A stretch of 64,000 bases of DNA, from positions 64,001 through 128,000 of the forward strand of contig JBMNFL010000001.1 in assembly GCA_050949315.1 (NCBI GenBank), in the 5' to 3' direction. This DNA comes from Bacilli bacterium. Its GTDB lineage: Bacteria > Bacillota_I > Bacilli_A > RFN20 > UBA1709. The translations under genes and the position numbers were made by a program. Every line of letters begins with the position of its first letter. The first letter of the stretch is position 1. A model generated the notes under the pieces. The model was given only the letters and a program-made list of their open reading frames with translations. It did not search any database and was not told the origin of the DNA. Positions 1-64,000 of this stretch are shown piece by piece.

Positions 1-144
1 GTTTCAATATCTACTGGTATATAATTTCTTTCTTGTGTTAAAATATCCATGGGCATCTCCTTCTATATTGGTTCAACTTCATTATAGATAAGATGCCTAC
101 TTTTTTTTATTAATTTTGTCTCACATCATTTGATATTAAACACA
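1..144 (-). mobile_element. End of a second, divergent IS481-like element (partial, runs off window); includes 5' end of a putative transposase gene (ATG at 50, MDILTQERNYIPVDIET...)
   Basis: 28-bp end 117-144 reads TGTGT...ACA on the - strand, like the end of the adjacent IS. The -10 box lies 58 bp from the end in both elements. Same RBS-covering hairpin (51-98). Only 16 codons are visible. Confidence 0.65.
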
Positions 145-166
145 GTTGACTAGTTTTTACTATAAT
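145..166 (+). repeat. 22-bp direct repeat (target-site duplication), copy 1: GTTGACTAGTTTTTACTATAAT
   Basis: Identical to 1215-1236; abuts the TGT end of the IS at 167. Confidence 0.9.
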
Positions 167-1214
167 TGTCTTAATTGTCAAGACATATGTTACACTTTGA
201 GAAATATTCTGTTACAACTTGATTAGGGCTTTTAAAGTTAAGACATGTTTTAGCTGTATTGTTATATCGCTGCTCGTGTTTAGCTACTTGTTGTCTAAGT
301 TCTTTCTCGCTAATAAAGATTTTTCGCCCATACAGAATTTTTCCATCTTCTCTATGACTTCTTTCAACTTTTCCGTTCTGCCACGGTGAATAAGGTCTCG
401 TCCTTTTTAATTTTATTCCTAACTTATTGGCCGTCAGTTCAAATATACTCGTTTTATTAGTACGATCATCATCATTTACAAATTCGGCTCCGTTGTCCAC
501 TTGTATCATATTAATTGGAAATCCCATGGCTTTTTCTAGGCTTTTAAGATATTTTGTCGTTTCGTACGTACTCTTCTCTTTGACTATACAGAGAATTCTT
601 TTGCGACTAAACTCATCAATTCCAGTGATTTGATAATATCTGTCTCCATATGTTGGGAATTTTATGCATTCAAGGGGAACATACTTTATATCTATCTGCA
701 CCTTGTCTCCAGGATATTTTCCGTCCAATCTTTCGTATTTTGTATAACTCTTACGATGAATTTCCGGGGTTTTATAACCCTTTTTTCGTATTTGTCGACA
801 CATACTCCCAAAACTTCTTTTATACCCTTTTTGACAACATCGAACATATACTTCTGCCAATCCATAAACACCATTTCTTCTTAACATTCGCTTAATTAGC
901 GACAGCTCATCATCTGTATGAGCATTTGGACTAGTTAGGGGTCTTCTTGAGCGCAAGGCAAGACTTCTGATGTCCCCATCATATTTGTTTAATTGCCTAT
1001 AAACAAACTGACGGTTGGTGTGATAACGCCTTGCGGCTCTTGTTACACCATTTTTGAGCGCATATTCACACATTTTCTGGCGAAAGCGCATTTCTTCGGT
1101 TATACTAGTCATGAGAGAGCTCCTTTCGGTACCTTTTTTTGGATAAACTTATTGTACCAGAGTCTCTCTCTTTTTTTATTTATTTCTGTAACATATGTTT
1201 TATCACACTACACA
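167..1214 (-). mobile_element. IS481-family insertion sequence, 1048 bp, TGT...ACA ends, imperfect 28-bp terminal IRs (167-194 / 1187-1214)
   Basis: IR core ACATATGTTACA / TGTAACATATGT; single DDE transposase; flanked by 22-bp direct repeats. Confidence 0.88.
171..1112 (-). CDS. IS481-family DDE transposase (HTH + rve integrase core)
   Basis: QIDIKYV, QVDNGAEF, TRPYSPWQNGKVERSHR motifs. Confidence 0.93.
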   Translation of the reverse strand: MTSITEEMRFRQKMCEYALKNGVTRAARRYHTNRQFVYRQLNKYDGDIRSLALRSRRPLTSPNAHTDDELSLIKRMLRRNGVYGLAEVYVRCCQKGYKRSFGSMCRQIRKKGYKTPEIHRKSYTKYERLDGKYPGDKVQIDIKYVPLECIKFPTYGDRYYQITGIDEFSRKRILCIVKEKSTYETTKYLKSLEKAMGFPINMIQVDNGAEFVNDDDRTNKTSIFELTANKLGIKLKRTRPYSPWQNGKVERSHREDGKILYGRKIFISEKELRQQVAKHEQRYNNTAKTCLNFKSPNQVVTEYFSKCNICLDN

Positions 1215-1236
1215 GTTGACTAGTTTTTACTATAAT
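1215..1236 (+). repeat. 22-bp direct repeat, copy 2
   Basis: Identical to 145-166; abuts the ACA end of the IS. Confidence 0.9.
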
Positions 1237-1245
1237 TGTTAAAAT
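1216..1245 (+). promoter_or_regulatory. sigmaA-type promoter of spx
   Basis: TTGACT (1216-1221), 18-bp spacer, TG-t-TAAAAT (-10 at 1240-1245); RBS AAGGTGA before TTG start. Confidence 0.7.
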
Positions 1246-1265
1246 AACAACAGAAGGTGATTTAA

Positions 1266-1691
1266 TTGATTAGAATCTATACGTCTCCAAGTTGTGCTTC
1301 CTGTCGTAAGGCCATCGCCTTTTTAAAGGAGCACAAAATCCCTTTCAAGGAAAAGAATATTTTGACGGCGCTTTTGTCGGAGGCGGAAATTAGAGACATT
1401 TTGGTAAAAAGCGAAAACGGGACTGATGATATTATCTCTAAGCGCTCCAAAATTATTAAGGAGGGTAATGTTGATATTGATAGTATGAAAGTCAGTGAAT
1501 TAATCGCTTTTATTCGTGAAAATCCAACGGTTTTAAAGCGACCTATCATCGTTAATGATCGCTTGATGCAAGTTGGTTATAATAAAGAAGAGATTAGGAC
1601 CTTTATCCCGCGAGAACTACGTCGTCTCATGTATGAGAGTAATTGTGGTCCGGATTGTCCTAATTGTAAGGATGATTGTTATAAAAAATAA
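1266..1691 (+). CDS. spx: Spx/MgsR family RNAP-binding regulator with Cys-rich C-terminal tail
   Basis: YTSPSCASCRKA CXXC motif, LKRPII, GYNKEEIRTFIPR. Confidence 0.9.
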   Translation: MIRIYTSPSCASCRKAIAFLKEHKIPFKEKNILTALLSEAEIRDILVKSENGTDDIISKRSKIIKEGNVDIDSMKVSELIAFIRENPTVLKRPIIVNDRLMQVGYNKEEIRTFIPRELRRLMYESNCGPDCPNCKDDCYKK

Positions 1692-1716
1692 AACATGGTT
1701 TCAAGCCATGTTTTTT
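1690..1716. terminator. Bidirectional intrinsic terminator between spx and nadK
   Basis: AAAACATGG-tttcaag-CCATGTTTTTT. Confidence 0.75.
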
Positions 1717-2503
1717 AATCAAGAAATTTTTCTTTGATTTTCTTCAAGAAACTATTTTCTCGGAAGTGAATTAAGTTCACACATTTTGGACTAAGCTGGA
1801 CTTCAATTTTCCCGGCTTTCGGTTTTTTTATGGAGTAGTAATCAATGCCGATGTAGGCGGATTCAAAATATTGAGATTCTAGGCTTATTTTGTGTGTTTC
1901 ATCTAAAATTAAGGGATTTAATAAAGTGCGAATATTCCGAGTATTGATTGGGGCGATTTCGCTAATAGTTATAGCCTTAATTGTGCGCTCAACTAAGGGA
2001 CCGCCTAAGGAACGGTTGTAAGCAGTTGAACCTAAAGGACTGCAAATACAAAGACCATTACCAAAGGTTTTTTCAAAGTCTTGATTATCAATTGCAACAT
2101 TAATTTCTAAAGTGCGAAAACGGTGTTCTACACGCAGTTCATTAACACAGAAATGTTGCTCCTTTTTATCATCATAAAAATAATTTACTTCCAGTAAATG
2201 ACATTTTTCTTCTTGGTAGTCTTTAGTTAAAAGATCATCAATTAAAAGATTGACATCTTTAGAATTATAGTCGGTTAAAAAACCAAGTGTCCCCGTGTTC
2301 AAAGCGACAAATTTAGTTTTATCGAGTTGGTTCAAGTAACGATGAATGGCCCGCAAAACCTTGCCGTCGCCGCCAATAACAATAACAAATTCAGGATTAA
2401 CATCATCATTAATCCAAGCATTAGCTTCCAATTCTTCCCTAATTCTTTGGGCAGCATTAATGGAGAAATTATCGGTGCGACTATAGATGGTAAACTTTTT
2501 CAT
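1715..2503 (-). CDS. nadK: NAD kinase
   Basis: IGGDG, GTLGFL, NE, GSTAYNRSLGGP motifs. Confidence 0.92.
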   Translation of the reverse strand: MKKFTIYSRTDNFSINAAQRIREELEANAWINDDVNPEFVIVIGGDGKVLRAIHRYLNQLDKTKFVALNTGTLGFLTDYNSKDVNLLIDDLLTKDYQEEKCHLLEVNYFYDDKKEQHFCVNELRVEHRFRTLEINVAIDNQDFEKTFGNGLCICSPLGSTAYNRSLGGPLVERTIKAITISEIAPINTRNIRTLLNPLILDETHKISLESQYFESAYIGIDYYSIKKPKAGKIEVQLSPKCVNLIHFRENSFLKKIKEKFLD

Positions 2504-2568
2504 CCATTTAACCTCTTTCTAATTCTCTTTTATTATTGTATCATAAACTTGAAAAAGGAGGTATAATA

Positions 2569-3111
2569 ATGAGCAAATTTATCGAAATTGAGGCCAAGTA
2601 TTTATTAAACAAGGAAGATTTTATTAAATTGCACCAATATTTAAAATTAGACGATCAAAAAAGTTTTGTTCAAAATAATGAATATCTTGATACGTTGGAC
2701 CAGCATTTACGTGAAAAGGCTTGGATGTTACGCATAAGAACTATTGGGACCCAAAAAGAATTGACCTTAAAAAAGCCACTTAAAGAGGGTATGGAAGAAA
2801 CAAATATTCCAATTAGTGCCGAAGAATATCAAAAGATTATCAAAACGGGTCGAGTTCCCCTTACTGGCTTAGAAAAACTAAAATTTGTGGTCATTGGGCG
2901 CCTACTTACTAAACGAATTTCTTGCCCTTATGAAGGGGGCGAACTTTTTCTAGACGAAAATTATTATCGTAGTCTTTACGATTACGAAGTTGAATATGAA
3001 GTAAAGGATTCTCTTGAGCGTGCTAAAAAAACGCTGGAAGAACTTTTTGATAAGTTGGAGATTAGTTCTTATAGACCTTCACGTTCAAAAAATTATCGTT
3101 GCTGTTATTAA
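2569..3111 (+). CDS. CYTH-domain protein (YjbK-like)
   Basis: EIEAK, LRIR, DYEVEYE; ATG at 2569 after AGGAGG. Confidence 0.85.
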   Translation: MSKFIEIEAKYLLNKEDFIKLHQYLKLDDQKSFVQNNEYLDTLDQHLREKAWMLRIRTIGTQKELTLKKPLKEGMEETNIPISAEEYQKIIKTGRVPLTGLEKLKFVVIGRLLTKRISCPYEGGELFLDENYYRSLYDYEVEYEVKDSLERAKKTLEELFDKLEISSYRPSRSKNYRCCY

Positions 3112-3140
3112 AAAATGTTAGACAAGAGCTAACATTTTTC
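3110..3140. terminator. Bidirectional terminator between the CYTH gene and maf
   Basis: AAAAATGTTAG...CTAACATTTTT. Confidence 0.7.
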
Positions 3141-3142
3141 TT

Positions 3143-3694
3143 TTATAGGTGTTTCAATTCTTGAATAATTTTAGCGATTGGTAGTCCCATTACGGTATAA
3201 AAATCGCCGTTAATGGCTTTTATATATTTAGCACCCAGTCCTTGAATAGCATAAGCACCTGCTTTATCTAAAGGCTCTTTGGTGGCGACATAATCGGCAA
3301 TTTCTTTTGCACTCATGGGATAGAATTCCACCTCAGTGATTGAAGTAAAAGAGCGGATTTTAGTGCCTTTTTGTAGGCAAACACCGGTGGAAACCAAATG
3401 CTTTTCACCGGCTAGTTTGCTTAACATTTCTTGAGCCTCCAACGAATTTTTGGGTTTGCCAAGAATTTCATTATCAATAATGACAATAGTATCGGCAGCA
3501 AGAACGATATCATCAGGGTGTTTTTTGGAAACATTCTGCGCTTTTGCTTGGGCTAATTTTTCGGGCAAGTAGATTTTTTCGCCTGTATATTTTAAATTTT
3601 CTTCAGTAAAATCTGAAGGTATGACTTGGAATTTTAAGCCCACTAGTTTGAGGATTTCCTTCCGCCTAGGGGAAGCGCTAGCTAAGATTAACAT
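3143..3694 (-). CDS. maf: Maf family nucleoside triphosphate pyrophosphatase
   Basis: LILASASPRR, ADT, DKAGAYAIQG. Confidence 0.95.
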   Translation of the reverse strand: MLILASASPRRKEILKLVGLKFQVIPSDFTEENLKYTGEKIYLPEKLAQAKAQNVSKKHPDDIVLAADTIVIIDNEILGKPKNSLEAQEMLSKLAGEKHLVSTGVCLQKGTKIRSFTSITEVEFYPMSAKEIADYVATKEPLDKAGAYAIQGLGAKYIKAINGDFYTVMGLPIAKIIQELKHL

Positions 3695-3699
3695 CTCAA

Positions 3700-5466
3700 T
3701 TATTTCTCTGATAATTTACTTTCCACTTTAGCCATGGTTTTTCTTCTTTTGCGCACATCTTTAATGACATGATTCAACACTTCATCTTCTTCAGTTAATT
3801 TATTCATTATGACGGGAACAATCATGGGATTACGATTGGTTTTTTCATAGATAAAAGAGGCCAAAGAGTTGCGAATGGTATTCTTAATATTGGCAAATGT
3901 CACGCGGCCAGCAAAGAGTTCTTGTAATGAATCTTCAACATGTTGACTGGCGCTTTTTACTAATTCACCTGTTTCATCAATTTTAATAAAGCCCCGAGAG
4001 ACAATCTTTGGGGGAATAATCAATTGATTGGTGCGTGAGTCCATAGTAATTAAGCAGATTAGCACACCATCGCTTGATAAGATTTTGCGATCGCGGATAA
4101 TGGCGGTAGAAAGCCCCGAGCTATCTTTGCCGTCAACATAGATATCTTCAGCAGCTACTCTTTGACCTAGTCGCACTTCGCCCCTGCGAATGATAATAGT
4201 GTCGCCATTTGCTAAAACAAAGATATTTTCTTTAGGTATTCCTAAGGATTGAGCGATTTCGGCATGAATTTTTAACATGCGGTATTCACCGTGGATAGGC
4301 ATAAAGTATTTAGGCTCTAATAGGGCCAGCATACACTTTAATTCTTCTTGGTTAGCGTGACCTGAGGCATGAATGTTATTCAAAATTGAATTGGTTAGAA
4401 CATTAGCTCCCTGTCGGTAAAGTTTATTGACAACACGATTAATACTTAAAGCATTACCAGGGATGGGACTAGAAGAAAAAACCACGGTGTCGCCAGGCAT
4501 AATTTTCAAATATTTATGAGTACCATTGGAAATACGCGACAAGGCGGCTAAGGGTTCACCTTGACTACCTGTACAAAGGATTAATAGCTGCTCTGGTCGA
4601 TACAAATTAACATTATTCATGGCAATAATTTGGGAATCTGGACAGCGAATGTAACCATATTTTCTACCAATAGAGACGGTTTTATCCATTGAGCGCCCAA
4701 CGATGGCGATTTTTCGCTTGAAACGAACAGCGGCCTCAACAATTTGTTGAATACGATGGATATTAGAGGCGAAAGTGGCCACTAGTAAACGACCACGGGT
4801 ATTTTTAAAAACATCATTAATCTGTTCGACAACTTTACTTTCACTTAAGGATAAACCCGGAACTTCAGCGTTAGTTGAGTCACTTAAAAGTAGAGTAACA
4901 CCAGCTTTACCAATAGCGGCAATCTTATGAAGATCCATGTGTTGGCCGATAGGAGTTAAATCAATTTTAAAATCACCAGTATGGACAATTCGACCATTAG
5001 GTGTATTAATAGCTAGTCCTAAAGAATCGGGAATTGAGTGCGTGACACTAAAGAAATCAATACGCATATCATCAATGGTTAGAGAAGAATCTCCATCAAT
5101 TTCCTCAATGTTTACTTTTTGACGAATATGAAATTCTTCTAATTTATTTTTGATTAAAGCAGCCGCTAAACGCGGAGCATAGATAATGGGAATATTAACT
5201 TTTTGAAGCAGAAAAGGAATCGAACCGATGTGATCCTCGTGTCCATGCGTAATAAGTAAAGCCTTGATTTTATATTGATTAGAAACCAAATAACTAAAAT
5301 CAGGGATTACATAGTCAATACCGGGCAAATTTTCTTCTGGGAACATTACGCCCGAGTCGATTATTATGATAGTTGTATCATCTTCAACACAGTAAAGATT
5401 TTTACCTACTTCACCAAGACCGCCCAAAGCAAACACTGCAGTTTCACTTCGGCTAAAATTGTGCAT
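3700..5466 (-). CDS. rnj: Ribonuclease J
   Basis: GGLGEVGKN, THGHEDHIG, HASGH motifs. Confidence 0.96.
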   Translation of the reverse strand: MHNFSRSETAVFALGGLGEVGKNLYCVEDDTTIIIIDSGVMFPEENLPGIDYVIPDFSYLVSNQYKIKALLITHGHEDHIGSIPFLLQKVNIPIIYAPRLAAALIKNKLEEFHIRQKVNIEEIDGDSSLTIDDMRIDFFSVTHSIPDSLGLAINTPNGRIVHTGDFKIDLTPIGQHMDLHKIAAIGKAGVTLLLSDSTNAEVPGLSLSESKVVEQINDVFKNTRGRLLVATFASNIHRIQQIVEAAVRFKRKIAIVGRSMDKTVSIGRKYGYIRCPDSQIIAMNNVNLYRPEQLLILCTGSQGEPLAALSRISNGTHKYLKIMPGDTVVFSSSPIPGNALSINRVVNKLYRQGANVLTNSILNNIHASGHANQEELKCMLALLEPKYFMPIHGEYRMLKIHAEIAQSLGIPKENIFVLANGDTIIIRRGEVRLGQRVAAEDIYVDGKDSSGLSTAIIRDRKILSSDGVLICLITMDSRTNQLIIPPKIVSRGFIKIDETGELVKSASQHVEDSLQELFAGRVTFANIKNTIRNSLASFIYEKTNRNPMIVPVIMNKLTEEDEVLNHVIKDVRKRRKTMAKVESKLSEK

Positions 5467-5576
5467 AAATTGTCGTCCTCCTATTATCTAAGTAAACCAG
5501 TTGGTGCTATTCTAACATACAAAAATCTTTTTGACTAGTGTTTTCAATAAAAAAGTGCAAAGTATCGAAAAAACAA

Positions 5577-6908
5577 TTAAAAATCAGCTTTAATCAAACG
5601 TTTAAAGGCTAAAATATTTGCTCCTTGATTGAGATCGTATTTATTGCCAAAAGTTTTGGCAGTTTCAAAAATGTCTTCAAAGATTCTTAACATATTCTCT
5701 TTAAGCTTTTGATCAACTTCTTGGAATGACCATTGCTCGTTTTTAGCATTTTGAAGCATTTCAAAATAAGAAACAATCACTCCACCAGCATTAGCGGCTT
5801 TACTTGGACCAAAGATGATTCTATTATCAACAAGAAAATCCACGGCTTCTTTGGTGCAGGGTTTATTGGCCCCTTCACAAACAGCTAAGCAAGCATTGTT
5901 TTTTAATTTTTTAGCGGCCGGAAGATCTAATTCATTTTGCGTGGCGCAGGGTAAGGCAATGTCACAAGGAAAATCCCAAATAGCCTGAGGATCATCAGAG
6001 TAAAGACTATTAGGACATGTTTTAAGATATTCCTTAATTCTTCCGCGTTTTTCTTTAATTTTTTGAATGGAAGTTATATTTAAACCTTTTGGGTCGTAGA
6101 CAAGACTAGAGGAATCCGACATGGCTACAATAATGGCTCCTAGTTCTTGAACTTTTAAAGCAGTATGAATTGCCACATTTCCTGAGCCGGAGATGATAAT
6201 CTTTTTCTTTTTAAAATCACTATTTAAAAATCTTTTAAGAGCGGCTTCAGTAAAATAGCAAAGACCATAACCAGTTGCTTCTTTTCTTAGGTATGAGCCC
6301 CCGTCTTTTAAATCTTTGCCAGTAAAACTGCCTTTTTCGGCTTGGGGATTTAAGCGACAAAACTCGTGATAAAGATAGGAGATTTCTTGACTGCCAACAC
6401 CAATATCGCCGGCAGGAATATCAATGTCTGCTCCAATATGCGGTGCCAGTTTAGTTATAAAAGTTTCACAGAAGCGTTTGATTTCAGAAGCGCTTTTACC
6501 TTTGGTATCAAAATTTGCCCCACCTTTTGCGCCACCTAAATTAAAACCGGTTAAAGCATTTTTGAAACTTTGTTCTAGGGCTAGAAATTTAAAAACAGAT
6601 TCGTTTACTGATGGATGAAAACGCAGCCCACCTTTATAAGGACCCAGCGTAGAATTAAATTGGATACGATAGCCCTTATTGCTTAAAAGTTGACCTTGAT
6701 CATCTTGCCAATTGACATTAAAAGTTACAACTTTTTCGGGAATAAATAAAGAAGTTAAACTTTCTTCATCTAGTTGCGAAGAATGAAGAGTCAAGTAGGC
6801 TTCCAAACTTTCCAAAATACTCTCGACCGTTTCTAGATATTCTTTTTGTTTAGGAGCCAAGTTCAAAATTCTTTGATAAACTTTTTTTGATAGTTCTAAT
6901 TTGAGCAT
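5577..6908 (-). CDS. gdhA: NADP-specific glutamate dehydrogenase
   Basis: GPYKGGLRFHPSV, GGAKGG, PAGDIGVG, PCATQNE. Confidence 0.93.
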   Translation of the reverse strand: MLKLELSKKVYQRILNLAPKQKEYLETVESILESLEAYLTLHSSQLDEESLTSLFIPEKVVTFNVNWQDDQGQLLSNKGYRIQFNSTLGPYKGGLRFHPSVNESVFKFLALEQSFKNALTGFNLGGAKGGANFDTKGKSASEIKRFCETFITKLAPHIGADIDIPAGDIGVGSQEISYLYHEFCRLNPQAEKGSFTGKDLKDGGSYLRKEATGYGLCYFTEAALKRFLNSDFKKKKIIISGSGNVAIHTALKVQELGAIIVAMSDSSSLVYDPKGLNITSIQKIKEKRGRIKEYLKTCPNSLYSDDPQAIWDFPCDIALPCATQNELDLPAAKKLKNNACLAVCEGANKPCTKEAVDFLVDNRIIFGPSKAANAGGVIVSYFEMLQNAKNEQWSFQEVDQKLKENMLRIFEDIFETAKTFGNKYDLNQGANILAFKRLIKADF

Positions 6909-7013
6909 GTTTTTACCTCTTCTTATATAGATAATTATGGACTTTTTAAAGAAAAATGGGAACCTGTGTTGTGAAACTATATAAAATTAAAAGCCGTAAG
7001 GAAAAATTTAAAA

Positions 7014-8348
7014 TTATTTCAAAACTTCCCAATAACCATATTGATTATTTCCTATCCTTTGCAAATAGCCCTTTTTAATTAAAGCATTAGTATATCTTTG
7101 TACAGTTTTTTCGGTTTTTCCTATTGCTTTAGCTAAATCCATTTTAATAATTTTGGAATTCTCTTTAATTAAATTTAATATCGTTTTTTCGTTTTCGTTT
7201 AAGTCATCAGCATAGACATTTGGTTGGACATTTGGGTGGACATTTTTTCTGTGAAAAGTAAAATAAAAACCATAAGCGGTATTTTCAAAAGACCATTTTA
7301 TATCTGCTTCTAAACAAAGCTTATTCATTCTTTTATATCCTGTACCGGACTTTTCAACATCTTTACATCTAAATAATGTTTCTAATATCAAAGGATTTCT
7401 TTTTATTGATGAAATATCTTTTTCTATAAAATCATGTGGAGTAAGCTCATCAGGAAAAGATCCTGGATTAAAGATGGTTATTTTATTTGGATGAATATTT
7501 ATTTCTATTTCTGGACTGTTTTTGTAGTTAGCATGTGCAAAGGCATTAATTACCATTTCTCTTAATGCAGCTATAGGAATTTCTGGTATTTCATCTCTTT
7601 GTGTTCCCTTGATATCTATTCTCCAATTAATACGATTTCTTAAATAAACCATGGCCTCATTAATCAAATTATAAATATTATCTTTAAATAATTTTAAATC
7701 ATTAAATGTTATTTTCTCATTTGTAGCAAAACTAGCCACTTTTAAACTAACAGGAGCATTTTTCCCAAATAAATAAAAGGCGGCATTAGTTAACATCCCA
7801 TTTGATAAAAGACCAAGAATAGTAAGAAGGCTTTTTTTATTATATTCTTTCATTTGAAGTCTTCCACAATTTATGGATTCTTTATAAAAAAGCCCGAGAG
7901 TTTTATCATCTATTTCATCTAAGTCATGAGATGAAGGTTCTTTTTCCCATTGCAAAGAATAATTGCTTTCTTTAATAAGCCTAATCAATTCATCACGGCT
8001 CATTTTTCTATTTTGAGTACCAACACGAATTAAAAATTTACCATAGGCAGAATAAGGTTGTTGTGTTCCTGAAAAAGACACCTTAATAATACTTTTCCCA
8101 TCAATAACAAGACTCTCTATTGTTGGAGTAATTTTTGGTTCTATATCTCTTGTAATTGATTCAGCCAAATCTTTTAAAGTAGAGTCACTAACTATTTGCC
8201 CCCGAATATTACCATTATCGTATACTCCGAAGTATAATACGCCACAACCATGTTTGTTAATAATAGCTGCAATGGATTCCAAAGCTTCATGTCTTTCGCT
8301 TGTTGATTCTTTAAATTCTAATATTTCAGACTCATGACCCAAGTTCAT
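7014..8348 (-). CDS. AlbA_2 (Schlafen-like) + HATPase_c_4-like + C-terminal winged-HTH protein
   Basis: ESEILEFKES...GVLYFGVYDNG; ALREMVINAFAH...NPG...GTG; C-terminal HTH. Start reassigned to ATG 8348 (SD AGAGGTG). More AT-rich than neighbours. Confidence 0.85.
   Translation of the reverse strand: MNLGHESEILEFKESTSERHEALESIAAIINKHGCGVLYFGVYDNGNIRGQIVSDSTLKDLAESITRDIEPKITPTIESLVIDGKSIIKVSFSGTQQPYSAYGKFLIRVGTQNRKMSRDELIRLIKESNYSLQWEKEPSSHDLDEIDDKTLGLFYKESINCGRLQMKEYNKKSLLTILGLLSNGMLTNAAFYLFGKNAPVSLKVASFATNEKITFNDLKLFKDNIYNLINEAMVYLRNRINWRIDIKGTQRDEIPEIPIAALREMVINAFAHANYKNSPEIEINIHPNKITIFNPGSFPDELTPHDFIEKDISSIKRNPLILETLFRCKDVEKSGTGYKRMNKLCLEADIKWSFENTAYGFYFTFHRKNVHPNVQPNVYADDLNENEKTILNLIKENSKIIKMDLAKAIGKTEKTVQRYTNALIKKGYLQRIGNNQYGYWEVLK
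7215..7246 (-). repeat. Intragenic 12-bp tandem repeat (about 2.6 units of AAATGTCCACCC) encoding NVHP-NVQP-NV linker
   Basis: - strand reads AAATGTCCACCC AAATGTCCAACC AAATGTC. Confidence 0.9.
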
Positions 8349-8370
8349 ACAAACACCTCTCTTTTTACTC

Positions 8371-8399
8371 ATCATAGCAAATGTCCACCCAAATGTCCA
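8371..8399 (-). promoter_or_regulatory. Promoter of the AlbA_2 gene, with -35 formed by the repeat
   Basis: TGGACA (8399-8394), 17-bp spacer, TG-c-TATGAT (-10 at 8376-8371). Confidence 0.65.
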
Positions 8400-8417
8400 C
8401 CCAAATGTCCACCCAAA
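8378..8417 (+). repeat. Perfect 3x 12-bp tandem repeat (CAAATGTCCACC)3+CAAA, inverted relative to 7215-7246
   Basis: Read directly from the sequence. Confidence 0.95.
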
Positions 8418-8596
8418 ACTTTATTGTTTTAAGAAAGACTATTAAAACAGAGAAAACCAATTGTTCAGATTAAAATAAAAAAAGAATCACGTAATAATAG
8501 ATAATAACTTTTAATGTAATGAGTATTCAAACTTGTCCTGGTTGACTTTTATGCTTTTTATGGACATAATAAGATTATTCTAAGGGGGAGAAGAGA

Positions 8597-9160
8597 ATGA
8601 AGCGAGGACTATTGATTATCCTGAGTGGTCCAAGTGGTGTTGGCAAGGGGACAATTCGCGCCCGCCTTTTCGCTGATCCTAAGCTTAATCTTGTTTATTC
8701 AGTCTCGATGACAACACGCCCTATTAGACCTGGAGAGAAAGAAGGAATTGATTATTACTTTGTTTCCAAAAATCGTTTTTTAGATGCGATTGAAAATGGT
8801 GAGCTTTTAGAACACGCGGTCTTTGTTGGTAATTATTATGGAACCCCTAAAAAATACGTGGATGATTTACGCGATAAGGGTTTAAATGTGGTCTTAGAAA
8901 TTGAAACTGAAGGTGCTAAACAGGTTATCGATAAATGCCCAGATGCCATCTCTATTTTCATTATCCCGCCATCTTTTGATGAACTAGTCAGGCGCATTCG
9001 CAGTCGGCGTACCGAAGCAGAGGAGATTATTCAAAAACGTTTAAATAAGGCCAGTTATGAAATGCAGTTGCTAGATATTTATTCTCATGTGGTTGTCAAT
9101 GATAATGTTGATAAAGCTGCTGAGAAGATTAAGGAAATTCTTAGGGGCTATTTAAAGTAA
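8597..9160 (+). CDS. gmk: Guanylate kinase
   Basis: SGPSGVGKGT, TTRPIRPGE, NYYGT. Confidence 0.96.
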   Translation: MKRGLLIILSGPSGVGKGTIRARLFADPKLNLVYSVSMTTRPIRPGEKEGIDYYFVSKNRFLDAIENGELLEHAVFVGNYYGTPKKYVDDLRDKGLNVVLEIETEGAKQVIDKCPDAISIFIIPPSFDELVRRIRSRRTEAEEIIQKRLNKASYEMQLLDIYSHVVVNDNVDKAAEKIKEILRGYLK

Positions 9161-9166
9161 AAGAAT

Positions 9167-9188
9167 AAAGCGGTTATCCGCTTTTTTT
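9167..9188 (+). terminator. Intrinsic terminator after gmk
   Basis: AAAGCGG-ttat-CCGCTTTTTTT. Confidence 0.75.
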
Positions 9189-9262
9189 AATAGTTTCTGC
9201 CTTCATTTTTCTATGTTTTTGTTAGAACTATATGTTAAAATCTAAAAAAGGAGTTGATTTAG

Positions 9263-11455
9263 ATGCGCATTGCCAAAGTTTATATTGAACATCCAATAGC
9301 TAGTCTAGATTTTCCTTTGGATTATTTTGTAAGTCCCCAAACCGAAATTACAGCAGGTGTTCGAGTGGAAGTGGAACTGCAAAATCGCTTTGTTGTCGGT
9401 TATGTGGAAGAGATTGTCAATACAGAACTCACCATTGAAGAATATCAAGAAAAGAGTGGTTTTACTATTAAACCGATAATAAAGGTTTTAGATCAAGAAG
9501 CCCTGTTAAATCCGGAGTTGCAGGCTCTGGCGCATTTTCTAGCTTCGTCAACTTTATCTCCAGTCATTTCCGCTTATCAGACGATTTTGCCGCCAGCTTT
9601 ACGTCCAACATCTGGGCCTAAAGTGGGGATCAAGAAATTAAAGACAATAAAAGTTTTAGATGACGATACTGAGGGTTTAACAGTGGGGCAGGCGAACTTA
9701 TTAAAAAGAATAAAAAGTGATGAAATCTATCTTAAAGATGTTTCTAGCAAGAGTATGCTCAAAAAATTAGAAGCCTTAGAAAAAATTGTTATCTATGATA
9801 AAGAAATATATCGTTCACCTTATGATTTTTCTGATATTAAGAAAAAGAAGGGGCCTATCTTAAACGCTGAACAGGAAAAAGCTATTAATGAAGTTTTGAA
9901 TAATGATGCCAAGGTTTATTTACTTGAAGGTGTGACCGGAAGTGGCAAAACCGAAGTTTATATTAACCTAGCCATTGCGACCTTAAAAGAAGGGAAAAAC
10001 GTCTTAATTTTGGTTCCCGAGATTTCTCTAACCCCCGCTATGGTCAAACGCTTTGCTGAACGCATAGAGGAGAAAATCGCTGTTCTTCATGGTTCTCTAA
10101 GCATGGGGGAACGCTATGATGAATATCGAAGAATTGCTTCGGGAGAAGCGAAAATTGTGATAGGGGCCCGTAGTGCGGTCTTTGCTCCGCTAGCCAAAAT
10201 TGGTTTAATCGTTGTCGATGAAGAACATAGTGAATCTTATAAACAGGACAATGTGCCTAGTTACCATGTTTTAGATGTTGTTATGGAACGACAGAGAAAT
10301 TCCAATTGCAAAGTTGTTTTAGGTAGTGCTACCCCCAGTCTGGAATCTAAAGCCCGGGCTGTTAAAGGTCTTTATCAACAGCTTTATTTAACTAAAAGGA
10401 TTAATAATCGTCCTTTACCCAAGGTGGAACTTGTGGATATGCTAAAAGAGGCCAAAAGTGGGAATATTGGTTTCTTGTCAAAGTCCTTAAAATCGGCTCT
10501 CCAGCAATGTCTTGACCGCAATGAACAAGCCATTATTTTATTGAATCGGCGAGGTTATGCTATAAGTATGTTTTGTCGAACTTGTGGCCATGTTTTTAAA
10601 TGTCCAAATTGTGGTGTGGCTTTGCATTATCACCATAGCGATAAAGTCTTAAAATGTCATTATTGTGGCTATGAAATAGGGCGACCAAGTACTTGTCCAA
10701 AATGCAAAGGGACTCACTTACAAACAGCAGGAATAGGTACCCAAAAAGTCGAAGAAATTTTAAATAAGAGATTTAATAATGCGCGTGTGATTAGAATGGA
10801 TATTGACAGCGTTAAAAATCGTGGTGGTCACCAAAAAATTTTGGAGGCTTTTGAAAGTGGAAAATATAATATTTTATTAGGAACGCAGATGATTGCTAAG
10901 GGTCTAGATTTTCCAAATGTAACACTAGTTGGGGTCTTGAATGCTGACACTGCTTTATACTGTGGAGATTTTCGCTCCAACGAGCGCACTTTCCAACTAT
11001 TGACCCAAGTGGTGGGCCGTAGTGGAAGAGGAGCGATGATTGGGCGGGCGATTATTCAAACTTACAACATCGATGCCTATGCTATTAATTTGGCAGCTAA
11101 GCAGGATTACAGTGCCTTTTTCAAACGCGAAATGCAATACCGTCATGAGTGTATGTATCCGCCATATAGTTTTCTAGTGAAAATAATGTTTATGGGAACT
11201 AATAAGGATCGTGTTTTAGCCTTCGCAGAAAGCATTAGGCGCCACATTTTAAACGAAAGTCAGGGCATGTGGTTAGAAATATTAGGCCCAGTTGAGCCCT
11301 ACATACCCAAGAGATTTAATAAATATCGTTACCGAATTATGTTAAAATATAAAGATAAGGTGGCTATGCAAGAATTATTGCAGAATTTACGTGAACTTAC
11401 CCGAAATGAGCCGATTGATGTTCATTTTGATACAAGCCCCTATAATGAGATTTAA
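9263..11455 (+). CDS. priA: Primosomal protein N' (replication restart helicase)
   Basis: GVTGSGKTE, DEEH, two Zn-finger CxxC pairs, GLDFPNVTLV. Confidence 0.96.
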   Translation: MRIAKVYIEHPIASLDFPLDYFVSPQTEITAGVRVEVELQNRFVVGYVEEIVNTELTIEEYQEKSGFTIKPIIKVLDQEALLNPELQALAHFLASSTLSPVISAYQTILPPALRPTSGPKVGIKKLKTIKVLDDDTEGLTVGQANLLKRIKSDEIYLKDVSSKSMLKKLEALEKIVIYDKEIYRSPYDFSDIKKKKGPILNAEQEKAINEVLNNDAKVYLLEGVTGSGKTEVYINLAIATLKEGKNVLILVPEISLTPAMVKRFAERIEEKIAVLHGSLSMGERYDEYRRIASGEAKIVIGARSAVFAPLAKIGLIVVDEEHSESYKQDNVPSYHVLDVVMERQRNSNCKVVLGSATPSLESKARAVKGLYQQLYLTKRINNRPLPKVELVDMLKEAKSGNIGFLSKSLKSALQQCLDRNEQAIILLNRRGYAISMFCRTCGHVFKCPNCGVALHYHHSDKVLKCHYCGYEIGRPSTCPKCKGTHLQTAGIGTQKVEEILNKRFNNARVIRMDIDSVKNRGGHQKILEAFESGKYNILLGTQMIAKGLDFPNVTLVGVLNADTALYCGDFRSNERTFQLLTQVVGRSGRGAMIGRAIIQTYNIDAYAINLAAKQDYSAFFKREMQYRHECMYPPYSFLVKIMFMGTNKDRVLAFAESIRRHILNESQGMWLEILGPVEPYIPKRFNKYRYRIMLKYKDKVAMQELLQNLRELTRNEPIDVHFDTSPYNEI

Positions 11456-11463
11456 GGAGAACA

Positions 11464-12738
11464 ATGAAAGTTAGAGAATTAGCCTTTGAAATTATAAGCA
11501 CCTTCTATAAAAAGAAAACTTTTATCAATATTGCTTTATCCCAAGCGATTAGGAGGCATAATTTAACGGCAGTTGACCGCGCTTTTTTAACGCGCTTAGT
11601 TTATGGAACTTTACAAAATCATCGTTTACTAGATTATGAAATAAAAAAGGTCACTACTAATAAAAAAATCCGTCCGGATATGCGCAGTTTACTAAAGTGT
11701 GCGCTTTATCAAATGCGTTTTATGGATAAAGTTCCAGCTTATGCCATAATCAATGAGAGTGTTGAGATTGCAAAAAAGAATTTTGGTTTACAAGCCACCT
11801 CCTTTTGTAATGCAGTCCTTAGACAATTACAAAAAGAAAAATTCGAACCAAAAAGAGAAGAATTTATTGATGAATTAGCCTATTTATCTTTGGTTTATTC
11901 CCATCCTGAGTGGCTGCTTAGAATGGTCGCCAAACATCACGGACAAGATTCGGCTATCTGTTGGTTAAAAAACAATCATAAAGAGGCACCGCTTACTGTT
12001 CGTGTTAATACTTTAAAGGCCAAAAAGGAAGAGTTATTAAAACTTGGCTTTTTTAGAGAAAATTTAGCCAGCTCTGAAGCATTAGACTATATAGATAAGG
12101 GGAATCCTGCTGATTTACCAGAGTTCTTAGCTGGTAAATTCGTAATTCAAGATCTTTCTAGTCAACTGGTGGCGAGTTTGTTGAATCCTAAAGTTGGCGA
12201 TACGGTTTTAGATATGTGTGCCGCCCCGGGTTCTAAGACTTATCATTTAGCCGCCTTGATGAAAAATCAAGGAAAAATAGTGGCGCTTGATATCCATGAA
12301 CATCGTTTAAAGTTACTGGTGGGTAATTTACCAAGATTGGGTATCTCTATTGTGGAAACAAAACAATGTGATGCGACCAAACTCGATCAATTCTTCCCAG
12401 CCGAAAGTTTCGATGCCGTTTTACTAGATGCTCCTTGTTCGGGTCTAGGGGTTATTCGCCGCAAGCCTGATATTTTAATTAATTTGAAACAAGAGGCTTT
12501 GGACTCTTTAATTGATACTCAACGTCTTTTGATTGATCAAGCGGTTAAAGTAGTTAAAAAAGGCGGGACTTTAGTTTATTCCACCTGCACAATTAATAAA
12601 AAAGAAAACGAAGGACAGATAGAATATCTTTTAAAGCGCTATCCAAATTTTAAGTTGGAGAGTCAAACGCTTATTTTAGATAATGAAAACTTAAACGATG
12701 ATTTCTTTATGGCAAAATTGAGAAGGAGTGATGGTTAA
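11464..12738 (+). CDS. rsmB: 16S rRNA m5C967 methyltransferase
   Basis: NusB-like N-terminus, DMCAAPGSKT, DAPCSGLG, YSTCT. Confidence 0.94.
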   Translation: MKVRELAFEIISTFYKKKTFINIALSQAIRRHNLTAVDRAFLTRLVYGTLQNHRLLDYEIKKVTTNKKIRPDMRSLLKCALYQMRFMDKVPAYAIINESVEIAKKNFGLQATSFCNAVLRQLQKEKFEPKREEFIDELAYLSLVYSHPEWLLRMVAKHHGQDSAICWLKNNHKEAPLTVRVNTLKAKKEELLKLGFFRENLASSEALDYIDKGNPADLPEFLAGKFVIQDLSSQLVASLLNPKVGDTVLDMCAAPGSKTYHLAALMKNQGKIVALDIHEHRLKLLVGNLPRLGISIVETKQCDATKLDQFFPAESFDAVLLDAPCSGLGVIRRKPDILINLKQEALDSLIDTQRLLIDQAVKVVKKGGTLVYSTCTINKKENEGQIEYLLKRYPNFKLESQTLILDNENLNDDFFMAKLRRSDG

Positions 12739-12739
12739 T

Positions 12740-13768
12740 ATGCGAAATATTTACGGAATCACTCGTCAAGACCTTGAAAAAGAAATGCTGGCTTTGGGAC
12801 AGAAAACTTATCGAGCAAAACAACTATTTACCTGGCTTTATCAAAAAAACGCTCAGGATTTTGGAGAGATGAGCGATGTTGCTAAAGCCTTTAGAGTGAC
12901 GCTAAAAACTTTATATTATCTTCATAAACCTACGATATTCACCAAGCAACAGGCTAGTGATGGGACGATTAAACTATTGCTTGAAATGGAAGATGGTGCC
13001 AAAGTTGAGACTGTTTTGATGCGTTATGAATATGGAAATTCTCTTTGTGTTTCTTGTCAAGTTGGTTGTAGTATGTCCTGTACTTTTTGCGCTAGTGGGC
13101 TTTTAAAAAAGCAACGCAATTTAACGGCAGCAGAAATGTTAGGACAAGTTATGGTGATGAACGATTTGTTAAGAGAAGAGCAAACAAGTGTTAGTCATAT
13201 TGTCGTTATGGGCACGGGTGAACCTTTTGATAATTATACTGAAGTTTTAAATTTTATTCGTATTTGTAATGATCCTCATGCTTTGAATATTGGGGCTAGG
13301 CATATTACGGTTTCTACTTGCGGTATTCCCGATAAAATTCGACAGTATGCTAATGAAGGACTTCAAGTAAATTTGGCTATTTCTTTACATGCCAGTAACA
13401 ATTATCTTCGTTCTCAGATAATGCCTATTAATCGCGTTTATCCTTTGGAAGAACTAATGGAAGCGATTCGCTATTATGAAAAAACCAGTTCCCGACGGGT
13501 AACTTTTGAATATATTATGCTTAAAGATTTTAATGATAGGGTAGAGCAAGCTAAGGAATTAGCAAAACTTTTAAAAGGTTTGAATGCTTATGTGAATTTA
13601 ATACCGTATAATGAAGTTGAAGGCTTGTCCTTCTTCCGCTCACTGCGAGAAAATGTTAATCTATTTATGGACACCTTAAAAAATAGTGGTGTCAATGTGA
13701 CGGTTCGCAAAGAATTTGGTCATGATATTGATGCGGCCTGTGGGCAGCTACGAGCGAAAAGGAGTTAG
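12740..13768 (+). CDS. rlmN: 23S rRNA/tRNA m2A methyltransferase (radical SAM)
   Basis: CSMSCTFC, MGTGEP, DIDAACGQL; ATG 12740 after AGGAGTG. Confidence 0.95.
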   Translation: MRNIYGITRQDLEKEMLALGQKTYRAKQLFTWLYQKNAQDFGEMSDVAKAFRVTLKTLYYLHKPTIFTKQQASDGTIKLLLEMEDGAKVETVLMRYEYGNSLCVSCQVGCSMSCTFCASGLLKKQRNLTAAEMLGQVMVMNDLLREEQTSVSHIVVMGTGEPFDNYTEVLNFIRICNDPHALNIGARHITVSTCGIPDKIRQYANEGLQVNLAISLHASNNYLRSQIMPINRVYPLEELMEAIRYYEKTSSRRVTFEYIMLKDFNDRVEQAKELAKLLKGLNAYVNLIPYNEVEGLSFFRSLRENVNLFMDTLKNSGVNVTVRKEFGHDIDAACGQLRAKRS

Positions 13769-13771
13769 TGG

Positions 13772-14632
13772 ATGGCGAAAGGATTCATAACAAAAGTTAA
13801 TGCGGGTCAGTATACAGTTTTTGCTAAGGGCAAAAGCTATGTTTGCCGTGCGCGTGGTAAATTCAGGATTGGCGAATATAGTCCTATGGTTGGCGACATG
13901 GTAGACTTTGATCCTAAAAACGCCTATCTTCTAAAAATCCATAAGCGTAAAAACCAATTAGTTAGGCCACCACTAGCTAATGTAGAAAATATAGCAATTA
14001 TCGCTTCTGTGACTAATCCTGTCATTCCCCTATCCTTAGTTAAACGCTTTATTGTGGTTGGCGAAGTAATAGGAATTAAACCTTTGATTGTTTTTACTAA
14101 AATTGATCTAGCGAGTGATGATGATTACTTAAAAGAACAAGAACTATTAAATAGTCTTGGTTATGAATGTTATGCTTATTCTTCTAAAACACAAGAAGGC
14201 TTAGAAAAATTGAAAGAAGTTTTTTCAGCAAAGAAAACGGTTTTCGTAGGACAAAGTGGGGTAGGCAAATCAACCTTGATTAACTTTTTGATTCCCGGTA
14301 CGCGTCAGAAAACTGGAGATATTTCTAAGGCTTTAGGCCGAGGACGACATGTTACGCGTGTTGTTGAGTATTTGGCTTATGAGAATGGCTGGATTGCGGA
14401 CACTCCTGGCTTTTCAAGCCTTGATTTTGACTTAGAACCCGTTGACTTAGCCGCCTATTATCCGGGCTTTGAAAAATATTATCCTCAATGTAAATTCCGG
14501 AACTGTGTTCATGATAGCGAAAAGGATTGCGCTGTTAAAAAAGCGGTCTTAGCAGGAGAAATAAGTTCTAAATATTATGAAGAGTATTTAGCCCTTTTAA
14601 AAGAAATTCGCTTGGGAAAGGAGCGTAGTTAA
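13772..14632 (+). CDS. rsgA: Ribosome small subunit-dependent GTPase A
   Basis: TKID, GQSGVGKS, DTPGF, CKFRNCVH. Confidence 0.95.
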   Translation: MAKGFITKVNAGQYTVFAKGKSYVCRARGKFRIGEYSPMVGDMVDFDPKNAYLLKIHKRKNQLVRPPLANVENIAIIASVTNPVIPLSLVKRFIVVGEVIGIKPLIVFTKIDLASDDDYLKEQELLNSLGYECYAYSSKTQEGLEKLKEVFSAKKTVFVGQSGVGKSTLINFLIPGTRQKTGDISKALGRGRHVTRVVEYLAYENGWIADTPGFSSLDFDLEPVDLAAYYPGFEKYYPQCKFRNCVHDSEKDCAVKKAVLAGEISSKYYEEYLALLKEIRLGKERS

Positions 14633-14633
14633 A

Positions 14634-15293
14634 ATGGCAGAATTGATTGTGGCCCCGTCCTTGTTGTCGGCCGATTTTTCTAATCTTGAAAGAGAAATAG
14701 AACTAGTTAAAAAAAGCAAGGCAAAATGGATACATTTTGATGTTATGGATGGTCATTTTGTCCCCAACATTTCCTTTGGAAGTAAGGTGTTGGCAGATGT
14801 TAGCAAGTTGAGTGATTTGTTTTTAGATGTCCACTTAATGATTACGGATCCCGATAAATATGCCGAAACTTTTGTTCGCGCTGGAGCCGACCTTATTACT
14901 TTTCATTACGAGGTTTTTGATGATTATGATGTCTGTTTAGAACTGATTCAAAAAATTAAAGCCTTGGGTGCTCAGGTTGGTATTTCTGTTAAACCCAAGA
15001 CAGTAACAAATGCGGTTTTACCTCTGCTTCGTCATCTTAATTTGATTTTAGTTATGAGTGTTGAACCGGGCTTTGGTGGTCAAAAATTTCAAGAACAGGC
15101 CCTATCAAAAATCCGTGATTTAAGAAAGTATATTGATAGAAATCATCTAAAATGTTTAATTGAAGTTGATGGTGGTATTGATGAGTTTACTGGTCCTCGT
15201 TGTCGTGAGGCTGGTGTTGATGTTTTGGTGGCGGGGAGTTATCTTTTTGGGCATGCGGATCTTCCCGAGCGTGTTGAACGCCTATTTGAATAG
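14634..15293 (+). CDS. rpe: Ribulose-phosphate 3-epimerase
   Basis: HFDVMDGHFVPN, MSVEPGFGGQ, EVDGG. Confidence 0.96.
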   Translation: MAELIVAPSLLSADFSNLEREIELVKKSKAKWIHFDVMDGHFVPNISFGSKVLADVSKLSDLFLDVHLMITDPDKYAETFVRAGADLITFHYEVFDDYDVCLELIQKIKALGAQVGISVKPKTVTNAVLPLLRHLNLILVMSVEPGFGGQKFQEQALSKIRDLRKYIDRNHLKCLIEVDGGIDEFTGPRCREAGVDVLVAGSYLFGHADLPERVERLFE

Positions 15294-15317
15294 AAATGGA
15301 ACACCGTTCCATTTTTT
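15294..15317 (+). terminator. Intrinsic terminator after rpe
   Basis: AAATGGAAC-acc-GTTCCATTTTTT. Confidence 0.75.
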
Positions 15318-15359
15318 ATTGAACGTGGTATAATTACGCCATAGAAAGAGGAAGAAAAA

Positions 15360-16595
15360 ATGTATCGAATTGGCATAATTGGAGCGGGAGCCTGTGGCTT
15401 AATGTGCGCCAATTATTTATTAAAAAAAGCGAATGGTGCGCTAACAATTGACTTAATTGAGAAGGCACCTAAAGTAGGACAAAAAATCTTGGTAACAGGG
15501 AACGGACGCTGTAATTTTAGCAATGTTAATATCAATCCCTTGGCTTATAATGATCCGGCTTTTGTAAAAAAAGTGCTTGGCTCTGATTCTGTTTCAAGAC
15601 TCTTGAGTGTTTTTGAAGAACTTGGACTTCTTGCTTATAAAGATGAAGAGGGTAGAATCTATCCTGTTAGTGATAATGCCACCACGGTTTTAAGTGTTCT
15701 TATCACACCTTTAATTTCAGATAAAACAAAAAATGTTCGGTTACTAACCGAAGAAGAAATAATTGATATTAGTCGAAATAAAGACACTTATTTTGTTAAA
15801 ACGCAAGATAAATTACTAGAGTATGATGCTTTGGTTTTAGCTACAGGCAATTGTTTATTTGCTAAAGATAAGTCTTTCATGAACATTTTAAACAAACTAG
15901 ATTTAGAGTTTACCCGATTTGAGCCAGCTTTAACACCACTAGTGACACTTGATAATCTAAAAACATTATCGGGAATAAGAGTCAAAGGAAAAATTGATTT
16001 ATATCTGAATGATGAACTGTATAGTGCTAAAGGTGAAATACTTTTTAAAGCCAATGCTCTTTCAGGAATTGCCGCTTTTGAATTATCTTCTTATTTAGCT
16101 CGCGCTAAAGTTCGTGAAGAAAACATTATGAAAAGTTTAGTTAAAATAAATCTTTTGCCAGATTATTCAGATGTTTTTTCTATTCTACAAAAAAGAAGAG
16201 AAACACTTTCTAAACAAGAGAGCACATATTTTTTACAGGGTTTATTCAATAAAATGATCAACCAAAGAATTTTTAAACAAGCCCAGATAAATTTTGCTTC
16301 ACGTAGTTGTGCCGAAATAAGCGACGATGAACTGAGGTGTTTAGTTTCGGCTATTGAGGGCTTGACTTTTACCTTGGCGCCTATGACTAATATTAAACCA
16401 GTTCAAGTTTTAGCTGGGGGTCTTAAATTAGAACAAGTAAAAGCCGAAACTTTAGAATGTAAAAAGCACCCCAATTTGTATATTGGTGGTGAACTTTTAA
16501 ATATTGATGGACTTTGTGGAGGGTATAATTTGCATTTTGCCTTTATTTCGGCTTTAAAAATTGCCGAGGCAATACTTGCTAAAGTAGAGCAGTAA
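15360..16595 (+). CDS. HI0933/BaiN/YhiN-family flavoprotein
   Basis: IIGAGACG, KILVTGNGRCN, GELLNIDGLCGGYNL. Confidence 0.88.
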   Translation: MYRIGIIGAGACGLMCANYLLKKANGALTIDLIEKAPKVGQKILVTGNGRCNFSNVNINPLAYNDPAFVKKVLGSDSVSRLLSVFEELGLLAYKDEEGRIYPVSDNATTVLSVLITPLISDKTKNVRLLTEEEIIDISRNKDTYFVKTQDKLLEYDALVLATGNCLFAKDKSFMNILNKLDLEFTRFEPALTPLVTLDNLKTLSGIRVKGKIDLYLNDELYSAKGEILFKANALSGIAAFELSSYLARAKVREENIMKSLVKINLLPDYSDVFSILQKRRETLSKQESTYFLQGLFNKMINQRIFKQAQINFASRSCAEISDDELRCLVSAIEGLTFTLAPMTNIKPVQVLAGGLKLEQVKAETLECKKHPNLYIGGELLNIDGLCGGYNLHFAFISALKIAEAILAKVEQ

Positions 16596-16640
16596 CTGTT
16601 TTACTTGTTTTTTAGAAAAGATAAGTAATAAAAAAAGCGA

Positions 16641-16677
16641 CAATCTTTTTGCAAAAAGATTGCTACTGTGATAAAAT
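16641..16677 (+). promoter_or_regulatory. Promoter with a perfect 22-bp palindrome over the -35
   Basis: CAATCTTTTTGCAAAAAGATTG (16641-16662); TTGCAA-17-TAAAAT with extended TG. Confidence 0.6.
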
Positions 16678-16704
16678 ACTGAAGTCAAAGCAGGAGGTGA
16701 TTAG

Positions 16705-17763
16705 ATGAAGAAAATAATGTTCTTGATTACACTATTTTTAGTTAGTCTAAGCACCGCTTGTACTAGTGGAAATTATCCAACACTTTCGGAAGAGGAAAAG
16801 ATTATTCTTGAAGGTGAATTGGACATTAAACAGGCCCGAAATCTTCGTTATGATATTACGGAAAATGGTGAAAAAGTTGTCCTTGATGAGTTAGGAGAGA
16901 AAGTTGCCATTAAAGAGGGCGAGGCCGGTGATGATTTTGTTCTTTTTATTTATCTAGGTCATTCAGATGATGAATATCTAAGTCCTAGTGATGAGAGTTC
17001 TGTTGATTGTCCTGGCTGTCAGGCTTTTTATCAAGACGTCTTACAGCCTTATATTGAAAAGCATCAAGTTAAGATTTACAGTTGTTATTATCAATACGCT
17101 TATCAATACACCAAAGAAAGTTATAAAAAACCCCATGACAATGCGCCCAAGTTAATCGTTTTTAAGCAAGGAAAAATGGTGGCGCAGGAGAGTCGGGGAA
17201 ATAATGCCAAAGTCTTTGCTTCCGAAGAGGGCTTAGATGAGTATCTAAAGCGGTATGCCTTTTTGCCAACGATGCTTAAAATCAATGATGCTCAATTAGA
17301 TAATCTATTAGCAAGTGAGACCAACAAAATCATCTATTATGGCTGGGCACTATGTGGTGATTGCCATTATTTAGAAAAACATTACTTGCCTGTTTTTTTG
17401 AAAAAACATCCCAATCAAGCTTATTGGTATTACTTTGATACCGATTTCTATCGTTCAAAGAAAATGAGCGAACCTGAGGTTTGGGAGAATTTTGTCCAAA
17501 AGACGGGAATAAATTTAAAAGAAAATGGTGGCAAAGTTCCAACTATCGCTTATTATGAAGGAGGGGAGCTTAAAGCAGCAGCTGTTTATTTCAATGATAA
17601 ATTAGAAAAATTAGAAAGTGGTGCTTATAAAGTTGTCGCTTCTTATTACAGCGATGCCCCATTCATCAATCAAGTTTACGAAACTTATACAGCCTATCAG
17701 GAGGCCACGGCGAACTTTCATAACCAAAAGTTTGCCGAATTTATGGAAGAACATCTTTTATAG
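16705..17763 (+). CDS. Lipoprotein with two thioredoxin-like (CXXC) domains
   Basis: Signal peptide plus lipobox-like STAC; CPGC and CGDC; KVPT cis-Pro-like motif. Confidence 0.65.
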   Translation: MKKIMFLITLFLVSLSTACTSGNYPTLSEEEKIILEGELDIKQARNLRYDITENGEKVVLDELGEKVAIKEGEAGDDFVLFIYLGHSDDEYLSPSDESSVDCPGCQAFYQDVLQPYIEKHQVKIYSCYYQYAYQYTKESYKKPHDNAPKLIVFKQGKMVAQESRGNNAKVFASEEGLDEYLKRYAFLPTMLKINDAQLDNLLASETNKIIYYGWALCGDCHYLEKHYLPVFLKKHPNQAYWYYFDTDFYRSKKMSEPEVWENFVQKTGINLKENGGKVPTIAYYEGGELKAAAVYFNDKLEKLESGAYKVVASYYSDAPFINQVYETYTAYQEATANFHNQKFAEFMEEHLL

Positions 17764-17787
17764 AAAGGTATAGAAAGGGAAAAGGAT

Positions 17788-18540
17788 ATGAATTTATTAG
17801 TTATTGTAGAAATTGCCGGCTTCGGCTTTGGCATCGTCGATTTTGTCTTTATCGGTATTGTTGTGCTTTCAATAGCGATTGGACTTAAAGCTGGCTTCGT
17901 CAACATGATTTTAAAGAATTTTCGCGGTCTTATTTCTTTGGTCGTGGCTTTTTTGCTCTGTAAACCACTGGGCGCATTATTAAAAACAGCAACGGGGACC
18001 CTTGTTTACGACAGAGTTTTAAATTGGATTAATGGTATTGATCCCTTGTTTACTCAAAATTTGCCAGGTGGCGCGGCTAATGAAGCGGCCATTAAAGAGG
18101 GTTTAGACCATCTAAGTTTACCCTCATTTATTGATAACATCATTATTAACACAACTAAGGATACGACAGCGGCCACTTTGGGTGAAGCGATTTCCGATTA
18201 CCTTTCTTATTTAATTTTGATTGTTGTCTCCTTTATTATTATTTTGATTGTGGTAAGAATAGTATTATTCTTATTGCGCAGGACCTTTAGACGTTTGACC
18301 CAAAAACATTTTGTTGGTCGGCTTGATCATTTTTTAGGAGGCGTGCTCGGTGTTGTTTTAGGTGCCGCCTTCATCTGTTTAGTTACATTGGCAATTTCTT
18401 ATGTAACCGCTGCTAACTGGATTGAGGGATTAAGTAGCTTCTTTATTAATGATTTAGGATTAAATGATGCTTCTTATCAATCGGTCAGCAAAATGATTTA
18501 TAACGACAATCCCTTAATTATGTTTTTAAACATGATTTAA
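17788..18540 (+). CDS. CvpA-family membrane protein
   Basis: VDFVFIGI...GLKAGFV; LDHFLGGVLG. Confidence 0.75.
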   Translation: MNLLVIVEIAGFGFGIVDFVFIGIVVLSIAIGLKAGFVNMILKNFRGLISLVVAFLLCKPLGALLKTATGTLVYDRVLNWINGIDPLFTQNLPGGAANEAAIKEGLDHLSLPSFIDNIIINTTKDTTAATLGEAISDYLSYLILIVVSFIIILIVVRIVLFLLRRTFRRLTQKHFVGRLDHFLGGVLGVVLGAAFICLVTLAISYVTAANWIEGLSSFFINDLGLNDASYQSVSKMIYNDNPLIMFLNMI

Positions 18541-20055
<1,515 letters not shown>

Positions 20056-20065
20056 GGGGGATTTT

Positions 20066-21508
20066 ATGTTTGATATCCTAATTATTGGGGCCGGGGTTGT
20101 TGGCTCAGCTATCGCTAGAGAACTTGCGAGGTATCAAGTTAAAGTAGCGGTGTTAGAAAAAGAAAATGATGTCTGTGAAGAGAGTTCAAAAGCCAATAGT
20201 GCCATCGTGCATTCCGGCTACGACCCACTCCCAGGCACTTTAAAAGCTAAACTCAATGTTGAGGGAAATAAATTGTTTGATCAATTGAGTCAAGAACTTG
20301 ATTTTGAATTTGAAAGAATTGGTTCTTTGACAGTAGCGAAAAACAAGGAAGAGTTAGCCGTGCTTGAAGAATTAGTAAAACGCGGTCAAGAAAATGGCGT
20401 TTTTACTCGCATTGTTAAAGATGAAGAATTGCAAGAAATGGAACCATTTTTAGTTGATGAGGCCATCGCTGCCTTATATGCCCCAACAGCCGGTATTGTC
20501 AATCCTTTTGAATATAATGTCGCCTTGATGGAAAATGCCATGGATAATGGTGTCCAACTCTTTTTGAATAATAAAGTTATCTCGATTAATAAAAAGAAAA
20601 ACTATTACGAAGTACTAACTAATAAGGCTATTTATAAGGCCAAAGTAGTTGTTAATGCGGCGGGTCTTTATAGTGGCGAAATCGCTAAGATGATCGGTAA
20701 TGATAGTATAAAAATCACGCCCTTCAAGGGAGAATATTATGTTTTAGACCATTTTGAGCGACCCTTTGTCAAGCACACAATTTTCCCACCACCTTCACAG
20801 GTTGGAAAAGGAATTTTAGTTTCGCCAACGACTCATGGTAATTATCTTCTTGGTCCTAATAGTGTAGAAACAGTGCCAGAAGATAAATCAACCACGGCTG
20901 CTGGTTTAGCCTCCATCAGAGAAGGAGCCCAAAGTTTAGTACAAAAAATTCCTTTCCAAGAAGTTATTCGCTCTTTTGCGGGTCTTAGAGCTAAGGATAT
21001 TTCAGATGATTTTGTTATTGAGGAAGATAAGAAAAATCGAAACTTTTTTCATGTGGCTGGCATTCAGTCTCCAGGTTTGGTTTCTTCACCTGCGATTGCT
21101 AAACTAGTCGTCAGCTTAATTGGAAAGAATATTAAATTAGAATCCAATCCTAATTTTAATCCTTATCGTCGCCCTTTGATTCGTCTAAAGAAAATGCCTT
21201 TAGAAGAAGTTGAAAAACTGATTGCTAAAGATCCGCGTTTCGGTCGTATTATTTGCCGTTGTGAGAAGATTTCTGAAGGAGAAATCGTCGATGTCATTCA
21301 TCGTAACTGCGGCGCGAGAACGGTTAAAGGAATTAAAAAACGTATTCGTCCAGGCTTTGGCAAATGTCAAGGTGGTTTCTGTGAACCTCTATGTGTCAAA
21401 ATTCTTGCCCGTGAGCTCGGCTTAAATGCTTTAGATATTCGTTATGGAACAAAGGATTCATATATTTTAGTCCGTCCAAGTAAGGAGGAAGAACATGAAA
21501 AAGGTTGA
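20066..21508 (+). CDS. FAD-dependent glycerol-3-phosphate dehydrogenase/oxidase with C-terminal BFD-like [2Fe-2S] domain
   Basis: GAGVVG, SKANSAIVHSG, CRCE...GKCQGGFC; follows glpK. Confidence 0.85.
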   Translation: MFDILIIGAGVVGSAIARELARYQVKVAVLEKENDVCEESSKANSAIVHSGYDPLPGTLKAKLNVEGNKLFDQLSQELDFEFERIGSLTVAKNKEELAVLEELVKRGQENGVFTRIVKDEELQEMEPFLVDEAIAALYAPTAGIVNPFEYNVALMENAMDNGVQLFLNNKVISINKKKNYYEVLTNKAIYKAKVVVNAAGLYSGEIAKMIGNDSIKITPFKGEYYVLDHFERPFVKHTIFPPPSQVGKGILVSPTTHGNYLLGPNSVETVPEDKSTTAAGLASIREGAQSLVQKIPFQEVIRSFAGLRAKDISDDFVIEEDKKNRNFFHVAGIQSPGLVSSPAIAKLVVSLIGKNIKLESNPNFNPYRRPLIRLKKMPLEEVEKLIAKDPRFGRIICRCEKISEGEIVDVIHRNCGARTVKGIKKRIRPGFGKCQGGFCEPLCVKILARELGLNALDIRYGTKDSYILVRPSKEEEHEKG

Positions 21509-22745
21509 TTTAGCGATCATTGGTGGTGGCAGTGCTGGGTTAGCGGCCGCGATTAGTGCTTACGATCAGGGTATTAAATCTCTAGTGATATTTGAAAAAG
21601 ATGATCACCTTGGAGGAATCCTTTTTCAATGTATTCATAGTGGTTTTGGTCTACAAGAATTTAAAGAGCAATTAAGCGGCCCTGAATATGCCGAAAGATT
21701 TATTAAACAAGTGGAAGAGCGGAAGATTAAGTATTATCTTGATACTACCGTTTTAGAAATTACTAAGGACAAAGTTTTAACATATTCTAATGCCCTTGAA
21801 GGGATTCAACAAATTCAGGCTAAAGCGATTATCTTAGCCAGTGGTTGCCGTGAAAGAACCAGAGGTTCTATTGATATCCCCGGTGATCGCCCCGCTGGTG
21901 TTATGACAGCTGGTGTGGCGCAACGTTATCTTAATATTGATGGTTATCTACCGGGTGAGCGTATTTTTATTCTCGGTAGTGGGGATGTTGGCTTAATAAC
22001 TGCTCGCCGTCTAGCCTTAGAAGGGGCGAAAGTCTTGGGTGTTGCCGAGTTAATGCCCTATTCCAGTGGTTTAGATCGCAACATCGTTCAATGTCTTGAG
22101 GACTTTTCCATTCCTTTATATTTAAGTCACACCGTGGTTAATGTTGTTGGAAAGGAAAGAGTAGAGAAGGTTGTTATCGCCCAAGTGGACGAACAATTCA
22201 AGCCCATTCCAGGTACGGAAAAAGAGTTTGCGGTTGATACTTTACTTTTATCAGTAGGTTTGATTCCCGATACGGAATTATTAACCCATATTCAAATCCC
22301 CTTGAATAGTAAGACGAGAGGGGCCTTGGTTAATGAATCCTTAGAAACAACAGTGCCTGGCATCTTTACCTGTGGTAATGCCTTGCATGTGCATGATTTA
22401 GTAGACTTTGTCAGTGCGGAAGGTCGAGAAGCTGGTCAAATGGCGGCTTTATATATCCAAGATAATCTAAAAGATGAGGGACCAAAATTAGTGACAAAAG
22501 CCTTAAATGGTGTTAATTATATCATTCCCGCCAGTATTAATCTGAATAGACTATCTAAAGGCGTCAATTTAAAGTTTAGGGTTACAAAACCCTATAAGAA
22601 AGTCAAACTACTAATCAAAGTTAATGGACAAGAAATTAAAAGGGTGTTTAAGCCCGCTATCTTGCCATCAGAAATGGAAAATCTCTTTATTCCTAAAGAA
22701 ATCTTGCCAGCAGAAGGCGAACTGACAGTTGAGGTAGAGACTTAA
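21495..22745 (+). CDS. FAD/NAD-dependent pyridine nucleotide-disulfide oxidoreductase (partner subunit)
   Basis: GGGSAGLAAA, QCIHSGFG, GCRER, CGNALHVHD. Confidence 0.85.
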   Translation: MKKVDLAIIGGGSAGLAAAISAYDQGIKSLVIFEKDDHLGGILFQCIHSGFGLQEFKEQLSGPEYAERFIKQVEERKIKYYLDTTVLEITKDKVLTYSNALEGIQQIQAKAIILASGCRERTRGSIDIPGDRPAGVMTAGVAQRYLNIDGYLPGERIFILGSGDVGLITARRLALEGAKVLGVAELMPYSSGLDRNIVQCLEDFSIPLYLSHTVVNVVGKERVEKVVIAQVDEQFKPIPGTEKEFAVDTLLLSVGLIPDTELLTHIQIPLNSKTRGALVNESLETTVPGIFTCGNALHVHDLVDFVSAEGREAGQMAALYIQDNLKDEGPKLVTKALNGVNYIIPASINLNRLSKGVNLKFRVTKPYKKVKLLIKVNGQEIKRVFKPAILPSEMENLFIPKEILPAEGELTVEVET

Positions 22746-23755
22746 TGAAAACTTATGCCATTGTTTTAGCAGCCGGTAAAGGGACGCGGATGGAAAGTGT
22801 ATTACCAAAATGCGCCGTCCCCCTTTTTAGTAAGCCGATGATTGAGTACTTAATTGATAGTTTAGAACAAAGTTCAGTAGACAAAATAATCGTGGTAGTT
22901 GGGTACAAAAAAGAAGTCATTGAAAAGCTTTTAAAGCAAAGAGTGCAGTATGTTTTGCAAGAAGAACAATTAGGGACGGGGCATGCCGTTTTATGTGCTA
23001 AAGAGGCCGTTGGCGAAGAAGGCCGCTCCATCATTATCCCTGGCGACACGCCTTTAATTGATTTAGAAATCATCAACAATTTAATAAAAACCCATGAAGA
23101 TGCCCAAAATGCTTTGACTTTAGGCACTATATTTTTAGATCAACCAGGAGCTTATGGAAGGATAGTTCGTTCAGAAACCGGACGTTTTTTAAGGATTGTT
23201 GAAGCTAAAGATGCTGAGCCCGAGATTTTAAAGATTAAAGAAATAAATAGTGGTTTATACTGTGTTGATAATAAGTTTTTGTTTAGTTTTTTAAATCAAG
23301 TAAAAAATAATAATGCTAGTGGTGAATATTATCTAACGGATATCGTTGAAATGATTGCTAATTCGGCTCAAGTTGGTACTTTCACCATCAAGGAAGCCTA
23401 TCGTTTAAAGGGCATTAATGATAAAGAAACACTGCTAGAGGTTGAAAAAGCTATGCAAGAGAAGATTAATTTTGACCTAATGCATAGAGGTATTAAAATT
23501 ATTGACCCAACAAGTGTGAAAATTGGTCCTGATGTCAAGGTAGGAAAAGGGGTCACTATTCATCCTAATTGCAAAATCACCGGCAGGACTTCAATTGGCG
23601 AAGGAGCCACTGTTGGACCAGATAGCGAGTTGCATAATGTTGAATTGGGTGCTAATGTTATCTGCGCTCACGCCACCCTTTGGAATTGTAAGGTTAAAGA
23701 AAATGAAATTGTCCTGCCTTATAGCTGTCAAAAACTAGAGGAGAGCGAAGTCTAA
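22745..23755 (+). CDS. glmU: GlmU-like N-acetylglucosamine-1-phosphate uridyltransferase, C-terminally short
   Basis: LAAGKGTRM, QLGTGHAV, EINSG, EYYLTD; only a few hexapeptide repeats (336 aa). Confidence 0.8.
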   Translation: MKTYAIVLAAGKGTRMESVLPKCAVPLFSKPMIEYLIDSLEQSSVDKIIVVVGYKKEVIEKLLKQRVQYVLQEEQLGTGHAVLCAKEAVGEEGRSIIIPGDTPLIDLEIINNLIKTHEDAQNALTLGTIFLDQPGAYGRIVRSETGRFLRIVEAKDAEPEILKIKEINSGLYCVDNKFLFSFLNQVKNNNASGEYYLTDIVEMIANSAQVGTFTIKEAYRLKGINDKETLLEVEKAMQEKINFDLMHRGIKIIDPTSVKIGPDVKVGKGVTIHPNCKITGRTSIGEGATVGPDSELHNVELGANVICAHATLWNCKVKENEIVLPYSCQKLEESEV

Positions 23756-23756
23756 G

Positions 23757-24284
23757 ATGTATTATGTTGTTCAAGTAAGCACTGGTCAAGAAGCCGAAAC
23801 CATGGAGTTAATCAAAAAGAAAATCAGTCCGGAATTAGTCTTGGATGTCTTTTCTCCGACCCTTAAGTATCGACGCAAATTTAAAACAGGCTGGCGCGAG
23901 GTTACCAAACGCTGTTTTCCTGGTTATATTTTTATTGAAAGTCCCTCTCCACAAGCCCTTTTTTTAGAGCTTTATAAGATTCCTATGTTTACGCGTTTAC
24001 TAGGCAAGGATCGTTCTAGTGATGGCTTTGTACCTTTGACCAAAGAAGAAAGTGACTTAATTGATACTTTAGCTGATAAGAATAATGATCGAACGGTTGA
24101 TATCTCCAATGTTAAAATTAGTGAAGGTCAAATTGTTCATGTTTTAGATGGTCCTTTAAGAGGGCGCTTAGCTAAGGTAGTTAAAGTCAATCTTCATAAG
24201 CGTTTGGTTACCGTTTCTTTTGATATGATGGGGCGAGAAATGACGGTAGATTTAGGAATTAATATTGTTGTCGAAAAAGAATAA
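23757..24284 (+). CDS. NusG paralogue, LoaP/UpxY-like antiterminator
   Basis: MYYVVQVSTGQE, FPGYIF, KOW with GPLRG, NLHKR. Confidence 0.82.
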   Translation: MYYVVQVSTGQEAETMELIKKKISPELVLDVFSPTLKYRRKFKTGWREVTKRCFPGYIFIESPSPQALFLELYKIPMFTRLLGKDRSSDGFVPLTKEESDLIDTLADKNNDRTVDISNVKISEGQIVHVLDGPLRGRLAKVVKVNLHKRLVTVSFDMMGREMTVDLGINIVVEKE

Positions 24285-24305
24285 AGGTTACTTTGTAACC
24301 TTTTT
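24283..24305 (+). terminator. Intrinsic terminator after the LoaP-like gene
   Basis: AAAGGTTAC-ttt-GTAACCTTTTT. Confidence 0.75.
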
Positions 24306-24409
24306 AATTATCACTGATTAGTTTTTTAGTAGTTTTTTAGTTTATCTCTTTTAATTTATAAAAAGACTTGTTATAATTACAAGTAATTACGGTACTAAAA
24401 AGGTTAAGG

Positions 24410-26194
24410 ATGGTGTCGAAAGTAATGTCCAAAACTAATTTTGCCCAGCGTTTTACAGATTATGAATATTCTTCTAAGCGGGAAATCGCGGAGATTTTAG
24501 GTCCATCATATGTGGAAAGTGTTTGGCGTTTAACCTGTGACTATCGGGAAAAATATCGTTTTCCGCTGGCTTTGAAACGCTTTGATAACTTTCCTTTTAC
24601 GGTGGTTTTAACTCCGGCGATTATGGCCCATGCCAATACGGCTGAACGTAAAATGTTTGAGTATAGTATCCTTTATGAAAATTATCGTAACCGTGAAAGT
24701 ATTTCTGAAGATAAGGTTCTTCAAGCGTATAAAGAAGAAATCGTTAAAGCCGATCTTTTAGCCTTGGCGCACAATGCTGATTTAGAAGTAGGCGAGCGTG
24801 ATATTGATTTAATGTTAGAGCCAACTTCTTTGCATCTTAAAGAAAGTCAGATTTACGGCTACTATAAGGCCTTACAGTATTTAACAACTGAGGCAACTTC
24901 TTATACCTTTAGTCGTAATGTTTTACGCGATACCTATAACAAAATTGTCCATAGTAGTGACAAAATGTTGCGTTATCGTGAGAAAGAAGCTTTCATTGAA
25001 GATGTAGCTGATCTCAATCCCAAAGATATCAAAGGAGCGCCCAGCAATCGGATTATTGAATTTATGGATCAGCTCTTTAACTTTTATGAGTCTGATTTTG
25101 AACTTTCGCCTTTTATTATTGGCTCGATTATGTATGCCTATATCCTCTATATTTTGCCCTTTGAAAAATATTCTAGTTATGTGGCCTGTTTAGTTTTACA
25201 AAAGATTTTAGCCGAAAAGGGCTATGGGGAGGCTTGTTTCTATTTGTCTTTGCCCCAGTCCTTAGTTAAGAAAAGTGCTAAATTAAAAGAGGCTTATGAA
25301 AATAGTCGTTTAAGTGGCGATCTTACTTACATCATCATCTTTCTCTGTAATTTGATGCGGGATGCTTTAAATTGGAAAATAACGAATATCCAAACTTTAG
25401 AATTACCTCAGCCTATTCGTGATGAAGTTAAAGTAGTGGAAAAAGTAGTGGAAGTTCCAGTAGAAAGAACGATTGAAGTTATTCGCGAAGTCATTAAAGA
25501 GGTCAAGGTTCCGGTTGAAAAAATTGTCTATGTTGAGCGGCCAGCTAGTTCTAATGTGACAGCCGCTGGTACTACTAATCCTTCTTTAGCAAAAGAAAAA
25601 GACCCCTATGCTAATGTCGACACCTTAAAACTCGGTGAAAAGATTGAGATTGAGAAGGTGGAAGAAGAGCAGAAGATTCGTGAATATCCACGTCCGCCTG
25701 AGCATAAGGCTACCCAATTTGATTTCATGGAAGATCCTTTTGCCAGCAAATTACCAGTTTATGAAACTCCCAAAGCGAGTAAAGAAGTTCTAAAGCCGAA
25801 TGTTCCTACTGAAACGATCCGTCAGGAAGAACCTAGTTATACTCCCGAAGAGCCTTCTGAGAGTCCAGATACTGAAGTTAAGAAAGCGGAAATTTTACAT
25901 GATGATATGCGCGAGGCGGTTGCCAAACTTATCGATTTACCACCTGAGCAGATGGCTAAAGGCCTAATTGAAATCAATCCTTTGATTCGCTATCACCAGG
26001 CCTCCTTTTATGCCCATCATCATGATTTTGGTCGTTATTATACCATTAGTCAGTTCAAAAAGTTTGCCAATTGCGCTTATGAAACGGCCAGAACTTCCAT
26101 GGAATGTTTAGTTTCTTTATGTCTCTACCGTAAAGAACAGTTAAAGAATAAATTTGTTTATACTCCGACCGCTATTAAAGAACAAGACAAATAA
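24410..26194 (+). CDS. Fic-like protein with degenerate active site, VPV-repeat/low-complexity linker and C-terminal HTH-like domain
   Basis: YILPFEKYSSYVA in place of HPFxDGNGR; VEKVVEVPVERTIEVIREVIKEVKVPVEKIVYVE. Confidence 0.6.
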   Translation: MVSKVMSKTNFAQRFTDYEYSSKREIAEILGPSYVESVWRLTCDYREKYRFPLALKRFDNFPFTVVLTPAIMAHANTAERKMFEYSILYENYRNRESISEDKVLQAYKEEIVKADLLALAHNADLEVGERDIDLMLEPTSLHLKESQIYGYYKALQYLTTEATSYTFSRNVLRDTYNKIVHSSDKMLRYREKEAFIEDVADLNPKDIKGAPSNRIIEFMDQLFNFYESDFELSPFIIGSIMYAYILYILPFEKYSSYVACLVLQKILAEKGYGEACFYLSLPQSLVKKSAKLKEAYENSRLSGDLTYIIIFLCNLMRDALNWKITNIQTLELPQPIRDEVKVVEKVVEVPVERTIEVIREVIKEVKVPVEKIVYVERPASSNVTAAGTTNPSLAKEKDPYANVDTLKLGEKIEIEKVEEEQKIREYPRPPEHKATQFDFMEDPFASKLPVYETPKASKEVLKPNVPTETIRQEEPSYTPEEPSESPDTEVKKAEILHDDMREAVAKLIDLPPEQMAKGLIEINPLIRYHQASFYAHHHDFGRYYTISQFKKFANCAYETARTSMECLVSLCLYRKEQLKNKFVYTPTAIKEQDK

Positions 26195-26235
26195 GTTTTT
26201 GATATGCGGAAAGTTATGATTGAGGAAGTGGCACA

Positions 26236-27324
26236 ATGAATAAGGCAATAGCCCTTTATGTTCATGTGCCTTTTTGTCGTAATATTTGTTTTTATTGCGA
26301 TTTTTGCAAGGTTTTTTATCAAGAAGAAGCGGCAAATCGCTATCTTGATACTTTAGAAAGAGAACTAGAAGGCAAGAACTATTGGTTTAAGAGTATTTAT
26401 CTTGGTGGTGGCTCGCCTTCTTCTTTAAAGGCTTATCAGTTGGAGCGTTTGTTAAGGATGCTTAGTAAGTATAAGAGCGAAAGCAGCTCTTTTTGTATTG
26501 AACTAAATCCTGAGGATATGGATGATGAAAAACTAAGCCTTCTTAAACAATATGGCATTAATCGTGTGAGTATCGGGATCCAAACCTTTGATGATAAGCT
26601 CTTAGAAAAACTAAATCGCCAGCACAATAAACAAATGGTTTTTAAATTAATAGAAGACTTGCGTAATTTAGAGATTTTTGATATCAATGGTGATTTAATG
26701 TATGCTCTACCGAATCAAAAAAGAACGCAACTTCTAGCCGATTTAAAAATTATGGTTGAGGATTTAAAATTACCTCATATTTCAACCTATGCTCTAAGCA
26801 TTGAGAAAAACACTTATTTTGCCGTTAAAAAAGTTTCAGCCCTCAGCGATGATGAAGCAGCGGAGCAATATGCTTTAATAGGCGAATATTTAAGAAAAGC
26901 TAATTACGAACACTATGAGGTTAGCAATTTTGCTAGGAAGGGCTATGAATCAAAACATAACCTTGTTTACTGGCATGCTGAAGAATATATTGGCCTTGGT
27001 CCAGGCGCTAGTGGTTATGAAAAAGGAGTTCGTTATCAAGTTTCCTCTAGTGTCAGTGCCTATTGTGCCGGGAAGATTACCAAAAGCCACGAAGAAATAG
27101 GCCTTGATGAGCAGGCTTATGAACGGATTATTCTTAGTTTACGTTTAAAAGAAGGTTTAGATATTGAAAAGTATAATCAAGATTTTCAACGGGATTTTCT
27201 TAAAGATTATGAAAAAGTAATAGCCAAACTTTTAAAAGATCAGCTGGTTGTAATTAAAAGAAAGCATTTAATTGTTAAAGAGGATAAACTTTTTATTCTT
27301 AATCGTATTCTCTGTGAATTTTAA
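26236..27324 (+). CDS. hemW: Radical SAM heme chaperone HemW (HemN-like)
   Basis: YVHVPFCRNICFYCDF, HYEVSNF, HNLVYW. Confidence 0.9.
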   Translation: MNKAIALYVHVPFCRNICFYCDFCKVFYQEEAANRYLDTLERELEGKNYWFKSIYLGGGSPSSLKAYQLERLLRMLSKYKSESSSFCIELNPEDMDDEKLSLLKQYGINRVSIGIQTFDDKLLEKLNRQHNKQMVFKLIEDLRNLEIFDINGDLMYALPNQKRTQLLADLKIMVEDLKLPHISTYALSIEKNTYFAVKKVSALSDDEAAEQYALIGEYLRKANYEHYEVSNFARKGYESKHNLVYWHAEEYIGLGPGASGYEKGVRYQVSSSVSAYCAGKITKSHEEIGLDEQAYERIILSLRLKEGLDIEKYNQDFQRDFLKDYEKVIAKLLKDQLVVIKRKHLIVKEDKLFILNRILCEF

Positions 27325-28496
27325 TATTCTCCTTGATCGTAAAGAGAAAAGAGCAATTGTTGCATTGGCGAATAAGTCACGACATAAACTGGACTACCAT
27401 CAGGATAATAAGTTCCCGATTCTTGTGCATCTTCTTGATCAATATAACTATCAACACCAGTACTAATACCCTGACTTTTAAGATATAAGTCATTCAGCCA
27501 ATCTTGGAATTCGCTGAAAAATTTGTGCTCCTCCCAGTATTCATCATAATTAGCGTACTCATTTAAAACTAGTGAACTTAGGCTTGCCTGCACCTCTTCA
27601 AAATCTTCTTTAGAACAGGAGTAGTATACCGCACTTAATAAGCGGGGGCAGGCCCGGAAATAGGCGCTGTATTTAATAAAGGAATTGTCGCTATTTAAAC
27701 AAACAAGTAAAGCGCACAAATTGGCATCATCTTCGCGCATAACACCTTTGGAATGTGCTAGTTCATGGGCTAATGTAAAAGGTATTTCTACGGGTGGCAT
27801 TAATTTATTGACATGGTTTTCGCCAGTTAAACTAAAACTAATACCCGTTGTTTGCATCTCACTTAAAAACCAACTATTTAATAGATATTTGGTTTTGGGA
27901 CTATAACTAGAAAAATAATCATCATTTAATTTTTGATACTCTTCGCTAATTAAGTTATGAAGCTCATCAAGGCTTAAACGGAGTTTAGCAGAGCCCGCAC
28001 TATCGCGTTCTAAATCATTAGCGACCGTGTTGAAATTATCAATATAGGCAAGGGCAATTGTCTTGACTTTATCGCTACTTATTTCCTCTGAATAGTTAGG
28101 AAAATTTAAGGGCGCTCTTTTATAACTTGGTCCGGTTACAAAGGCATAGATAGCTATGATTAAGGCGTAGACAAGAACGATATCTACCAAAGAATTCAAG
28201 GCTTTAATAAAGCGTCCTTTAAAGAGTTTTTTAAAGAAAAGGACTAGCCAAATTAGTGTAAATAGAAGAGCAACTAAAACTAGTATTTCAAATAGGCTAA
28301 AGGGTAGGATACTGCTAATGTGGCCAAAAGCATAGACCCAGTAACGCTGGATGTGGCGGGCCCAAAACTCAGCACTACTTTCATTCAAACCCAAAAAATA
28401 GGCGGCTAGCAAAAGTAAGCCACTTATAATCATGATGATAAATCTTCTTAGCCAAGGATGTTTAATTCCTGGGTTGTTTTTAAATAAAGATCTCAT
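27321..28496 (-). CDS. DUF3810-like membrane-anchored putative metalloprotease
   Basis: TM helices, FTLAHELAHSKG...EDDAN. Start reassigned to ATG 28496 because the longer ORF overlaps the T-box promoter. Confidence 0.75.
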   Translation of the reverse strand: MRSLFKNNPGIKHPWLRRFIIMIISGLLLLAAYFLGLNESSAEFWARHIQRYWVYAFGHISSILPFSLFEILVLVALLFTLIWLVLFFKKLFKGRFIKALNSLVDIVLVYALIIAIYAFVTGPSYKRAPLNFPNYSEEISSDKVKTIALAYIDNFNTVANDLERDSAGSAKLRLSLDELHNLISEEYQKLNDDYFSSYSPKTKYLLNSWFLSEMQTTGISFSLTGENHVNKLMPPVEIPFTLAHELAHSKGVMREDDANLCALLVCLNSDNSFIKYSAYFRACPRLLSAVYYSCSKEDFEEVQASLSSLVLNEYANYDEYWEEHKFFSEFQDWLNDLYLKSQGISTGVDSYIDQEDAQESGTYYPDGSPVYVVTYSPMQQLLFSLYDQGEY

Positions 28497-28591
28497 GCTT
28501 AAATTATAACGTAAAAGTTTTGTCTTGTTAATAAGTAACACTTTTAAATTAAAGACTTGCAATAACAGCCTTGATAGTTTAAAATTAGGCC

Positions 28592-28836
28592 ATAAAACGA
28601 AGAAGAGAAGAGTAACTAGCGTCATTACCTTTTAGAGAGCTTCGCTTGGTGAAAAGAAGTAGGGAAAGGCTTAGTGAAGATGGTCTTGGAGTTGTGGTAT
28701 CGAAGTAATTTAGGTATCATCGGGTCCGCCCGTTATCGCGCAAGAGTATGATGGTACTCTGTAAGGTGTTTATCGTGAGGTAAGCATAAATTAAGGTGGT
28801 AACACGAGTAATTCGTCCTTAAAGGGACGTTTTTTG
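28592..28836 (+). promoter_or_regulatory. Met T-box riboswitch with terminator
   Basis: AGAGAG and GGTGAAA stem I motifs, specifier ATG 28680-28682, T-box AAGGTGGTAACACG 28793-28806, terminator CGTCCTT/AGGGACG+T; promoter TTGCAA-17-TAAAAT. Confidence 0.9.
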
Positions 28837-28856
28837 TTTTTTAAGGGGGTTAAGTC

Positions 28857-29849
28857 ATGATTGAATTGAAGCATGTTTCAAAAAGTTTTCCAACTAAAAG
28901 TGGGACTGTAGTAGCCTTAAATGATATCAATTTATGCATTGAAGATGGTGACATTTACGGCATAATTGGTCTTTCTGGGGCCGGTAAAAGCACTTTGGTT
29001 CGCTGCATCAATCTTTTGGAAAAGCCCAGTGCGGGAGAAATTTATATTGATGGTGAAAATATTCTTGAATTTGATGCTAAACGCTTATCGGCTCTTAGAC
29101 GTAATATTGGAATGATTTTTCAAAGTTTTAATCTACTAGAACAACGAACGGTTGCCGCTAATATCGCCTTCCCCTTAGAAATTGCTAAATACAGCAAAGA
29201 AGAGCGGGAGAAAAGAGTTAAAGAATTATTAAAACTGGTTGGCCTTGTAGATAAAGAAAAGGCCTATCCCTCACAATTAAGCGGCGGTCAAAAACAAAGA
29301 GTGGCGATTGCTCGAGCCTTGGCCACAAGACCAAAGTATTTGCTTTGCGACGAAGCAACTAGTTCTCTTGATCCCAACACAACCTCTTCAATTCTGAATC
29401 TATTAAAAAGTATCAATCAGGAATTGGGTGTAACTATTATTGTAATAACCCATGAAATGCGGGTAATTGAAAGCATTTGTAACAAGGTGGCTGTCATTGA
29501 CCATAGTCAAATTGTGGAGTCAGGCTTAGTCAGTCAAGTTTTTGCCGATCCCAAGTCGCAAATAGCTCGCGAATTAATCCTGCCAGATCTGCTCAAACTT
29601 CCGGCCAAAGACACCACCCAAGTGCGTTTTCGCTTGATTTTTAAAGGTGAGGTTATCAATCAACCCATTATTTCGGATTTAGCGATTAAATGTCAGGTGC
29701 CAATTAATATTCTCTATGCAGATGCCAAGAGTATTGAGAATAAAACTTATGGCCAGATGGTTATAACAATTCCTAATGAAGAGGAAGTTGTCAGTAAAAT
29801 TACGGCCTATCTTGATCAAGTTAAAGTTACCTATGTTAAGGAGGTGTAG
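28857..29849 (+). CDS. metN: Methionine ABC transporter ATPase
   Basis: GLSGAGKS, LSGGQKQR, CDEATS, NIL domain. Confidence 0.94.
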   Translation: MIELKHVSKSFPTKSGTVVALNDINLCIEDGDIYGIIGLSGAGKSTLVRCINLLEKPSAGEIYIDGENILEFDAKRLSALRRNIGMIFQSFNLLEQRTVAANIAFPLEIAKYSKEEREKRVKELLKLVGLVDKEKAYPSQLSGGQKQRVAIARALATRPKYLLCDEATSSLDPNTTSSILNLLKSINQELGVTIIVITHEMRVIESICNKVAVIDHSQIVESGLVSQVFADPKSQIARELILPDLLKLPAKDTTQVRFRLIFKGEVINQPIISDLAIKCQVPINILYADAKSIENKTYGQMVITIPNEEEVVSKITAYLDQVKVTYVKEV

Positions 29850-29851
29850 AG

Positions 29852-30544
29852 ATGAGTGATCTTTTAAAACAACTGTTTAGTGATGGTATGATTTCCTTAG
29901 GTGTTTGGGAGACCATTTACATGACGCTTATTTCGACTTTAGTGGCCTATATCTTAGGCTTACCTTTGGGAATTATTGTTTCGGTTAGTGACAAGGATGG
30001 TCTTAGACCCGTAGCCTGGCTAAACAAAATTCTCAGTTTCTTAATCAATATTTTTCGCAGCATCCCCTTTATTATCTTAATGGTGGCCATGCTTCCTGTT
30101 GCTAAAGTTATTGTCGGTACCAGTCTTGGCAACAAAGCGATGATTGTGATGCTCATCATTGCCGCCGCACCTTATATTGCTAGGATGGTGGAATCTTCAC
30201 TTAAAGAGGTTGATAAGGGGGTTATTGAAGCGGCAAAATCCATGGGTGCCAGTAATTGGAAGATTATTTGTAAGGTTCTTTTGCCTGAAGCAAAACCAGC
30301 CCTAATTATGGGCGCGGTTATTTCAACGATTACAGTTTTAGGTTATACGGCCATGGCTGGTACGATTGGAGGTACGGGGCTAGGCGCTTTAGCCATTACC
30401 TATGGTTATGAGCGTTTCAAAGATGATGTTATTTGGGTCTGTGTTCTTTTGATGGTAATTATTGTTCAAATTATTCAAGAAATCGGAATGTTTATCGTTA
30501 GGAAAAGCGATAAACGCCAACATACTACAGCGATAGAAAACTAG
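29852..30544 (+). CDS. metI: Methionine ABC transporter permease
   Basis: RSIPFIIL, EAAKSMGA. Confidence 0.93.
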   Translation: MSDLLKQLFSDGMISLGVWETIYMTLISTLVAYILGLPLGIIVSVSDKDGLRPVAWLNKILSFLINIFRSIPFIILMVAMLPVAKVIVGTSLGNKAMIVMLIIAAAPYIARMVESSLKEVDKGVIEAAKSMGASNWKIICKVLLPEAKPALIMGAVISTITVLGYTAMAGTIGGTGLGALAITYGYERFKDDVIWVCVLLMVIIVQIIQEIGMFIVRKSDKRQHTTAIEN

Positions 30545-30556
30545 GAGGAAAAGAAA

Positions 30557-31390
30557 ATGAAAAAGCAAATTATTACGGGTTTATTCGCTACATTATTAGT
30601 ACTGAGCTTATCAGCTTGTGCCAAGGAAGATGACAGCAAAATTGTGGTTGGTGCCAGTTCAACTCCGCATGCGGAAATCCTTGAGCAGGTTAAAGAGAGT
30701 TTAAAAGAAGAGGGTTATAAATTGGAGATTAAGGTGTTAGATGATTATGTTACACCTAATACCTTTTTAGAAGAAGGCACTATTGATGCTAATTATTTCC
30801 AACATACACCTTATCTAGAAAACTTTAACAAAGAAAAAGGGACGCATTTAGTGGCGGTCGCTAAGATTCACTATGAGCCTTTAGCGATTTATGGCAAGAA
30901 TGTCAGTGCAACGGATTATCAGACAAATAAGAGTGGGCGCACCATCATTATCCCTTCTGATGGTTCGAATTGCACCCGAGCACTCTTTGTCTTGCAAGAT
31001 GAGGGTTATATCAGTTTAAAGGCCGGGGTTAAGGCTAGCGATAATCTTTCGGTCTTAGATATTGCTGATGCTAAAAACAACACGGTGACGCCGGTTGAAG
31101 CTAAGCAAATACCGGCTCAACTTGCCAACGCTCAAGAAGGAACCATCGCTTGCATCAATGGTAACTACGCTTTAGCAGCCGGCTTAAACTTCAGCGATTC
31201 CTTAGCAAGTGAGGTGGCAACTGGCGAAGCGGCTTTGCTTTACGCCAATATCATTGCCGTTAAAAAGGGAAAGGAAGATAGTCCGAAAATAAAGGCCTTG
31301 GTTAAGGCGCTACAAAGCGAAAAGGTTTATAATTATATTAATAACACCTATGCGGGCGCGGTTAAGCCTTCATTTAGTTTGGATAAATAG
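30557..31390 (+). CDS. metQ: Methionine-binding lipoprotein (NlpA family)
   Basis: LSAC lipobox, PHAEIL, DANYFQH. Confidence 0.93.
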   Translation: MKKQIITGLFATLLVLSLSACAKEDDSKIVVGASSTPHAEILEQVKESLKEEGYKLEIKVLDDYVTPNTFLEEGTIDANYFQHTPYLENFNKEKGTHLVAVAKIHYEPLAIYGKNVSATDYQTNKSGRTIIIPSDGSNCTRALFVLQDEGYISLKAGVKASDNLSVLDIADAKNNTVTPVEAKQIPAQLANAQEGTIACINGNYALAAGLNFSDSLASEVATGEAALLYANIIAVKKGKEDSPKIKALVKALQSEKVYNYINNTYAGAVKPSFSLDK

Positions 31391-31441
31391 TTTTAAAAAT
31401 CCAAGTGGGCTTACGCCCAAAATTTCAAGAATTTCAAAATT

Positions 31442-31515
31442 TTAGCACTTTTCACTTGACAGTGCTAATTTTTTGTCTATAATAGAGATTGGCAGTCTAA
31501 ACCAAAGAGTGCTAA
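31442..31515 (+). promoter_or_regulatory. Heat-shock promoter with two CIRCE operators
   Basis: TTAGCACTT-N9-CAGTGCTAA 31442-31468; TTGGCAGTC-N9-GAGTGCTAA 31489-31515; TTGACA 31456, TATAAT 31478. Confidence 0.92.
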
Positions 31516-31528
31516 AGGAGGCGAGTTT

Positions 31529-32560
31529 ATGCGTCCGTTAAATCGGAAAGAGCGGATTTTAAAACTGATAGTTGAACAGTTCGTTCAAACGGCAGAGCCA
31601 GTTGGCAGTAATGCGCTGATTCATGAAGAGGGTTTGCATTGTTCAAGTGCCACCATTCGCAATGAAATGGCCGAACTGGAAAATATGGGTTATTTAGAAA
31701 AGACTCATACTTCTTCAGGACGAGTACCTAGTGCCAAAGGCTATCGTTATTATATCGATCACCTGCGGGATGAAATAGAAGACGTCAATATTCGTTATCA
31801 AATTCAAAGTCTCTTTGAAGTCCGCAAGAATTTGCAAATTGAAGAAGCTATTAAACACGGTTGCGAGATTATCGCGCAGATGACAAACTTGACTTCCGTT
31901 GTTCTTGGTCCAGACGCCCAATTTGAATGTATTAAAAAGATTCAGCTGGTACCCCTTGATGAAAGGACAGCGGTTGGTGTCTTTATTACCGATCGGGGCC
32001 ATGTGGAGCATAAAACCTTCGCAATTCCCAATAAGGTGAGTTTTCAAGATTTAGAAACCTGTGTCAACATTATTAACGATCGGGTGGTTGGCACCCCAAT
32101 TAATAAAATTTTAGATAAGGTTGAGGCTTTAAAACCCTTGTTGGCCGAAAAAGTCAACAACTTTGAATTGGTTTTCAAGTCCTTTTTAGAAGCTTTCTTA
32201 AAATTCACTTATGATAGGATTTCCATTTATGGCACCTCAAATATTCTCAATCAACCAGAGTTTACTAACGACATTGAAAAATTGAAAAAGTTTGTGCGTT
32301 TGATTGAAAATGATGAGACTTGGGCCAAGTTGGATACGGCTGAAGGTGTCTGTGTTCAAATCGGTTCTGAGAATTCTCTAACTGAACTAGATGATCTAAG
32401 TGTTATAAGTGCCGAGATTAAAGTCGATGATAGTCAGAAAGGGCGGGTGGTTTTACTAGGACCAACGCGCATGGATTATCAAAAAGTTTTAACTGCTGTT
32501 GAATATTTACAGCAGCAATTAAATGAATTCTTTAGAACAAAAAAAGATAAGGAGGATTAG
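31529..32560 (+). CDS. hrcA: Heat-inducible transcription repressor
   Basis: SSATIRNEM, HTSSGRVPS, GPTRMDY. Confidence 0.96.
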   Translation: MRPLNRKERILKLIVEQFVQTAEPVGSNALIHEEGLHCSSATIRNEMAELENMGYLEKTHTSSGRVPSAKGYRYYIDHLRDEIEDVNIRYQIQSLFEVRKNLQIEEAIKHGCEIIAQMTNLTSVVLGPDAQFECIKKIQLVPLDERTAVGVFITDRGHVEHKTFAIPNKVSFQDLETCVNIINDRVVGTPINKILDKVEALKPLLAEKVNNFELVFKSFLEAFLKFTYDRISIYGTSNILNQPEFTNDIEKLKKFVRLIENDETWAKLDTAEGVCVQIGSENSLTELDDLSVISAEIKVDDSQKGRVVLLGPTRMDYQKVLTAVEYLQQQLNEFFRTKKDKED

Positions 32561-32562
32561 CT

Positions 32563-35002
<2,440 letters not shown>

Positions 35003-35055
35003 GAGAGAACAGGAGCTAGACTCCTGCTTCGCTCTTTCTAAGAAAGGCGGTTAAT

Positions 35056-36213
35056 ATGGCTAGCAAAAGAGATTATTATGAAGTGCTTGGCGTTAGCAAA
35101 TCCGCCACGGCTGATGAAATAAAAAAAGCCTATCGAAGTCTGGCTAAAAAATATCATCCTGATGTCAATAAGGCGGCGAATGCTGAAGAAAAATTCAAAG
35201 AAGTCCAAGAAGCCTACGATATCTTGTCTGATGATAAGAAAAAGAGCATGTATGACCAATTCGGCTTTGCCGGTGTGGATCCCAATGCCGCGGGTCCTGG
35301 TGGAGCTGGGGGCTTTGGAGGCTTTAGCGGTTTCGGTGGCTTTGGCGGTTTTGGTGATGAAGGTGGCATTGATTTAGGCGATATCTTTAATTCCATGTTC
35401 GGCACTGGTCGTCGCAGTAGCACGCGTGATACCACAGGTCCCCGCAAAGGTAACGATAAATTTGTTAAATTGCGGATTGATTTCATGGATGCCGTCTTTG
35501 GTAAAAAAGCGGATATAACTCTAAATGTAGATGTTGAATGCGAGCATTGTCATGGTAGTGGTGCGAATAGTCCTAGCGATATTCAGACCTGCTCTCGTTG
35601 TCATGGAAGTGGGAAGATAAGAACGGTCCAAAACACCATTTTTGGTCAAATGGAAAGTCAAACTATTTGTCCTGACTGTCATGGTTCAGGGAAAACCATT
35701 AAGAAAAAGTGCTCTAGTTGTGGAGGTAGTGGTTACAAAAGCCAACGCACAACGGTGGAATTAAAAATCCCAGCTGGCATTGCCTCACATCAGCAGTTGC
35801 GTGTGGCAGGTAAGGGTGATCGCGGTTATAATGGCGGACCCAATGGTGACCTCTATGTGGAAATTTTAGTAAATGATCATAAAGATTTCCGCCGTGAGGG
35901 TAGTGATATTCATATCACGGTTCCCATTGGCTTTGCCGATGCGGCCTTAGGCTGTACTTTAGATGTTCCAACAGTTTATGGTGATGTGGAATTAAAAATT
36001 CCGGAAGGAATCCAAGATGATCAAATCCTAAGGATACGCGGGAAGGGTCTTAAAGAGTTGCGTGGTTCAGGGACAGGTGATCAATATGTGCATGTCAAGG
36101 TTCAAACACCTACACGATTGTCTAAGGATCAAAAAGCCCTGTATGAAAAACTGCGAGAGCTAGAGCGGGGCAACAGCACCTTTAATAAATTTAAGAATAC
36201 TTTCAAAAAGTAG
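35056..36213 (+). CDS. dnaJ: Chaperone DnaJ
   Basis: HPD, G/F region, four CxxCxGxG motifs. Confidence 0.98.
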
Positions 36214-36259
36214 AAACAAAAGTGTTAGCAAATAACACTTTTAAATAACAGATTTTTAG

Positions 36260-36286
36260 TTGTCACTCCACACAGTGGAGTGCTAA
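36260..36286 (+). promoter_or_regulatory. CIRCE operator upstream of clpB
   Basis: TTGTCACTC-N9-GAGTGCTAA. Confidence 0.85.
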
Positions 36287-36301
36287 AAAGGAGGGTAAAT
36301 T

Positions 36302-38851
36302 ATGAATGCTAATGAATATACGGAAAGATTGCAACAGGCCTTAGTTAAAGCTTATCAATTAGCCGGTGAGAAAAAACATCCGCAAGTTGATGTTGTTCAT
36401 CTATTGTCAGCCCTTTTGTCTGATGGCGATGGCTTATTAGTTCGCGTTTTAGAAAAACTAAAAGTTGATTTTAATAAGGCTCAAGATCTAGTCAGTAAAA
36501 ACTTGCAAACTTTGCCTCAGGTCAGTGGGCACAATGAGATTACAGTCAGCAAAGATTTAAATCAGCTCTTAATTAGAGCCGATGCCTTAAGAGCGGAGTG
36601 GAAAGATGACTATATCAGTGTTGAACACGCTATTTTAGCTTTAACGGATAGCAAAAATTCTTTCGCTCGCCAATTTTTAACGAGTTTAGATTTAAAAAGC
36701 AATGATTTAGAAAAAGCAATTCAAGAGATTCGTGGAGGTCAATCGGTGCGTTCTCAAACTCCTGAAAACAATTACGAGGTTTTAACTAAATATGGTCGTG
36801 ATTTGGTTGATGATGTGCGGGCTGGCAAGATTGATCCCATTATTGGTCGTGATGAAGAAATCCGGCGCGTGATTCAAATCTTAAGTCGCAAAACTAAGAA
36901 CAACCCCATTTTAATTGGGGAAGCTGGCGTGGGAAAGACCGCTATTGTCGAAGGTCTTGCCTGGCGTATTTTTAAAGGAGATGTGCCCTTTTCTTTAAAG
37001 GACAAGACGATTTTTGAGTTGGATTTAGGCGCTTTGGTAGCAGGAGCTAAGTACCGTGGTGAATTTGAAGAGCGTTTGAAGGCGGTCTTAAATGAAGTTA
37101 AGAAATCGGCCGGTCATATTATTATGTTCATCGATGAAATCCATCAATTAGTTGGGGCTGGTAGGACCGAAGGCGCTATGGATGCTTCAAACTTACTAAA
37201 GCCTATGCTAGCTCGTGGTGAACTACACTGTGTCGGGGCGACAACCCTTGACGAACACCGTAAATATATTGAATCCGACCCTGCTTTGGAACGGCGTATG
37301 CAGAAGGTTTTGGTTTCTGAACCCAGCGTTGAGGACACGATTTCTATTCTCCGCGGTTTAAAGGAGCGTTATGAAATCCATCACGGTGTTCGTATTAATG
37401 ACCAAGCTTTAGTCAGCGCTGCCGTCTTATCTAATCGCTATATCAATGATCGTTTCTTACCAGATAAGGCCATTGACTTAGTGGATGAGGCCTGTGCTGC
37501 CGTACGGATGGCCATTGATTCAATGCCTGTTGAACTGGACGAAATCATTCGGAAAATCATGCAGTTAGATATTGAAATCGCCGCTCTTAAAAAAGAAAGT
37601 GATAAACGTTCACTGAAGCGTTTAGAAGCTATTAAAAAAGAAAAAGCTGATTTAGAAGAAAAGAAAAATGTTTTATCGGCCAAGTGGCAAAAGGAAAAAA
37701 GTGAGCTCCAAAAAGCTAAGGCTTGGAAGAGTGAATTAGATAAGGCTAGAATGGATTTAGAAAAAGCCCAGAATGATGCCGACTATGAAAAGGCAGCGCG
37801 GCTGCAGTATCAACTGATTCCTTCACTTGAGAAGCAAATCAAGGAATATAATGAAACAGTAGGCCAAGATCGCTTGCTCAATGAGGTGGTTACGGAGGAT
37901 GAAATTAGAAAAGTTGTGGCTAAATGGACGCACATTCCAGTCAGTAAAATGCAACAGTCAGAAGCCGATAAATTGCTAAATCTAGCCTCTAAGATTAAAG
38001 AGCGGGTTATTGGTCAAGATCGAGCAGTTGATGATGTCTGTGATGCTATTTTACGTTCAAGAGCCGGCATAAATGATGCCACTCGTCCGATTGGCTCCTT
38101 CATCTTTTTGGGGCCAACTGGCGTTGGTAAGACCGAGGTGGCCAGAGCTTTAGCCGCCGAACTCTTTGATAATGAACACAATATGGTGCGCATTGATATG
38201 TCAGAGTACATGGAAAAATTCAGTGTCTCGCGTTTAATTGGGGCTCCACCAGGTTATGTTGGTTATGATGAAGGTGGTCAACTAAGCGAAGCTGTCCGCC
38301 GTAATCCTTATTCCATCGTCCTGCTTGATGAGATTGAAAAGGCTCACCCTGATGTCTTTAATATCTTACTTCAGGTTTTAGATGATGGGAGAATTACGGA
38401 TAATAAAGGCAATGTCGTAGATTTTAAAAACACCATTATTATCATGACTTCAAATATTGGCTCTCAATATCTTTTGGATGCCGGTTTTGAAGAAGGCAGT
38501 AAAAAGGTTATGGCCGAATTAAAAGCCCATTTTAAGCCCGAGTTTCTCAATCGTGTTGATGAGATAATTGTCTTTAATCCTTTAGAAGGGGCGGTTGTTC
38601 TCAAGGTTATTGATAAATTCTTAAAAGAATTAGAACATCGTTTAGAAAACTTGAATGTTAAATTAACGGTAACTAAGGAAGCTAAGGAAGCGATTAGAAC
38701 ACTAGGTTATGATAAGCACTATGGTGCTAGACCATTAAGACGGCTGATTCAAAAGAATATCGAAACCTTAATTGCTAAGGCCTTATTAAAAGGAGAATTA
38801 GCTTCCCAGATTACGGTCGATTATCAAAACGGTTTTCTTATTAAGGAGTAG
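36302..38851 (+). CDS. clpB: Disaggregase ClpB
   Basis: Two AAA+ domains ([16 protein letters not shown]) and long coiled-coil M domain. Confidence 0.95.
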
Positions 38852-38867
38852 AAATAAAGAGTATAAA

Positions 38868-38911
38868 AGAGAAGTGGTAGTAAGAAGCTGCCACTTCTTT
38901 ACTTTTTTTTT
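38868..38911 (+). terminator. Terminator after clpB
   Basis: AGAAGTGGTAG...CTGCCACTTCT followed by T tract. Confidence 0.7.
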
Positions 38912-38977
38912 ACATTAAAAAGATGGAAGTTAAATCAGTTAATAAGGTATAATCAAAAAGAAAGAAAGAGAGGCAAT

Positions 38978-39892
38978 ATGGAAAGTATTATTGAAATCAA
39001 AAATTTAAACAAGGCTTTTGGTTCGATAAAAGCGGTTCAAGATCTTAGTTTCAAAGTTAAAAAAGGTGATTTGTTTGCTTTTTTAGGCGTCAATGGTGCG
39101 GGTAAATCTACGACCATTAACATCATGTGTGGTCAACTAGCCAAGGATAGTGGCCAGGTTGTAATTGATAACTATGATTTAGATAAACAAGTTTTAGAAA
39201 TCAAACAGCGAATTGGTGTGGTTTTTCAAACTTCCGTTTTAGATCAGGGCCTAAATGTTTATGACAATTTACGTAGTCGAGCCGCTCTATATGGCATAAG
39301 TGGCCCGGCTTTTAAGACAAGATTAGCTGAATTAAGTAAACTTTTAGATTTGGATTCCCTTTTGAAAAGGGAAGTTTCTAAGCTTTCAGGTGGACAAAGA
39401 CGTCGGGTTGATATTGCGCGCGCTTTGCTCCATAAACCTAAAATCTTAATTTTAGATGAACCGACTACCGGTTTAGATCCCAAGACCCGGCGAATTATTT
39501 GGCGAGTTATCAATGATTCGCGTAGCAAAAGGGGCACTACTGTTTTTTTAACCACCCACTATATGGAAGAAGCTAGCGAAGCTGATTATATTGTAATTAT
39601 TGATAATGGTAAAACGGCAGCTGAAGGACGACCCATCGATTTAAAGAACCGTTATACTGGCGATTTTATAACTCTCTATGATACCGAGGAAGCCTTGGTA
39701 AACAAATTGGGTCTTGAATATCAAACTTTGCGTGATTCTTACCGCATTGAAGTAAAAGATACGACTCAGGCAACAGAACTTATTCTTAAGCATCCCGAGA
39801 TTTTTAAAGATTATGAGATTATAAAAGGTAAGATGGATGATGTCTTCTTAACGGTTACTGGGAAGAAATTGCCGGAGGGTAATGACAAATGA
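38978..39892 (+). CDS. ABC-2 type exporter ATP-binding subunit
   Basis: GVNGAGKST, LSGGQRRR, LDEPTTGLD. Confidence 0.92.
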   Translation: MESIIEIKNLNKAFGSIKAVQDLSFKVKKGDLFAFLGVNGAGKSTTINIMCGQLAKDSGQVVIDNYDLDKQVLEIKQRIGVVFQTSVLDQGLNVYDNLRSRAALYGISGPAFKTRLAELSKLLDLDSLLKREVSKLSGGQRRRVDIARALLHKPKILILDEPTTGLDPKTRRIIWRVINDSRSKRGTTVFLTTHYMEEASEADYIVIIDNGKTAAEGRPIDLKNRYTGDFITLYDTEEALVNKLGLEYQTLRDSYRIEVKDTTQATELILKHPEIFKDYEIIKGKMDDVFLTVTGKKLPEGNDK

Positions 39893-40779
39893 AAATCATA
39901 TTAGCTCTTGTTCGTCGAAATACGAAAGTTTTCTTTAAAGATAAGGTAATGTTTTTTAGTTCCCTTATCACCCCTATTATTTTATTAGTTCTCTATGGCA
40001 CTTTTTTAGCCAGTCTCTATCGTATGAGTGTTGAGGCTGCTTTTCCTCCTGGTTTTGGTTTACCTGATAGTATTTTAGATGGTTTTGTCGGTGGGCAATT
40101 AGTCTCTTCAATTTTAGCTGTCTCCTGTGTAACTGTGGCTTTTAGTTCGAATTTTTTGATGGTTCAAGACAAGGTAGTGGGGAGTATCCATGATTTAAAA
40201 ATAGCCCCTATCAAGAATTCACAGTTAGCCTTAAGTTATTATTTATCTTCTTTATTAGCGACAATGATTGTTTGTTTAAGTGCCATGGCAATTTTCTTAG
40301 TTTATTTAGCAATTGTCGGTTGGTATTTAAGTTTTGTTGATGTATTATTGTTGATTTTTGATGTATTTATCTTAGTGTTTTTTGGAACAGCACTTTCTTC
40401 AATTATCAACACCTTCCTATCAACGCAGGGGCAAATTTCAGCAGTTGCCACCATCATCAGTGCTGGTTATGGCTTCATTTGTGGCGCTTATATGCCTATT
40501 TCTACTTTTGGCAGTGGCTTACAAAAAGTTCTTATGTTCTTACCCGGCACCTATGGCACTTCTTTATTACGCTTCCATGCTTTAAGAGGGGTCTTTAAAC
40601 AGATGGCTTTAGAACAGGCTCCAGCTGAGGCAATCATAGGACTGCAAAATGGTGTTGATTATAATGTCTACTTTTTTGATCAACAAGTTTCAGTTCATGC
40701 GATGTATTTAATTTTAATTGGCAGTATTGTACTTTTCTTAGCTATCTATATTTTGATTAATAAACTTAGGAAACGTTAA
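39889..40779 (+). CDS. ABC-2 type exporter permease
   Basis: Six hydrophobic segments; ATGA-coupled to the ATPase gene. Confidence 0.85.
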   Translation: MKIILALVRRNTKVFFKDKVMFFSSLITPIILLVLYGTFLASLYRMSVEAAFPPGFGLPDSILDGFVGGQLVSSILAVSCVTVAFSSNFLMVQDKVVGSIHDLKIAPIKNSQLALSYYLSSLLATMIVCLSAMAIFLVYLAIVGWYLSFVDVLLLIFDVFILVFFGTALSSIINTFLSTQGQISAVATIISAGYGFICGAYMPISTFGSGLQKVLMFLPGTYGTSLLRFHALRGVFKQMALEQAPAEAIIGLQNGVDYNVYFFDQQVSVHAMYLILIGSIVLFLAIYILINKLRKR

Positions 40780-40809
40780 TTGTTTCTTTATCCATTAAGT
40801 ATAGAGTTT

Positions 40810-40842
40810 GAAGCCTTCATTTAAATAGTTGAAGGCTTTTTT
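40810..40842 (+). terminator. Terminator after the ABC operon
   Basis: AAGCCTTCA...TGAAGGCTTTTTT. Confidence 0.75.
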
Positions 40843-40927
40843 AAATTAAACTTATTGTAAAGCACTTCTTTCGTTGAAATAAGGCTTCAAAAAATGTTAA
40901 AATAACATATGGAAATTGAGGGATTTT

Positions 40928-42037
40928 ATGACAAAAGTGATGCTTGGTTTAAGCGGAGGCGTTGATAGCGCTGTCGCGGCTTATCTTTTAAAAAAGCAGG
41001 GCTATGAAGTAGTAGCAGCTTTTATGCGGAATTGGGATTCTTTAGTCAACAATGATATTTTAGGGAACCCTAATTTTGGTGGTATCTGTCCGCAGGAGCA
41101 GGATTATAATGATGCGAAAAGAGTAGCTGAGCAATTAGGCATTTCTTTATTGAGAGCCGATTTTGTTGAGGAGTATTGGCAACAGGTCTTTCAGTATTTT
41201 ATTGAAGAATATCGTGAAGGTCGTACACCTAATCCCGATGTTTTCTGTAATAAATATATTAAATTTGATGCTTTTTTAAACTTTGCTAAAGAGCAAGGAG
41301 CCGAGTTAATTGCTACTGGACATTATGCAAAAAGAGTAGGAAATAAACTGTATAAGGCCTTAGATAAGAATAAGGATCAAACATATTTTTTAGCACTTTT
41401 AAGTGAAGAACAAATCAAGTCTTGCCTCTTTCCTTTGGGTGATATTGAGAAGAGTGAGGTTCGCAAAATCGCTAAGGAGTTAGGTTTAGAAGTGGCTAGT
41501 AAGAAAGATTCAACTGGTGTTTGTTTTATTGGAGAACGCAATTTTCGCGAGTTTTTAAAGAACTATATTCCAGCTAAACCAGGGGCGATTATTGAAAAGG
41601 AAACTGGTTTAAAACTTGGCGAACATCAGGGTGTTATGTATTATACCATCGGCCAAAGGAGAGGTTTAGGAATCGGGGGTATTTCTAAGCATAAAGCCGG
41701 CAGTTATTATGTCTGTGATAAGGATTTAGAGCGCGCGATATTATATGTAACCCAAGGTGAAGAAAGTAAATATTTATATCATGATAGACTTGTAGTAAAG
41801 GAAGTAAATTGGCTTGGGCCTAAGCCTGCTTCTAGTTTTAAATGTCAGGCGAAGTTTCGCTATCGACAAAAGGATCAAGCGGTAGAAATAAGTTTTTTAG
41901 ATAAGAGTACAGTAGAAGTAAAATGTATGGAAAAAGTCCGTGCAATTACGCTTGGTCAAATCTGCGTTTTCTATGATGGAGAGCTTCTGCTTGGTGGCGG
42001 GATCATCGCCAAGGTTTGGCAAAATGACGAGTATTAA
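40928..42037 (+). CDS. mnmA: tRNA 2-thiouridylase
   Basis: LSGGVDSAV, TPNPDVFCN, ATGHYA, KDSTGVCF. Confidence 0.96.
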   Translation: MTKVMLGLSGGVDSAVAAYLLKKQGYEVVAAFMRNWDSLVNNDILGNPNFGGICPQEQDYNDAKRVAEQLGISLLRADFVEEYWQQVFQYFIEEYREGRTPNPDVFCNKYIKFDAFLNFAKEQGAELIATGHYAKRVGNKLYKALDKNKDQTYFLALLSEEQIKSCLFPLGDIEKSEVRKIAKELGLEVASKKDSTGVCFIGERNFREFLKNYIPAKPGAIIEKETGLKLGEHQGVMYYTIGQRRGLGIGGISKHKAGSYYVCDKDLERAILYVTQGEESKYLYHDRLVVKEVNWLGPKPASSFKCQAKFRYRQKDQAVEISFLDKSTVEVKCMEKVRAITLGQICVFYDGELLLGGGIIAKVWQNDEY

Positions 42038-44183
42038 AGCCTATGTGCAATCCGTGATTTTTTATAATGAGAGCAACAATTATGCGGTTGTGCGGGTTAA
42101 GTTAGATCAGAAGAAAGATGAGCGCATAGTCTGCGTTGGTTATTTTCCTATACCCAATAAAGAAGAGCTTTGTTTATTTACAGGTGAATATGTCGATCAT
42201 CCAAGTTTTGGGCGCCAGTTTAAGGTAGAAAGTTTAGAGAAAATTCTGCCCGATGGGGCTGAAGCGATTATTCGCTACTTATCGAGTTCGCTTTTTGCGG
42301 GTGTAGGAGTTAAAACCGCCGAGAAAGTTTATGCTGCTCTTGGTGATGATTGCTTGAACATTATTAAAGATAATCCTGAGCGTATTAAAGAAGTCAATAT
42401 TAAAGAAGAACTTCAATCTACTATTGTTAGAGGCATTGCTGCTAGCACCCGCCTTGATGAGGCGATTAAACTCTTTGTCGGTCACGGTATTCAGATGAAG
42501 TATTTAATCAAGATGGATGCCTTATATGGGAAGGATTTAATTCCCATTGTTTTAGAAAACCCTTATATTTTGATTAAGGATATTGATGGTCTAAATTTTA
42601 AAACTGTTGATCGAGTGGCAAAGAGTTTGGGGATTACAGAATGCGATAGTCGGCGACTTGATGCCTTGTTAATTTACATCAGTAAAAAGTTATGTTACCA
42701 AAGTCAAGACACCTATATTTCCCAAAATGATTTATACCGTTTTGCATCCCTAGAGGTTGGTCATTTGACCGAAGAGGATTTTCTTTCCTCTTTTCATCAT
42801 CTTTTATTAGAGGGTGAACTTATCGATGAAGAAGGACGTATTTATTATGCTGACCTTTATCAGGCTGAAAAAGGTATTGCTAAATACTTAAAGCCTTATA
42901 TCCTTAAGCGTGAAGGAAAACTTCCTGAAACCCTTATTGACCAAGAGATAAGCAGCATTGAACTACAAGAAAACATAGAATACTCTTGGGAGCAAAAAGA
43001 GACCATTAAAAAATGTTTGAATAATGGACTCAGTATCATAACTGGGGGACCAGGAACTGGTAAAACAACGGTGGTCAACGCCATCATTAAAGTTTATCAA
43101 GCCCTTTTTAAGGATGATGCTGTTGTTTTATGTGCACCGACAGGGCGAGCGGCGAAGCGGCTGAGCGAACTAAGCAATCAAGAGGCAACTACCATCCATC
43201 GCTTATTAAAGTGGGATTTAGACACGAATAAATTCGCCAAAAACTTTGATGATCCCTTGTTTGGCGGCCTTTTAATTATTGATGAATTTTCCATGGTTGA
43301 TTGTCAATTGTTCTATCACTTGTTAGACGCGACCTATCCTTTTAAAAAGATTTTATTGATCGGTGATGATAAACAATTACCACCGGTTTCCCCTGGCGAT
43401 GTCTTACGTGATTTATTGGAACTCCAGCGCATTCCAACCACCGAATTAGTGCAAATTCATCGTCAAAAAGAGGACTCGGGTATTATTCCCCTTTGTTATG
43501 ATATTCGCAAAGGTAGTTTAAATAAAGAAAACCTTAAAAAAAGTGATGTCCATTTCTATAGTTGTGAAAGTCGTAAAGTACGAGAAATGATTTTGACTTT
43601 GGTTAAAGAAGCGGTTAGTGAAGGCTTAAATCAGGCGGATATTCAAGTTTTAGCCCCAATGTATGCGGGGACAGGAGGGATTGATAGTTTAAACGACTTA
43701 CTGCGTGATTATTTTAATCCAGAATCTTCTGATAAAAAGGAAGTGGCTATTGGGCGCACGACCTATCGCATTGGTGACAAAATTTTGCAACTAAAAAACC
43801 AACCTGATGACAATGTTTATAATGGCGATATCGGTTGGTTAGAAGAGATTATTGAAGATGGCAGAACTTTAAAACTTTTGATAAATTTTGATGATAATTT
43901 AGTGCAGTATGTCAGTGGTGATTTTATGAACATCACTCATGCTTACTGTATTTCGGTTCATAAATCACAGGGTAGTGAGTATTCTTATGTCATTATGCCG
44001 ATTTTGCCAGAGCATAGAATTATGTTAAAAAGAAAACTCATTTATACTGGGGTCAGCAGAGCTAAAAAACGTTTAAGTTTAATTGGTGATTTACTAACTT
44101 TTGAACGCGGTCTTAAAAGAGTGGAACAAAATGTTCGAAAAACGAGTTTAAAAGAGCGAATGTTGGAATATTTAGAAGGATAA
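42024..44183 (+). CDS. recD2: RecD2-like ATP-dependent helicase
   Basis: GGPGTGKTT, APTGRAAKR, IDEFSM, SVHKSQGSE; likely start ATG 42024. Confidence 0.93.
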   Translation: MTSIKAYVQSVIFYNESNNYAVVRVKLDQKKDERIVCVGYFPIPNKEELCLFTGEYVDHPSFGRQFKVESLEKILPDGAEAIIRYLSSSLFAGVGVKTAEKVYAALGDDCLNIIKDNPERIKEVNIKEELQSTIVRGIAASTRLDEAIKLFVGHGIQMKYLIKMDALYGKDLIPIVLENPYILIKDIDGLNFKTVDRVAKSLGITECDSRRLDALLIYISKKLCYQSQDTYISQNDLYRFASLEVGHLTEEDFLSSFHHLLLEGELIDEEGRIYYADLYQAEKGIAKYLKPYILKREGKLPETLIDQEISSIELQENIEYSWEQKETIKKCLNNGLSIITGGPGTGKTTVVNAIIKVYQALFKDDAVVLCAPTGRAAKRLSELSNQEATTIHRLLKWDLDTNKFAKNFDDPLFGGLLIIDEFSMVDCQLFYHLLDATYPFKKILLIGDDKQLPPVSPGDVLRDLLELQRIPTTELVQIHRQKEDSGIIPLCYDIRKGSLNKENLKKSDVHFYSCESRKVREMILTLVKEAVSEGLNQADIQVLAPMYAGTGGIDSLNDLLRDYFNPESSDKKEVAIGRTTYRIGDKILQLKNQPDDNVYNGDIGWLEEIIEDGRTLKLLINFDDNLVQYVSGDFMNITHAYCISVHKSQGSEYSYVIMPILPEHRIMLKRKLIYTGVSRAKKRLSLIGDLLTFERGLKRVEQNVRKTSLKERMLEYLEG

Positions 44184-44210
44184 AATTAAAAACGAGCCTG
44201 TGGCTCGCTT

Positions 44211-45128
44211 TTATTTATAACTAGGAACACGAAAACGCCCTTTTATAAATCGAATAGGAGAAACCATTGTAAAAGCTTGTTCATCAACTTGTTCGATTAG
44301 TTTAACTAGGTTGCGAACCTCATTTTCTAAAACAATGGTACGAAGTTCGTAACGCTTATTTCCGGTATAGGCCCCTTCACATTCATAGATGGTCACACCG
44401 TGATGGGAGGTGCTAAAAAGCATATTAGACATTTCCTCTTTTTTATTAGTAATTATAGAAATCATCATTTTATTGTTACGAATATAAAGGACATTGATCA
44501 TGACACTACTTACATACATAAAGACAATGGTATAGAGCATAGCTGTCCATTCTTGGAAGATAATGCCGCCGACAATTAAGATACAAGCGTTGATGATAAA
44601 ACTATAAATACCAACTTTACGACCTTTTTTAATACCGATTAGGGTGATGATAATATCCACTCCACCCCCAGAAGCCCCAGAATTTAGGGAAATACCGGTA
44701 CTAGTACCTCCTAAAACTCCACCAGCAAGGGCAATCAACAATAAGTCGTTTTGTGAATTTAGACCGACAAAACTGAAAAAGTCTTGGGGAATGATAGAGA
44801 TTAAAATTGAAGTTAAAGCGACAGTGATAATAGAGAATAGAGCATAGAAACGCCCGATTTTTTTATAGGCAATAATGGCTAGTGGTAAGTTTAAAACAAA
44901 ATAAAAAATAGAATACCAAAGCGCTTGATTGCCACCTGCTTGATGAATAACTTTGGCAATGATTAAGGCAACCCCTGAAACGCCACCAGCTAACAAATGA
45001 GAACCAGGTGCTTGAATGAAGCAGCGAATTGCAATAGCGTAAAGTACAGCCGCCGCTATCGAAGATAAAGACATCCGCAACCAGTCTTTTTTAGTTAAAT
45101 TTGGTCTAGCAACTTTACTCATTTTCAT
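44211..45128 (-). CDS. YitT family membrane protein
   Basis: GGVSG, ASGGGVDII, C-terminal DUF2179-like GAYTG/DEQAF. Confidence 0.88.
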   Translation of the reverse strand: MKMSKVARPNLTKKDWLRMSLSSIAAAVLYAIAIRCFIQAPGSHLLAGGVSGVALIIAKVIHQAGGNQALWYSIFYFVLNLPLAIIAYKKIGRFYALFSIITVALTSILISIIPQDFFSFVGLNSQNDLLLIALAGGVLGGTSTGISLNSGASGGGVDIIITLIGIKKGRKVGIYSFIINACILIVGGIIFQEWTAMLYTIVFMYVSSVMINVLYIRNNKMMISIITNKKEEMSNMLFSTSHHGVTIYECEGAYTGNKRYELRTIVLENEVRNLVKLIEQVDEQAFTMVSPIRFIKGRFRVPSYK

Positions 45129-45294
45129 TTAATTCCCTTCATTGTATAAATATGGTAGCCTACGCCCCCAAAAAAGTAAAGATGGAATCAATCTAAAAAC
45201 TTCAAAAAAGTTTAAAGAGGGCTTCAATTTTGGTAAGCATGATTTTTTTGGGTTTTTATTGCTATTTTCTTGACTATCTTTTATAATTTACACT

Positions 45295-45503
45295 GTAAAT
45301 CGTTGATTAAGCAAAGTACTTGAACTTTAGATAGAGACTTAGTGTTTGGTGAAAACTAAGAAAGTGAAAGTATCGGCCACTTAGGAGAGGGTCTAACCAA
45401 CCACGTCTAACCGCGTTAAGGTCAATCAAGGGCATAGGTTTTCCTATGAACTAGGATGGTACCGCGAGCAATCGTTCCTAGAACTGTTTTAGGAACTTTT
45501 TTC
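45295..45503 (+). promoter_or_regulatory. Ala T-box riboswitch with terminator
   Basis: AGAGA/GGTGAAA stem I motifs, specifier GCC 45376-45378, AGGATGGTACCGCG 45453-45466, GTTCCTA/TAGGAAC+T; promoter TTGCTA-17-TATAAT. Confidence 0.9.
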
Positions 45504-45522
45504 ATAAGGAAGGATGATTTTT

Positions 45523-48135
45523 ATGCGCAAGATGACAAGTACTGAAATTCGCAACACTTGGTTAAACTTTTGGGCCTCAAAAGGGCATATGATTGAACCA
45601 GGCGCTTCTTTAGTGCCGGTCAATGATCCAACATTACTATGGATTAATGCTGGAGTTGCGGCCTTAAAGAAATATTTTGATGGTTCATCTAAACCAAGTA
45701 GTAACAGAATTGCTAATGTTCAAAAGTGTTTACGAACTAATGATATTGATAATGTCGGTTTGACGGCGCGTCATCACACCTTTTTTGAGATGCTGGGGAA
45801 CTTTTCCATTGGCGATTATTTTCGTAAAGAAGCCATCGCTTGGGCTTATGAGTTATTGACTTCGGAAAAGTGGTTTGCTCTTGATAAGGATAAACTTTAT
45901 TTTACAGTTCATCCAGATGATCATGAGAGTAGAGAGTTTTGGTTAGCTCAAGGTGTTAAGGAAGATCATGTAATCAGCTGTGCAGGCAATTTCTGGGAAA
46001 TTGGTCCTGGACCTTGCGGCCCTGATAGCGAGGTTTTCTATGATCGCGGTGAGAAATACGATCCTAAAAAGCTTGGTCTTCGTTTGATAAGTGAAGAAAT
46101 TGAAAATGATCGTTATATTGAAATTTGGAACATCGTCTTTAGTCAATATAATTCTAAAGAAGGGCTTAAGCGTTCAGAATATCCCGAACTACCGCAGAAA
46201 AATATTGATACGGGAGCCGGTTTAGAGCGTTTTGCCTGTGTTTTACAAGGTACGGAAACTAATTTTGGAACCGATTTATTTTTACCAATTATCAAGAAAG
46301 TAGAAAAGTTTGCCAAATTAAAATATAATAAGAAAAATGAACTTTCCTATCATGTGATTGCCGATCATATTAGAACTTGCACCTTTGCTTTAGCCGATGG
46401 GGCCCTGTTTTCTAATGAGGGGCGTGGCTATGTTTTAAGGCGCTTGTTGAGAAGGGCGGTCCGCCATGCCAAAAATTTAGGTATTGAAGAAAACTTTATG
46501 GCTGAGTTATGCCCTGTCGTGGTGGAGATTATGCAAGAATCCTATCCATACTTAAAAGAACGCTTAGAACAGGTACAAAAATTGATTAAGGCGGAGGAAG
46601 AAAAGTTTGAGAAAACTCTTAATGCCGGGGAACAATTGTTGTTGAGTTATCTAGAAACTAAACCTGAAAGAATAAGTAAAGACGTAGCCTTTAAACTCTA
46701 TGATACTTATGGCTTTCCACTAGAATTAACCGAAGAAATCGCTAAGGAAAGAAAACTAGAAGTTGATAAGGAGGGCTTTAAAGAAGAGATGGCTAAACAG
46801 AAAGAAAGAGCAAGAAATGCTCGTCTTAAAGCTAGTTCCATGCATCTACAGTCTAAAGATTTATTAGAGTTTGTCACGCCCTCAGAGTTTATCTATGATG
46901 GCAAACCTATAAAAGCGAAAATTATCGCTTTGTTTAAGGATGGCAAACTGGTTGATAAATTGGTTGATAATGGTGAAGTTGTTTTTGATCGCACCATCTT
47001 TTATGCCGAAAGTGGTGGTGAGGTCGCTGATTCAGGTTATATCAAGGCCAGTGGTGGAGAAATACTAGTAGAGGCGGTTAATAAGGCGCCTAATCATCAA
47101 CATTTACACAGTGTTGACACTCAGGGCTGTGTGTTAAGTGTTGGTGAAGAAGTTGAACTAGAAATTGATATGTTAAAGCGGCAAAGAATCATGCGTAATC
47201 ACTCCGCCTGTCATTTGTTACAGAAGGCTTTACAAGAAGTACTTGGTTCACATGTTAGCCAAGCCGGTTCTTACGTTGATGATCAAAAACTCCGTTTTGA
47301 CTTTAATCACTATGAGAAAATAAGCAATGCACAACTAAGAAAAGTTGAAGAGCGGGTAAATGAGATTATTGATCAAGCTTTGATGTCGGATATTCGTTAT
47401 TTACCTATTGAAGAAGCCCAAAAAATGGGGGCGATGGCTTTATTTGGTGAGAAATATGGTTCAGTCGTTCGGGTGGTAAATTTTGGTGATTGGTCCATTG
47501 AACTGTGCGGTGGCTGTCATGTTCAAAATACTGCCGATATTGGCGTTTTTGCCATTGAATTTGAAGAGAGTATCAGTTCAGGGGTGAGGCGAATTCAGGC
47601 TGAAACAGGACTTGGAGCCTATCACTTGTTAAAGTCACGCGAGGATCTTTTACAAGAAGTAGCAAATAAACTAGAGGCCTCTTCACTACTAGAGGTCAAT
47701 GATCGTTTAGATGGTAAATTGCGTGAATTAAAAGAGAGTAAGGCGGAGATCGAAAAACTCGATCAAGAAATTGCCCACAATCTAGCAAGGGAATTAGAAA
47801 GTCAGGCTCTTTATCCTAAAGGCTATCCAGTGATTATCGGCCTTTTAGATGATGTTGATAAGAGCTTACCACTTAAAATTTTAGATTTGTTAAAATCTAG
47901 GCATTCGCAATATTTTATTTATTTGATAAATAAGAATGAAGAACGTTTGGCCCTGTTAGCCGCTTGTAGCCGTGACTTAGCTCGCCAAGGCTTGCATTGT
48001 GGCAAGATTATTCAAGCGACGGCCAAACTCTGTCAGGGTAATGGGGGAGGGCGGCCTGAAATGGCCCAAGCCGGTGGCAAAGATATCAGTAAAGTTGACG
48101 AGATTATTGATTATGTAAAGGAACTTTTTAAGTAA
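45523..48135 (+). CDS. alaS: Alanine--tRNA ligase
   Basis: RHHTFFEMLGNFS, NHSACH, ELCGGCH, GGGRPEMAQAGG (start 45523 or 45514). Confidence 0.97.
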   Translation: MRKMTSTEIRNTWLNFWASKGHMIEPGASLVPVNDPTLLWINAGVAALKKYFDGSSKPSSNRIANVQKCLRTNDIDNVGLTARHHTFFEMLGNFSIGDYFRKEAIAWAYELLTSEKWFALDKDKLYFTVHPDDHESREFWLAQGVKEDHVISCAGNFWEIGPGPCGPDSEVFYDRGEKYDPKKLGLRLISEEIENDRYIEIWNIVFSQYNSKEGLKRSEYPELPQKNIDTGAGLERFACVLQGTETNFGTDLFLPIIKKVEKFAKLKYNKKNELSYHVIADHIRTCTFALADGALFSNEGRGYVLRRLLRRAVRHAKNLGIEENFMAELCPVVVEIMQESYPYLKERLEQVQKLIKAEEEKFEKTLNAGEQLLLSYLETKPERISKDVAFKLYDTYGFPLELTEEIAKERKLEVDKEGFKEEMAKQKERARNARLKASSMHLQSKDLLEFVTPSEFIYDGKPIKAKIIALFKDGKLVDKLVDNGEVVFDRTIFYAESGGEVADSGYIKASGGEILVEAVNKAPNHQHLHSVDTQGCVLSVGEEVELEIDMLKRQRIMRNHSACHLLQKALQEVLGSHVSQAGSYVDDQKLRFDFNHYEKISNAQLRKVEERVNEIIDQALMSDIRYLPIEEAQKMGAMALFGEKYGSVVRVVNFGDWSIELCGGCHVQNTADIGVFAIEFEESISSGVRRIQAETGLGAYHLLKSREDLLQEVANKLEASSLLEVNDRLDGKLRELKESKAEIEKLDQEIAHNLARELESQALYPKGYPVIIGLLDDVDKSLPLKILDLLKSRHSQYFIYLINKNEERLALLAACSRDLARQGLHCGKIIQATAKLCQGNGGGRPEMAQAGGKDISKVDEIIDYVKELFK

Positions 48136-48566
48136 TGCGCATTTTAGGTTTGGATTTAGGGACAAAAACCTTAGGGATCGCTATTTCCGATGAGCGAGAG
48201 ATTATCGCAACCGGTTTAGAGAATTTTGAATTTAAACCTTTTGACTTTAAAGCCGCTTACCAGCGGGTCCAAGAGATAGTAGAACTTTATAAAGTCCAAG
48301 AGATTGTCATCGGTTTACCCTATCATTTGCATGGAGAACAGAGCAAAGGGGTTGAGATGGTCCTGCGCTTTAAGGCCCAGTTAGAAGAAGAACTTAAGTT
48401 GCCAGTTGTCACTTTTGATGAACGCTGGACTACTAAAATCGCTACTTCCTATCTTTTGGAAGCGGATGTTTCGCGCAAGAAACGTAAAAAAGTTATTGAT
48501 AAATTAGCGGCAGTGGTTATTCTCCAAGATTATTTAGATCGAAAGGGGCGAAAAAAAGATGGTTGA
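48135..48566 (+). CDS. ruvX: YqgF/RuvX pre-16S rRNA nuclease
   Basis: LGLDLGTKTLGIAISD, DERWTT, DKLAAVVILQ. Confidence 0.94.
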   Translation: MRILGLDLGTKTLGIAISDEREIIATGLENFEFKPFDFKAAYQRVQEIVELYKVQEIVIGLPYHLHGEQSKGVEMVLRFKAQLEEELKLPVVTFDERWTTKIATSYLLEADVSRKKRKKVIDKLAAVVILQDYLDRKGRKKDG

Positions 48567-48828
48567 TGAAGAACGTAAACTAACAGTCGTATTAGATGAC
48601 GGCAGTGAAAAGGACATGGAAATCATTTTAACTTTTAGGGAAAATGGTAAAGACTATGTCGTTTATTACGATCCAGACGATCCTAACGAAGAGACAGATA
48701 TTTATGTAGCGACTTATGATGATGAATGGAATCTATACCCTTTAGAAAGTGAAGAAGAGTGGGATATGGTTGAAGAAGTTATCAACGCTTATTTTGATGA
48801 AATTCAAGATAAAGAGAGCGATCTTTAA
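48559..48828 (+). CDS. DUF1292 family acidic protein
   Basis: Acidic 89 aa, ESEEEWDMVEEV; conserved position after ruvX. Confidence 0.85.
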   Translation: MVDEERKLTVVLDDGSEKDMEIILTFRENGKDYVVYYDPDDPNEETDIYVATYDDEWNLYPLESEEEWDMVEEVINAYFDEIQDKESDL

Positions 48829-49017
48829 ATAGTGTTTATTCAGGGGTTCGGTCAAGATATACCAAATTGTTGAACCTTTGAAGTGTGCTGTTATTTTAAT
48901 TATTCCTTGTGGCGATTGAAACCCAATTGTTATTGATTTTATTTCCACAAAAATTTGTAGTATTATTGGCAAGAAAATGCTATAATCTACAAGGTCAAGA
49001 GAAATGAGGTTGTTTAG

Positions 49018-49488
49018 ATGGATAAAGAATTTATATTGACTAAAGAAGGGGTTGAACAACTCCAAGACGAATTAAAGAGACTTAAAGAGGTTGAACGGGC
49101 CGAAGTTGTTCAGCAATTAAGAGAGGCCCGTGCCCAGGGCGATTTATCCGAAAATGCTGAATATGATGCCGCTAGGAATAAGCAGGCGCAAATTGAGGGC
49201 CGGATTATTGAACTCGAAAATATGCTTTCTAATGCCCGCATTATTCATCCTAAAAATGGCGGAGTTAGAGTTGTGCGTTTAGGGGCGACGGTTGTCATTA
49301 AAAACCATAAGACGGGTAAAGAAAGTGAGTTTATCATTGTTGGTTCAGTGGAAGCCGATCCACGGCAGGGTAAAATTTCCAATGAATCTGCTTTAGCTAA
49401 GGCCATTTTAAATCACGGTCAGAACGAAACGGTAACCGTCAAAGCGGTTGAGCCTTATGAAGTTACAATCTTGAGTATTAAAAGATAA
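49018..49488 (+). CDS. greA: Transcription elongation factor GreA
   Basis: GDLSENAEYDAA, KISNES. Confidence 0.96.
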   Translation: MDKEFILTKEGVEQLQDELKRLKEVERAEVVQQLREARAQGDLSENAEYDAARNKQAQIEGRIIELENMLSNARIIHPKNGGVRVVRLGATVVIKNHKTGKESEFIIVGSVEADPRQGKISNESALAKAILNHGQNETVTVKAVEPYEVTILSIKR

Positions 49489-49514
49489 ATTTATAATAAA
49501 TAGGACTAATAAAT

Positions 49515-49540
49515 AGAACGCTGAGCGTTCTTTTTATTTT
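49515..49540 (+). terminator. Terminator after greA
   Basis: AGAACGC-tga-GCGTTCTTTTT. Confidence 0.75.
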
Positions 49541-49572
49541 TTAGGAATCTTTTTAGTTTATCTCTATGTTAT
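49540..49572 (+). promoter_or_regulatory. Putative alternative-sigma promoter of comEA-comEC (TTTAGGAA-N16-CTATGTTAT)
   Basis: Same motif and spacing upstream of recA (59250-59282, - strand). Confidence 0.6.
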
Positions 49573-49588
49573 TAATAGAGGTGATAAT

Positions 49589-50197
49589 ATGAAAACAATT
49601 TTTGTGGTAGTTGCTCTGACGGTCATTTTTATAATCGGTATGGTCGCTATTGAGAAAAATCGAACTCAGGGTCTAAATGAGGTTGAAATTTCTTATCAAC
49701 AGGCCTTAAAAGATTTAGAAATTGAAGATCGAAGGGCTACAGATGAGGAAAAGAGCAAGGAAACTGAAGAAGGTAGAGAGAAAAGTCAAGAAGAAAGTAA
49801 AGAGGAAAGCAAATTAGAAATTCAAGCCTCTATTAGTGGTGCTGTTAAAAAAGAGGGCACATACACTCTGACTGAAGATTCTTGTCTAGCAGATTTATTG
49901 GAGTTAGCTGGCGGCTTAAAAAAAGATGCTGATGAAAGTTGCTTTAATCTTGATTATCTTGTCCAAGACGACGATGATATTTATATTTCCAGTGTTAATT
50001 CCTTTGAAAAGATTTCTATCAATGAGGCGGATGCAAAAGAGTTAGATGAGTTGCCGACCATAGGAGCTACTTTAGCTAATCGGATTATTGAATATAGGGA
50101 GCAAAATGGTGACTTCACCTGTTTAGAACAGATTAAAAATGTCGAGGGTATCGGCGACAGTAAATTTGAAAAACTAAAAGATCGCATTTGCTTATGA
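49589..50197 (+). CDS. comEA: Competence DNA receptor ComEA (TM + SLBB + HhH)
   Basis: ISGAVKKEG, KISINEA, LPTIG, VEGIG. Confidence 0.92.
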   Translation: MKTIFVVVALTVIFIIGMVAIEKNRTQGLNEVEISYQQALKDLEIEDRRATDEEKSKETEEGREKSQEESKEESKLEIQASISGAVKKEGTYTLTEDSCLADLLELAGGLKKDADESCFNLDYLVQDDDDIYISSVNSFEKISINEADAKELDELPTIGATLANRIIEYREQNGDFTCLEQIKNVEGIGDSKFEKLKDRICL

Positions 50198-52215
50198 GCG
50201 AGGGGCTCTTTTTAGCACTAGCAGCGGGAATTTTAACCATCACCTTGAAGGCTAATTTCAATATTATTAGCCTTTTTTTGCTTGCTTTAATTTTACTATA
50301 TGCTTTATTTAAGAAACGTAAACTCTTACCACTGATTAGTTTGTTTATCTTGTTTTTCGCCCTTGTCTCCACTTTTGAAGTAGCATCTATCCCTCAAAAT
50401 TTAAAAGGGGATTTTAAAGTTTACGCGGTGCAGGAAAAATATTACTTACTTAAAGGTTTTAATCAGAAATTTGTTTGTTATAGTAAGGAGAAATTTAATT
50501 ATGGCAGCACAATTAGACTTGAGGGGAAAACAAAAAGTTTATCTGTTAAAAGGAGCTCATCTACTAGTAGTTTTAATGATTATCTTGCTAGTCAAGGCGT
50601 AAATTATGAGTTAGAAATAATAAATTATAAACTTTTAAATAAGGGGGATAACTTGCGTCCTAAGATAAAAAGTTTTCTAACTAGCAATCTAAGTGAAGAT
50701 TCAAGCAAGATGATTAGTCTTTTGTTACTGGGTGATAAAAAAGATCTGACTGATTTTTATAATAATTTAGTTGATTTGTCTATTGTTCAACTCTTTGTTA
50801 TCTCCGGCTTTCATTTAAATATTCTAAGTGCTTTATTTGAAAAGGCTTTCTATAAAAAAACGAAGTTACTCCTTTTTACACCTCTACTTTTGCTTCCCTA
50901 TCTTTGGTTGTTAAATTTTACTATTCCCGTGCTACGAGCCTTTCTTTTTTTAAGTCTGTGGCGCTTAATTAAATATTTTAATATCAATTGTAGTCGTCTG
51001 AGTTTACTGCTTTTAATTGCCACGGCTTTTTTGGTTTTTGACTACCATTTGATCTATAACCTTTCTTTTCAATTGAGTTTTAGTGTTTGTTTAATGATTG
51101 AACTTTTAAATTTAAATTCTCGCAGGACTTTAACTTTTAAATATCTAATTCGTCCCTTGCTTTTGCAGTTAGCAATTTGGCCTTTGTTAATGCGCATCAA
51201 TTATCAAGTAGCACCGCTGGCCTTTATTACCAATATTTTAATGACTTTACCTATTTCTCTACTTTATGTACTTTCTTTATTAACCTCAGTTTTTAAATTC
51301 TTGGATGCCATTTATTTTCCTTTTGTAAAAGGGATTATCAGCATTATTGAAGGGCTTACCAAAGTTAGTCCTGTTTTGATAACAGGTAGGCCGTATCCAC
51401 TGCTGGTTTTACTCTTCTATTTTACTCTTGCCCTTTTCCTTTATTTTTATAGTATAAATTATCATAAAAGGACTACTGTTTGCTTTGTTTTGCTTTTACT
51501 TACGATGACTTTGAACTGCTTTTATTATGATATTTTTAGTGTTGATCGGGTAGTCTTTTTAGATGTTGGGCAGGGTGATGCCACTCTTATTTGCAGTCGT
51601 CATAATAAAACAAAAGTCTTGATTGATACTGGTGGAAGTCTTTATTATGATGTTGCCAAAACGCGTTTAATTCCCTATTTGAAAGCTAATGGAATTAGGA
51701 GTTTAGATTTAGTGATAATAAGTCATCATGATGTTGATCACGATGGGGCATTAACATCTTTAATGGCTAGGTATCAAGTCAAGAAGACTTGTTATGGACC
51801 GGCGCATGAACATATTCGTTGTGACGAACTCCTTTTCAAGAATTTAAATCAATTTTATTCAAGTACCAGCCCTGATAATGAGAAGAGTGCGGTTCTTTAT
51901 TTTAAACACGCCGATCAAAACTTTTTAATAATGGGTGATGCTCCTATTAAGATTGAACATAAAATTTGTGAGAATTATAGTCTAGAGATTGATGTTTTAA
52001 GAATAGGTCATCACGGTAGTAAAACTTCCTCTTCAAAGGAGTTTTTAACAGTTTTAAAACCGAAAATTGCCATTATAAGTGTTGGTGTCAATTACTATGG
52101 TCATCCACATGCCGACTGTTTAAATAATTTAAGAAAAGCCCAAATTCCTTATTATCGAACTGATCAGGTGGGAAATATATTGATATCTAGCAAAGGAATG
52201 CAACTTAGAGTATAA
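50194..52215 (+). CDS. comEC: Competence DNA channel ComEC/Rec2
   Basis: ISGFH, FQLSF, DVGQGD, SHHDVDH, GHHGS. Confidence 0.92.
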   Translation: MSEGLFLALAAGILTITLKANFNIISLFLLALILLYALFKKRKLLPLISLFILFFALVSTFEVASIPQNLKGDFKVYAVQEKYYLLKGFNQKFVCYSKEKFNYGSTIRLEGKTKSLSVKRSSSTSSFNDYLASQGVNYELEIINYKLLNKGDNLRPKIKSFLTSNLSEDSSKMISLLLLGDKKDLTDFYNNLVDLSIVQLFVISGFHLNILSALFEKAFYKKTKLLLFTPLLLLPYLWLLNFTIPVLRAFLFLSLWRLIKYFNINCSRLSLLLLIATAFLVFDYHLIYNLSFQLSFSVCLMIELLNLNSRRTLTFKYLIRPLLLQLAIWPLLMRINYQVAPLAFITNILMTLPISLLYVLSLLTSVFKFLDAIYFPFVKGIISIIEGLTKVSPVLITGRPYPLLVLLFYFTLALFLYFYSINYHKRTTVCFVLLLLTMTLNCFYYDIFSVDRVVFLDVGQGDATLICSRHNKTKVLIDTGGSLYYDVAKTRLIPYLKANGIRSLDLVIISHHDVDHDGALTSLMARYQVKKTCYGPAHEHIRCDELLFKNLNQFYSSTSPDNEKSAVLYFKHADQNFLIMGDAPIKIEHKICENYSLEIDVLRIGHHGSKTSSSKEFLTVLKPKIAIISVGVNYYGHPHADCLNNLRKAQIPYYRTDQVGNILISSKGMQLRV

Positions 52216-52234
52216 TTATCACCGAGGTGATAAG

Positions 52235-53197
52235 GTGATTTATTTAATCCACGGGAGCCAAGAAGCGGTAATTGATCAAGAGGTTAAGAGAATAGTTAAC
52301 GAGAACCTGAAAGTTATTGATGATTTTTCCTTAATTCGTTTTGATTTGACTGCGACGCTTTTACAAGATGTCATCAGTGATGCGGAAACCATGCCTTTTG
52401 GTTTAGAAAAAAAAGTCATCGTCGTTAAGAATAGTTATATTTTCACCACTAATATCCTTAAAAAAGATAAATTAGAACACGACCCAAATAGTCTTATAGA
52501 TTATCTTGAACACGAAAATCCTGCCACCATTTTGATTTTTACCGTTTGCGCTGATCGGCTTGATAATCGCTCAAAATTAGTAGAGGCGCTTAAGGGAAAG
52601 GCTGAAATTAAAAAAACAGCCGACGTTAGCAAAGAAGATTGGCCAACGGTCATTCAAAAGTTGGCTAATAAGCGGGAGCTTAAATTTGAGAATAAAGCAT
52701 TAGAGGAGTTTATTAAAAGAACCCAAGGTGATATTAACACAGTCGTCAATGAATTAGAAAAACTTAAGACCTATGGTGGTCGGATAAGTTTAGAAGTTGT
52801 AGAAAGTTTAGTGGCCAGACCTTTAGAAGATAAAATGTTTGGTATGGTTGATGCTCTTTTAGCAAATCGTCCTGAACAAGCCACCGCTATCTATGATGAT
52901 TTAAGATGTCAAAATACCGACCCCGCCCAACTTGTTACGGCTTTGGCTAACCAATTTCGTTTTCTTTATAAAGTTCTCTATCTCAACGAGTCTGGTTTAA
53001 ATGTCAAGGAAATAGTGAAGGAATTAAATGTTGTCAACCCCTATCGTGTCAATATTTCGCTTAGAAAAACCAGAAACAAAACCAGCGTGGATATTTTAAA
53101 AATATTGGCGGAATTGGCTGAAATAGATTATCACACCAAAACAGGACAAGTCGATCGCTTTCAGGCTTTAGAATTGTTTTTGGTCAAGGAGCATTAA
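52235..53197 (+). CDS. holA: DNA polymerase III delta subunit
   Basis: IYLIHG, MPFG, NELEKL, KTGQ; follows comEC. Confidence 0.9.
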   Translation: MIYLIHGSQEAVIDQEVKRIVNENLKVIDDFSLIRFDLTATLLQDVISDAETMPFGLEKKVIVVKNSYIFTTNILKKDKLEHDPNSLIDYLEHENPATILIFTVCADRLDNRSKLVEALKGKAEIKKTADVSKEDWPTVIQKLANKRELKFENKALEEFIKRTQGDINTVVNELEKLKTYGGRISLEVVESLVARPLEDKMFGMVDALLANRPEQATAIYDDLRCQNTDPAQLVTALANQFRFLYKVLYLNESGLNVKEIVKELNVVNPYRVNISLRKTRNKTSVDILKILAELAEIDYHTKTGQVDRFQALELFLVKEH

Positions 53198-53209
53198 GGA
53201 GGGAAATGT

Positions 53210-54160
53210 ATGGAAAAAGTCCGGATTATTTTTATGGGGACACCGAAGTTTGCTACTACGGTTTTTCAAGGACTCATTGATGCTAATTATCAAATAATAG
53301 CCTTAATTTCGCAGCCTGATCGCCCAGTAGGTCGCAAGCAAATAGTAAAGCCAACGCCGACTAAAGCGATAGCGCTGGCTAATAATATTCCTGTGTATCA
53401 GCCAGAAAAGATTCGTCATGACTACGCCTTTGTTAAAGACTTAAAACCCGATTTAATTGTCACCTGTGCTTATGGTCAAATAATACCTCAAGCTCTTTTA
53501 GATATTCCGCGTTTGGGTTGTATCAATGTTCATGCTTCTTTACTGCCAAAGTTAAGGGGTGGGGCACCAATCCAACGCGCCATTATGGAAGGTTTAGACA
53601 AAACTGGTGTCACCATCATGGAAATGATTGATAAGATGGATGCTGGTAAAATGTATCTACAGGCCGAAACGCCGATAAATGATGATGACGATTATGCCAG
53701 TTTAGCAGCCCGTTTGGAAGTTCTTGGCCGCGATTTACTATTAAAATTTTTACCTTTGTACTTAGAAGGGAAAATTCAAGGTAAAGTACAGAACGAAGAA
53801 GAGGTTACTTTTGCTTGGAATATAAAAAAAGAAGAGGAAGAGATTGATTGGCGTAAAGATGCGCGAACTATCTTTAACCATATTCGAGCTTTGTCCCCTA
53901 AGCCTGGGGCTTATAGTTTGTTAAATGGTGATATCTTCAAGATATATCAATCAGAAGTAGTGGAGAATGAAAGTTTAAATAACCCGGGATCAATTTTAAA
54001 GTGCCACAAGGAACTTGTTGTCGCCTGTGGTAAGGGGAGTTTACGCTTATTAGAAGTTCAACCAGCTGGTAAGAAAAGCATGACGGCTAGCCAGTATGTC
54101 AATGGTTTTAAGCGCCAGTTAGAAAATAATAGATTTAGACGAGTTGAGGAAAAAGTATGA
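53210..54160 (+). CDS. fmt: Methionyl-tRNA formyltransferase
   Basis: [26 protein letters not shown]. Confidence 0.96.
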
Positions 54161-55971
54161 GTTTTGATCAGAGTAAAATCCGCAATTTTTCTATCATCGC
54201 CCATATCGATCACGGTAAATCAACGCTGGCTGATCGTCTTTTAGAGTTGACAGGAACTATTGAAAAACGTTCGATGAAGTCACAACATTTAGACTCCATG
54301 GATTTAGAGCGGGAACGGGGGATAACCATTAAATTAAATGCGGTCCAGTTGCGCTATCAAGCAAAAGATGGACAGGATTATATTTTTAATTTAATTGATA
54401 CTCCAGGACATGTTGACTTTACTTATGAGGTTTCTCGTTCCTTAGCCGCCTGTGAAGGCGCTTTGCTGGTGGTTGATGCCACTCAAGGAGTTGAAGCTCA
54501 AACCTTGGCCAATCTTTATTTGGCTTTAGATAATGATTTAGAAATTTTACCAATTATCAACAAGATTGATCTACCGAGTGCTAATGTTGAATTAGTAAAG
54601 AAAGAAATTGAAAATGATATTGGTTTACCCTGTGACTATGCCCCAGCAGTAAGTGCTAAAACCGGTGAAAATGTCGAGTCAATTTTAGAGGCGATTATTC
54701 AGCATATCCCAGCTCCTAAAGGTGATGTGCATGCCCCTTTAAAAGCTTTGATTTTTGATTCTTACTACGATTCTTATCGGGGCGTGATCTTATTTATTAG
54801 AATAAAAGAAGGCGAAGTTAAACTTGGCGATAAAATTTTATTAATGGCTGATAATGCTAGCTATGAAGTTTTAGAACTAGGGATTCGTAATCCCAAAGAA
54901 GTAAAGACGACATCTTTAAAAGCGGGGGAAGTTGGTTATTTAGCGGCTGGTATCAAAAACATTAAGGATGTTGAAGTTGGAGATACTATAACTTTAGCGA
55001 ATAGACCAGCAAAAGAACGTCTAGCTGGTTATCGTAAATTAAATCCCATGGTTTACTGTGGCTTGTTTCCCGTTGATAACGACCGTTACAGCGATTTAAA
55101 AGAAGCACTTGAAAAGTTGAGTTTAAATGATTCTTCCTTAGTATATGAAGCAGAAACTTCCCAAGCCTTGGGCTTTGGTTTCCGTTGTGGCTTTCTAGGA
55201 CTTTTACATATGGATGTCGTTCAGGAACGCTTAGAACGTGAATATAATTTAAATCTGATTGCAACGGCACCTTCAGTTATTTATCATGTTCATATGACTA
55301 ATGGGGAGATTATCAAACTTGATAACCCTGCCAAAATGCCGGATATGTCTAAGGTTGATCATCTAGAAGAGCCCTTTGTGCGGGCGACGATTATGACACC
55401 TCCAGATTATATCGGGCCTTTGATGGAACTTTGTCAAAATAAACGTGGTGTTTTTGTCAATATGGATTATTTGGATGCGAATCGCAACGCTTTGATTTAC
55501 GATATTCCTTTAGCAGAAGTTATTTTCAATTTCTTTGATAATTTAAAGTCAGTTAGTCGTGGTTATGCCTCCTTAGATTATGAACTCAAGGGTTATTTTG
55601 CTTCCAATTTAGTCAAGATGGATATTCTTTTAAATGGGGAAGCAATTGATGCCTTAGCTATCATTGTGCACCGCGAATCCGCTTTTAATCGAGGTCAAAA
55701 AATCACTTCTAAATTAAAGAAAATCATCCCGCGCCAGCAGTTTGAAATTCCCGTTCAAGCAGCGATTGGTGGCAAGGTTATTGCAAGAACAAATATCAAG
55801 TCCGTGCGGAAGGATGTTTTAGCCAAGTGTTATGGTGGGGATATTAGTCGGAAAAAGAAATTATTAGAAAAACAAAAAGAAGGTAAAAAACGGATGAAGG
55901 CGATTGGCAGTGTCGAAGTACCGCAGGAAGCTTTTATGGCCGTTTTGAATATGAATGATGAGGGGGATTAA
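54157..55971 (+). CDS. lepA: Elongation factor 4
   Basis: [26 protein letters not shown]. Confidence 0.98.
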
Positions 55972-55972
55972 G

Positions 55973-57745
55973 ATGATCAATAAGAGAATTCAGAGTTTAC
56001 AAAAAGAATTAGTAGCCAAGAACATTGGTGTTTACATCATTCCTACGGCGGATTATCACGGCTCAGAGTATATCAGCGACTTTTTTAAGGTTCGCCAGTA
56101 TATGAGTGGTTTTACTGGTTCAGCTGGGACTTTGCTTGTGACCAAAACAAAAGCCTATCTGTTTGCGGATGGCCGTTATTTCTTACAAGCGGAAGCCGAA
56201 CTTAAAGGCAGTAACATTGAGTTGATTAAAATGGGTCTAGCGGGAATGCCGACCTTAAGTGAATTGATTCAAAAAGAGTTAGGTGAGGGGGAAAACATTG
56301 GCTTTGATGCCGCTTTGATTTCCACTAGGCAAGCTAGGGAACTAGAAAAAATTGCCAAAGCCAAAGCAGGTCGAGTGGTATCAGAAGATCTTGTCGCTAA
56401 AATTTGGCAAGACCGTCCCAGTTTACCTAAAGGAAAACTTTGGATCTTAGAAAAGCAATATAGTGGTGAAAGCACGAAGAGTAAAATTAAAAGACTGCGG
56501 AGCAAAATGCGCGAAAAGCATTGTAGTAACCACATTATTTCTTCTTTGTGTGATATCGCGTGGCTTTTGAATCTACGGGGTAGTGATGTTGAGTGTACAC
56601 CAGTCTTTTTAGCTTACTTAGTTTTGATGGGCCGTCACTGCACGCTTTTTGTTGATCGCACAAAACTCACCATTGAGGTCAAAAGATATCTTGCCGAAAA
56701 CGGAGTAGAAGTTGAAGACTACACCAGCGCCCAAGATTATTGTTCGCAGTTAAGAGGCACAACTCTAATTGATCCCAACAATCTCAATTATGCCATTTAC
56801 CGCGTTCTTACTTGTAAAAAGGTGGAAGCCCAATATCCCAGTGTCTTAATGCGGGCTATTAAAAACAAAACCGAAATCAAGAATATTAAAGAGGCCCATA
56901 TTAAAGATGCCGTGGCCATGTGTAAATTTATGTATTGGTTGAAGACCAACATCGGTAAGCAAGAAATGAGCGAACTCAGCGTTCAAGATTATCTTTACCA
57001 ACTGCGGGCCGAGCAAAAGGATTATGTTGGTCCTTCTTTTGGCACCATTTGTGCCTATAAAGAACATGCAGCTTTGATGCATTATAGTTCAAGTGAGAAG
57101 ACAAATGTCGCTTTGAAGCCCGAAGGTTTATTATTAATTGATTCTGGTGGTCACTATTTACAAGGTACCACCGACATAACAAGAACCTTTGCTTTAGGTA
57201 AACTCAGTGCTGAAGAAAAGATGCATTTTACCACAGTTGTAGAAGCGGTTATTAATCTAGCATCGACCCAGTTTTTAAAGGGTTGCCGAGGGATTAATCT
57301 CGATGTTCTCTGTCGTGAACCTTTTTGGAAGTTAGGTATGGATTATAAATGCGGAACTGGCCATGGTGTGGGCTATCTTCTAAGTGTTCACGAAGGACCA
57401 CAGAGTTTTAGGTGGCAACCAATACCGGGCATAGAGTCGGCAGTTTTAGAGCCAGGTATGGTCACAACCGATGAACCAGGAATTTATCTAGGCGGGAAAT
57501 ATGGTATTAGGATTGAAAACGAATTGCTCTGTAAAGAAATTCTAACCAATGCCGATGGAACCTTCTTAGGCTTTGAAGATATAACCTATGTCCCAATTGA
57601 TTTAGATGCCATTGATAAAACTTATCTTTCAGCACCTAACATCGCTTATTTAAATAATTACCATAAGCAGGTATATCGTTTAATCTCGCCGTATCTGAAT
57701 GAAGAAGAAAAGAAGTTTTTAAAGACTTATACAAGAGCTATTTAA
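55973..57745 (+). CDS. Xaa-Pro aminopeptidase (M24, long type)
   Basis: GFTGSAG, DSGGHY, GTTDITRT, GHGVG, HEGP, EPG. Confidence 0.92.
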   Translation: MINKRIQSLQKELVAKNIGVYIIPTADYHGSEYISDFFKVRQYMSGFTGSAGTLLVTKTKAYLFADGRYFLQAEAELKGSNIELIKMGLAGMPTLSELIQKELGEGENIGFDAALISTRQARELEKIAKAKAGRVVSEDLVAKIWQDRPSLPKGKLWILEKQYSGESTKSKIKRLRSKMREKHCSNHIISSLCDIAWLLNLRGSDVECTPVFLAYLVLMGRHCTLFVDRTKLTIEVKRYLAENGVEVEDYTSAQDYCSQLRGTTLIDPNNLNYAIYRVLTCKKVEAQYPSVLMRAIKNKTEIKNIKEAHIKDAVAMCKFMYWLKTNIGKQEMSELSVQDYLYQLRAEQKDYVGPSFGTICAYKEHAALMHYSSSEKTNVALKPEGLLLIDSGGHYLQGTTDITRTFALGKLSAEEKMHFTTVVEAVINLASTQFLKGCRGINLDVLCREPFWKLGMDYKCGTGHGVGYLLSVHEGPQSFRWQPIPGIESAVLEPGMVTTDEPGIYLGGKYGIRIENELLCKEILTNADGTFLGFEDITYVPIDLDAIDKTYLSAPNIAYLNNYHKQVYRLISPYLNEEEKKFLKTYTRAI

Positions 57746-57756
57746 AAAAGCAAAAT

Positions 57757-57790
57757 AAAAAGAGAGGCTTTCTACTAGACCTCTCTTTTA
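57757..57790. terminator. Bidirectional terminator
   Basis: AAAAGAGAGG...CCTCTCTTTT. Confidence 0.75.
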
Positions 57791-57810
57791 TTATCAAAAC
57801 TTTATAAATT

Positions 57811-58191
57811 TTAGAAAAGATAAAGACTAATTAAGGCACTTGCGGTGCTACTAGTATTCGCAGTATTATCTTTAGGATTGATAACGCTAAAGGTGGCAAC
57901 GCCTAAAACGATGATTGCTAATATTATGATTAAAGAAATAAAACGTAAAACTTTATTGAAACCTTTAAAACCGAGGCCCAAGAAAATAAGTGTGAAAAGC
58001 CCACCAATGGCTTCAAAGATAAAGCCCAGAGCTGTGGCTGTCCCACCAACTATTAAGCCAATGATGCATTCACCTAGATTTTCCGCACTAATGGTGAACT
58101 CAACTGTTGAAAAAAGCAAGACTGCACCAAACACAGTTAAGGCTGTGCTTAGACAACCGAGTAAAAATAAAACAATAAAGCCTTTTCTCAT
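57811..58191 (-). CDS. Hypothetical small membrane protein downstream of recA
   Basis: Three hydrophobic segments; starts 3 bp after the recA stop. Confidence 0.65.
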   Translation of the reverse strand: MRKGFIVLFLLGCLSTALTVFGAVLLFSTVEFTISAENLGECIIGLIVGGTATALGFIFEAIGGLFTLIFLGLGFKGFNKVLRFISLIIILAIIVLGVATFSVINPKDNTANTSSTASALISLYLF

Positions 58192-58194
58192 AGG

Positions 58195-59211
58195 TTATTT
58201 TTCCTTGTTGAAGATTTTTTGACGAACACTTTGTTCCAAAACCTCAAAGATTTCGGGGTGCTCACTAAAATAGGCTTTGACATTATCAATGCCTTGTCCA
58301 ATTCGCGAACCATCATAATCATACCAAGAACCGGCTTTCGTGATTATACCGTGTTCTACTGCTAGGTCAATTACGTTATGCATTTGCGAAATGCCTTCTC
58401 CGTAAATCAAAACAACGTTAGCGACCTTAAAGGGTGGCGCCACTTTGTTTTTGACTATTTTTAATTGAAGGCGATGTCCGTAGGGAATGGCATTCTTTTT
58501 CAAGGTCTCTGTCCGTCGCACATCAACCCTTATTGAAGAGTAGAATTTTAAAGCGCGACCCCCTGAGGTTGTCTCCCCACCTGCCGGTCCAAAGCCTAAA
58601 GACATCTTATCTCTTAATTGGTTGATAAAGATGATAGAACATTTTGAGCGACTGAGATTGCCGGTTATTTTTCTAAGAGCCTTAGACATCAGTCGCGCCT
58701 GCAAGCCCATCTGGGCATCGCCCATTTCTCCTTCTAGTTCGGCTTGAGGTACTAAAGCAGCAACCGAATCAACGACAATTAGATCGATGGCGTTGCTGCG
58801 GATTAATAAATCAGCGATTTGTAAAGCTTCTTCGCCATTATCGGGTTGTGAGAGAATCAGTTCATCGACAATGACGCCTAAATTTTTAGCATAGGCAGGA
58901 TCAATGGCATGTTCGGCATCGATGTAGGCTACCTTACCACCAGCTTTTTGACAGGCAGCGACCGCGTGTAAAGCAACAGTGGTTTTACCGCTAGCTTCAG
59001 GGCCAAAAATCTCAATAACGCGGCCTTTTGGGTATCCGCCAATGCCTAGGGCATAGTCAAGTGATAAACAGCCCGAGGGTAGGACATCAACACTTAGGTT
59101 GGCTTGTTCTCCAAGACGCATGACGGAGCCTTTACCGAATTGCTTTTGAATGACGCGTAAAGTCTCATCTAGAGTTTCATTCACATTAGTTTTTTTCTTT
59201 TCTTCGGCCAT
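58195..59211 (-). CDS. recA: Recombinase A
   Basis: [24 protein letters not shown]. Confidence 0.98.
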
Positions 59212-59249
59212 TTAGTTCTTCCTTTCTAGTGTGATAGTGACACTTATAT

Positions 59250-59282
59250 ATAACATAGGTAAATTAACTTAAAGTTCCTAAA
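59250..59282 (-). promoter_or_regulatory. Putative alternative-sigma promoter of recA (TTTAGGAA-N16-CTATGTTAT)
   Basis: Matches the comEA upstream motif with identical spacing; overlaps the 3' end of the CinA-C gene. Confidence 0.6.
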
Positions 59283-59725
59283 TAATTTTCAAGTTTTTTT
59301 AAAGCGATTTGAATAGCTTGTTTTTTAATTTGTTGGCGTGTGCCTTTTAATTCCAAGCGTTCTACTTCTACCTGCTTATCGGTTGCTAGGCCAATATAGA
59401 CAAGTCCTACGGCTTTTCCTTCAATGGAAGAGGGGCCAGCGTTGCCTGTAAAACTAAGGGCTAAATCACTATGCATAAGCAAACGACAATTAATAGCCAT
59501 CTTTCTAGCACATTCTTCGGAAACGGTTCCAAACTTCTCAATAATCTTAGTAGGGACCTGTAAGATTTTTTCCTTAACTAAGGGGCTATAGCTAACGATG
59601 CCACCCATAAAAACTTCGCTAGCATGGGGGATATTAGTAATAAAATTACTAAAGCCACCACCAGTAAAGCTTTCGGCTACCGCTAATGTCAGACCTTTTT
59701 TACGCAACAACTGAACAATATTCAT
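59264..59725 (-). CDS. CinA C-terminal domain protein (NMN deamidase, PncC-like)
   Basis: AESFTGG, SFTGNAGP, VGLVYI; pgsA-cinA-recA synteny. Confidence 0.88.
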   Translation of the reverse strand: MNIVQLLRKKGLTLAVAESFTGGGFSNFITNIPHASEVFMGGIVSYSPLVKEKILQVPTKIIEKFGTVSEECARKMAINCRLLMHSDLALSFTGNAGPSSIEGKAVGLVYIGLATDKQVEVERLELKGTRQQIKKQAIQIALKKLENYLGTLS

Positions 59726-60339
59726 TATTTTTCATTGGCTCCTTCAAAGACCATTTTAGCGTTTTTAACTAGATAATCAATACCAGAGATCAAAGAGATT
59801 AAAGCCGAGATATAGGCTAGGATTTGACCGATAGAAATGCTCCAATTTAATGGGGCAGCTTGGAAAATAAGAACCACGATTAAGGCAATCATCTGCGAGA
59901 TGGTCTTAGCCTTACCGAGTTTAGAGGCGGCGATAACCACTTTCTTCTGAGCGGCAATAAAACGAATGGCATCAACGATGGTATCGCGCATGATATAGAT
60001 GACGATGACGATAACATTTATCTCCCCCATAACTACTAGGAATAGAGTTAGGGTGTTAACTAATAGTTTATCGGCGATGGGATCAAGAAATTTTCCAAAA
60101 GTGGTAATTAAATTGCGACTGCGAGCAATCTTGCCATCAAAATAATCGGTTAGCGAACCGAAGACAAATAAAAAAATTAAGACGAGGCGAATCCAAGTAA
60201 AGTTTAAACCGGCGATATTAAAAGACCAGGGATCTGGTATGTATAAAGCTAACATTCCAAAAACAATCAGTAGGAGCACACAAAACATGCGAATTACTGT
60301 AAGCTTATTGGGGGTGTTAAGTTTGGTGAACCAACTCAT
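59725..60339 (-). CDS. pgsA: CDP-diacylglycerol--glycerol-3-phosphate 3-phosphatidyltransferase
   Basis: TPNKLT, TDYFDGKIAR...FGKFLDPIADK; start moved to 60339 because 60381 lies inside rnpB. Confidence 0.93.
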   Translation of the reverse strand: MSWFTKLNTPNKLTVIRMFCVLLLIVFGMLALYIPDPWSFNIAGLNFTWIRLVLIFLFVFGSLTDYFDGKIARSRNLITTFGKFLDPIADKLLVNTLTLFLVVMGEINVIVIVIYIMRDTIVDAIRFIAAQKKVVIAASKLGKAKTISQMIALIVVLIFQAAPLNWSISIGQILAYISALISLISGIDYLVKNAKMVFEGANEK

Positions 60340-60363
60340 AGTTTTTGCCTTTCCAAAGTGAGT

Positions 60364-60700
60364 GTCAATTCTGTAAGCCATGTTCTGTATTAAGCAACCA
60401 TTTATCTATGCTTAAGCATCCCCTCAAAGATTCATTTCTCTTATCGGAGTTCCTCTACCAAATTTGAGTTTCTCGCTTGTGGGGTTTACCGCGTTCCATT
60501 CCAACTTTTTCAAGAAGGACTGCGTCACTGTGGCACTTTTATAGGCGCCGACCATATCCGAAGACTTAGGTTTTTGCCAGCCGTTAGATGCTCCCATCTA
60601 CCCCGATTTATTTTTTCATCGGGCACAAACACTACCACCATCGCAGGTGGTGCGAGCATGGACTTTCCTCTACCTTGCGGCAGCGGTTGCTAAAATTGAC
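60364..60700 (-). ncRNA. rnpB: RNase P RNA, type B
   Basis: GAGGAAAGTCCATGCTC near the 5' end, GGTAAACCCC, ACAGAACATGGCTTACAG near the 3' end, P1 GTCAATT/AATTGAC; promoter TTGCTT-17-GATAAT. Confidence 0.95.
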
Positions 60701-60814
60701 CGTATATATTATCGCAAATATGTTATAAAAAAGCAATCTTTATACAATAATTATTCAAACATAAATTTGAATAAAGGTGGACTTGTGCTATAATGACAAA
60801 AAGGAGAAATTGCT

Positions 60815-61393
60815 ATGATCAAGTACCCTAATGGAACGCGAAAAACTCGACCAAAGACCACCCCAAAATCTATGGTTAATTACGCAGATCGCGGAATGAA
60901 TTTTGAAAGTGAAATCGATCAGAGCAATGAGTATTATCGTAAGGTAAACCGCGCTCTAATTTATAAGAAGCCAACGCCTATCAAGGTTGTAAAAGCCTCT
61001 AAAAATGAAACTGGTTCTTACCAGATAAATGAGGCCTATTTTATGCAGCCGAGCACCACCGATTATAATGGAATATATCGTGAAAAATATATTGATTTTG
61101 AGGCAAAAGAAACCAAAAATAGCAATTTGTTTCCTTTATCTAATATTCATAAGCACCAATTAGAGCATCTTTTTGCTGTCCAAAGACATGGTGGCATCGC
61201 CTTTATCTTGGTGCGTTTTGTCAAGCATAATGAAGTTTACTTATTAGATGCCAGTTTTTTAGAAAGTGCCATCAGTCAAAATCTAAAATCGCTGCGCTAT
61301 GAGTTTTTTAAAGAAAAAGCGCTTTTGGTTCCTTTTGGTTATCAAGTTCCCATTGATTATTTACGGGTTGTTGATGACTATTATTTCCAATAA
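60815..61393 (+). CDS. recU: Holliday junction resolvase RecU
   Basis: YPNG, RGMNFE, KKPTP, STTDYNG, DFEAKET. Confidence 0.95.
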   Translation: MIKYPNGTRKTRPKTTPKSMVNYADRGMNFESEIDQSNEYYRKVNRALIYKKPTPIKVVKASKNETGSYQINEAYFMQPSTTDYNGIYREKYIDFEAKETKNSNLFPLSNIHKHQLEHLFAVQRHGGIAFILVRFVKHNEVYLLDASFLESAISQNLKSLRYEFFKEKALLVPFGYQVPIDYLRVVDDYYFQ

Positions 61394-61472
61394 TAAAAAC
61401 AATTTAAAGGGGTTGACAAACAAAAAAAACAGGAGCATAGTAGGGGTATAAAGAGATGGGGGGAATAATAAA

Positions 61473-62066
61473 ATGAAATATTGTACCAAGTGCAGTCATC
61501 TTTTAAATGATGAAGATCAAGTTTGTTCAAAATGTGGTGAGCAGCAAATTATTCCTAAGCCAGAAAATGAAGAAACAAAGCATTGCACTAAGTGTGGAAC
61601 CGTTGTTTCTCTTTCAACCGCCTTTTGTCCTAAATGCGGTTTTCCAGTGGGGTCCAAATACATAAAAACAACAACTACTGAAAAGGTCTATAAGGGATGG
61701 TGTGGTATTGCATCCATTGTTTTTGGCTTGCTAGCTTTGGCGGCTCTAATTCTTTCTTTAGTCAGATGGGAAAGCGAAAGTGCTTGGGCCGCAGTTGTTT
61801 CAGCGGTGCTAGGTTTGGCATTCTTTTTCTATGGTCGGTTATATTCTCGACAATTGGCCTATGGTAAATTTCAAAAATTATGGGAAGAAAGAAGTCCGTT
61901 TCAGGGGGAATATGTTACCAATCCTAATAAAGTTGATACTTTAACAGATGAACAATTCAAGTTTAAAAACGATTACTCAACAAAGCCTTTGAAAATCGGC
62001 GCTTTTTTGAACACAATCATTGTCTCCGTCGCCCTTGTGATGGCAGTTATTATGAAATTAAGTTAG
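61473..62066 (+). CDS. Double zinc-ribbon membrane protein
   Basis: Four CxxC pairs followed by TM helices; own promoter TTGACA-17-CATAGT. Confidence 0.75.
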   Translation: MKYCTKCSHLLNDEDQVCSKCGEQQIIPKPENEETKHCTKCGTVVSLSTAFCPKCGFPVGSKYIKTTTTEKVYKGWCGIASIVFGLLALAALILSLVRWESESAWAAVVSAVLGLAFFFYGRLYSRQLAYGKFQKLWEERSPFQGEYVTNPNKVDTLTDEQFKFKNDYSTKPLKIGAFLNTIIVSVALVMAVIMKLS

Positions 62067-62689
62067 TTCTTAGTAAAATATTTACAATCGTCTTGAAGTT
62101 TACATGCCTGGCAGTTAGGATTTCTTGCCTTGCAAAAATAACGTCCAAAATGAATGAGTTGGTGGTGGATTTTACCCCAACTCTTTTTGTTGAACAGTTT
62201 TTTAAGTTTTTGTTCAATTATCAAAATACTATCATTTTCTTGGACTAGATTTAGACGTTTAGAAACTCTAGCTACATGAGTGTCCACAGGAAAGGCTGGT
62301 AGTTTAAACCCTTCGACTAGGACCACCGAGGCAGTTTTACGGCCAACACCGGGAAGTTTAGTTAACTCTTCTAAAGAATTGGGAACGACATTATCATAGT
62401 TGTTTGTTAAGACCTTAGCGGTGGCGATGATGTTTTTAGTTTTGTTTTTATAAAGACCAATTGGCTTAATTATTTGTTCAACTTCTTCTTGTTTAGCCAT
62501 GGCTAATAGTTCAGGACTTGGATATTTCTCAAAGAGTTCTTTTGTGACTTTGTTGACGGCGATATCAGTGGTTTGCGCCGATAAAATAACGGCGATTAAT
62601 AACTCAAAAAGGCTGTGATAGTTTAATTCACAGCGCGCATTAGGGTAGAGTTCATCAAGATAATTGCTTATTTTTTCTTTATTTGCCAT
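62063..62689 (-). CDS. nth: Endonuclease III
   Basis: LSAQTTD, LPGVGRKTA, VDTHV, C-x6-C-x2-C-x5-C. Confidence 0.95.
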   Translation of the reverse strand: MANKEKISNYLDELYPNARCELNYHSLFELLIAVILSAQTTDIAVNKVTKELFEKYPSPELLAMAKQEEVEQIIKPIGLYKNKTKNIIATAKVLTNNYDNVVPNSLEELTKLPGVGRKTASVVLVEGFKLPAFPVDTHVARVSKRLNLVQENDSILIIEQKLKKLFNKKSWGKIHHQLIHFGRYFCKARNPNCQACKLQDDCKYFTKN

Positions 62690-63326
62690 GCTTGTCAACC
62701 CAATCAAGATTGGCTATTTTTATGGATTCTTCCATATCTTTGCGCCAATCTTCCGAAATGGTCGTGTAGCCTTCTTTACGCCTTTCTTCCTGCTGTTGCC
62801 AGTTTAAAAGAATGCGATCGATATAACGAAAGTTCTTAACCTTAGCGGCCACGGCTTCTTTAAGCGCTAAGACAATTTTATCTTCACCATAACCGAGTTC
62901 AAACCAACTTTTTAATGTTTCAATTTCCGTGTAGGTTAGGGGACGACCAAACTCGTTTTCAAAGATGCTATAGATATGTTGAGTGTCGGGTTTGGACTTT
63001 TCATCTTTTTGACCTTGTTTAAGAAACTCGGCTACAAGTAACTGTTTGATACCTCTTAGAGAAGTACAGAGTTTGCCGTTTTCTTCTTCTACGAAAATCA
63101 GACTTTTATTGACTAATTGTGTTAGTATTTCACTGATTTTTTTATAATCTAAATTCATTTTTAAGGCCAGTAATTCCGGACTTATGAGGTTTTCACCTTG
63201 CTCAATGCAATAATCGGCAACCAAAAGAACCATAACTTCATCTTCACTTAAAGTCAGGCTTTTATAAGTAGAAATTAGAACGCTTTTCCAATCGATTTGT
63301 TTAGCTAATTTGTCATAATTGTTCAT
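62679..63326 (-). CDS. dnaD: DnaD domain replication protein
   Basis: FENEFGRPL, ALKEAV, YIDRILLNW; dnaD-nth synteny; start 63326 after GAGG. Confidence 0.88.
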   Translation of the reverse strand: MNNYDKLAKQIDWKSVLISTYKSLTLSEDEVMVLLVADYCIEQGENLISPELLALKMNLDYKKISEILTQLVNKSLIFVEEENGKLCTSLRGIKQLLVAEFLKQGQKDEKSKPDTQHIYSIFENEFGRPLTYTEIETLKSWFELGYGEDKIVLALKEAVAAKVKNFRYIDRILLNWQQQEERRKEGYTTISEDWRKDMEESIKIANLDWVDKHGK

Positions 63327-63409
63327 AAGAAATACCTCAAGCATCACAATAGCATAATTTTTATATATTTGCAAAAAAATCTGCCCTAAAAGACAGATTG
63401 ATTTTAAAG

Positions 63410-63486
63410 TGGTGCGCCCGACACGAATCGAACGTGCGGCCCCAACCTTCGGAGGGTTGTGCTCTAATCCCCTGAGCTACGGGCGC
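63410..63486 (-). tRNA. tRNA-Arg(CCG), CCA encoded
   Basis: GCGCCCG acceptor stem, CAACC-CT-CCG-AA-GGTTG anticodon arm, GTTCGATTC T-loop, 3' ACCA. Confidence 0.95.
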
Positions 63487-63556
63487 GCTTTAGTTGCGAT
63501 ATAAGTATAATCCAAATGGGCAGGGAATTAAAGATTTTTTATTTTACAGCGCAGGT

Positions 63557-64000
63557 TTAATCTTTTAAAGAAGTGATAGGAATAATATAAACACCATCAG
63601 TGTTTTTATATGCCATATTTCCAACACCATATATCACGCATTTTATTAGTGGTTCTTTGCCGCCACTATTAACGATGCTTTCACAAATTTTTATCAAGTT
63701 TTCAGCACCTTCTTCGGCCTTATCAAGACCCAGTTTTATTTCAAACGCACACCAATTGCCATCATCTAATTCTAAAACAGCATCAATTTCATTGCCTCGA
63801 TAATCTTGATAATGAAATAGTTTTGCATTCATAGCCTGGGCATATATTGATAGATCTCTTTCCACTAGTGCTTCAAACATGAAACCAAAGGTGTTTAAAT
63901 CACCCATCATTTTTTTAGGCGTTAACTTTAACATTGCACAGGCCATTGCTGGATCAGAAAAATGCCTTTTTTCCATTTGTTTAACTCTTAAGGATGATCT
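63557..64000 (-). CDS. AAA ATPase + DUF4143 protein, C-terminal part (runs off window)
   Basis: KRHFSDP, GFMFEALV, EIDAV...AFEIK nuclease-like motif; frame open to 64000. Confidence 0.82.
   Translation of the reverse strand, partial: RSSLRVKQMEKRHFSDPAMACAMLKLTPKKMMGDLNTFGFMFEALVERDLSIYAQAMNAKLFHYQDYRGNEIDAVLELDDGNWCAFEIKLGLDKAEEGAENLIKICESIVNSGGKEPLIKCVIYGVGNMAYKNTDGVYIIPITSLKD

Follow-up and report, generated by a model that had tools for sequence, protein, structure and literature searches.

Two different insertion sequences (ISs) stand one behind the other in front of the regulatory gene spx, and the same short sequence lies beside each of them. How do two distinct elements come to share exactly one site, and is the promoter of spx what drew them there? 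The locus occupies the left edge of the stretch of DNA analysed here, which is 64 kb long and is called the window below. The RNase J encoded in the window has its best named relatives in 'Bacilli bacterium' entries (~59-68% identity), so that the host belongs to the uncultured Bacilli. The original prediction described an IS481-like element, here named B, between two copies of a 22-bp repeat, with the end of another element, A, to its left.

The 22-mer GTTGACTAGTTTTTACTATAAT has exactly two copies in the 64-kb window even when up to three mismatches are allowed (145-166 and 1215-1236); the chance expectation is 0.01 matches, and none of 100 shuffles contained two or more copies. It belongs to a longer exact repeat of 30 nt (140-169 and 1210-1239), with mismatches directly outside on both sides. 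Borders of the target site duplication (TSD) were placed by register with relatives that have unambiguous TSDs. This assigns 26 nt to the TSD, the remaining four being the ...ACA tip common to the left ends of A and B plus one T that matches by chance. The borders first given for B (TGT at 167 and ACA at 1214) are 2 nt off on each side, since register with relatives places the element at 169-1212. The 22-bp figure arose from the assumption of TGT...ACA at both tips, whereas the right one is ...AGA. The repeat beside spx is thus genuine and, as anticipated, unusually long, but its length and borders were at first mis-measured, so that the observation is partly confirmed. Elsewhere in the 64-kb window there is no further copy of B or of the 22-mer, and Rfam gave no match at E <= 0.01 for positions 1-1800. 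The features are as follows.

1..142, minus strand: left end of element A, placed by in-register alignment to the left end of B; its gene continues beyond the window edge
50..48 or 56..54, minus strand: ATG of the predicted A transposase (ORF start), with its first 16-18 codons
117-142, minus strand: terminal inverted repeat of A, TGTTTAATATCAAATGATGTGAGACA on the minus strand, 26 nt with a TGT...ACA tip, as in the family
143..168, no strand: TSD copy 1, CAGTTGACTAGTTTTTACTATAATTG, between the A left end and the B right end, identical to 1213-1238
169..1212, minus strand: element B, a complete IS481-like IS of 1044 bp with its ends in register with relatives
169-194: right inverted repeat of B, one mismatch to the family consensus over 26 nt
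171..1112, minus strand: predicted transposase of B, an intact 942-nt ORF of 313 aa with Pfam rve and rve_3 domains
1187-1212: left inverted repeat of B, two mismatches to the family consensus over 26 nt, without a shift
1213..1238, no strand: TSD copy 2, adjoining the B left end and extending into the spx promoter-like site
1216..1245, plus strand: promoter-like site of spx, TTGACT-18-TAAAAT with TG before the -10, a pattern match scoring 10/12 in the consensus scan
1266..1691, plus strand: spx, a Spx/ArsC-family regulator of 141 aa with a TTG start (NCBIfam PRK01655 Spx, 2.1e-49, 166.9 bits, cut-off 123)

Read along the plus strand, the order is therefore the end of A (to 142), the 26-mer (143-168), B (169-1212), the 26-mer again (1213-1238), the promoter-like site and spx.

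The B transposase matches Pfam rve (3.3e-11) and rve_3 (7.6e-10), both above their cut-offs. Among the five NCBIfam models that it matched, the best is IS481 (NF033577; 8.4e-46), with 156.8 bits at a cut-off of 224. By these matches the predicted enzyme is IS481-like, in agreement with the initial assignment, yet lies outside the curated NCBIfam equivalog. Its Pfam and NCBIfam matches are limited to rve, IS481, IS21 and IS3 types, with no Mutator-like model; the match to NF033594 (ISNCY_2), a model that may cover IS1202, is weak (9.5e-05, 21.7 bits, cut-off 250). The catalytic residues D141, D206 and E250 (B numbering) are invariant across 31 aligned family sequences, and the matches of a profile of this alignment in the PDB include IS21-family IstA and retroviral integrases. 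Homologues of the B transposase number 2780 at E <= 0.001, many of them on contigs of ~1 kb, and a tblastn search of a plasmid collection with B gave no match. At the DNA level, B is 72-75% identical to the seven relatives compared.

The 142 nt of A comprise the tip, an A-run placed as in B, a 5' leader, a ribosome-binding site and the start of an ORF. Positions 100-142 give an ungapped alignment with the left end of B; the 70-nt repeat family D1 is 77% identical overall, and about 24 of its 40 positions outside the exact repeat are identical. The A translation, MPMDILTQERNYIPVDIE, equals the first 18 residues of P0400 (18/18), a 343-aa transposase listed on 42 contigs that is 38% identical to the B transposase over 287 residues. 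Because its N-terminus equals that of P0400 and its tip is in register, A is, judged by sequence, the start of a different IS related to B, as had been proposed. P0181, an A-type relative of P0400, is likewise IS481-like with 179 bits, below the NCBIfam cut-off; at E <= 1e-30 a search with it gave 1484 protein matches, of which many lie on ~1.1-kb contigs. The plasmid collection gave no tblastn match to P0181, and the loci fetched for the relatives of B contain no A-type copy. The 18/18 N-terminal transposase match and the inverted repeat rule out a host gene in place of A. A tandem dimer or circle junction is also ruled out, as A and B differ (transposases 38% identical) and the spacer between them is the TSD. 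Two different members of one group thus share an identical 26-mer, in keeping with the earlier claim that both used exactly the same site.

A single search of genome contigs with the B transposase yielded 31 loci with 48-81% identity, all from other genomes. Their hosts are Clostridia, Bacilli, Tissierellia, Mucispirillum, Schaalia, a Cloacimonadota bin and a Gastranaerophilales bin. The left end of the family reads TGTAATGTGATAAGACATATGTTACA, starting 5'-TGTAATG, and the right end reads TGTAACATATGTnTTGACAAnTAAGA, finishing ...TAAGA-3'; a subterminal inverted repeat, AAGACATATGTTACA, is conserved at both. TGT forms the left end in B, A and most relatives. Read inwards, the right end is TCT (...AGA) in B and its close relatives and TGT (...ACA) in the distant L032 and L033. 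Two distant relatives with 42.5% and 38% identity came from a phage collection. L033 has a 24-nt repeat with two mismatches, and L032 has no repeat.

Clean TSDs occur in 8 of the 21 relatives for which both flanks are present, with 26 bp in L002, L007, L011, L018 (one mismatch) and L022, and 25 bp in L003, L013 and L016. Together with the 26 bp in the window, these lengths replace the 22-bp stagger originally put forward. No TSD was found in 11 of the 21, many of which are decayed copies or come from metagenome bins, whose assembly across repeats is not dependable. L028 and L029 show a 25-mer only when the outer left end is taken, around a compound unit. In L028 (Schaalia) the unit enclosed by the 25-mer consists of a left end and a whole IS together with two passenger ORFs; in L029 the 25-mer is degenerate and encloses two copies, one of them decayed, as well as a 400-aa ORF. 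In [Eubacterium] infirmum, three copies on one contig are 100% identical over 1047 bp and have TSDs of 26, 25 and 26 bp with unrelated sequences. Since identical copies carry different repeats, the repeats are target duplications and not element sequence. Rfam gave no match at E <= 0.01 for positions 9800-11300 of L022.

What these elements insert next to becomes apparent at their right ends. Candidate promoters were scored, by consensus matches only, as TTGACA-N16-18-TATAAT at each offset 0-59 past the right end on the transposase strand. Of the 27 right flanks, 18 score highest at offset 28-31, where ~1.8 would be expected (binomial P = 1.8e-15); in the left-flank control, 1/21 falls at 28-31 in each reading direction. 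Scores of at least 9/12 at offsets 28-31 were obtained at 15/27 loci as against 244 of 18394 random anchors drawn from these loci (1.3%; P = 1e-21). Usual sites are TTGACA-17-TAAAAT, TTGACA-17-TATGAT and TTGACA-17-TATCAT. The best promoter lies outside 28-31 in 9/27 right flanks. It is the right IS end, 3' of the transposase gene, that faces the predicted promoter in relatives. Where enough flank is present, the first ORF past this end is co-directional in 16 of 24 loci and starts 60-160 nt past the IS tip in 13 of the 24. The 25-26-bp TSD of the relatives stops 3-4 nt short of the -35 hexamer and leaves the promoter core untouched. From these alignments, the clade inserts in one orientation at predicted promoters, and what it duplicates is the 26 bp upstream of the core rather than the core itself.

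Four loci (L004, L012, L017 and L027) have, at the family distance, a perfect -10 with a -35 that matches at only 3-4 of 6 positions. A perfect -10 with a poor -35 at the exact distance is a hint that recognition goes beyond the TTGACA word. The expectation that such elements target sigma70-type promoters is borne out in 18/27 right flanks; a survey of homologous copies had been suggested for this purpose and for their duplications, and the expected long TSD was present in 8/21 and absent in 11/21.

At first sight, spx would be a natural target. Its promoter-like site is the sole good one in view and begins 3 nt from the left end of B, and the original prediction took the repeat to run from just before the -35 to just before the extended -10. 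Within the window this description stands in part, as the TSD contains the spx -35 hexamer through the TG and excludes the -10 hexamer; the TSD of the relatives ends before the -35. If the spx promoter itself were the target, the cuts would fall 3 nt upstream of the -35 and just before the -10, the core would be duplicated, and B would be the later arrival, at the spx-proximal copy. The quality of the site (TTGACT-18-TAAAAT with TG, 10/12, 3 nt from B) agrees with this, as does the spacing from the near cut to the -35, which at 3 nt is like the 3-4 nt of relatives. Weak left-end-side sites also occur at offsets 0-4 in L012 (score 9), L024 (9) and L007 (8). However, the promoter lies on the wrong side and reads in the wrong direction compared with 18/27 relatives, in which it is at the right end, lies outside the TSD and is directed away from the IS. 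On the left-end side, a geometry absent from relatives, only 1/21 is at the family distance, and scores near the tip are low. A second targeting mode with a promoter at the left end was considered and set aside, as offsets 0-5 on that side give only weak matches of 5-9/12. Moreover, a second stack described below has its 26-mer upstream of a promoter and not across the core. The spx promoter is therefore an unlikely target. The initial interpretation holds as to a long stagger, promoter targeting and re-use of a site, and fails on the geometry.

Beyond the right end of B, where the family would have its promoter, the best promoter-like site lies at offset 58 instead of 28-31, which rules out the promoter of the A transposase as the target of that end. 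Offsets 26-32 hold a poor match, TTTAAT-16-CAAAAT (7/12). Because the side and position of its promoter misfit the family geometry, spx is probably not the target but a bystander, the target being a divergent promoter beyond the left window edge.

A second stack in another genome helps to weigh these readings. On the 2-Mb contig L006, the stretch between the right end of copy 1 and the left end of copy 2 reads AAAAAAAATCTGCACAGCAAATCACTAT and then T. The 26-mer recurs there in inverted orientation, adjoining a right-end remnant, with six A in place of eight (a 2-nt difference). Past this recurring 26-mer come TTCTA and then TTTACA-17-TAAAAT with TG. The locus is rearranged: copy 1 carries an IS3-like insertion, copy 2 is truncated and the remnant is inverted. 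By its sequence, L006 would be the same kind of stack with its promoter-like site visible, and is supportive, not clean.

Both stacks join a right end to a related left end across 26-29 nt. Some ISs do insert beside their own ends, and this arrangement would also result if a second element were drawn to the terminal repeat of a resident relative, with the 26-mer an incidental neighbour. The T before the left end in L006, which gives TTGTAA at offset 28, fits such attraction to IS ends. On the other hand, the sequence at the family distance past the B right end, inside the tip of A, is the poor -35/-10 match of 7/12 noted above. Adjacency to another copy is seen in 2 of ~30 copies, while 18/27 adjoin a host promoter; the L006 26-mer, too, adjoins a host promoter-like site. 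Homing to IS ends is accordingly improbable. Still less credible, to the point of being a very slim chance, is an assembly artefact in which two separate insertions were falsely joined via the 30-nt repeat. An exact repeat of this length may mislead small-k assemblies. Yet even if the join were false, two different ISs flanked by one and the same 26-mer would be required, and hence a shared target site. Furthermore, the longest contig of the B protein cluster has 1,011,443 bases, which indicates a highly contiguous assembly, and the comparable stack of L006 is on an independent 2-Mb contig.

The explanation that we favour, and consider fairly likely, is that A and B are two members of a widespread IS481-like clade with a 25-26-bp stagger and promoter homing, and that the stack arose from repeated use of one promoter. 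A transposase with an rve-type core would cut its target with a 25-26-bp stagger and thus generate a 25-26-bp duplication. Insertion would take place in a single orientation, with the right end 28-31 nt before the -35 hexamer of a sigma70-type promoter. Since the duplicated DNA lies just upstream of the promoter, the promoter would stay whole. The same 26-mer would be re-formed beside the intact promoter, and because it is re-created next to an untouched promoter, the exact site would be open to later arrivals. A newcomer would take this site on the promoter side of the resident. The outcome would be the arrangement observed, a head-to-tail stack in the same orientation, with identical TSD copies between its members.

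Applied to the window, repeated use of one promoter would give the order target promoter and third 26-mer (both beyond the left edge), A, 26-mer, B, 26-mer, spx. By the family geometry, the target promoter probably lies to the left of the window, beyond the right end of A, and reads leftwards. This would make A the later arrival. The spx -35 would lie inside the 26-mer because spx and the target are, on this account, back-to-back divergent promoters. The transposase could find promoters by reading the DNA directly or through contact with the RNA polymerase holoenzyme.

A broader proposal can be made, which we regard as speculative and somewhat doubtful. An rve-type clade of gut and urogenital anaerobes from at least five phyla may have evolved promoter homing independently. 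Its enzyme would read a bound or open sigma70-type promoter, possibly via the holoenzyme, and not the -35 alone. It would place its right end 28-31 bp upstream with a stagger of 2.5 turns (26 bp). Any promoter would then be a reusable landing pad for ordered stacks of different ISs.

How does this clade compare with known systems? The alternation of repeats and elements had been likened to CRISPR expansion, but the likeness is one of layout only, since TSDs take the place of the repeats and whole ISs that of the spacers. Unlike a CRISPR array, the locus has two repeat copies in 64 kb, a 1044-bp IS as its spacer, and a repeat that differs per insertion site. A close comparison is the IS481 family; IS481 itself prefers NCTAGN target sites. 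The family and the B clade have in common a single rve-type DDE transposase (with IS481 as the best NCBIfam model), a length of ~1 kb, a left end TGT and conserved subterminal inverted repeats. They differ in that B and P0181, with 156.8 and 179 bits, stay below the cut-off of 224, and in the right end TCT and the TSD of 25-26 bp. In the accessible portion of a study of these elements, the IS481 entries of ISfinder have TSDs of 2-15 bp, mostly 6 bp, and IS481, IS1202 and IS481EU form discrete TSD classes of ~5, 15 and 25 bp (PMC10045372). If the present reading is true, a prokaryotic IS481-like clade joins this puzzling ladder of duplication lengths.

Long duplications are also made by the IS1202 subgroup of the IS1202/ISNCY family, found in Firmicutes and Tenericutes, whose transposase is distantly related to those of IS481 and IS3; according to the available parts of a preprint, its TSDs are 27-28 bp and copies without direct repeats also occur (bioRxiv 10.1101/2022.12.17.520857). 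Very long TSDs and the existence of copies lacking repeats are thus common to this subgroup and the B clade. The 25-26 bp of the B clade overlaps the range of 24-29 bp given for IS1202 in ISfinder, but not the 27-28 bp of the preprint as far as accessible. B differs in its weak ISNCY_2 match, and the accessible sources report no promoter targeting for the IS1202 subgroup. The IS1202 transposase is also larger. Duplications of 19-26 bp are made by IS1630 of Mycoplasma fermentans, a member of the IS30 family.

The IS481EU elements of parabasalids have TGT...ACA ends and, in the passages available, rarely a 24-25-bp TSD (1/11 full-length IS481EU-7_TV copies) (PMC10045372). They resemble the present clade in these ends and in the 24-25-bp class, but reside in eukaryotic hosts, and no promoter targeting is described for them in those passages. 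Stacking has a parallel in the ISAba32 subgroup, which targets XerCD sites with TSDs of 5-6 bp and for which the preprint, in its available parts, describes one Xer site followed by a stack of two different members (bioRxiv 10.1101/2022.12.17.520857). As far as these parts go, ISAba32 elements share with the B clade a distance of one TSD length from a landmark, a fixed orientation and stacked members; the landmark is an Xer site and the TSD is 5-6 bp.

A search of the accessible literature for IS481-like elements with a 25-26-bp TSD or promoter targeting returned nothing relevant; relatives may be listed in ISfinder or in the supplementary tables of the IS1202 preprint. One literature match on 25-bp direct repeats concerned prophage att sites and was discarded. 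Long TSDs and promoter targeting are each known elsewhere; their combination in an IS481-like clade is apparently new. Promoter-sparing insertion would explain the tolerance and great abundance of the clade, as well as broken assemblies. In practical terms, it would amount to a natural insertion of the safe-harbour style, and to recurring head-to-tail IS stacks that annotation pipelines will misread.

A parallel in behaviour is found in TnGBS, ISLre2 and ISKra4. These elements have Mutator-like transposases and, by the accessible text, insert in an oriented manner upstream of sigmaA promoters, at a distance of 15-17 bp and with the right repeat on the promoter side (PMC3942029). On the basis of that text, promoter targeting is common to them and the B clade. 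They are unlike it in their Mutator-like as opposed to rve transposase and in their distance of 15-17 bp as opposed to 28-31 bp, and the TSD of the B clade is far longer. The likeness to TnGBS and ISLre2 looks like convergence, not membership. [quoted passage not shown] A second, convergent case in the IS481 lineage, if true, would make promoter finding by a DDE enzyme testable.

Among the loci collected as relatives of the transposase of B, the complete IS481-like insertion sequence (IS) in the window, one from Schaalia turicensis (L028, 7093-11127) contains a compound unit flanked by a 25-bp target-site duplication. The unit begins with a solo left end carrying about 100 nt of the IS, continues through two passenger ORFs of 180 and 588 aa, and closes with a whole IS whose transposase is broken. 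The 25-bp duplication around this entire arrangement indicates that the family is able to move cargo. The insertion site appears to lie within a gene and not at a strong promoter. A second compound arrangement, in a Cloacimonadota bin (L029, 48-3792), is flanked by a degenerate 25-mer (4 edits). Its two IS copies, the first decayed and the second frameshifted, are accompanied by a 400-aa ORF and a small helix-turn-helix-like ORF.

Downstream of the transposase stop codon and before the right inverted repeat, the Peptoniphilus/Kallipyga/Schaalia subgroup (L012, L021, L022, L024 and L028) bears a conserved extra segment of about 175 nt. The predicted fold of this segment, for which no match was found in Rfam, is a long hairpin with 47 pairs, of which 3 show compensatory changes across five sequences.

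The second stack of IS copies, on a 2-Mb contig (L006, 8174-12110), is rearranged. One IS copy is interrupted by a minus-strand element with two ORFs (8314-9908), identified by eye as IS3-like; a second copy is truncated after about 150 nt. An inverted right-end remnant adjoins the promoter of a 519-aa gene, and a 25-nt segment, TTGTGAAAAGnTCTnCGGATTTAnA, is present at both outer junctions.

Two features of the window concern genes other than transposases. The match of the spx product (1266-1691) to the Spx model spans residues 1-121 of 141; the remaining 20 residues at its end, a tail rich in cysteine (CGPDCPNCKDDC), fall outside the model. Farther along lies the following gene:

7014-8375, minus strand: gene of 453 aa with Schlafen AlbA_2, HATPase_c_4 and winged-helix domains

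Three tandem units of AAATGTCCACCC (8381-8416) sit directly upstream of its start, and an inverted copy (31 nt, 97% complementary) is found inside its 3′ end at 7212-7245. Within this region (7014-8424), the units and the inverted copy could serve as paired operators through which the gene regulates itself; alternatively, they could mark a site of inversion.

At the stack in the window, the outward-facing left-end tips of A (a different, related IS whose left end lies in the window) and B combine with TATAAT within the duplicated 26-mer to produce two promoter-like sites, scored against the TTGACA-N16-18-TATAAT consensus:

137-166: TAAACA-18-TATAAT, reading into B, antisense to its transposase; 10 of 12 matches
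1209-1236: TACACA-16-TATAAT, reading towards spx; 10 of 12 matches

The opposite end carries an outward-facing TTGACA within the right inverted repeat, 8-13 nt from the tip (window 169-194; right ends of L001-L024). This places it about 42-43 bp, close to four turns of the helix, from the -35 hexamer that is targeted. In copy-out-paste-in insertion sequences, such an outward-facing hexamer gives rise to a junction promoter.

Follow-up and report, generated by a model that had tools for sequence, protein, structure and literature searches.

Auxiliary operators that lie within coding sequence and act with repressor looping are known from several systems, namely lac O2 in lacZ, gal OI in galE and purR O2 in the coding region of purR itself. 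The parS site also lies inside a gene, spo0J/parB, where it is a single palindrome with a role in segregation. At the protein level, the central region of HsdS of type I restriction enzymes contains 12-bp in-frame repeats of the TAEL type, i.e. a four-residue repeat between two domains. In invertible DNA switches such as fim, hin and the shufflons, inverted repeats bracket a segment that includes parts of a promoter. Finally, there are regulators that act on iterons or direct repeats (plasmid Rep proteins such as RepE, and the C repressor of phage P2), in which, according to the available text of the sources, a winged-helix or HTH protein binds tandem direct repeats and represses its own promoter (PMC13028717, PMC2995052).

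The locus described here lies in a 64-kb stretch of DNA, analysed as a whole and called the window below. Its gene has two arrays of one 12-nt unit, the first over its promoter and the second, inverted, in the codons of an interdomain linker. Like lac, gal and purR, it has a putative primary operator on the core promoter, a second copy of the motif in the translated region, and a putatively multivalent repressor that would bridge the two. Unlike in those systems, the internal site lies at a distance of 1.1 kb and consists of tandem in-frame units that produce a peptide repeat in the linker of the regulator itself, both arrays are built of direct 12-nt repeats and not of palindromes, and the regulator, whose binding is putative, is fused to a Schlafen nuclease-ATPase module. 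With parS the locus shares a putative site of a DNA-binding protein within the protein's own gene, whereas parS is a single palindrome that serves segregation. As in HsdS, two domains are separated by a 4-aa repeat that stems from a 12-bp in-frame repeat, but in HsdS the repeats act on the protein, by fixing the distance between domains, and lack a counterpart in a promoter. The resemblance to fim, hin and the shufflons is that inverted repeats bracket a segment including promoter parts; here, in contrast, the window has no recombinase gene, the orientation of the repeats varies among homologues and no alternative product is conserved. Compared with RepE and P2 C, as described in the available text, the proposed common features are tandem direct repeats, a winged-helix or HTH protein and the protein's own promoter, while here neither a replication origin nor a plasmid context is present, the units measure 12 nt instead of about 19-22 nt, and the second array lies inside the regulator's own coding sequence.

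The gene, its promoter and the two repeat arrays

The coding sequence occupies positions 7014..8348 of the minus strand (444 aa and a stop codon). Translation likely starts at the ATG at 8348, which matches the equivalent MNLG.../MIIG... beginnings of the homologues; a ribosome-binding site read from the sequence (AGAGAGGTG, 8354..8362, minus strand) is found 5 nt before it, and the start of a longer reading frame, at 8375, falls within the -10 hexamer. Three domains were detected on the minus strand, all above the Pfam cut-offs: SLFN_AlbA_2 (residues 6-117, 7998..8333; PF04326, E 6.3e-22), the GHKL-type ATPase domain HATPase_c_4 (residues 280-358, 7275..7511; PF13749, E 2.3e-12) and a winged helix-turn-helix, wHTH (residues 383-444, 7017..7202; HTH_24 at 383-429, E 3e-7), so the Schlatpase-HTH (COG2865-type) architecture is complete. 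In Foldseek searches the Schlafen domain matches SLFN5/11/12/13/14, SAMD9 and 3LMM, and the ATPase domain matches histidine kinases and PDK; MarR-type chains match the wHTH in a PDB profile search. E264, N268, G335 and G337 are invariant among 95 homologues, as is the acidic residue E11 of the Schlafen domain, with E6, E8 and D44 kept in at least 90% of them.

The linker between the ATPase domain and the wHTH comprises residues 368-382 (KNVHPNVQPNVYADD; codons at 7203..7247, minus strand), and its peptide reads KNVHPNVQPNVY. In the AlphaFold2 model of the protein (mean pLDDT 88.9) the confidence drops below 50 only at residues 371-378, and residues 367-384 have no secondary structure. The modelled wHTH has helices at 385-396, 402-409 and 413-425 and a wing at 429-442; the third of these helices is the recognition helix (7074..7112, minus strand), in which K414 (7107-7109) switches between K and R with the repeat core among homologues.

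The same three-domain architecture is described as the HisKinase-HTH class of the Schlatpase/pSlfn proteins (bioRxiv 10.64898/2026.05.29.728809; PMC13056530). In the available text of these two sources, one survey counts 5,930 prokaryotic Schlafens, 19.2% of which belong to this class; in the other, HTH domains account for more than 90% of Schlatpase tails. Related Schlafen fusions are described there as cleaving tRNA in phage defence. We found no mention of self-regulation, promoter arrays or linker repeats in those portions ("autoregulat" occurs 0 times in that of PMC13056530) and no test of the HTH class, nor was a description of how Schlafen-ATPase-HTH genes are regulated found in the literature searched, as far as its text was available.

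The promoter array, our proposed primary operator, consists of three perfect 12-nt units (8379..8414, minus strand; GGGTGGACATTT in the sense of the gene), i.e. AAATGTCCACCC is found exactly on the plus strand at 8379, 8391 and 8403. Its middle unit contains the -35 hexamer TGGACA (8394..8399, minus strand; a consensus match only), and the proximal unit fills the spacer to the -10 hexamer TATGAT (8371..8376, minus strand), which is extended by a TGC directly before it. The predicted promoter, TGGACA-17-TATGAT with TG extension (8399..8371, minus strand), has 10/12 consensus matches in a consensus scan and is unmapped. The intragenic array, proposed to be a distal auxiliary operator, contains 2.6 units of the same 12-mer in inverted orientation (7215..7245, plus strand); here AAATGTCCACCC is on the minus strand, exact at 7234-7245 and with one mismatch at 7222-7233. 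The direct repeats are spaced by 12 nt, and the two arrays together form an inverted repeat with arms of 31 nt (7215-7245 and 8379-8409) that are 97% complementary and 1133 nt apart. What the earlier note had reported about repeats, promoter, linker and domains agrees throughout with the coordinates, the Pfam matches and the consensus scan.

Note that the bare number of 12-mers with up to 2 mismatches is unremarkable (9 seen against 4.5 expected, 9 being reached in 4 of 100 shuffles); what makes the repeats significant is that the copies are exact and clustered. In the whole 64-kb window, two TGGACA on the same strand and no more than 30 nt apart occur only at the two arrays. When the 250 nt upstream are compared with the gene, the best ungapped match to the linker window scores 28, while the 50 other windows score 12 at most.

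Promoter and linker repeats among homologues

A total of 81 homologous loci were collected, and 74 were usable for a test in which hexamers repeated at least twice in the region -150..-15 were counted in the gene's own linker and in the rest of the gene. The contigs of two loci (L077 and L045) end at the linker. Matches are found at 281 of 3344 linker positions and at 525 of 93295 positions elsewhere in the gene, a 14.9-fold enrichment; 20 of the 74 loci are individually significant at p<0.001, and the linker is the single best of about 50 gene windows in 24/69 loci. With linkers shuffled among loci the count falls to 156 +/- 24 (maximum 243), and the observed value was reached in 0 of 2000 shuffles.

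The core types change jointly in promoter and linker, with TGGACA, GTGACA, GGGACA and GTGCCA as examples. In the 35 loci that have a dominant core in both places the two agree 33 times (25 GGACA, 7 TGACA and 1 TGCCA), and the peptide changes with them: the unit GGGTGGACATTT of the window gene goes with NVHP, GCCTGGACATTT of L002 with NVHA, and GTGCCATT of L053 with NGT, while GTGACA cores go with NVT (L005, L010, L069), GGGACA with NVP (L070, L075) and ACGACA with NSV (L073). The finished isolate sequence of Mycoplasmopsis arginini NCTC10129 has four upstream units with GTGACA cores before a TATAAT, three of them being TAGTGACA, and its linker is NVTLNVTKDVTSDVTK. A seemingly split copy of the M. 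arginini gene was set aside as a probable assembly artefact, both copies differing only by 1-nt homopolymer indels.

At least two linker copies of the gene's own promoter core occur in 31/67 loci. The linker lacks any copy in 27/67 loci, which makes the distal site dispensable. A comparison of promoter and linker class in independent phylogenetic pairs has low power, as there are only 4 such pairs (2 changed the same way and 2 were unchanged; sign test p 0.5). The co-variation between promoter and linker that the earlier note had proposed to look for is present across homologues.

It is the DNA motif, and not the peptide, that is conserved. In a clade of 30 sequences, major codons account for a fraction of 0.895 of the linker but 0.602 of the remaining positions (p 1.7e-5), the linker being the best sliding window of the whole gene for this codon freezing; Val is encoded by GTC throughout, Thr by ACA and Ile by ATA. 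In L013, three units are in direct orientation and code for NRAT-NRMA-YRVT rather than for NVTL. Since synonymous sites are frozen and L013 keeps the motif but not the peptide, the linker repeat is best understood as a DNA signal, which, together with the co-variation, bears out the central idea of the earlier note. The odd four-residue repeat seems to have come about as a side effect of a second site at which the protein would bind its own gene.

The geometry of the promoter copies is regular. A core copy lies 16-18 nt (nearly always 17) before a -10-like hexamer in 51/68 loci, and equivalent arrays overlap the -35 in most homologues. Of 128 pairs of promoter units, 80 are spaced by 12 nt and 20 by 24 nt, in spite of the region being non-coding; because the 12-nt spacing holds there too, the 4-aa period of the linker repeat can be explained by it.

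Recognition helix and core type

If the 12-mers are bound by the protein's own wHTH, the core should depend on the recognition helix, and a relationship of this kind was indeed found at residue 414, in the first turn of the helix. K goes with xGGACA cores and R with TAGACA, GAGACA, GTGACA or ACGACA: among 63 rows, 35 are K/GGACA, 19 are R/other and 8+1 are discordant. The core type follows the residue also within small clades. At the protein level, repeated V[QH] units occur with K in 15/17 cases and VT with R in 10/11. In six independent pairs, a comparison of low power, the core moved the same way as the helix in 4.8 and the opposite way in 0 (median p 0.0625). There are exceptions: L003 has R with AGGACA, and in L042 and L033, where the switch from K to R is recent, the linkers stay TGGACA-like. 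Co-variation with the recognition helix had also been suggested in advance as a check, and it speaks in favour of the idea; we infer that the 12-mer is the target of the gene's own wHTH. The contrast of K414 or R with G or A at core position 2 gives a testable specificity rule for a large uncharacterised class of regulators.

Proposed mechanism

We consider it rather probable, judging from the sequence comparisons, that the gene represses itself through two operators, one in the promoter and a distal auxiliary one, which an oligomer probably bridges, the 12-mers being putative sites of its own wHTH. The C-terminal winged helix would bind the 12-mers, and the occupied promoter array would cover the -35 and the spacer so that the gene is off. 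The inverted copy in the linker codons would be a second, distal operator written in frame; the NVHP/NVQP repeat would exist only as its result, and the disordered linker may be the only spot in the gene that tolerates such an array. The protein is expected to oligomerise via its ATPase domain, by analogy with the homologous SLFN+GHKL module of RzAgo, which according to the available text tetramerises on ATP, driven by the GHKL domain (bioRxiv 10.64898/2026.05.29.728809). An oligomer might then occupy both arrays together and loop out the approximately 1.1 kb between them, which would tighten the repression of a potentially toxic Schlafen-type nuclease. Binding by the wHTH, repression, oligomerisation and looping are all steps that we infer.

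Of the models put forward in the earlier note, operators of the cognate wHTH with looping fits best, because the -35 and the spacer are covered by the array in most homologues, the core follows residue 414, and the distal array can lie past the stop codon. The window gene has an array, and 51/68 loci have a core copy, over the core promoter, and further copies of the motif that co-evolve with the first are found as at least two units in the linker in 31/67 loci, and in the 3' flank in a clade of four. In the latter (L043, L051, L052 and L060) the array of the linker is decayed, and 48-297 nt past the stop lies an inverted one, the core of which follows both the promoter core and the helix (DK with TGGACA in L060; ER with TAGACA in L043, L051 and L052). 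The distal array is thus flexible in position. It counts against operators that neighbouring sites at 12-nt spacing face different sides of the DNA helix. In addition, all cores resemble the -35 consensus TTGACA (4-5 of 6 matches), and some of the promoter signal would therefore be expected even if there were no repressor.

Pairing of the 5' leader RNA with the linker was ruled out, as the array lies upstream of the -10 and is untranscribed from this promoter. A possible antisense promoter at the internal array (TGGACA-16-TAAAAT) was treated as chance, a -10-like hexamer being found in only 5/38 loci.

Alternative explanations

The same sites could be bound without any looping, the distal array acting as a transcriptional roadblock or attenuator ahead of the wHTH codons, or holding the nascent wHTH in cis as a local sink. 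The array does lie directly 5' of the wHTH codons in most loci, and the evidence for a DNA signal applies equally to such a role. We find it improbable nonetheless, in view of the clade in which the distal array is past the stop, where it can neither attenuate the gene nor precede the wHTH codons. The promoter copy number is also informative: promoters contain 2-3 units (mean 2.26) where a linker array is present and up to 7 (mean 3.67) where it is absent, which suggests interchangeable sites and a need for more of them rather than a position-specific block.

It is quite improbable that the internal copy has no binding function, its match to the promoter being maintained by gene conversion between the arrays, or being a scar that domain shuffling, or slippage in the flexible linker, left behind. 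Across the superfamily, the HTH is preceded by tetrapeptide repeats that vary widely in sequence, and relatives from Parabacteroides, Arcobacter, Emticicia and Deinococcus (at most 31% identity) have perfect 12-nt linker repeats that look like recent slippage; no partner array was found for these within 160 nt upstream or up to 20 kb on each side, which also counts against the operator reading, and a generalisation of the two-array pattern to them was rejected. A scar does not account for synonymous sites that are frozen in 30 diverged sequences, where the promoter units are non-tandem and too little is shared for conversion. Furthermore, the motif is confined within the gene to the linker, the array has moved to the 3' flank with the same change of core, and the period is always 4 aa (20 of 20 strict detections), matching the 12-nt period of the promoter. 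The domain-shuffling model of the earlier note thus leaves the frozen sites unexplained, but shuffling may have been the origin of the repeats.

The earlier note had also raised an inversion switch, in which the arrays are recombination sites and a flip of 7246-8378 keeps the promoter and gives an HTH-less protein ending in NVHPNVHPNVHPKLYCFKKDY; this tail, followed by a stop, is the correct reading of 8380-8445. The 31-nt inverted repeat of the window, either arm of which can supply the -35 by construction, would suit such a switch, and RecA, RecU and RuvX are encoded in the window. Six cluster representatives (P0171, P0192, P0210, P0220, P0233 and P0256), which may be partial, stop at or near the linker, and M. 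hyorhinis has Schlatpase and wHTH as separate ORFs. Against this, Pfam finds no serine or tyrosine recombinase among the 54 ORFs of the window, the only candidate being an rve transposase 6 kb off (171-1112), and recombination between the direct arrays of L013 would remove the gene. In many homologues, the sequence common to both arrays is limited to about 10-13 nt, and the units are 24 nt apart in the promoter but 12 nt apart in the linker. The hypothetical tails of 28 loci are unconserved (median 22.5 aa), and such a tail was seen in 0/119 close homologues among the matches listed. An inversion would have no effect in the clade with 3'-flank arrays and leaves the co-variation of K/R and core unexplained, and we regard it as very improbable.

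Equally improbable is a different binder, e.g. region 4 of the sigma factor of RNA polymerase or a host factor, which the likeness of all cores to TTGACA and the antisense TAAAAT after the window's internal array might suggest, but which is at odds with the scarcity of that antisense hexamer, with a core type that tracks the gene's own recognition helix even within small clades, and with arrays private to each gene (a regulon search found no other cluster of the core in the 64-kb window, and in 369 kb of flank from 62 loci extra clusters are rare and represent only further-upstream array copies and the 3'-flank arrays).

Occurrence in the wider family

The family comprises about 24,000 cluster representatives. 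Strict linker repeats were detected in 20 of 181 members surveyed, and this survey confirmed what the earlier note had said of the superfamily, namely that the HTH is commonly preceded by 4-aa repeats. The linker repeat is absent in the Fusobacterium, S. dysgalactiae and Chlorohelix homologues, and blastn of two arrays against all plasmids found only self matches or nothing.

Self-repression through a promoter and a distal operator would explain a puzzling, widespread peptide feature as the trace that a DNA signal leaves in the protein, and provide a clean case of a coding sequence with a second code that is not for protein. A further suggestion is that tight self-repression holds for prokaryotic Schlafen-ATPase-HTH genes, which belong to an actively studied phage-defence family. 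One may speculate further, although we think this unlikely, that the linker repeats of tens of thousands of Schlafen-ATPase-HTH proteins and of HTH-tailed, Fic-annotated relatives are in-frame copies of the operators of their own genes, in which case the HTH target might be readable from the linker peptide, with a third residue Q or H standing for TG, T for GT, P for GG and Y for TA, and that both 12-nt arrays template an ATP-dependent oligomer or filament which would silence the gene and park the Schlafen nuclease in an inactive state until infection disturbs the assembly.

With regard to genomic context, PADLOC models (E<=1e-15) match 21 of the 131 nearest neighbours of the homologues, a count without a control. 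Homologues are also present in phages, all with less than 30% identity.

The gene and its two repeat arrays

The coding sequence lies on the minus strand (likely start ATG 8348, behind AGAGAGGTG) and its 444 aa contain the Pfam domains SLFN_AlbA_2 (residues 6-117) and HATPase_c_4 (residues 280-358) and a winged helix, wHTH (residues 383-429). In the AlphaFold2 model from 95 homologues (mean pLDDT 88.9) the recognition helix comprises residues 413-425, and the sole segment with pLDDT <50, residues 371-378, is exactly the repeat in the linker preceding the wHTH. Foldseek matches are 3LMM, mammalian Schlafens, SAMD9 and GHKL kinases. The gene forms a low-GC islet (window 7000-8400, GC 0.28-0.32 vs 0.36-0.40 in the neighbours) flanked at one end by RNase J and gdh and at the other by gmk, priA and rsmB, all housekeeping genes; the lower GC suggests that a single gene was acquired horizontally between gdh and gmk. 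Elsewhere in the window, an ORF at 171-1112 (-) with the integrase-core domains rve and rve_3 is an IS-type transposase, the other recombinase-like genes are only recA, recU and ruvX, and an ORF with a DUF4143 domain (63557-63976, minus strand) is cut by the window end.

Direct sequence matching places three perfect AAATGTCCACCC units upstream of the gene at 8379-8414. The internal array has the inverted orientation and consists of a perfect unit (7234-7245), a second with one mismatch (7222-7233) and 7 nt of a further, partial unit (7215-7221). Repeat finding joins the two arrays into an inverted repeat of 31 nt whose arms are 97% complementary and 1133 nt apart, in agreement with the three perfect promoter units and about 2.6 inverted linker units read earlier from the sequence alone. 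A consensus scan likewise returns the promoter proposed then, TGGACA-17-TATGAT, TG-extended, in which the middle unit supplies the -35 and the proximal unit the spacer. Counted with up to 2 mismatches allowed, the 12-mers are unremarkable in raw number (9 vs 4.5 expected); what is unusual is that the copies are exact and clustered. Nowhere in the 64-kb window outside these arrays do two TGGACA copies lie within 30 nt of each other on the same strand, and the match between upstream region and linker scores 28, against 12 or less in 50 other windows of the gene. A potential antisense promoter at the internal array (7237-7264, plus strand, TGGACA-16-TAAAAT, into the gene body) is present in only 5/38 homologues and is probably due to chance.

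Promoter and linker match across loci

A word-indexed search gave 306 relatives; among the 120 listed, 50-100% identical to the query, [ND]V.. tetrapeptides are frequent at the linker position, and 55 of 119 have two or more [ND]V dipeptides in this place. Scanning a single genome per species gave 80 loci (43-67% identity). Comparison of the 140 nt upstream with the reverse-complemented linker revealed repeats with an NNGACA-like core on the promoter of nearly every locus, and in 51/68 a core copy precedes a -10-like hexamer by 16-18 nt, 17 in nearly all cases. Adjacent cores are 12 nt apart in 80 and 24 nt apart in 20 of 128 pairs, even though the region is non-coding.

Hexamers repeated in the promoter are 14.9 times denser in the gene's own linker than in the rest of the gene (74/81 loci, the other 7 being excluded because the upstream region was short or the linker missing). 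Individually, 20/74 loci are significant at p<0.001, and the linker is the single best of about 50 gene windows in 24/69 loci scored. The co-variation of each linker with its own promoter array, raised as a question by the earlier note, is borne out when linkers are shuffled among loci (156 +/- 24 vs 281 observed, reached in 0/2000 shuffles). Under a strict 5-mer classification promoter and linker each have a dominant core in 35/76 loci, and the cores agree in 33 of these 35 (25 GGACA, 7 TGACA, 1 TGCCA), the two others combining an AGACA promoter with a GGACA linker. The same design is present in Mycoplasmopsis arginini NCTC10129 (finished sequence), with four 12-nt-spaced upstream units (core GTGACA) before TATAAT and the linker NVTLNVTKDVTSDVTK.

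In the Lachnospiraceae-type loci (L018-L041) the linker-start codons for R-T-N-V-Q form the palindrome GGACAAATGTCC, and in the promoter an inverted TGGACA/TGTCCA pair flanks the spacer; the units there are not tandem but 24 nt apart. The palindrome and this inverted pair suggest dimer-type sites in this lineage.

The selected object is DNA

The major-codon fraction of the linker is 0.895, compared to 0.602 elsewhere (p 1.7e-5; 30 diverged sequences), the linker ranks first among all windows of the gene in this respect, and its synonymous sites are nearly fixed. In one homologous locus, L013, three units following residue 366 are direct with respect to the promoter array and encode NRAT-NRMA-YRVT, while in sister loci the motif is inverted and encodes NVTL-DVTL. 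The linker repeat is decayed in the clade L043/L051/L052/L060, where an inverted array sits 48-297 nt downstream of the stop codon (L043 5359-5420; L051 5617-5660; L052 5381-5430; L060 about 5373-5395), its core (TAGACA or TGGACA) matching the promoter core and helix residue of the same locus. Because synonymous sites are nearly fixed, the L013 array is direct and arrays have moved to the 3' flank, comparative sequence analysis shows that the selected object is DNA and not the peptide, as the earlier note had supposed.

Rare RecA-driven flipping between the arrays is possible. A dedicated switch, in which the arrays would be inversion sites, had also been proposed and is disfavoured: no invertase was found among the 54 window ORFs scanned, the L013 arrays are direct, identity between the two sites is short in many loci, the hypothetical tails are unconserved and occur in 0/119 homologues, and a flip would be silent where the array sits in the 3' flank. 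A reading at the RNA level is ruled out by the promoter copy upstream of the -10.

A candidate binder and a proposed mechanism

The first turn of the recognition helix holds residue 414, which is K with TGGACA or GGGACA cores and R with TAGACA, GAGACA, GTGACA or ACGACA cores, L003 being an exception. The switch recurs within small clades (L043/51/52 vs L060, L042, L033, L001 vs L004), and across 6 independent pairs the core shifted along with the residue in 4.8 and against it in 0 (median p 0.0625). At the protein level, K accompanies repeated V[QH] units in 15/17 and R accompanies VT in 10/11. The suggested co-variation with the recognition helix thus holds in so far as residue 414 tracks the core (35 and 19 of 63 table rows concordant), but 9 rows are discordant, some through crude counting of flank TGACA, and independent events are few. 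This correlation points to the gene's own wHTH as the putative binder of the arrays.

Occupation of the promoter array would block the -35 and spacer, most likely resulting in self-repression, and the distal inverted array would offer extra sites for the same protein. Promoters have 2-3 units (mean 2.26) in loci with a linker array and up to 7 (mean 3.67) in those without, which is consistent with an oligomer requiring multiple sites. According to bioRxiv 10.64898/2026.05.29.728809 and PMC13056530, the homologous SLFN+GHKL module found in a Schlafen-Argonaute forms tetramers with ATP, and related Schlafens cleave tRNA in defence. It is therefore plausible that the protein, if it binds, represses and oligomerises as we infer, bridges the arrays by looping and so keeps a potentially toxic enzyme tightly repressed.

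Novelty and the wider family

Intragenic auxiliary operators are of a known kind. The difference here is that the putative operator array is tandem and in frame, and this predicted operator array creating a family-wide peptide repeat is new; a full-text literature search found no description of promoter-linker pairing or self-regulation in this family.

A profile search gave 24,067 cluster representatives (E<=1e-3), whose linkers carry many unrelated 4-aa repeats. Strict linker repeats occur in 20/181 proteins, all with period 4 as the earlier note stated for the family, and repeats of any kind in 0/912 control windows elsewhere in the proteins. Distant homologues, among them a Deinococcus protein annotated as Fic with PPQVTPQVTPQV, have perfect 12-nt tandem units in the linker, encoding ERVN x4, GEKL x3 and PQVT x3 (arrays at L087 5884-5934, L088 21114-21149 and L095 21124-21159). 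A partner array was not found within up to 20 kb on each side of these loci; such repeats may likewise be operators whose targets lie elsewhere.

In Mesomycoplasma hyorhinis (L091) the Schlafen-ATPase (644-1690) and wHTH (1715-1993) are annotated as two ORFs split at the linker position, which may be a natural split or an assembly error. Among nearest neighbours of the 80 loci, 21/131 match PADLOC models at E<=1e-15 (an uncontrolled raw count), including PDC-S01 in 7, AbiEii in 3 and methyltransferases in 2. Homologues in M. arginini (L081), Arcobacter (L088) and Deinococcus (L095) lie within or next to type I restriction-modification loci, either between hsdS and hsdR or after DUF262-RelE-HigA adjoining the M and S subunits.
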